In this document: one piece after another, positions 1 to 21,723 of the stretch
How the letters are laid out: each line of letters opens with the position of its first letter
Position numbering within the stretch: the first letter of the stretch is position 1
Virus genome (UHGV): UHGV-1576676
Direction: 5' to 3' (one strand)
Length of the DNA: 21,723 nucleotides
DNA from: a virus
The notes under the pieces: model-generated
Databases searched by the model: none
Told to the model about the DNA's origin: nothing
Seen by the model: only the letters and a program-made list of their open reading frames with translations
Made by a program: the position numbers and the translations under genes

Positions 1-2
1 CC

Positions 3-140
3 GCTTCTCAACCCGGTACGCACCAGAAAATCATTGATATGGCCATGAATGGCGTTGGATGCCGGGCAACAGCCCGCATTATGGGCGTTGGCCTCAACAC
101 GATTTTACGTCACTTAAAAAACTCAGGCCGCAGTCGGTAA
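3..140 (+). CDS. insA: IS1 InsA, C-terminal 45 codons (5' end outside window)
   Basis: Frame 3 translates to [45 protein letters not shown] with stop at 138-140. Confidence 0.85.
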
Positions 141-562
141 CCTCGCGCATACAGCCGGGCAGTGACGTCATCGTCTGCGCGGAAATGGACGAACAGTGGG
201 GCTATGTCGGGGCTAAATCGCGCCAGCGCTGGCTGTTTTACGCGTATGACAGGCTCCGGAAGACGGTTGTTGCGCACGTATTCGGTGAACGCACTATGGC
301 GACGCTGGGGCGTCTTATGAGCCTGCTGTCACCCTTTGACGTGGTGATATGGATGACGGATGGCTGGCCGCTGTATGAATCCCGCCTGAAGGGAAAGCTG
401 CACGTAATCAGCAAGCGATATACGCAGCGAATTGAGCGGCATAACCTGAATCTGAGGCAGCACCTGGCACGGCTGGGACGGAAGTCGCTGTCGTTCTCAA
501 AATCGGTGGAGCTGCATGACAAAGTCATCGGGCATTATCTGAACATAAAACACTATCAATAA
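59..562 (+). CDS. insB: IS1 InsB reading frame (expressed as the InsAB' transposase by -1 frameshift at the A6C motif)
   Basis: 167-aa ORF in the track matches IS1 InsB as recalled (one D/S-type difference noted); A6C slippery site sits upstream at ~115-121. Confidence 0.9.
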
Positions 563-723
563 GTTGGAGTCATTACCCCATATGACGATAATATTTCGTT
601 ATATTCTTCAATAAGAGCTTTTCTTGTTTCCACTGAATTACAATCTACCTTCGAAAAGTCAACTTCATCAGCAAAAACATTAAATGTTAAAAAGGAAAGC
701 ACTAAAAACAAACGAATCAGCAT
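556..723 (-). CDS. Hypothetical short ORF with N-terminal signal-peptide-like segment; its 3' end runs into the IS1 terminal repeat, so it is probably an IS1-truncated gene
   Basis: AGGAG 7 nt upstream of the internal ATG ([18 protein letters not shown]...); last ~7 codons and the stop lie inside IS1 sequence (boundary at 577); AT-rich context. Confidence 0.25.
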
Positions 724-972
724 AAATCCACTCCTACGCATGGATTAATAGTCATTGATCGCAAAGGCGTAAACTTGCCAAAGGTATTTCGTATAATCGG
801 TACAAATCTCCTTTACGCTTGATGCTGCATTAACAGTCCCAGCCATAAATAATAACGATAGTAATAGTTTTCTCATTATAACCTCACCTGCCTTATAACC
901 CATTTAGGGTACATATTTTCGCCTTTAAAAAAAAGAGGTTATTAGATCCAATTGTGTATTTATTAAGCAGAT

Positions 973-989
973 AATGCTCTAATAAATTT
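973..989 (+). promoter_or_regulatory. C1 repressor operator (Op51-like) overlapping the -35 of the immI promoter
   Basis: aatgctctaataaattt matches the P1 C1 operator consensus ATTGCTCTAATAAATTT at 16/17; its TGCTC sits 17 nt upstream of a weak -10-like taagtc; same motif recurs at 2643, 16538 and 20059. Confidence 0.6.
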
Positions 990-1179
990 GTATTTTTAAG
1001 TCACGAATGCTATCTTTTCGCATCATATTGACCTTTTAATCGTTCAGGCTTATAGTTCCGCCGTCGTAGCAAATTCTGCGACCGGGTTTAGCAGCCTGAA
1101 TGATTGTGCGGACAGCCGCAGATATCCGATATTGCGGTATTTTTGTGTCCGTAAAACCGCGTTACGCCCAAATTATGGT

Positions 1180-1260
1180 GGGGCGTGATGGGGAGGCTTC
1201 GGCCTGCTGGTTTCACAATCGCCAGTCTGCTAACCCCGTCACGTCCTGCCACCTGTTTAG
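1180..1260 (+). ncRNA. c4: c4 antisense repressor RNA region of immI (approximate boundaries)
   Basis: Lies between the operator and icd as in P1; tcacaatc (1213-1220) is complementary to gattgtga (1287-1294) overlapping the icd ribosome-binding site, and ttagcag near 1228 is echoed in the 1250-1275 target region. Exact ends not determinable by eye. Confidence 0.35.
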
Positions 1261-1303
1261 CAGCGGGTAGCAGGTTGTTAAACCTGATTGTGAGGCCGTA
1301 ACT

Positions 1304-1525
1304 ATGGTTAATGCCAATCCTTGCGCACGCCCAGAATTCATCTGGCGTTTCTATTCCTGTAAAAAACACCACTATCACTTCGTTATCGCAGCAACTGAAG
1401 ACGAAGCACGCTCTCAATTGCCTGATGGCCCCTGCATTTTTACTGCCCGTTTTTCAACTAACTCGCGCAATTCACTTAGTTACTGGAGCCTCCCCTTCTC
1501 TGCCGACGTTCAGGGGCGTTTATGA
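1304..1525 (+). CDS. icd: Icd-like small protein, translationally coupled to ant1 (ATGA overlap)
   Basis: 73-aa ORF with GAGG 9 nt upstream; stop overlaps the ant1 ATG at 1522; position between c4 and ant matches P1 immI. Confidence 0.5.
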   Translation: MVNANPCARPEFIWRFYSCKKHHYHFVIAATEDEARSQLPDGPCIFTARFSTNSRNSLSYWSLPFSADVQGRL

Positions 1526-2565
1526 AAAAACCTCTCGTCACCCGTAATGACATAGCCGAAGCGATCGCCCTGCATACTGCCTGTATACCGACACGGGAGA
1601 TCCCCGGCGCAATTGCCAACTATTTCATGATAACCAGGCGTTTTTATACCCGAACAGATAAGGCTGTGATCAACAGGCTACTGATAGCCGAGATCAGGGA
1701 TTATTTGATTGAACAAGGACGTCTACGTTACGCAACGGTGGCAGCAGAAATGAGAAAGGAGGCACATAGAATGACCAGTAATAATTTGAATGTTAAAAAA
1801 CCAGCACCTGTTGCTTCAGCAACGCCAGCACCAGCCGTGAATGTCATCCCCACCACCGGAGACACAATCGACAGCCTGACACTGTTAAAGATGGTCAATG
1901 AAGCGCGTAAGTTATGTGGGGAACCAGAGGTTCGGAACAACAAATTCATCGAAAAAATACTCGACGAATTAGAAGGTGAGGACGGTTACACAAAAAGTGC
2001 AACCGTGCCGCCAGGTGGCGGTACGCCTATGGTTGTCATAACCATGACCTACAAACAAGCCCTGCGAGTCGCCGCGCGCGAATCGAAAGCGGTCCGCCGT
2101 TCGCTGATCGACAAACTGGAAGAATTGCAGCAGGCAAACTCCCCTACCCCATCGATCCCCCAAACATTACCAGAAGCCCTACGCCTGGCTGCCGAGTTGG
2201 CAGAACAGAAATTGCAGCTGGAACAACAGCTGGTGGCCGCAGCCCCTAAAGTCGATTTTGCCGACCGGGTATCAGTGGCTAATGGAATCCTGATCGGGAA
2301 CTTTGCAAAGGTCGTTGGACTTAAGCAAAACGCCCTTTTCTCATGGTTGCGCCAGAACGGCATTCTCATGGCTTTTGGTGCGCGCAAAAACGTACCGCGC
2401 CAGCAGTACATTAACGCCGGGTATTTCACGGTGAAAGAAGTGGTGCTGGATGATGAAAATGGCTACCAGATACGGCTGACGCCCCAATTAACGGGTAAAG
2501 GCCAGCAGTGGTTAACTCGCAAGCTACTTGATGCTGGTTTGTTAAAACCAGTAGCAATAGGTTAA
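1522..2565 (+). CDS. ant1: Antirepressor Ant1 (full length)
   Basis: 347-aa ORF; its C-terminal ~130 aa is paralogous to the KilA C-terminus in this window (antirepressor C-terminal domain); synteny c4-icd-ant-kilA-repL. Confidence 0.85.
   Translation: MKKPLVTRNDIAEAIALHTACIPTREIPGAIANYFMITRRFYTRTDKAVINRLLIAEIRDYLIEQGRLRYATVAAEMRKEAHRMTSNNLNVKKPAPVASATPAPAVNVIPTTGDTIDSLTLLKMVNEARKLCGEPEVRNNKFIEKILDELEGEDGYTKSATVPPGGGTPMVVITMTYKQALRVAARESKAVRRSLIDKLEELQQANSPTPSIPQTLPEALRLAAELAEQKLQLEQQLVAAAPKVDFADRVSVANGILIGNFAKVVGLKQNALFSWLRQNGILMAFGARKNVPRQQYINAGYFTVKEVVLDDENGYQIRLTPQLTGKGQQWLTRKLLDAGLLKPVAIG
1771..2565 (+). CDS. ant2: Antirepressor Ant2, in-frame internal start within ant1
   Basis: Internal ATG at 1771 (Met84) preceded by a strong AAGGAGG at 1756-1762; P1 is known to make Ant1 and Ant2 from nested in-frame starts. 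Confidence 0.6.
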   Translation: MTSNNLNVKKPAPVASATPAPAVNVIPTTGDTIDSLTLLKMVNEARKLCGEPEVRNNKFIEKILDELEGEDGYTKSATVPPGGGTPMVVITMTYKQALRVAARESKAVRRSLIDKLEELQQANSPTPSIPQTLPEALRLAAELAEQKLQLEQQLVAAAPKVDFADRVSVANGILIGNFAKVVGLKQNALFSWLRQNGILMAFGARKNVPRQQYINAGYFTVKEVVLDDENGYQIRLTPQLTGKGQQWLTRKLLDAGLLKPVAIG

Positions 2566-2577
2566 CAAAAGAAAAAA

Positions 2578-2603
2578 CCTGCCAGCAAACTGGCAGGTTT
2601 CTG
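2578..2603 (+). terminator. Rho-independent terminator after ant
   Basis: cctgccag-caaa-ctggcagg hairpin followed by tttctg, just after the ant stop. Confidence 0.55.
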
Positions 2604-2642
2604 AGCAGATCGACCAACCCGATCTGGATCGAGTCAGAAAAA

Positions 2643-2659
2643 TTTGCTCTAATAAATTT
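2643..2659 (+). promoter_or_regulatory. C1 operator (Op53-like) overlapping the kilA-repL promoter
   Basis: tttgctctaataaattt is 16/17 to the operator consensus; TTGCTC as -35, 17-nt spacer, taagtg as -10-like; followed by the inverted repeat aatcacca...tggtgatt at 2677-2701. Confidence 0.65.
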
Positions 2660-2728
2660 CGTTTTCTAAGTGCAAAGAATCACCATTTCGAGCTGGTGAT
2701 TGAAGGTTGATGCAAATTTGGAGAAAAA

Positions 2729-3529
2729 ATGCAACAAACATTCAATGCGGATATGAATATATCAAACCTTCATCAAAATGTCGATCCTTCAACCACTCTG
2801 CCTGTTATTTGTGGTGTTGAAATTACGACCGACCGCGCTGGCCGTTACAACCTTAATGCTCTACACAGAGCGAGCGGACTCGGTGCCCATAAAGCGCCAG
2901 CTCAATGGCTAAGAACGCTGTCAGCCAAACAGCTCATCGAAGAGCTTGAAAAAGAAACTATGCAGAATTGCATAGTTTCGTTCGAAGGCCGTGGCGGCGG
3001 CACTTTTGCCCATGAATTGCTCGCTGTGGAGTACGCAGGCTGGATTTCTCCCGCGTTTCGGCTGAAGGTAAACCAGACATTTATCGACTATCGAGCCGGA
3101 AGATTACAACCTGCTATTCCGCAGAGTCTCCCTGAAGCTCTCCGTTTGGCTGCCGACCTGGCAGAGCAAAAGCAACGGCTGGAGCAAAAAATGCTTATGG
3201 ATGCACCTAAAGTCGAATTCGCCGAACGCGTTGCTACCGCCAGCGGGGTTCTAATCGGCAACTATGCCAAAGTGCTCGGTCTGGGCCAAAACTATCTCTT
3301 CACCTGGTTGCGTGATAACGGAATTCTGATCGCAACCGGTGAACGCAGGAACGTCCCCAAACAAGAATACATATCCCGTGGGTATTTCACCCTTAAAGAA
3401 ACCGTGATCGATACAAGCAATGGAAGCAGGATTTCTTTCACGACTCGTATAACCGGCAAAGGTCAGCAGTGGCTGATGAAGCGATTGCTTGATGCTGGTG
3501 TGCTGGTACCTGTCGCGGCAACGCGCTAA
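2729..3529 (+). CDS. kilA: KilA (KilA-N domain protein with antirepressor-type C-terminal domain)
   Basis: 266 aa, the length recalled for P1 KilA; GGAGA RBS; C-terminal half aligns to the Ant C-terminus (PQSLPEALRLAADLAEQ...GKGQQWL...LLDAG). Confidence 0.85.
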   Translation: MQQTFNADMNISNLHQNVDPSTTLPVICGVEITTDRAGRYNLNALHRASGLGAHKAPAQWLRTLSAKQLIEELEKETMQNCIVSFEGRGGGTFAHELLAVEYAGWISPAFRLKVNQTFIDYRAGRLQPAIPQSLPEALRLAADLAEQKQRLEQKMLMDAPKVEFAERVATASGVLIGNYAKVLGLGQNYLFTWLRDNGILIATGERRNVPKQEYISRGYFTLKETVIDTSNGSRISFTTRITGKGQQWLMKRLLDAGVLVPVAATR

Positions 3530-3558
3530 CAGACGTAGTAAGAACCACCAGCATTGTA

Positions 3559-4404
3559 ATGCTGGCTAAAGTCACTTTCCTGAGCTGTATAACGATGAGC
3601 GATTTTACTTTTTCTGGCTATGAATTGGCCTGCTTTGTAACACACTCCGGTCTATCCCGTAGCGCCGGGCATATCCTGTCGCAATGTGCAAATCTAGCGG
3701 CAACAACCAGTGAATACTTCATTCACAAGCCTCACCGCCTGATCGCGGCAGAAACTGGTTATAGCCAATCAACCGTCGTTCGTGCATTCCGTGAAGCTGT
3801 AAACAAAGGAATCCTGTCTGTAGAGATTGTTATCGGCGATCACCGTGAACGTCGCGCTAACCTGTACCGGTTTACACCATCCTTTTTGGCCTTCGCACAA
3901 CAAGCCAAAAATGCGCTGATTGAAAGCAAATTAAAGATCTCTTCAGCGGCAACCAAGGTTAAAGCTGTTCTCGCTAAGACATTGGCTTTATTTAATTTTT
4001 TATCCACACCCCCATGTCAAAATGATACCCCCTCCCCCTGTCAGGATGACGTGGCAATAAAGAATAAGAAGTCACAAGTTAAAAAAACAAAAAGATCAGT
4101 TTCCGGCGGTGCCGGAACGAGCAGACTCAAAAAATTGACTTCATGGATCGCTGAGGCAAAAGCAAAGGCTGACAATCTGCGGTTATCCAAAAAACGCGCT
4201 CAAAAACATGAGTTCAAGCAGAAAGTAGAGGCGGCAGCGCGGAAATATGCTTACCTGAAGAACAAGCGTTCTCCTGATATTGGCGGGGTATCAAACTTCG
4301 ATAATCTGCCGCATTGCATGATGGTAAACGAAGCTCTTAATGCGGTTTTAGCCAAAAATAAAGATAACGAACAATGGGGTATACCGGCGGGATTCAGAGG
4401 GTGA
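3559..4404 (+). CDS. repL: RepL lytic replication initiator (oriL expected inside the gene)
   Basis: 281 aa, the length recalled for P1 RepL, directly downstream of kilA; start is uncertain (no clear SD at 3559; alternative Met13 at 3595). Confidence 0.75.
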   Translation: MLAKVTFLSCITMSDFTFSGYELACFVTHSGLSRSAGHILSQCANLAATTSEYFIHKPHRLIAAETGYSQSTVVRAFREAVNKGILSVEIVIGDHRERRANLYRFTPSFLAFAQQAKNALIESKLKISSAATKVKAVLAKTLALFNFLSTPPCQNDTPSPCQDDVAIKNKKSQVKKTKRSVSGGAGTSRLKKLTSWIAEAKAKADNLRLSKKRAQKHEFKQKVEAAARKYAYLKNKRSPDIGGVSNFDNLPHCMMVNEALNAVLAKNKDNEQWGIPAGFRG

Positions 4405-4617
4405 TAGATTGCTCTAATCTGGAGTCACCTGGCGTTTTCAGTATGGATTTTCTTTGGCGCGGTCTGGCCATTAGGGATCATGTTTGCTGCAACATTTCTT
4501 CTGATGTGGATATTCACCCTTCCCGGTGATTTCTATAGAAAAAAAGCCAGACATTGATACAATCATTGCGGGTGCTTGAGGCTATCTGCTTCAGGCATTA
4601 CCCGAAAAGCAGATAGA

Positions 4618-4688
4618 AGAAAGCCCCAGATAACATTACGCGTCCTGCAAGACGCTTAACATTAATCTGAGGCAATATCTATGCTTAG
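4618..4688 (-). ncRNA. sok: Sok-like antisense RNA (approximate)
   Basis: Minus-strand promoter: -35 TTGACC (complement of 4720-4725), 18-nt spacer, -10 TAATCT (complement of 4696-4701), firing antisense across the mok start and hok leader as in R1 hok/sok. Confidence 0.45.
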
Positions 4689-4887
4689 CATACGTAGATT
4701 AGCCTCTTACCGACCAAAAGGTCAAGGAGAAGCAGGCTATGAAGCAGCAAAAAGCGATATTAATCGCTCTGATCGTCATCTGTTTAACCGTCATTGTGAC
4801 GGCACTGGTAACGAGGAAAGACCTCTGCGAGGTACGAATCCGAACCGGCCAGACGGAGGTCACTGTCTTCACAGCCTACGAATCTGA
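4681..4887 (+). CDS. mok: Mok-like overlapping reading frame (modulator of killing)
   Basis: 68-aa ORF starting 58 nt upstream of hok and covering it in another frame, as mok does in hok/sok loci. Confidence 0.5.
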   Translation: MLSIRRLASYRPKGQGEAGYEAAKSDINRSDRHLFNRHCDGTGNEERPLRGTNPNRPDGGHCLHSLRI

Positions 4888-4894
4888 AAGGTAA
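4739..4894 (+). CDS. hok: Hok/Gef family membrane toxin (type I toxin-antitoxin)
   Basis: Own translation: MKQQKAILIALIVICLTVIVTALVTRKDLCEVRIRTGQTEVTVFTAYESER (51 aa), collinear with R1 Hok (…[28 protein letters not shown]); the leader from ~4570 (gcttgaggct…) resembles the R1 hok mRNA 5' end. Confidence 0.9.
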   Translation: MKQQKAILIALIVICLTVIVTALVTRKDLCEVRIRTGQTEVTVFTAYESER

Positions 4895-4965
4895 GAGACC
4901 TGGCGGGGAGAGATCCTCGCCACTCTTCGTGTGTCAGGTATCCTCAATGCACCCTTTCCTCTCCA

Positions 4966-4996
4966 AATAAAAAAGCTCCCGAAGGAGCTTTAAAAT
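4966..4996. terminator. Bidirectional rho-independent terminator between hok (+) and the late genes (-)
   Basis: agctcc-cgaa-ggagct hairpin flanked by aaataaaaa on the 5' side and ttaaaa on the 3' side. Confidence 0.55.
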
Positions 4997-5010
4997 ACAA
5001 GGGATGACTC

Positions 5011-5520
5011 TTAATCCCACTCAATCCAGTTGTAGACGATACGAAGTGACGGGCGCACAGCGGCAGTCACATCTTCGGTACTAAAGTCGATTGCATCACT
5101 GTAGATTTTGCAGTCCAACATTTCAATTGTTGTAGCAGCTTTTGTCACAGCGTTAACCCCGGAAGATTTGGATTCAGGGGTAGCAGCCATCGTGATATCA
5201 ACATAGTCCTTCGCCGCAATGCGATCTTTAATGAACTGAAGAATATCGCCTTCGATAGTCTCCACGCACTGGACCTGGATTTCCCCAGAGTTTCGAATTG
5301 GACCGTGCTGGTTGAACTTCACACCATTCGGACCATAGTCCTCCACATCCTCGCGGGTCATTTCAGGAATTTGCGACGTGCGAACCAGTACGCTGATATC
5401 TTCATGGCCTGCAAAAGTGAGCTGGAATTCAGAAGATACCAGTCGTTCGCCTTTGGCCGCGTTGGCAGTATAGCGGCCCTTAATAAATTTACGGTTTCCC
5501 TTAGTGTTATTGTGCCCCAT
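5011..5520 (-). CDS. Phage late/morphogenesis protein, 169 aa (tail-associated; function not assignable from sequence)
   Basis: AAAGGA RBS; compact same-strand array downstream of the sheath/head genes; C-terminus ...IVYNWIEWD loosely recalls tail-tube protein endings, but in P1 the tube gene is recalled to lie elsewhere. Confidence 0.6.
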   Translation of the reverse strand: MGHNNTKGNRKFIKGRYTANAAKGERLVSSEFQLTFAGHEDISVLVRTSQIPEMTREDVEDYGPNGVKFNQHGPIRNSGEIQVQCVETIEGDILQFIKDRIAAKDYVDITMAATPESKSSGVNAVTKAATTIEMLDCKIYSDAIDFSTEDVTAAVRPSLRIVYNWIEWD

Positions 5521-5531
5521 ATAAAATCCTT

Positions 5532-6113
5532 TTACTGGAACGCCCGAACAATATCGGAGCTGTTATATATCGAAGAACCGGTCAACTGGAGGTTGACGGT
5601 GTTTTTCAGGAAATGTCCATTGCTGTCCCTGGGCGCATCGAGATCGAAACTTATGTCCTGGATAGCGACATCAATGATGTTGATCCGGCGACCAATGTTT
5701 AGCGTCACACGCTCCGGGATTCGACCACCAATACTGGCATCTTTAAGTTCCGGGCTAATCATCGCTGACAATGCGGCGATAGCTCCTGAAACCTCCGTGA
5801 ATGGGTCAAACAAAGCGATGAAAGTTACTGGCAGCGTGAAAGTCGGCGGTGTTCCCCCTTCCCAAACCATTAAGCTGTTCCAACGGGCAACCGACGTTGT
5901 TTCAGTACCAACCTGCGCAAAACCACTGAAGGCACCAGCAACAGATCCCATGGACATACCGGTAAACGGCGCTTCCCAATTCTGGGCCATGTTCATTGCC
6001 GCTCCCTGGCTGATATATCCGGTAACCTGGTACTGAGAGTTCGTTAAAGTAACTTTCAGATATGGCGATACACCGTCAGCCTGGCTGTAAACCCCATAAG
6101 GAATAGGTGCCAT
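5532..6113 (-). CDS. Phage late/morphogenesis protein, 193 aa (putative tail or baseplate component)
   Basis: Long ORF tightly packed in the late operon, 12-nt gap to the next gene; no recognisable enzymatic motif. Confidence 0.6.
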   Translation of the reverse strand: MAPIPYGVYSQADGVSPYLKVTLTNSQYQVTGYISQGAAMNMAQNWEAPFTGMSMGSVAGAFSGFAQVGTETTSVARWNSLMVWEGGTPPTFTLPVTFIALFDPFTEVSGAIAALSAMISPELKDASIGGRIPERVTLNIGRRINIIDVAIQDISFDLDAPRDSNGHFLKNTVNLQLTGSSIYNSSDIVRAFQ

Positions 6114-6148
6114 TCAAGTTAAAGGCCGGAGTTCTCCGGCCTCCTCCT

Positions 6149-6964
6149 TTAGCCAAGGCGCTTACGGCGCAGTTTCATTGACTTTTTGCGGGCAAGTTTT
6201 GCCGCGCCGGTCTGGGCTTTTCGACGCGCTTTTTTCAGCGCCGATTTTTGAGCCGCAGTCAGACGTTTTTTACGCAGGCGTTTACGGATGAGTTTGATCT
6301 CACCGTTACGAACAACCTTCTTAAATGCTTCAGTCAGCATTTCATCAGAAGTGCCAGCAACAACAAACGCCGCTTCCAGTTCGTCGCGGTCGTCGCTATC
6401 TAAACCAGCGATAGAGGCACCAACATCAGCAGCTGCGTCGTCGTCTTCATCGTCAGCCAGTGCTTCGATCAGGTCATCATCTACACCGCATGCTGCGAGG
6501 AAGTCAGCAACATTTGCCCATGCTTCGTTATAGGCATCGTCCTGTTCTTCTGTAACTTCGGAGTCGTCGTCATCAGAGATACCAGCGATAGCCTGAACGA
6601 AACCATCAAGGGAGTCGAAAGTCAGATCACCGCTATCAGCCCAGGCGAAAACGGCGTCGGCCGCATCACTCAACGCATTTTGCATAGCACTTCGATTTGC
6701 AGCTTCCAGAATCATCTGGTGCGCCTGTTCGACGGTCCATTCTTTACCGTCTTTCCCTTCCAGGATTTGCTCAGGAGCCTGGGCAGATGGAACGTTATCG
6801 TTAGTCTGTGCCGCCGGTTCCGGATTATTATTAATAACCGGATCTGTTGGCGGTTCAGCGCTTGCTCGGGCAGACTCCATCAGCTGCACAGGATCAGAGT
6901 TCAAAGCGAAACGAGACAGTCCATTCCCCAAAAATGCCCCGGATTGAAAAAAGTTTTTGCTCAT
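6149..6964 (-). CDS. Phage late protein, 271 aa, highly acidic core with strongly basic Lys/Arg-rich C-terminal tail
   Basis: Immediately downstream of the sheath gene (10-nt gap); DDDDSEVTEEQDD and DDEDDD acidic runs, then ...IRKRLRKKRLTAAQKSALKKARRKAQTGAAKLARKKSMKLRRKRLG. Confidence 0.65.
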   Translation of the reverse strand: MSKNFFQSGAFLGNGLSRFALNSDPVQLMESARASAEPPTDPVINNNPEPAAQTNDNVPSAQAPEQILEGKDGKEWTVEQAHQMILEAANRSAMQNALSDAADAVFAWADSGDLTFDSLDGFVQAIAGISDDDDSEVTEEQDDAYNEAWANVADFLAACGVDDDLIEALADDEDDDAAADVGASIAGLDSDDRDELEAAFVVAGTSDEMLTEAFKKVVRNGEIKLIRKRLRKKRLTAAQKSALKKARRKAQTGAAKLARKKSMKLRRKRLG

Positions 6965-6973
6965 TGTATTCCC

Positions 6974-8563
6974 TTACTTAATAAGCAGCGGTACGCCCTG
7001 GATACGACGGGCTACGCCAGTCGGGCAGCAGGCCCAGACTACTTCCCATTTATCGAATTCCGCCTGCGTAACTTTCAGCACATACGGTTCTGTACCGTCA
7101 GCATCAGGATCACGAGGAGCCACCAGAGCGCCGGAGGCGACAAAGCGATCTAAAAGTTTGGTCATCCCTTTAGTCAGGCCAGCCGCAGTAATACCGTCCG
7201 GGCTATGCTTCATCTGTCGGGCTAACTGGACAAAGAAACGGCTGATTGCATTCATCAGGGATGGGACGTGCTGGAAGTGCAGATAGTTATCCTGCGTGCA
7301 GCAAGTTAAAGCATCGTCGATGATCATCTGGCCAGAGGTGCCAACAGATACTTTATTGAGACGGCCCTTGACCATTGCTTCTTCGTCCGGGGTATCTTCC
7401 GGATACAGCGGTTGAATTGACGCACGAGCAATGACGGCACGTTCTTCACCAGCCGGTGAGTAATGCCAACCGCCGACATCAGAGTTTTTCTTGACGCCAC
7501 GAGCTTTCGCCGCATACGCCACGCCAGACAGACCAAAGACCACACGGGATTGGGTCCATTTGTCTTTGCAGGAGAACGGGTAGTGATAGACAGCACAGCT
7601 TACATAATCGGTACCAAGTAAACCGGTATCTTCAACAGCAGAGATCGCTTCCGTGTACGTCAATGTCGGTTTGACATCAAAGAAGCCATCAATCAGGCGA
7701 TCTGCACAGATTTTACCTAATGCGGTGATAGCCGCATTGTCATAGCAGCCCAGGCCAAGAACAGCGGTGTACATGTACGGCGCATTATTCAGCACTTTAA
7801 CCGCACGCAGGTACGCAGCGGTTGAGATTTTCGACTGATCGCCGTTGGTACCGCCAGTGAACGCCAACGATTTTTTGTTTGTTACTTTCGCTGTCGAAAT
7901 CAGCTCTTCATTAACAACCGCGCGCAGATATTTAGAACGGGCTTCCAGAGCCGTAGGCAGATAACACAAGCGGCCCATGTCATCTTTCGCTTCTTCCGCC
8001 AAAGACACAGTGTGTGTCTCCAGGGTCGTTACCACGCCGAGCGAAGTCGTCTGGGTCAGTTTTAAGAGGAAGCGTTCATTACCCGCGCTGTCCGCTGTTG
8101 CCGTTTCGATGGTTAACTCACGGGTAGGTGAAATACACGGATCACCATCATCAACGTAGATAGCAAAGGCTTCGCCACTATCAAGTTCAATTTCAGAACC
8201 GTATGGCAACGCACTGTAAGCCGGTTCGCCTGATTCATCGAACATAATAATCGGGAACTTCGCATCATCCGGAACAGCGCGAACAACATAACCAGACGTT
8301 TGCTGAATAGCTTCGTATACATGGCGAATTGGTTCGAACTGTGAGCCGGAAGACGGCTTCAGCGGTTCGCCGAGAACATCTTCGTAATTGGACTCAGTAA
8401 CCGCAAGAACAGTAAACGGCTTGCCACGCGCAAATACGCCAATACCAGCCCATAAGCTGCTATTTAATGCAACACCGGTAGATAACGTCGCATCGGCATT
8501 GATCGGGCTAACCGCGACGCCGGATGCATTACCTAATGACTGTTGAATTGAATATTGAGACAT
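6974..8563 (-). CDS. Putative contractile tail sheath protein (P1 gene 22-like)
   Basis: 529 aa (~57 kDa), directly downstream of the putative major head gene and next to parS as in P1; product assigned by synteny and size, not by motif. Confidence 0.55.
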   Translation of the reverse strand: MSQYSIQQSLGNASGVAVSPINADATLSTGVALNSSLWAGIGVFARGKPFTVLAVTESNYEDVLGEPLKPSSGSQFEPIRHVYEAIQQTSGYVVRAVPDDAKFPIIMFDESGEPAYSALPYGSEIELDSGEAFAIYVDDGDPCISPTRELTIETATADSAGNERFLLKLTQTTSLGVVTTLETHTVSLAEEAKDDMGRLCYLPTALEARSKYLRAVVNEELISTAKVTNKKSLAFTGGTNGDQSKISTAAYLRAVKVLNNAPYMYTAVLGLGCYDNAAITALGKICADRLIDGFFDVKPTLTYTEAISAVEDTGLLGTDYVSCAVYHYPFSCKDKWTQSRVVFGLSGVAYAAKARGVKKNSDVGGWHYSPAGEERAVIARASIQPLYPEDTPDEEAMVKGRLNKVSVGTSGQMIIDDALTCCTQDNYLHFQHVPSLMNAISRFFVQLARQMKHSPDGITAAGLTKGMTKLLDRFVASGALVAPRDPDADGTEPYVLKVTQAEFDKWEVVWACCPTGVARRIQGVPLLIK

Positions 8564-8623
8564 AACTTTCCCTGTTATGCGCCCCGCACGGGGGCGCTAT
8601 GTTAAACGGAGAACTACCCCTGA

Positions 8624-10351
8624 TTACTCAGAGTCACCGGCATCAATCGTGTCGCCGCTAATGAAGTTAAGCCCGCCTTTTTTGGCCATTGTCAGCGTTA
8701 CACGAGTGAAGTAATCAGCGCCGTTGCGTGGGTGCATATCGTTGATAGCCGAACCCCACAGCGTGGTACGGTTGACCAGCGCCGGAGTGGTCGGATGCTG
8801 GAACGGGATGGCCGGGACAGCATCACCAGTCACGAAGCCTGCTTTACCCGGATTTTCATCACGGACGTAGCACAGCACATCCATCGAGCTGAACTGAATG
8901 TTCTCTGTCGTTAAGTTCTTACAAATACCAGCAGGTACTTCGTACACTTTCACGTTACCGAACAGGGTACCGATGTAGTGAACATACGGAGTCTGGATAT
9001 AGTCTTCGGCTGGCTGGAAGAAATCCTTCGGCAACTGTTTGAAGAAAGATGCTGCATCAGCACCAGCAAACATCCCCATCGCACCAGAAGATTTAACGCG
9101 CTCAATAATGTCGCGATATACAGTCTGGAATTTGCCACGAATGATGGTTGCCCATACATCAAAGGACTGGTTAACCGGCAGAGCGATGTCAAAGGTGTCG
9201 GTCGCAAGAGTACGCCAGATCATGATGCGAAGACGCAGCATATCCTGTTCATGAGACAGGTATTCCTTCAGGGTGCGGAACTGTAGGGAACCCAGGTCCA
9301 GACCAAATTCACGCTGTGCTTCATACGCCGCCTGTACCGTGTGCTCAGCCGCGATAACGAACTGGCTTGGGAACAGGGTGTATTTCTTCATTTCGTGGTT
9401 GATCAGCGGGATCAGCTCAGGAGCGGCTTCAATATTGATTTCCGTCTCAATTGCGATCTCAGTGCCTTTATCCGGCGCTTTGGAGAACGACAGGGCAATC
9501 TGACCAATGTTGTAGTTCAGAGAGCAGGTAACAGTGATTTGCTCACCAGCAGCATTAGTAAACGAGTGAAGTAGGCTGCCGGAACCGTTATCAACAACAG
9601 ACTTAATACGGTTAACGTAGATATTAGTGCGACCTTTTCGGATTGGTACATTCTGGCCTTCGAAGTCTTCCATCTTGAAGGTTGCGGTTTTGCTGGTGCC
9701 ATCGGAGCTTGCCACCAGCACATAGCGGCGGCGTAACTGGCTGTACACACCGACGGATTGCATGTCCAGAACATCACCAGCAGCATAAGAACCAAAAGAG
9801 GAACCTGCCACGTTAAAGACTTCATAGATGTCGGACTGGTCACGCGTAACCGGAATGAAGGTACACGCATCAGCGGTAGCTGCCCCCAACTGAACAGGCA
9901 GGATCATCGCGAGGAATAAAGGCAGACGCATAACACCGTCAGAAACGCTCATCATCTCTGCTGCGACGGATTCCAGCATCGCTTTATTAGTGGCATCCAT
10001 GCTATTGCGGGTGGACTCAATCAGGCAGTTTTCCAGCGTCTGGTGGCAGGAGGCCAGAATTTCCGGACGCGGCATAGATTTATGTGCTGCGGCGTAGTCA
10101 GCCAGTGCACTTGCCCACGCTGTAGCGATTTGAGCGGTGGCATTATCAGAGATACCCGCAAAAACCGGGTCTTTACGTGCAGCTTCAAGGATAGATGCGG
10201 CACGCGCGGCATCATCTTTAATGAATTGGTTATCAGTACCGAACTGCGCAGTGCTTGCCCAGCCAAGCACAGCTTTAGAGCGTTTTGCGATATCTGCAAT
10301 ACGATTCTGGTATTCGCGTAAGTTACTCAATTTACTCTTCCTTAAACACAA
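8624..10351 (-). CDS. Putative major head (capsid) protein precursor (P1 gene 23-like); start codon uncertain
   Basis: 575-aa ORF opening at a TTG (10349-10351); a more plausible start is the in-frame TTG at 10328-10330, preceded by AGGAAG; no in-frame ATG for ~90 codons. Confidence 0.55.
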   Translation of the reverse strand: MCLRKSKLSNLREYQNRIADIAKRSKAVLGWASTAQFGTDNQFIKDDAARAASILEAARKDPVFAGISDNATAQIATAWASALADYAAAHKSMPRPEILASCHQTLENCLIESTRNSMDATNKAMLESVAAEMMSVSDGVMRLPLFLAMILPVQLGAATADACTFIPVTRDQSDIYEVFNVAGSSFGSYAAGDVLDMQSVGVYSQLRRRYVLVASSDGTSKTATFKMEDFEGQNVPIRKGRTNIYVNRIKSVVDNGSGSLLHSFTNAAGEQITVTCSLNYNIGQIALSFSKAPDKGTEIAIETEINIEAAPELIPLINHEMKKYTLFPSQFVIAAEHTVQAAYEAQREFGLDLGSLQFRTLKEYLSHEQDMLRLRIMIWRTLATDTFDIALPVNQSFDVWATIIRGKFQTVYRDIIERVKSSGAMGMFAGADAASFFKQLPKDFFQPAEDYIQTPYVHYIGTLFGNVKVYEVPAGICKNLTTENIQFSSMDVLCYVRDENPGKAGFVTGDAVPAIPFQHPTTPALVNRTTLWGSAINDMHPRNGADYFTRVTLTMAKKGGLNFISGDTIDAGDSE

Positions 10352-10381
10352 GGCACTTGTGTGAATCCCTTTTCGGAAGAG

Positions 10382-10410
10382 ATTTTATTGAAAGTCACTT
10401 GTTGACTTTC
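10382..10410 (-). promoter_or_regulatory. Candidate late promoter for the head/tail operon: perfect 8-bp inverted repeat followed by a TAAAAT -10-like hexamer
   Basis: Minus strand reads GAAAGTCA-acaag-TGACTTTC aa TAAAAT; P1 late promoters are recalled as a -10 plus an upstream inverted repeat near -22. Confidence 0.35.
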
Positions 10411-10454
10411 TCGCTAAAAGTAATTTTTTAAATTTTTTGTGCGGGGGAGGGGGG

Positions 10455-10560
10455 CAAGTAAAACAGGCGTGAAATCGTGGGAATTTCAGTCTGAAATTTT
10501 CCATGAATATCTATATATATCATATATTTATACATGAAATAGGCGCGGGACATTTTAGAC
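10455..10560. promoter_or_regulatory. parS: parS partition site (centromere)
   Basis: Directly downstream of parB; heptamer boxes GTGAAAT (10469), AATTTCA (10482), TGAAATT (10492), TGAAATA (10545) flank an AT-rich tract at 10505-10540 (IHF-site-like); gtgaaatcgtgg resembles the recalled P1 GTGAAATCGCCA. Confidence 0.5.
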
Positions 10561-10596
10561 AGGGGAGGGGGCTAAAGCCGCCTCCCACCAGCGGGA

Positions 10597-11562
10597 TTAT
10601 TCCCCAGCAGACATTTTCCCAATGATTTTTTTTATTGCTTCGTCAATTTCAGTTTGCACTTCAGACGGGAGTCTGGAGAACTCGTAGGCGACAACCCGTT
10701 TTTTCGGATCGGACTTCTTTCGGGCATATTGGCGACGGTCAGAGAAGTCTCGCAGCTTCTCAACCACCACAGATTTAACCGGCGCGGGCTTCAGGCTTTT
10801 GCTTTCCGCTTTGAAGATAGCCAGTATCTTCGCTTTATCCTCTTTCGCGCCCTCAGTCTCTGCAATTCGTTCGCGCACCGTATCAACCAGCTCTTCAATC
10901 GGCACGCTTTTAGCGTTAGCATCCTCGGCGATCTGGAGCAGTAACTGGTAATCTGGAAGGGCGAGATCGCTGGCTACGGGGAAGACAGCAATCATCTCAT
11001 CCGGCACCGCGGCAGCCTGGAAAGCTCGCGTCACTTTTGCCTTTGAGATGTTCTCAGCTCGGGCGATCTCTTCTTTGGTCATATTCTTACCGTACATAAC
11101 CTCGAAGCGTTTACCCAGCTCGCGCAGAGTGTGTTCGCGGGCTGTCTGGATATCAATGGCCAGCTGGCGGGCATCCGCCAGGCTGATCTCATCTTTCGTC
11201 ACCAGAATCTCAAATTTCGTTTCATTGAAGATACACGCAGCGCGGCGACGCGATCCGTCCAATACCTCAATGCGCTCCCCAACCATACGACCGATAGCCG
11301 GGAAGAACTGTTGCAATTTAATGGTGCGGGAAATATCGCTTACCGACTCAGGGGTGAGCAGAGACTGATCGCGGCCGTTAACTGCCGGGTCAACGAACGT
11401 GCGCGACTCAATCTCACCACTCAGCACGACGGTAAGCAAGAATTTAGCCTGGCGGCCAGATTTTAGGGTAAAGGTTTTGGTGCCTTCACTGCCTTCAAGC
11501 ATGCGAGCAAACTCGGAGCTATTCTTGCCCAGCACTCGTCCACGGGAAACTATTTTTTTCAT
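10597..11562 (-). CDS. parB: Partition protein ParB (centromere-binding)
   Basis: 321 aa; ATGA start/stop overlap with parA; adjacent to parS; synteny repA-incA-parA-parB-parS. Confidence 0.9.
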   Translation of the reverse strand: MKKIVSRGRVLGKNSSEFARMLEGSEGTKTFTLKSGRQAKFLLTVVLSGEIESRTFVDPAVNGRDQSLLTPESVSDISRTIKLQQFFPAIGRMVGERIEVLDGSRRRAACIFNETKFEILVTKDEISLADARQLAIDIQTAREHTLRELGKRFEVMYGKNMTKEEIARAENISKAKVTRAFQAAAVPDEMIAVFPVASDLALPDYQLLLQIAEDANAKSVPIEELVDTVRERIAETEGAKEDKAKILAIFKAESKSLKPAPVKSVVVEKLRDFSDRRQYARKKSDPKKRVVAYEFSRLPSEVQTEIDEAIKKIIGKMSAGE

Positions 11563-12770
11563 GCCGCCTCACCCCTAACAAACTCAATTCGATCAAACAC
11601 AGCCTTAGTGAAACGCTCGGCCTCGGTTCGTGCCTTCTTCAGCGCCTCTGCACTGCCTGGATACGATTGCGGGTTGGCACTGATTACGGTGTCGAAAGAC
11701 TCGCCGCATCGCTCAAAGCCATCCAGACGAGGCAGAGAAGAGTCCAGAATGTTGCTGGCGTAAACCTCACGCGCAAGGCTGTGTGATGTCTCGTGATCGC
11801 GCTTGCCGGTCATCTTCGACATAAAACCAATGCTGGCGCTCAAACGCGGTTCTACGCCTTCCTCCTCCAGTTGCTCCAGCATTTCTGGCAGACGGGTGAG
11901 ATATTTCAGTGTTGAGTGGAAGTCAACCTGGGCTGGTGGGGTAGGGGTAAGCAGCAAATCGCTGGCCGCCAGACCGTTGAGCAGGAACGGATCCAGGTGT
12001 GGACCGGTATCAATAAAGATAAAGTCATAATCATCCGCAACACGATCAATGATATTGCGTCGAAGGATTTCGTACTGATTTTGTCCGGGAAGATGCTCTT
12101 CAACCAGCTCTTTCCATTGGCTGGCAACAAAGCCATCGTCGATAGAGGCTGGAATCACGTCTACGCCAGGAACGATGGTCGGACGAATCACCTCTTTGCG
12201 TAGCGTCTCCGCGTCCAGGTCGTTCAGCATCGCCTGCGCGGCGGTTTCCAGGATGGAACCAATACTGTGAGTATGGTCGAGGAACATTGTGCTGGATGCC
12301 TGAGGGTCAAGGTCAATTACCAGAATGCGCAGATCGTGACGCAGTAAATCCTGATGCACACGCAGAGCGTGCGCCAACGTGACTGTGGAAACCGTTTTGG
12401 ATACGCCACCCTTCAGGTTTACGACAAAAATAACGTAAGGCGATTTGTGAATGTCGCGATATTTGGGGATCTTACGGTGGGCATAGATATCAATGACGTT
12501 CTGGATGGTCAGCGCGTACTGTTCAACGTTACCGACCTGTTTCTTGTTGAACTGGTACCCATCATCTTCCATCTCTTTGATGGCCTGCTCCACAATACGG
12601 CGGCTCAGCTTCGGCAACTTTGCCACAGCGTTACGAGTGAACGTCTGATAATACTCGGTCTGATTGAACTCTTTGCGCTGATCTTCAATATCCTGACTCA
12701 TGGCCTTAAGTAATGCGCTTGCACGAAGAGCTATGGTGCCGACACCGCCGTAATCGCGTTTCATCATCAT
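11559..12770 (-). CDS. parA: Partition ATPase ParA (type Ia, long N-terminal regulatory region)
   Basis: 403 aa; deviant Walker A KGGVSKT and DLDPQ motif; first gene of the par operon. Confidence 0.92.
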   Translation of the reverse strand: MMMKRDYGGVGTIALRASALLKAMSQDIEDQRKEFNQTEYYQTFTRNAVAKLPKLSRRIVEQAIKEMEDDGYQFNKKQVGNVEQYALTIQNVIDIYAHRKIPKYRDIHKSPYVIFVVNLKGGVSKTVSTVTLAHALRVHQDLLRHDLRILVIDLDPQASSTMFLDHTHSIGSILETAAQAMLNDLDAETLRKEVIRPTIVPGVDVIPASIDDGFVASQWKELVEEHLPGQNQYEILRRNIIDRVADDYDFIFIDTGPHLDPFLLNGLAASDLLLTPTPPAQVDFHSTLKYLTRLPEMLEQLEEEGVEPRLSASIGFMSKMTGKRDHETSHSLAREVYASNILDSSLPRLDGFERCGESFDTVISANPQSYPGSAEALKKARTEAERFTKAVFDRIEFVRGEAA

Positions 12771-12805
12771 CTCCTTATCATTTCGTATGAGTGAATTGTA
12801 CGTTT

Positions 12806-12850
12806 GATTCTGCTACGTGCAACTTTTTTTGATTCGTGCGTCAATTATTG
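12806..12850 (-). promoter_or_regulatory. par promoter-operator region (parOP) with long imperfect palindrome
   Basis: ctACGTGCAA ... TTGCACGTaaa inverted repeat just upstream of the parA start on the minus strand; ParA autoregulation at a palindromic operator is established for P1. Confidence 0.45.
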
Positions 12851-12878
12851 CACGTAAAGAAATGGCGATGTGGCTATT

Positions 12879-13164
12879 AGATGTGTGCTGGAGGGATGAT
12901 GCAGGACCAGAATGTGCGATAGAGGGAAGTCGCATTAAATTATGTGCTGTGGAGGGATCGCTGGTATCAAATATGTGTGCTGGAGGGAAAGGCAGAGAAT
13001 TACATGTGCACTGGAGGGAAAAACGGATGGACAGATGTGTGCTGGAGGGAAAGTCTGGGCAAACTGCGGGGCGTCCCCCTCCAGCGCACATCAAAAACAG
13101 GAAATTAGACAAGCCTTCCCGGCAGCACACATTTTTTTAATGCAGCTTCCCTCCAGCACACACT
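12879..13164. repeat. incA: incA copy-control locus: nine 19-bp RepA-binding iterons in two orientations
   Basis: Iterons near 12879, 12910 (degenerate), 12940, 12971, 13001, 13033 in one orientation (gatgtgtgctggagggaa type) and 13073, 13115, 13146 in the other (ccctccagcacacat); nine is the count recalled for P1 incA. Confidence 0.85.
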
Positions 13165-14024
13165 TATTCTGGGAGTTTCAGCTTTGGATTGCGAGAATGG
13201 ACGATTACAAAACTTTCCCGGCCTTTCTTCTCAATTGAACAGTCGAGATAGCCGATTGTTTTAAGCTGTTCTATCGCTTTCTTAATGATACGGTTTTGCT
13301 CGCCAACAGCTGACTGCAAAGCCAGGCGCTCACGGATTCGGGCGAAAGATAGCGGCAACGGATTCTGCGGAAGGCTTTCGATGAAAGTGTAAATGGCTTG
13401 TGCAGCTTCTTTCTTCGGAAGGGCACGCAAGGCGTGGTGTTGCAACAGAACGCGATAATCAAGCTGGAACAGCTCCCACAGCTTCGAATCAGCCTCCAGC
13501 TCTATCAGATCAAGGTCAGCATCAAAACGACCGACCTTTAGCAGACCAGTCTGATAGCCGCCTTTAGCATCTTTTCCGCGCTTAAAAGCGATACCCTTGT
13601 TACGTAAGCGTCCAAGTGATTCATGAATGGTTAAACGCAGTTTCGCATCCAGACGTTTTGAGGGGAAACCACAGGCTTTAGCGAATTCCTGAAACGATAA
13701 CTGGATGGTGTTTGAGGACAAGCCGTATTTGCTGAACGCGTAGATGACACCGATCCACGTTTTGAAATCAGTATCCATATCGAGTCGAGGACCGGTGATT
13801 TTAATATCATCGTAACCCTCGGCTTTAGCTATCTCCAGCTGGGAAAATGCTTTGGTGGCATCAATCTCTTTACTTTCTCCTTTGCTCTTTGATGGCTTCG
13901 GCACGAATACCCCCAAGCGCATCAACGCTACAGGCTGCACAGTGTTGTTTGAATTAACTGTTAGTTCTTTTGCCTTACTTTCAATGTCTGCGTAAAGAAT
14001 ATCGGAGATAAATGATTGATTCAT
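13164..14024 (-). CDS. repA: Plasmid replication initiator RepA (iteron-binding)
   Basis: 286 aa, the length recalled for P1 RepA, bracketed by incA and incC iterons. Confidence 0.9.
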   Translation of the reverse strand: MNQSFISDILYADIESKAKELTVNSNNTVQPVALMRLGVFVPKPSKSKGESKEIDATKAFSQLEIAKAEGYDDIKITGPRLDMDTDFKTWIGVIYAFSKYGLSSNTIQLSFQEFAKACGFPSKRLDAKLRLTIHESLGRLRNKGIAFKRGKDAKGGYQTGLLKVGRFDADLDLIELEADSKLWELFQLDYRVLLQHHALRALPKKEAAQAIYTFIESLPQNPLPLSFARIRERLALQSAVGEQNRIIKKAIEQLKTIGYLDCSIEKKGRESFVIVHSRNPKLKLPE

Positions 14025-14029
14025 ATTAC

Positions 14030-14310
14030 TTTTTCCGAATTGTGTGGATAGTTTTTATAAGTGGTGATAACTACCCAGGCTTTCCCGTCAGCACACATCC
14101 TATATCCCGCCAGCACACATTAGCAACCCGTCAGCACACATTTTTATCCCTCCAGCACACATCGTTTTCCCTCCAGCACACATCGCGATACACTTCTAAG
14201 CCAGACGTGGCGCGGCCTGCAACGATCAGGGATCTATATGGATCTAATTGGGATCTGTATGGACCTGATTATTGGATCTATCCAGTGGATAATGTGGATA
14301 AGTGAAAAAC
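14030..14310 (-). other. oriR: oriR plasmid replication origin: DnaA box, incC iterons, GATC-rich heptamer repeats, tandem DnaA boxes
   Basis: tgtggatag (14043-14051); five iterons at 14081-14184; five GATC sites in gatctat-type heptamers at 14224-14278; DnaA boxes agtggataa / tgtggataa at 14285-14302. Confidence 0.85.
14081..14184. repeat. incC: incC: five direct 19-bp iterons containing the repA promoter
   Basis: Five cagcacacat(c/t) iterons spaced ~21-23 bp apart, immediately upstream of repA. Confidence 0.85.
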
Positions 14311-14342
14311 CGGCCAACGTAGCCGGTTGGAAGGGAGTCGTA

Positions 14343-14735
14343 TTATTCTACGCTTTCGATGAGAAGACCATGTTCATAGCATTTAAGCTCATCGCCCTCG
14401 TACAGGAATTGGTATCCAATACCACCATATTCAGGCACATTAGGGAATAACTCATCACTTACCGAAGAACAAATCACACCAATGCAGCGATCAACGCCTT
14501 CTCGTTCTTCAGTGCTGAAAAAATCCTCTTCGGTAAGAACATGAGTACATTGCTCATCAGCATAGGTCGGAAATACATGCTCAATGCAATCCGGGTGTTT
14601 TAAACCAAGCTGATCGGCAAGCTCGAAAGCACGACGGTATTGTTCAGATCCTGGCTTGCCAACAGTGATTTGCTCAATTTTGTAGATTGAAGTCGCTTTG
14701 TTGATAGTTTGCTTTACTGTTACTTTATCAGACAT
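14343..14735 (-). CDS. Hypothetical protein (P1 upfA-like position)
   Basis: 130-aa ORF just beyond oriR on the repA strand; Cys/His-rich; assignment by synteny only. Confidence 0.55.
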   Translation of the reverse strand: MSDKVTVKQTINKATSIYKIEQITVGKPGSEQYRRAFELADQLGLKHPDCIEHVFPTYADEQCTHVLTEEDFFSTEEREGVDRCIGVICSSVSDELFPNVPEYGGIGYQFLYEGDELKCYEHGLLIESVE

Positions 14736-14746
14736 AAAAATCCCTT

Positions 14747-15079
14747 TTAGTTACCGCTAATAGCTCGGTTGTAATCATTAACGTTGCGATTCTTCCTGTT
14801 AATCCCCATCAGCATCGTTTCTGTATCGAGGATATACGCTGGCAGATCATCAAAATATTCACTGCTAAACTCTGGCATCCTGCACATAAATGCACTTTTG
14901 GGGGCAGGGTGGTTAACCTTTGTCGGCGTCGGCGTTAAATTCGCTGATCGACTCCCGGAGCAACCGCTGAGTGTCAGCAGGAATACGCTGGCGAACATTA
15001 CCCGCCGCAACCAGGTGTTTCTGAACTTCAGCTTTTCGTTCCATTTGCCTGTCAGCATACTTGGCTTGTTCTGATTCAT
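14747..15079 (-). CDS. mlp: Small lipoprotein precursor (P1 mlp-like); candidate outer-membrane spanin subunit
   Basis: AGGAAG 6 nt upstream of the ATG; basic N-region, hydrophobic VMFASVFLLTL, lipobox LSGC; overlaps the 3' end of the ppfA-like gene by 167 nt in another frame. Confidence 0.6.
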   Translation of the reverse strand: MNQNKPSMLTGKWNEKLKFRNTWLRRVMFASVFLLTLSGCSGSRSANLTPTPTKVNHPAPKSAFMCRMPEFSSEYFDDLPAYILDTETMLMGINRKNRNVNDYNRAISGN

Positions 15080-15335
15080 TTTTCACTTCCTGGCTGTGAA
15101 AATGTTGCTCTGCTTTGTTCATCGTCTCAATGGTCTGGTTAAGATCCATTATTGACTTATCACGCTCCTTAACAGCCTGATCAAGACTGCCAATTTTCTC
15201 TATGGCTTGCTTTAGCTGATGACGTTCCCATGCAAACCCAGCACCAACAAGTGCGCAAATCAGAACAAGAACACCAGTAGCAGCAAGTTTCTCCTTCAAA
15301 GACAAAGCTGTTTTTAACGTAGAAAAGAATGACAT
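14913..15335 (-). CDS. Membrane-anchored coiled-coil protein (P1 ppfA-like); candidate inner-membrane spanin subunit
   Basis: AGGAGG 5 nt upstream of ATG (MSFFSTL...); one N-terminal transmembrane helix (LAATGVLVLICALVGAGFAW) then a charged segment with coiled-coil-like periodicity. Confidence 0.6.
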   Translation of the reverse strand: MSFFSTLKTALSLKEKLAATGVLVLICALVGAGFAWERHQLKQAIEKIGSLDQAVKERDKSIMDLNQTIETMNKAEQHFHSQEVKNESEQAKYADRQMERKAEVQKHLVAAGNVRQRIPADTQRLLRESISEFNADADKG

Positions 15336-15374
15336 GTCTTCCTCCTGAAGAAAAATTATCAATGAAGTCCTTTG

Positions 15375-21723: not shown

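Follow-up and report, generated by a model that had tools for sequence, protein, structure and literature searches.

simB of a P1/P7-mosaic phage-plasmid is split by IS1, very probably through insertion of an IS1-corA-IS1 composite transposon

The stretch of DNA analysed here, referred to as the window, is the 21,723-nucleotide UHGV virus genome UHGV-1576676, and it begins within a copy of IS1. Positions 1-577/580 share 99.0-99.7% identity with IS1 elements recorded from phages and plasmids, and 1..577 on the plus strand was assigned to the 3' 577 bp of IS1A (IS1 nt 192-768) on the basis of this identity, the right inverted repeat and the NCBIfam model NF033558. Because window position 1 corresponds to IS1 nt 192, the left end of the element lies outside the window; in relatives with an identical junction the IS1 is the full 768 bp, with its left inverted repeat (IRL). 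The right-end terminal repeat expected for IS1 (GGTAATGACTCCAACTTATTGAT...) is present at 551-577, where the right inverted repeat (IRR) GGTAATGACTCCAACTTATTGATAGTG was found as an exact 27-nt string on the minus strand, in agreement with the initial annotation, which had placed the end of this repeat at 577. On the minus strand, a hairpin resembling a terminator (580-565) was discarded, as it lies within the IS1 repeat and shuffled sequence gives one such match too. The insA and insB' frames and the A6C site that characterize IS1 and its InsAB' DDE transposase were all found: the 3' end of insA (1..140, plus strand, part of IS1A) has its stop at 138-140 according to sequence reading and the ORF list, the A6C −1 frameshift motif was read at 116-122 on the plus strand, and the insB frame at 59-562 matches InsB (NF033558, 145.6 bits, cut-off 100). 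The transposase is transcribed rightward, outward to c4. The resident IS1 of P1 (isaA-IS1-isaB, P1 ~21.5-24.2 kb) is the same insertion sequence, with 99% identity to the IS1 in the window; it sits in the variable region RD-2, elsewhere than sim (PMC6906374), and simB of P1 itself is uninterrupted, unlike that of the window. By its features, the IS1 in the window is an ordinary insertion, and this kind of event is already known.

To the right of IS1 the window is collinear with P1, window position 578 being equivalent to P1 47745 (96% identity for 578-3000 compared to P1 47745-50167). The P1 sim genes form the simA-simB-simC superimmunity operon, of which simB is the second gene, and are all annotated on the minus strand of NC_005856 (gp041-043), with simC at 46786-47580, simB at 47573-47908 and simA at 47912-48070, and a junction at P1 47744/47745 therefore places the insertion point inside simB. 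The native 5' half of simB, in its P1-annotated extent, occupies 578-741 on the minus strand and runs on into IS1 as a simB'::IS1 fusion ORF at 556..741 on the minus strand (translation, PHROG 14329, PGAP call). This ORF is identical to P1 SimB over residues 1-55 of 111 (...SSYG) and then adds VMTPTY and a stop from IS1, at the point where P1 SimB continues with ITVVDSYNQ...; it is the inverted repeat of IS1 that supplies the six terminal codons and the stop (575-556), with the stop itself at 558-556. The initial annotation had described a minus-strand ORF at 556-723 with a good Shine-Dalgarno sequence and a signal-peptide-like N-terminus, terminating within IS1 and suggesting a truncated resident gene. 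Each of these statements was borne out: AGGAG lies 7 nt ahead of the ATG at 723 as read directly from the sequence, the N-terminus reads as a Sec signal peptide with a predicted cleavage at VFA/DE, PGAP calls the same ORF (WP_001569404.1) in two RefSeq plasmids, the stop lies inside the inverted repeat, and the truncated gene can now be named as simB, identical to P1 through residue 55.

SimB has 111 aa in the P1 annotation and 105 aa when counted from the second ATG, which is preceded by the Shine-Dalgarno sequence (PGAP, p64EVA-6). Since it is this ATG, at 723 in the window, that follows the Shine-Dalgarno sequence and at which both the PGAP call and the PHROG 14329 profile begin, it is the probable true start of simB. 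With this numbering the cut falls after codon 49 (codon 55 in the P1 annotation), leaving 49 of the 105 native residues, of which 31 would be left after the predicted VFA/DE cleavage. The window ORF spans only positions 1-51 of the 105 positions in the PHROG 14329 profile, and the full-length simB (105/111 aa) of the P1 sim operon is not present in the window. The simB remnant is probably a secreted peptide of ~37 residues that is functionless. A 55-codon ORF ending at the same position in relatives that do not carry IS1 would have spoken against a truncation, but the full-length version was found in these relatives: simB runs uninterrupted across the insertion point in P1 and p64EVA-6, and it is likewise full-length in the PLSDB plasmids with an uninterrupted insertion site (n=138). 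This establishes that a resident gene was truncated. When compared to Pfam and NCBIfam, SimA, SimB and SimC gave nothing over threshold, the only matches being sub-threshold ones to TcpS and tRNA_anti-like, so that these searches assign no functional family to the three proteins; in PHROGs, the Sim proteins belong only to families of 'unknown function'.

The initial annotation also held that the sim genes would be absent, and this view has to be reversed. The 397 bp from IS1 to the operator is P1 sim region, containing an intact simA and the 5' half of simB; as had been proposed, the tract following 577 was aligned to the P1 sim region, and it proved to be 98.1% identical over 578-1060. Intact simA (52 aa as annotated in P1) lies at 745..903 on the minus strand and equals P1 47912-48070 according to the ORF list and the alignment. 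Translation of simA probably begins with the ATG at 876, which would give the signal peptide MRKLLLSLLFMAGTVNA, and the P1 copy of simA matches PHROG 3933 with E = 6.7e-24. The P1-predicted positions of PsimB (875-903) and PsimA (941-967), both on the minus strand, were transferred by coordinate from NC_005856 through an ungapped alignment, and it should be noted here that the two promoters are predictions only, even in P1. The predicted positions of both are retained, and they would still drive simA and simB', now severed from simC. The arrangement resembles P1 simABC in its place between pmgC and Oc4/c4, its 98% nucleotide identity and its identical SimB residues 1-55, and differs from it in that simB is broken at codon 55 and simC is displaced by 3.2 kb. 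The GC content is 0.31-0.37 over window positions 500-1100 compared to 0.56 in IS1, and the low GC at simB fits the preference of IS1 for AT-rich targets. In P1-like phage-plasmids simABC represents a low-GC variable region and insertion hot-spot (PMC9603915, PMC6906374), and simA, simB and simC were non-essential in a CRISPRi screen (PMC10695390). As sim is dispensable for lytic growth, an interrupted allele would be tolerated.

The control region of immI follows directly. The C1 operator Oc4 (Op51), AATGCTCTAATAAATTT, was located at 973-989 on the plus strand (P1 48140-48156) from the P1 and P7 alignments, and its measured distance of 396 bp from the IS1 end agrees with the figure of about 400 bp given initially. 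Downstream on the plus strand are the promoters P2c4/P51a (988-1016, P1 annotation) and P1c4/P51b (1028-1056, P1 annotation and an independent promoter scan, TTGACC-17-TATAGT), the a1b1 target element of C4 RNA (1050-1102, Rfam), and the C4 antisense RNA gene of the P7 specificity type (1171-1256, P7 alignment), for which the Rfam scores of 69.6 bits (RF01695) and 55.5 bits (RF03163) both exceed the gathering thresholds. These are followed by icd (1304-1525) and ant1/ant2 (1522-2565), both intact and on the plus strand, as judged from the ORF list, the P1 and P7 annotations and collinear RefSeq plasmids. All elements of an immI operon were thereby found, namely Oc4, P51a/b, C4 RNA with its a1b1/a2b2 targets, icd and ant1/ant2. 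P1-type sequence gives way to P7-type at Oc4, 973-989; from 975 onwards this region agrees with P7 at every base, while its a/b recognition bases are not those of P1. Accordingly typed, the immI region that adjoins sim in the window is P7-type, whereas the sim neighbour in P1 is a P1-type immI. By sequence, simA and every immI control element are untouched by the insertion.

The IS1 end together with the adjoining DNA contains a candidate IS1/target hybrid promoter, TTGGAG-17-GATAAT, read directly from the sequence at 564..592 on the plus strand: TTGGAG (564-569) lies in the IRR and GATAAT (587-592) in simB DNA, with a 17-nt spacer between them. It is oriented toward Oc4 and c4, antisense to simB' and simA. 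Either this promoter or read-through from the transposase gene might make the IS1 end a regulatory element, which would give C1-independent transcription of c4-icd-ant as well as antisense transcription of simA and simB'. The inverted repeats of IS1 do contain a −35 box directed outward (PMC8764528, citing Prentki 1986) and can form hybrid promoters with a −10 box at a suitable distance (PMC8764528, PMC9330008 Table 1), GATAAT is placed precisely as required by its 17-nt spacer, and the scan detected no terminator-like site on the plus strand between 577 and 1056. Against such a role, the −35 of the candidate is weak, matching the consensus at three of six positions (TTG only), which is why the promoter scan made no call at 564-592; in other cases, IS1 raised, lowered or left unchanged the expression of neighbouring genes, depending on the context (PMC8764528). 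The candidate lies ~440 bp upstream of P51b. The immI operon has P51b as a constitutive promoter, and it is subject to feedback by the C4 RNA, which is processed from the same operon transcript and sets the output of icd and ant. Because C4 RNA derives from that transcript, extra transcription from upstream should raise the repressor and its target together, and with a constitutive promoter already in place downstream a large effect of IS1 is not expected. A meaningful effect of this IS1 on immI appears unlikely.

As the window begins inside the right arm, only the right junction is visible in it, and the window's own left context (second IS1, corA, simB 3' half and simC) was inferred from relatives. 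In CP034659, a plasmid of E. coli ATCC 98082, the order is pmgB, tub, pmgC, simC (259 aa), simB 3' half, IS1(−), yigE fragment, ysgD, corA, IS1(+) and simB'. The two IS1 arms of 768 bp each (positions 2907-3674 and 5381-6148 of the extracted locus L003) are inverted, each having its right inverted repeat on the outer side, and together with 1,706 bp of cargo they form a unit of 3,242 bp in total. The sequence CCATATGAC, which follows IS1 at 578..586 in the window, occurs once in P1 (L001 3001-3009) and is likewise found directly outside the left IS1 in CP034659 and JBRKIK010000002, which on comparison of P1 and the relatives makes 578..586 the right-hand copy of a 9-bp target-site duplication, the second copy lying outside the window, on the opposite side of the composite in relatives. 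In short form, the CP034659 junctions read ...ttattCCATATGAC/GGTAATG... on the left and ...CATTACC/CCATATGACgataat... on the right; at greater length, the left junction of CP034659 is ...ctgttattCCATATGAC/GGTAATGACTCC, the right junction, shared by the window and CP034659, is GGAGTCATTACC/CCATATGACgataatattt, and the uninterrupted P1 site is ...ctgttattCCATATGACgataatattt, which occurs a single time. JBRKIK010000002 (L008) represents a second assembly with the same composite and the same duplication, so that two IS1 copies, a cargo between them and a duplication outside both were found in L003/L007 as well as in L008. The search for the other IS1 end and a target-site duplication, which the initial annotation had called for, was therefore successful in CP034659 and JBRKIK010000002, where the duplication measures 9 bp, while for the window's own left side both are inferred. 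A 9-bp duplication around the whole unit is the signature of one composite transposition. The composite transposon with corA had not been anticipated in the initial annotation.

Tn9 is an IS1 composite with direct repeats and Tn1681 one with inverted IS1 repeats. The unit in the lineage of the window likewise consists of two 768-bp IS1 copies around captured DNA, its arms being inverted as in Tn1681, and like IS1 composite transposons it is surrounded by a 9-bp duplication of an AT-rich target; it differs from them in that its cargo is a chromosomal piece with no resistance or toxin gene. The literature search retrieved no Tn number and no published description for the corA unit or the simB insertion. 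The cargo of 1,706 bp comprises a yigE' fragment, ysgD and corA, and it is 97-99.9% identical to chromosomal yigE-ysgD-corA of E. coli, with matches in 5,426 of 5,426 complete genomes. These matches identify the E. coli chromosome as its origin. The same 1,706-bp fragment is present in 57 plasmids, including the IncHI1 plasmids R27 and pHCM1, and corA on IncHI1 plasmids has received a passing mention only (bioRxiv 10.1101/334409). In R27 only one IS1 adjoins the corA cargo, and at a second site, in CP061751, an IS1-cargo-IS1 unit occurs without a 9-bp duplication, which leaves simB as the one site that speaks for transposition of the unit as a whole. IS-borne cargo has been described in other P1-like phage-plasmids, with ISApl1-mcr-1 in ant1 and IS1380/IS5-blaCTX-M-55 in upfA (PMC5786510, PMC9603915). 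The present case is similar to those insertions in being IS-carried cargo in a low-GC, dispensable variable region, and it is unlike the mcr-1 and blaCTX-M-55 insertions in that the cargo is a housekeeping Mg2+/Co2+ transporter gene and confers no antibiotic resistance.

The interrupted allele is not restricted to the window and is frequent among E. coli assemblies in public collections. Its junction is shared by two complete RefSeq plasmids (CP034659 and CP061756), and looking up the exact fusion protein led to further contigs. The junction is base-for-base identical in 10 of 10 related loci examined, from at least 10 independent assemblies, which together with the near-identity of the matches over hundreds of bases is more than chance would give. 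In seven of the ten, the backbone stays collinear with that of the window over 6-10 kb, with 1-5 mismatches; the backbones of L012 and L014 extend for 9.9 kb before divergence, with at least 12 mismatches. The exact 55-aa fusion protein is found in 171 contigs under the NCBI label MULTISPECIES [Enterobacteriaceae], and the commonest full-length SimB variants in 87 and 46 contigs (among the 15 members listed, from a reading of 40 of the 209 in the cluster). The backbone of p64EVA-6, in which simB is full-length, is 99.2% identical to window positions 578-21723. The window differs from every related record compared and has a private base at 1517. A search with the exact 33-nt right junction gave no match in a species-representative genome collection, a negative of little weight since each species is represented there by one genome. 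The combined data indicate that simB::IS1 is a single allele passed on within a common lineage and is not peculiar to the window.

Taken as a whole, the comparisons make it very probable that simB was split by a single insertion of the IS1-corA-IS1 composite in a P1/P7-mosaic phage-plasmid. The composite would consist of two inverted IS1 copies, their right inverted repeats outward, around 1,706 bp of captured chromosome; one transposition of this 3,242-bp unit into AT-rich simB would have duplicated the 9 bp CCATATGAC, and the resulting allele would then have been widely inherited, with a later IS26 rearrangement in some plasmids. The latter is exemplified by CP061756, which has the same cargo (1 base different in 1,706) and the right arm, but in which IS26 has left only the IRL end of the left IS1, next to a fragment of repA, and another copy of IS26 follows past parA. 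From this arrangement we conclude that the left-side rearrangement in CP061756 is a later IS26 event. Since the left arm is cut by IS26 and the backbone rearranged in this plasmid, the source of the window could likewise be rearranged.

It is possible to imagine that the window genome has a single IS1 and not the composite at the same simB site, with the simB 3' half and simC directly beyond, and the window indeed shows one IS1 end only. Its IS1 has 1-4 position differences from the arms in CP034659 and CP061756 and 3-4 from the right arms of these complete plasmids, so that it is identical to neither right arm; moreover, although recombination between inverted arms cannot delete the cargo, other routes could. 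Yet corA adjoins IS1 in all four contigs that reach past it (L002, L007, L008 and L009), the last of these being KB732924, in which corA lies beside the simB-junction IS1, and most other contigs end within IS1. The identical junction and 9-bp sequence throughout argue for one ancestral event, and because the duplication flanks the whole unit this event was the composite, which makes a lone IS1 in the window very unlikely. Slightly less probable again is that the junction was left behind when an IS1-mediated deletion or rearrangement removed simC and neighbouring tail genes and produced a defective prophage, a view near to the initial one of an absent sim, for although IS1 is known for adjacent deletions and inversions (PMC9330008) and CP061756 is rearranged to the left of the cargo, where IS26 truncates the left IS1 beside a repA fragment, that rearrangement is IS26-linked and secondary, in two assemblies the composite is flanked by perfect 9-bp repeats of a sequence which P1 contains only once, and the simB 3' half, simC, pmgC and tub are intact beyond it, as is the signature of a simple insertion. 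The 9-bp duplication and the intact simC, pmgC and tub also exclude that the IS1 in the window is the resident IS1 of P1 joined to simB by an adjacent deletion.

An insertion of the composite has its main predicted consequence for simC. In P1, simC starts 8 nt inside the 3' end of simB, and no promoter of its own is annotated between the two genes. Among the sim genes only simC lies outside the window, and it is intact beyond the transposon in relatives whose contigs reach far enough; in these relatives simC no longer adjoins and overlaps simB as it does in P1, the 3.2-kb transposon being inserted between them. IS1 is strongly polar, and two copies of it, within 3.2 kb of inserted DNA, would now separate simC from the sim promoters. 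Expression of simC from its native signals is therefore expected to be lost, with read-through from the left IS1 as the remaining route; as transcription from this IS1 is directed outward and has the same sense as simC, some expression could persist. The older literature reports that cloned simC alone is sufficient for the Sim phenotype. In this phenotype superinfecting P1 is excluded by processed, exported SimC, which fits the GenBank note and Devlin 1982 as cited in PMC10695390. With simC cut off in this way, a loss or strong reduction of the Sim exclusion that acts on superinfecting P1 is probable, where the underlying statements on Sim biology derive from GenBank notes, secondary citations and general background.

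There is a small chance that the insertion is non-neutral, in which case the 171 contigs with the fusion protein, compared to the 87 and 46 with the commonest full-length variants, could reflect selection, for which three candidate causes may be named. Firstly, lost Sim exclusion could permit superinfection by and recombination with P1/P7 elements, which would fit the P1-sim/P7-c4 mosaic. Secondly, the selected trait could be the extra plasmid-borne copy of corA. Thirdly, it could be IS1-driven transcription into the P7-type c4-icd-ant operon.

All the parts described here are known, namely IS1, the IS1 composite, P1 sim and the P1/P7 immI region, and the insertion is already annotated in RefSeq. 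The value of the present analysis lies mainly in annotation: sim is present but split, the 55-aa ORF is identified, a composite has been found and a lineage marker is at hand. The 'hypothetical protein' WP_001569404.1 (55 codons), which recurs in many Enterobacteriaceae assemblies, is a simB::IS1 remnant and does not represent a gene family. The junction, in which the IS1 right end is followed by CCATATGACGATAAT, can serve as a clonal marker for a widespread P1/P7-mosaic phage-plasmid lineage, and where IS1 stands beside immI in this lineage, it signals a small composite transposon with corA; because the junction IS1 lies at this point, short-read contigs of these plasmids break here. If Sim exclusion is truly abolished, the lineage would be more open to related phage-plasmids, which bears on recombination and on the uptake of resistance genes.

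Judged from the sequence between positions 578 and 1320 of the window, the element is a P1/P7 mosaic. Comparison with both phages showed that the segment at 578-974, which carries the IS1-truncated simB (simB') and simA, is of the P1 type, whereas P7 has unrelated lipoprotein genes at this place. From position 975 on, the c4 region is identical to that of P7, and its a/b recognition bases are those of P7 and differ from those of P1. The change from P1-type to P7-type sequence is located inside the Oc4 operator, at about 973-989.

Further along the immI operon, position 1517 carries a G-to-C change (CAGGGGGGTTTATG to CAGGGGCGTTTATG) that is private to the window when compared with all 10 related loci sharing its IS1/simB junction. 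The base lies within the G-run that forms the ant1 Shine-Dalgarno region, and the change also converts a Gly codon of icd to Arg, two codons ahead of the icd stop. The difference may be genuine and influence the translation of ant1, or it may be a sequencing error in the homopolymer. The region downstream of repL, a known variable region in P1-like plasmids, contains a gene for a type I toxin of the hok family, annotated as hokD (plus strand, about 4739-4894, transferred from NZ_CP061756 8415-8570) and a membrane-protein fragment, whereas P1 has rlfA and rlfB at this position.

Other shortened forms of SimB were represented in public data by the proteins P0005 and P0012. A 64-aa variant with a different C-terminal tail (…NQKLFRKE) was found in E. 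fergusonii, and a 76-aa variant in 12 contigs. Disruption of simB may have occurred independently more than once.

Compared with the right arms of the composites in NZ_CP061756 and NZ_CP034659 (the latter at 5381-6148 of locus L003), the IS1 sequence of the window (1-577) shows 3-4 differences, whereas a single position separates it from the left arm in NZ_CP034659 (L003 2907-3674). This pattern suggests that the inverted IS1 arms exchanged sequence, either by homologous recombination that flipped the cargo or by gene conversion. In NZ_CP061756 (931-1779 and 16825-17529; loci L002 and L006), two IS26 copies appear to have inverted or rearranged the stretch between the left IS1 arm and parA. 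This rearrangement split the IncY repA, and of the left IS1 it spared just the IRL end.

The cargo between the IS1 arms, outside the window, is a 1,706-bp E. coli chromosomal fragment, yigE'-ysgD-corA (L003 3675-5380, corresponding to NZ_CP034659 52878-54583). A further 57 plasmids carry the same fragment with 99.6-100% identity, among them the IncHI1 plasmids R27 and pHCM1 of Salmonella Typhi. The housekeeping Mg2+/Co2+ transporter gene corA is in circulation on IS1.

Follow-up and report, generated by a model that had tools for sequence, protein, structure and literature searches.

A P1-like phage-plasmid with a predicted hok/mok/sok type I toxin–antitoxin locus in its variable region 5

What follows repL in a P1-like phage-plasmid when the genes known from reference P1 are not there? 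The question is raised by the virus genome UHGV-1576676, of which a stretch of 21,723 nucleotides, called here the window, was analysed. The initial annotation, made from the letters alone, had proposed that a hok/mok/sok type I toxin–antitoxin module stands after repL, and had given rlfA and rlfB as the genes of P1 in that place. Is the module complete? Where does it come from? How does it compare with the hok/sok system of plasmid R1? And what could it offer a prophage that may already have an addiction system of its own? Family models, the anatomy of the elements and the breakpoints relative to P1 all agree with the proposed identity, and positions 4536–4961 very probably form a complete hok/mok/sok locus of the hokW/hokD clade that works by the canonical mechanism. 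The system is of a known kind, and the toxin of this copy is already annotated in RefSeq/GenBank: records with 100% identity over the locus call it 'type I toxin-antitoxin system toxin HokD', and a GenBank P1 isolate has it as MokW. These public records name the toxin alone; the mok frame, Sok and the mRNA elements are mapped here. The variable region of P1-like phage-plasmids is likewise known (PMC9603915; PMC6906374). In the literature on it no paper was found that explicitly names hok/sok at the P1 site or maps its RNA elements, only passing mentions of 'type I and II TA modules' and of an 'antibacterial toxin'.

Where does the P1 backbone stop, and where does it resume? Homology to reference P1 (NC_005856) runs through repL up to position 4418 and takes up again at 4969, so that the slot holds 550 bp here in place of the 1,826 bp of P1 that contain rlfA, rlfB and pmgF; the statement about rlfA and rlfB was thus right. 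This interval of P1 is one of the eight variable regions recognised in P1-like elements (PMC9603915), and by sequence comparison the hok locus occupies variable region 5, between repL and the bplB terminator. The P1 arrangement fills the same slot, from the C1 operator after repL to that terminator, but its content is unrelated (a DUF3800 protein, RlfB and PmgF) and has no known toxin–antitoxin function. The left breakpoint at 4418 falls inside the 17-bp C1 repressor operator (P1 Op55/Orlf; 4408–4424, plus strand), which was placed directly 3' of repL from the P1 annotation and by comparison. Its core ATTGCTCTAAT is kept at 4408–4418, and this core occurs five times in the window against 0.42 occurrences expected.

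The first part of the slot, 4419–4566, holds what is left of a membrane ORF of 81 aa (PHROG 3772, function unknown). A 143-bp deletion at about 4440–4445 removed its first half, leaving a 3' portion at 4441–4557 on the plus strand whose end overlaps the hok promoter; most relatives have the ORF intact. In identical records PGAP labels the remnant 'membrane domain protein'. Could this ORF and hok have been imported together from a lambdoid phage? Such an en-bloc import was rejected, as the ORF is found in P1-like phages only and homology to lambdoid loci begins at 4567. Between the kilA-repL operon and the hok locus, which lie on the same strand, there is only a weak terminator-like site (4514–4529). 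At the other end the module had been drawn as far as 4996. The imported hok cassette in fact covers 4567–4954, and positions 4969–4996 belong to the P1 backbone, with the terminator of the convergent bplB. This terminator is the hairpin AAAGCTCC-CGAA-GGAGCTTT at 4972–4991. Read on the minus strand it is strong, whereas its plus-strand T-tail is poor, and it might serve as a second stop for transcripts that run through from hok.

The 51-aa product of 4739–4894 (plus strand), MKQQKAILIALIVICLTVIVTALVTRKDLCEVRIRTGQTEVTVFTAYESER, was taken from the start for a Hok-family toxin, and the profile searches bear this out: it reaches 76.3 bits with Pfam HOK_GEF (PF01848; cut-off 22 bits), with residues 7–47 aligned to profile positions 2–42 of 42, and 108.8 bits over its full length with PHROG 251, 'MokW-like host killing', and it aligns with known Hok proteins. 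The NCBIfam Hok models score it under their own cut-offs (50.2 against 73), which means that the PGAP name 'HokD' is not derived from those models and cannot be reproduced with them. The overlapping mok frame that had been reported is also present, at 4681–4887 on the plus strand. It encodes 68 aa in the +1 frame relative to hok and overlaps nearly all of it. Its ATG at 4681 stands 58 nt before that of hok, an offset identical to that of canonical R1, and a Shine–Dalgarno sequence, GAGG, is found 9–12 nt upstream of it (4669–4672).

From which branch of the hok family does the cassette come? At the DNA level, 4567–4954 (388 nt) is 90.6% identical to the locus of the Rac prophage (compared over 392 nt) and 86.7% identical to hokW of phage 933W, and homology to the lambdoid loci stops at 4954, which places the cassette in the lambdoid-prophage hokW/hokD clade. 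At the protein level, the toxin shares 46 of 51 residues with Rac Hok, 46 of 51 with HokW and 28 of 51 with R1 Hok. The Rac-type prophage hok/mok (MN652886) is the closest DNA relative found; its Mok agrees at 61 of 68 residues and uses the same mok frame. The hokW-mokW-sokW locus of 933W and Sakai prophage 5 (AF125520; PMC8621323) is alike over the full cassette, has its Sok promoter in the same position and is carried by a temperate phage. It also shares the long Sok-target hairpin, a feature of the clade, which exceeds that of R1 and of the Rfam consensus by about 16–18 nt. Two differences set it apart. In 933W a 1-nt change brings mok and hok into one frame, and HokW, with an N-terminal extension, counts 70 aa, whereas the mok of the present copy stays in the +1 frame, like that of R1; and the carrier there is an integrated lambdoid prophage, whereas here it is a plasmid prophage, with unlike flanks. 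With HokD (RelF) of E. coli K-12 the toxin presumably shares 47 of 51 residues. K-12 hokD is described as having no regulatory leader; the present copy differs in having a complete leader and a predicted Sok.

The comparison with R1 is of another nature. Only a 44-nt stretch of the R1-type locus can be aligned with the window, at 77%, and R1 was for this reason compared one element at a time and through its folds. The initial annotation had called the leader R1-like. This holds for the order of the elements and the distances between them and fails at the DNA level, where beyond short conserved boxes there is essentially nothing to align. The mok ATG lies at +112 here and at +116 in R1 parB, the hok ATG at +170 and +174; Mok has 68 aa against 70, and the mRNA would measure about 390 nt against 398. 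Also shared are the tac/fbi and ucb/dcb pairs, the GC-rich 3' hairpin, the position of the Sok promoter, and two invariant sequences, the block UAGCCUCUUACC and, at the 5' end, GCUUGAGGCU. Compared with R1, the present copy has a shorter 5' hairpin and a longer Sok-target hairpin, and the host replicon of the R1 locus is a conjugative IncFII plasmid. A further claim, that the leader falls some 50 nt short of the R1 one, has to be dropped: from +1 to the hok ATG it measures 169 nt here, against 173 nt in canonical R1 (a leader sequence that plasmid records match exactly) and 168 nt in an IncFII variant of the R1 type.

How would the toxin message be made? The module had been taken to start at 4570, which is the probable start of the mRNA; its predicted promoter lies just upstream, at 4536–4563 on the plus strand, and has a −35 of TAGAAA, a 16-nt spacer and an extended −10, TGaTACAAT, with +1 at about 4570. 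In a consensus scan it scored 9 of 12 matches, with the TG. Six nt separate it from GGGUGCUUGAGG, the conserved 5' end, a spacing common to Rac, 933W and R1. The leader, which at 4570 reads GGGUGCUUGAGGCU, was recovered by an Rfam scan of the whole window, a family-model search of the kind that the initial annotation had suggested. Positions 4570–4744 on the plus strand match RF01794 (sok) from end to end (model positions 1–157) at 114.3 bits (E=1e-25), well beyond the gathering score of 59. This model is one of the mRNA strand, and its last position falls at the hok AUG, so the match certifies a structured leader with a Sok target and does not directly address antisense transcription. The full-length mRNA is thus predicted to cover about 390 nt (4570–4961, plus strand), its 5' end resting on homology and on position 1 of the model, which falls on 4570. 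The 3' end at about 4961 is set by analogy with the 398-nt mRNA of R1, which stops a few nt past fbi; no clear plus-strand intrinsic terminator was found 3' of fbi.

Does this RNA fold like a hok message? The full-length RNA, taken as 4570–4957 or 4570–4992, gives z = −8.6, and none of 100 shuffled sequences was equally stable. The tac, ucb and fbi elements, for which the initial annotation had suggested folding the leader, are found in the predicted MFE structure, as is dcb. The tac element, GGGUGCUUGAGG (4570–4581, plus strand), pairs with fbi, CCUCAAUGCACCC (4942–4954, plus strand), which is complementary to it with one bulged base. The predicted 12 bp form two helices, 4570–4575/4949–4954 and 4576–4581/4942–4947, and the pairing appears in the centroid structure as well. 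Relative to R1 the two partners differ compensatorily, with GUGC/GCAC here and GCGC/GCGC there. The second long-range contact joins ucb, CUCUUACC (4704–4711, plus strand), which lies within the block that is invariant in a four-way alignment, to dcb, GGUAAGAG (4890–4897, plus strand), which spans the hok stop codon; it is present in every fold. In the MFE structure the region of the mok AUG (4681–4694) is buried by pairing with 4928–4941. Further on comes the GC-rich hairpin UGGCGGGGA-GAGA-UCCUCGCCA (4901–4922, plus strand), the equivalent of the hairpin of R1 at which 3' processing stops. When the RNA was truncated from the 3' end at four cut points, tac paired locally in the MFE structures, as it is predicted to do in the nascent RNA, and not with ucb; the R1 control behaved likewise. 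Put through the same folding pipeline, this R1-type control returned tac/fbi at 1–7/385–391, ucb/dcb at 137–142/319–324 and the GC hairpin at 335–356 (helix 335–343/348–356).

The antitoxin side begins with a promoter on the opposite strand. A minus-strand TTGACC and TAATCT separated by 18 nt had been noticed from the start, and they are present as described: the predicted Sok promoter spans 4696–4725, with its −35 at 4725–4720 and its −10 at 4701–4696. Is this a promoter at all? A generic promoter scan did not report it, because its −10 agrees with the consensus at only three of six positions, and the call therefore rests on positional homology with validated promoters. The alignment is position for position, with TTGCGC/17/TATCCT in R1 and TTGCCT/17/TAACCT in 933W. 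For sokW, a 'promoter-less' construct made with primers YO-421/422, in which TAGGTTA was changed to CCGGCTC, had its −10 destroyed and lost antitoxin activity (PMC8621323). The −10 at 4701–4696 is the positional homologue of the one mutated there. The predicted Sok RNA of about 71 nt (4619–4689, minus strand) has its coordinates transferred, through the alignment, from the sokW annotation of 933W. In its predicted fold some 16 nt at the 5' end stay unpaired, then come a long terminator-like hairpin and a U-rich end, and it is complementary to both the Shine–Dalgarno sequence and the AUG of mok. Judged from the letters, then, a convergent promoter would make a candidate Sok RNA that covers the start of mok.

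Together these elements suggest how the locus would operate. A weak promoter would give the stable hok mRNA, in which the pairing of tac with fbi and of ucb with dcb would bury the mok start, leaving the message neither translated nor bound by Sok. Slow trimming from the 3' end as far as the GC hairpin would remove fbi and free the start of mok translation. Meanwhile the stronger convergent promoter would supply the short-lived Sok RNA; by pairing with the mok start region, Sok would block the translation of mok and that of hok coupled to it, and the duplex would go to RNase III. Should the supply of Sok stop, upon plasmid loss or when transcription is shut off or disturbed, the stable mRNA would be translated and the Hok peptide would damage the inner membrane. 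For the hokW-sokW locus of Sakai prophage 5 (Sp5), a toxin paired with an RNA antitoxin has been demonstrated, in part dependent on RNase III and Hfq (PMC8621323). By analogy with such relatives the present copy would be transcribed, processed and toxic in the same way, and would have a comparable biological role.

How widespread is this arrangement? The segment 4405–5010, counted at a coverage of at least 80%, is found in 296 PLSDB plasmids, nearly all of them non-mobilizable E. coli plasmids. The rlfA-rlfB-pmgF segment of P1 is found in 99 PLSDB plasmids, and the repL of the window in 507. With 296 plasmids against 99, the hok arrangement is in the majority, whereas reference P1 and P7 have the minority allele: the P1 of the laboratory is not the common form, and hok/sok beside phd/doc is what most natural P1-like plasmids contain. 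Hundreds of plasmids (more than 200 records) have the locus intact, at an identity of 99% or higher. Of 5,426 complete E. coli genomes, 272 have it in this context and 4,745 have at least one similar hok locus. Places matching the hok clade number 10,137 on chromosomes and 897 on plasmids. The matches to the locus include many lambdoid and Stx phages. The initial annotation had seen in the module an accessory acquisition by this particular phage-plasmid; accessory it is, but with 296 plasmids sharing it, it is not particular to this element. It had further named phd/doc as the separate addiction system of P1, and one plasmid whose locus is 100% identical does carry phd/doc, plus a Tn3-borne RelE/Phd pair. 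The presence of phd/doc beside an identical hok locus makes the module additional to P1's own addiction system.

What, then, is the module for? By analogy with plasmid-borne hok/sok, a role in post-segregational killing may be supposed, and the benefit to a plasmid prophage would most likely be that segregants without the plasmid are killed, in addition to the effect of phd/doc, with help in lysis upon induction or the exclusion of other phages as possible extra roles. The difficulty is that phd/doc on the same replicon would make a killing role at plasmid loss redundant. An alternative selected role for the same locus belongs to the lytic cycle, in which Sok would fall upon induction and Hok would damage the membrane and so assist lysis and release. 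This is possible, if on present evidence rather doubtful as the principal role, and it does not exclude addiction, since the two are compatible. The provision of addiction by phd/doc speaks for it, as does the fact that the clade resides mainly in prophages. In the nearest studied relative, hokW-sokW, the only demonstrated function is as an aid to phage release and not as a stabiliser of plasmids: once Sp5 has been exposed to mitomycin C, its sokW RNA is lost and HokW made, in dependence on RecA, and deletion of hokW-sokW halves phage release (PMC8621323). That effect is about two-fold, however, and belongs to a different phage. Neither reference P1 nor P7 has the module, and both lyse normally. 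The position of the locus could also matter, as it lies directly 3' of the C1-repressed kilA-repL, on the same strand, and induced read-through could meet the Sok promoter, although both repL read-through and the loss of Sok upon P1 induction are conjectural here. A stronger form of this idea, which we hold to be improbable, is that the placement behind kilA-repL with the operator core preserved couples Hok production to prophage induction. Derepression would send repL read-through head-on into the Sok promoter, and the same read-through would yield 5'-extended hok transcripts unable to form the tac/fbi lock. If true, the hok locus would be a device for lysis assistance or commitment, instead of or besides an addiction module, and the RecA-dependent disappearance of sokW RNA in Sp5, so far unexplained, would have a mechanism.

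Might the module be directed at other phages instead? Shut-off of transcription by an infecting lytic phage would deplete Sok, and Hok would then protect the population of lysogens by abortive infection or exclusion. Cargo of a defence type is common in the variable regions that P1-like elements have, and a related plasmid has SIR2-family and restriction-modification genes; R1 hok/sok at high copy lowered the plating efficiency and plaque size of T4, according to work cited in PMC8621323. Yet the effect of R1 was modest and obtained at high copy number, P1 plasmids are of low copy, and this copy has no distinguishing defence-specific feature, so that exclusion appears an unlikely main role. 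The remaining reading takes the locus for an inert relic that, as happened to several hok copies on chromosomes, has lost its expression or its toxicity. Since many chromosomal hok loci have been inactivated, an intact sequence is no proof of activity. The adjoining ORF of the same interval is indeed truncated by the 143-bp deletion, and for pSvP1 an insertion of IS186B is described, with a reported target duplication that corresponds to the 3' hairpin of hok (PMC6906374). Against these observations stand the integrity of all the regulatory elements and of both frames, which match those of functional relatives, the distance of the deletion, which ends 91 nt 5' of the predicted hok −35 (4536), and the retention of at least 99% identity across those more than 200 records; a dead relic is accordingly very improbable. 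The killing of plasmid-free segregants in addition to phd/doc stays the preferred reading.

The combination of hok/sok with phd/doc bears on the stability of the antibiotic-resistance phage-plasmids that are under surveillance, and the P1 system offers a convenient place to compare the roles of a prophage-type hok/sok in addiction, lysis timing and phage exclusion. As for the surrounding DNA, the window is 99.67% identical to plasmid NZ_CP040069 over positions 737–10010 and about 97% identical to it elsewhere.

The core of the C1 repressor operator, ATTGCTCTAAT, occurs five times in the window, against 0.42 copies expected. One copy, after repL (4408-4424), is the counterpart of P1 Op55/Orlf, and the other four are located at 973-983, 2643-2653, 16538-16548 and 20059-20069. 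Where does homology to reference P1 (NC_005856) end on this side of the hok locus? It stops within the operator at 4408-4424, leaving this copy a hybrid and a putative C1 site. Between repL and hok, most P1-like relatives hold an 81-aa predicted membrane ORF (PHROG 3772, function unknown) that is confined to P1-like phages, the version in SJ46 being 44% identical. In the window this ORF is cut short by a 143-bp deletion with its junction at ~4440-4445, leaving a remnant (4441-4557) that PGAP names 'membrane domain protein'. Among the matches listed, gap-free matches to the deleted form come from five records in PLSDB plus one more genome record in RefSeq, and the remaining rows show the long form, lacking the 143-bp deletion.

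Is mok read in the frame of hok? The window (4681-4894), the Rac-type prophage locus and canonical R1 share a mok-hok offset of 58 nt, placing mok in the +1 frame. The distance from the mok ATG to the hok ATG is 57 nt in hokW of the Stx2 phage 933W (1616-1828 of its locus L004) and in one R1-type IncFII variant (NZ_CP128973, 444-659 of its locus L005), so that mok is in frame there and encodes Hok with an N-terminal extension. Both states of mok exist in natural hok loci. The Rfam family RF01794 matches the window at 4570-4744 on the strand of the hok mRNA, ending at the hok AUG; a hit to this family indicates leader and target rather than the strand on which the antisense gene lies. The family bears the name 'sok antitoxin' despite matching the mRNA strand.

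In the P1-like plasmid pSvP1, IS186B lies between bplB and the lytic replicon, flanked by a 10-bp target duplication, GGATCTCTCC (Venturini et al., PMC6906374). The reverse complement of this duplication, GGAGAGATCC, is found at 4907-4916, within the 3' GC hairpin of the hok mRNA, and this match suggests that the pSvP1 element is located inside a hok locus.

Could the window simply be plasmid NZ_CP040069? This was ruled out despite a 100% match at the hok locus, as identity falls elsewhere, from 99.67% across 737-10010 to just ~97% across 14025-21723. Positions 1-736 have no alignment to the portion of that record compared, which suggests a mosaic backbone. The window also contains, at 1050-1102, 1171-1256, 20741-20813 and 20819-20891, the P1 immI elements (C4 antisense RNA plus its a1/b1 targets) and a pair of neighbouring tRNA genes. 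Every one of them scores over its Rfam threshold, in keeping with a P1-like backbone.

Follow-up and report, generated by a model that had tools for sequence, protein, structure and literature searches.

Overlapping ppfA and mlp genes of phage P1: a probable two-component spanin of the overlapped class, distantly related to LysB/LysC of phage P2

Introduction

In phage lambda, Rz is a type II inner-membrane protein of helix-linker-helix design and its partner Rz1, read in the +1 frame, is a small proline-containing outer-membrane lipoprotein, a design that the ppfA/mlp pair of phage P1 shares. Lambda Rz has two periplasmic cysteines, which form intermolecular disulfides. In phage P2, lysC starts within lysB and runs past its end, as mlp does with ppfA, and the two P2 genes, which overlap by 146 nt, form part of a canonical cassette, immediately after the genes for holin and endolysin, whereas more than 30 kb separate the P1 pair from lyz and lydAB. 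Spanin genes usually sit in a lysis cassette but need not do so, since those of phage T4 (PseT.3/PseT.2), like the P1 pair, lie apart from the genes for holin and endolysin (Kongari 2018, PMC6139136).

The P1 pair has been noticed before. In Table S1 of Kongari et al. 2018 (PMC6139136), the P1 genome (NC_005856.1) is entered as "ovl", with gp064 as the i-spanin (140 aa, 104 of them periplasmic, no periplasmic Cys) and gp063 as the o-spanin (110 aa, 71 in the mature form, one periplasmic Cys), and each protein is assigned to a family called P1. In Bednarek et al. 2022 (PMC9025707), ppfA and mlp appear as "the spanin genes of P1", their identification is credited to Summer et al. 2007, and experimental verification is said to be missing; our literature search retrieved no experimental test of the spanin function of either gene. 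The latter paper swaps the i- and o-spanin labels; we take mlp to be the o-spanin gene, because Mlp is the lipoprotein of the two to judge from its sequence. In the P1 reference record, mlp is P1_gp063 ("Rz-like spanin") and ppfA is P1_gp064 ("possible periplasmic function"), and Rz/Rz1 names are already in use in RefSeq and in a number of GenBank records of P1-like elements. The spanin identity of the pair is thus already known in the literature and databases, and the preliminary description of this DNA, which implied that the pair had gone unrecognized, was mistaken on this point in view of Kongari 2018 (PMC6139136), Bednarek 2022 (PMC9025707), and RefSeq. Its remark that the P1 genes carry only placeholder names holds for the GenBank P1 records, which keep PpfA and Mlp, but not for RefSeq, where mlp (and only mlp) has been renamed "Rz-like spanin". 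The independent tests reported here confirm the existing assignment and add little that is new.

Results

Position and layout of the ppfA/mlp locus

The analyzed DNA was a viral genome sequence of 21,723 nucleotides (UHGV-1576676; the window). Its bases 14300-15800 are 99.8% identical to bases 62907-64407 of Escherichia phage P1 (NC_005856), and 95-98.5% identical to the genomes of P7, RCS47, SJ46, and other punaviruses. The putative i-spanin gene, ppfA, occupies positions 14913-15335 on the minus strand (ATG at 15335, stop at 14913) and encodes 140 aa, as indicated by the open reading frame and its translation, a match to phrog_89, and Table S1 of Kongari 2018. The putative o-spanin gene, mlp, lies at 14747-15079 on the same strand (ATG at 15079, stop at 14747) and encodes a precursor of 110 aa with a mature part of 71 aa, based on the open reading frame, PHROG matches, a BLASTP match to P2 LysC, and the same Table S1. 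The two genes share positions 14913-15079 (minus strand), in which mlp is read in the +1 frame relative to ppfA. Within these 167 nt fall the stop and the final 55 codons of ppfA as well as codons 1-55 of mlp, which specify the signal peptide, the lipobox, and the beginning of the mature part. The coordinates agree with the preliminary description, in which mlp started inside the 3' end of ppfA in another frame with an overlap of 167 nt. As mlp starts within ppfA in a different frame and continues past the ppfA stop, the layout is that of the overlapped class in the sense of Summer 2007 and Kongari 2018. The window differs from the P1 reference at base 15015, where a single change alters both proteins (Q107H in PpfA and N22T in Mlp).

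Each gene is preceded by a Shine-Dalgarno sequence on the minus strand. That of ppfA, AGGAGG at 15341-15346, ends 5 nt before the ATG and is also marked in Kongari 2018 Table S1 (PMC6139136), and that of mlp, AGGAAG at 15086-15091, ends 6 nt before the ATG and falls within the ppfA codons for Q-E-V-K. In two diverged relatives (L007 and L011) the mlp sequence reads AGGAGG.

The pair belongs to a putative transcription unit, upfC, upfB, ppfA, mlp, and upfA (14308-16456, minus strand), which we propose from the NC_005856 annotation, the conserved gene order, and common RNA-seq kinetics. In this unit upfC, encoding a PAAR protein, lies at 16172-16456, upfB at 15375-16220, and upfA at 14343-14735, all on the minus strand, and a terminator-like hairpin 3' of upfA (14308-14328, minus strand) closes it. 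The immediate neighbors of the pair are thus upfB and upfA, and the pair adjoins oriR and repA. In P1 coordinates, ppfA/mlp lie at 63.4-63.9 kb, lyz at 20.3 kb, and lydAB at 30.4-31.2 kb, so that the pair is indeed far from lyz, lydA, and lydB, as had been stated at the outset.

PpfA has the features of an i-spanin

The only hydrophobic segment of PpfA comprises residues 17-35 (LAATGVLVLICALVGAGFA; codons at 15231-15287, minus strand), with a Kyte-Doolittle mean of 2.35 over 19 residues. The flank on its N-terminal side contains K8, K14, E15, and K16 (net charge of +2), and the remaining 104 aa are 36% charged (19 D+E and 18 K+R) and contain no cysteine. These features fit a type II inner-membrane protein with the N terminus in and the C terminus out, the orientation following from the positive-inside rule.

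In an AlphaFold2 model, based on an alignment of 11 sequences and having a moderate mean pLDDT of 68, PpfA forms a helix from residue 13 to 110, which includes the transmembrane segment, a break at residues 111-119 (GNVRQRIPA), and a second helix at residues 120-137. The periplasmic domain is accordingly predicted to be of the helix-linker-helix pattern described for i-spanins. Hydrophobic residues at heptad positions a and d were enriched to 0.775, compared with 0.50 +/- 0.10 in shuffled sequences, of which 1.6% reached this value; a test as simple as this one is only indicative. Taken together, hydropathy, charge, and the model reproduce the 140-aa protein with one N-terminal transmembrane helix and a long charged helical domain that had been described initially. 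A single N-terminal transmembrane domain followed by a predicted periplasmic remainder that is largely alpha-helical is what defines an i-spanin, and PpfA displays both, its orientation being the one deduced above.

Mlp has the features of an o-spanin

Pattern matching located a lipobox, L-S-G-C, at Mlp residues 37-40 (14960-14971, minus strand), in which the serine occupies position +2 relative to the cleavage site (LSG|C). Cys40 would carry the lipid and begin the mature protein, and a serine at +2 is consistent with outer-membrane sorting. The mature part of 71 aa contains six prolines and one further cysteine, Cys66, in good agreement with the small lipoprotein with an LSGC lipobox and several prolines that had been recognized from the DNA. 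A lipobox ending in Cys and no Asp at +2 are the marks of an o-spanin, and both were found in Mlp. The match of Mlp to the Pfam lipoprotein family LPAM_1 was weak (E 0.12), and in Kongari 2018 Table S1 (PMC6139136) LipoP places the cleavage at position 39, Prosite gives no match, and the protein is flagged "Too long signal sequence". The signal sequence is indeed atypically long, with 39 residues.

Cys66 (codon at 14882-14884, minus strand) is the sole periplasmic cysteine of the pair. It lies within an FMCRMPE motif, does not vary among the five diverged Mlp sequences, and aligns with a cysteine of P2 LysC. Following the rule of Kongari 2018 (PMC6139136) that a spanin needs a minimum of one intermolecular disulfide of the homotypic kind, we regard Cys66 as the candidate residue for such a bond, through which the pair would possess the one periplasmic cysteine that the rule calls for.

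A conserved basic extension of about 25 residues precedes the signal peptide of Mlp. A second possible start is found at codon 24, 16 codons before the lipobox Cys, and is a TTG in P1 and an ATG in three of the four diverged relatives. Initiation at this TTG would give a canonical signal peptide of 16 residues aligned with residue 1 of LysC. We did not adopt it as the true start, because each of the four diverged relatives keeps the upstream ATG and its Shine-Dalgarno sequence, while Cronobacter phage JK004 lacks the internal start; this comparison of starts is confounded by the overlap with ppfA.

Both genes are conserved in diverged P1-like elements

For an evolutionary comparison we used four diverged P1-like elements, namely Cronobacter phage JK004 and three contigs of 59-91 kb, whose PpfA proteins are about 58-63% identical to that of P1. 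The order PAAR gene, upfB, ppfA, mlp, then repA and parA is kept in all four, with upfA between mlp and repA in all but two of them (L009 and L010), for which this gene was not called. The overlapped mlp frame, an ATG 38 codons before the Cys, and a lipobox (LSAC, LNGC, or LNAC) are likewise retained in each of the four. When the part of mlp outside the overlap was compared between P1 and these elements, pS was 0.70-0.87, which is near saturation, and pN was 0.10-0.14; for ppfA codons 1-85, dN/dS was about 0.2. The Mlp relatives show no variation at the lipobox Cys, at Cys66, or in the motif FMCRMPE..SEYFDDLPAY. Since pN is far below pS in mlp, dN/dS is low in ppfA, and lipobox and overlap are kept in the relatives, both are genuine genes under purifying selection. 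As a side observation, gene callers often miss or truncate mlp in P1-like plasmid prophages.

The pair is distantly related to LysB/LysC of phage P2

To calibrate PHROG assignments, we used the spanins of P2, lambda, and T7 from their reference genomes. PpfA matched phrog_89 ("Rz-like spanin") with an E-value of 8.7e-25 over profile positions 3-137 of 143, and P2 LysB fell into the same PHROG (E 5.8e-61). Mlp matched phrog_30284, its own family (E 4e-78), and phrog_456 (E 2.4e-5), both named "Rz-like spanin"; phrog_456 is the best PHROG of P2 LysC, which also matches phrog_30284. Lambda Rz and Rz1 were assigned to phrog_13 and phrog_3198, and T7 18.5 and 18.7 also to PHROGs other than those of the P1 pair. 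In a direct BLASTP comparison, Mlp and P2 LysC were 37% identical over 68 aa (E 1e-7), in an alignment that spans the signal peptide, the proline-rich stretch, and the Cys-x-M-P motif.

No BLASTP signal was obtained between PpfA and P2 LysB (E 61), and hhalign of the 11-sequence PpfA alignment with LysB gave a probability of 1.4%, the alignment being too shallow (Neff 1.5) for this value to count against homology. Because neither method detects the relationship between PpfA and LysB, PpfA is tied to the i-spanins through the PHROG profile, and P1-like sequences may be among those from which this profile was built. The best NCBIfam matches stayed below the cut-offs (PpfA to LysB TIGR03495, 20.2 bits with a cut-off of 92.75; Mlp to LysC NF038368, 14.7 bits with a cut-off of 27), and we conclude that the P1 proteins are distant relatives of P2 LysB and LysC and not members of these equivalog families. 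The profile comparison with the Rz and Rz1 families, which the preliminary description had put forward as a check, gave no match to Pfam Rz (Phage_lysis) or Rz1 at E-values up to 1, nor any significant family for PpfA or Mlp.

Relatives were few. A tblastn search of 50,697 phage records with both proteins returned P1-like phages only, and a word-indexed search of 5.8 billion proteins P1-like elements only. An exhaustive HMM search of 1.84 billion cluster representatives gave 33 matches, among them only three full-length distant relatives, which have a transmembrane-helix design like that of PpfA and match several spanin PHROGs weakly; this search revealed no PpfA homologue in a canonical lysis cassette. 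Since the proteins fall outside the Pfam Rz and Rz1 families, score below the NCBIfam cut-offs for LysB and LysC, and have few relatives in the databases, the pair is a small, narrow family of its own, with a distant relationship to LysB/LysC.

The pair shows late kinetics in published RNA-seq data

In published RNA-seq data for P1vir (PMC8201110, Table S1), the log fold change of ppfA rose from 5.6 at 10 min to 11.2 at 30 min and that of mlp from 4.1 to 10.5, and the five genes upfC, upfB, ppfA, mlp, and upfA together range from 4.1 to 5.6 at 10 min and from 10.5 to 11.2 at 30 min. The corresponding values in the same data set (PMC8201110) are 5.2 and 11.8 for lydA, 3.4 and 11.0 for lydB, 6.1 and 11.3 for lyz, and 5.4 and 12.1 for gene 23, whereas parA, hrdC, and dmt, which are early genes, have reached 8.8-9.5 by 10 min. 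The genes from upfC to upfA hence fall into the late kinetic class, like lyz, lydA, and lydB.

A search with the Lpa late-promoter motif, modeled on the annotated LP23 (AAGTGACTT-N4-TAAAAT, window positions 10382-10400), found no match upstream of upfC, upfB, or ppfA. A generic sigma-70 scan of the minus strand upstream of ppfA gave nothing convincing, and in the P1 record the only sigma-70 promoters annotated in this region are two predicted ones, both inside upfB. The late timing of ppfA and mlp occurs without a recognizable Lpa box. With respect to late expression alongside the other lysis genes, which is expected of a spanin in the sense of Summer 2007 and Kongari 2018, the picture is thus mixed, as the kinetics match those of lyz, lydA, and lydB but the pair lies more than 30 kb away from these genes and has no Lpa motif upstream.

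Discussion

The reading of ppfA and mlp as an i-spanin/o-spanin couple, which the preliminary description had proposed, is supported by the overlap, the PHROG matches, the BLASTP alignment of Mlp with LysC, the AlphaFold2 model, and the late RNA-seq kinetics, to which the topology signals of both proteins can be added. Based on these lines of evidence, we consider it very probable that ppfA and mlp form a functional two-component spanin in phage P1 that belongs to the overlapped gene class.

By analogy with the lambda paradigm as summarized in PMC6139136 and PMC9025707, the following course of events may be envisaged. The two genes are transcribed late, alongside the PAAR tail-tip gene rather than within the lysis operons. 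As known from lambda Rz/Rz1 biology, PpfA would be held in the inner membrane and extend its helical domain into the periplasm, and Mlp, once lipidated and cut by signal peptidase II, would travel via the Lol system to the outer membrane and lodge in its inner leaflet, probably as a covalent homodimer joined through Cys66. The periplasmic domains of both proteins would bind each other, probably via their C-terminal parts, and thereby form a bridge that passes through the peptidoglycan mesh and is caged by it. Once LydA, the holin, fires and Lyz, the SAR endolysin, breaks down the peptidoglycan, nothing would keep the complexes from clustering and changing shape, and they would then fuse the inner and outer membranes, removing the last barrier to virion release.

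Evidence against the assignment comes from a CRISPRi screen (PMC10695390) performed on plates with 5 mM Ca2+ and 5 mM Mg2+. In this screen, knock-down of ppfA gave efficiencies of plating (EOP) of 1.3 and 1.2 and that of mlp gave 0.24 and 0.19, and both genes were scored as non-essential; in the same study (PMC10695390), lambda Rz was scored as essential and lambda R, the endolysin gene, was only partly defective. These data weaken the spanin assignment, and the pair may be auxiliary or redundant in P1. They do not refute the assignment, because the knock-down is partial and spanins are dispensable in many laboratory conditions (PMC9025707). Further points that tell against a spanin are the missing match to the Pfam Rz and Rz1 families, the NCBIfam scores far below the LysB and LysC cut-offs, the lack of a direct signal between PpfA and LysB, the long signal sequence of Mlp, the missing Lpa motif, and the distance from the other lysis genes, although the T4 spanin genes are unlinked as well.

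The screen is also an argument for regarding ppfA/mlp as a pair derived from spanins that is by now redundant or auxiliary, the outer membrane being broken mainly in another way and the pair being needed only in certain hosts or conditions, as has been argued for the multiple holins of P1. In favor of such a state of affairs, both P1 genes proved non-essential in the presence of divalent cations where lambda Rz was essential, the lysis set of P1 (lydA, lydB, lydC, lydD, lydE, and lyz) is complex and partly redundant (PMC9025707), and lysis in shaken laboratory cultures does not require spanins (Bednarek 2022, PMC9025707). However, the strong purifying selection and the conservation across diverged elements argue for a maintained function, the partial nature of CRISPRi is illustrated by lambda R, itself only partly defective, and knock-down of mlp did lower the EOP about four- to five-fold; we hold redundancy to be unlikely. 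Similarly improbable, in our opinion, is that the basic extension of Mlp is a regulatory device instead of an artefact of annotation, dual starts yielding precursors that are exported slowly or fast and so time the build-up of the o-spanin, or that the pair has a role beyond lysis. The latter was considered because the genes are unlinked from the lysis genes beside the replicon and are non-essential for plaques by CRISPRi.

There is a further explanation, to which we give very little credence, namely that Mlp is an envelope lipoprotein expressed by the prophage and engaged in superinfection exclusion or host conversion (cf. lambda Bor, T5 Llp, and phi80 Cor), PpfA being unrelated or accessory, and that the location beside oriR, repA, and par reflects a function in the lysogenic state. 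The separation from all other lysis genes, the two predicted sigma-70 promoters inside upfB, the missing match to an Lpa motif upstream, and the unimpaired plaque formation upon knock-down would all suit such a protein. Yet the transcripts of the pair are late, neither early nor constitutive, as parA, parB, and repA next to it are high at 10 min and ppfA and mlp are not; moreover, Mlp is related to the o-spanin LysC of P2, the conserved +1 overlap of its gene with that of a type II membrane protein is the hallmark of spanins, and the co-transcribed PAAR tail-tip gene serves a late virion function. Least credible of all is that only ppfA is functional and that the mlp frame is a by-product of its sequence or an over-annotated reading frame. 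It is true that gene callers often overlook or shorten mlp in related contigs and that the first half of mlp lies within ppfA, where an open frame is by itself weak evidence. Nevertheless, the excess of pS over pN in the part of mlp beyond ppfA effectively refutes a chance open reading frame, and the invariance of both cysteines and of the FMCRMPE..SEYFDDLPAY motif, together with the BLASTP similarity to LysC, speaks against it as well. A functional spanin thus remains the reading that we prefer.

Transduction and phage engineering make wide use of phage P1, and ppfA and mlp are probably lysis genes of this phage that are dispensable for plating. The assignment is of practical value for annotation, given the placeholder names in GenBank P1 records and the missed or truncated mlp genes in P1-like plasmid prophages.

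The T4 genes PseT.3 and PseT.2 are separated, without the overlap seen in P1, and the PHROG search detected no sequence relationship between them and the P1 pair, though the o-spanin of T4 (Kongari 2018, PMC6139136), like Mlp, is larger than lambda Rz1. In lambda, Rz1 is fully embedded in Rz, whereas mlp only overlaps ppfA; the lambda proteins belong to different PHROGs, and the Pfam families named after them do not match the P1 pair. Unlike lambda Rz, PpfA has no periplasmic cysteine, so that in P1 only Cys66 of Mlp could play such a role. The P2 proteins are of similar size, with 141 and 96 aa compared with 140 and 110 aa in P1. The basic N-terminal extension of about 23 residues in Mlp is absent from LysC, residue 1 of which stands opposite residue 24 of Mlp, but both lipoproteins have a proline-rich stretch after the lipobox and a Cys-x-M-P motif in common.

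Assignment of the probable spanin genes and base differences from the P1 reference

Bednarek et al. 2022 (PMC9025707) gave ppfA the o-spanin label and called mlp the i-spanin. These labels are reversed by the sequence: since the lipobox lies in mlp (14747-15079, minus strand) and the transmembrane helix in ppfA (14913-15335, minus strand), mlp was assigned as the o-spanin gene and ppfA as the i-spanin gene.

Comparison of region 14300-15800 with the P1 reference revealed a difference at 15015, inside the ppfA/mlp overlap, where the window carries G (plus strand) versus T in the reference. This single base change alters two proteins together (PpfA Q107H and Mlp N22T), and it accounts for the only residue by which PpfA differs from the reference protein. 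The two further differences in this region, at 14882 and 15165, both fall on third codon positions, the former being silent in the Cys66 codon of Mlp.

Elsewhere in the window, a stretch of about 85 bp (20886-20970; P1 positions 69493-69577) was found to diverge strongly from the reference, with many substitutions and small indels. It overlaps tRNA-Thr and directly follows its end. Because of this divergence, the ORF of plp ('putative lipoprotein') encodes 81 amino acids in the window versus 125 in NC_005856. ARAGORN placed tRNA-Asn at 20741-20816 and tRNA-Thr at 20819-20894, and found no other tRNAs.

Genomic neighborhood and late expression

The ppfA/mlp pair is flanked by upfC (16172-16456, minus strand), which bears the RefSeq product name PAAR-motif protein and whose record notes similarity to phage T4 ORF 5.4, and by upfA (14343-14735, minus strand), the relatives of which are marked as members of the Pfam Gp49/gene 66 family (PF13876). 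The spanin genes thus seem to share a transcript with a gene for a likely virion component. upfA is not an obligatory partner of the pair, since in the Klebsiella aerogenes-type P1-like element (L009 and L010) it is not called between ppfA/mlp and repA, and the gap of about 555 nt downstream of ppfA contains mlp alone.

Published RNA-seq data indicate late kinetics for the upfC-upfB-ppfA-mlp-upfA operon. However, no Lpa late-promoter box of the LP23 type (10382-10400), in which AAGTNACTT is combined with a -10 element, is present upstream of this operon (16457-16620, minus strand). Apart from the divergent Pdmt promoter and the C1 operator of that promoter, this intergenic region has no annotated signals.

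Lipobox variants and the signal sequence of Mlp

In diverged homologs, the mlp frame carries the lipoboxes LNGC and LNAC (L008 and L009/L010). Asparagine at position -2 is outside the usual Prosite lipobox set, and o-spanins of this kind may escape automatic lipoprotein predictors and gene callers. In most related contigs, mlp is either uncalled or truncated.

The Mlp signal sequence (14963-15079, minus strand) was compared with those of four diverged P1-like elements (L007, L008, L009 and L011). It spans 39 residues, which is unusually long, and its hydrophobic core is preceded by a basic extension of about 25 residues. The relatives keep the length and charge of this extension, but not its sequence. 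Furthermore, a possible second start is located 16 codons upstream of the lipobox cysteine; it is TTG in P1 and ATG in three of the four relatives, while Cronobacter phage JK004 has none. The alignment of P2 LysC to Mlp begins exactly at the position of this possible internal start.
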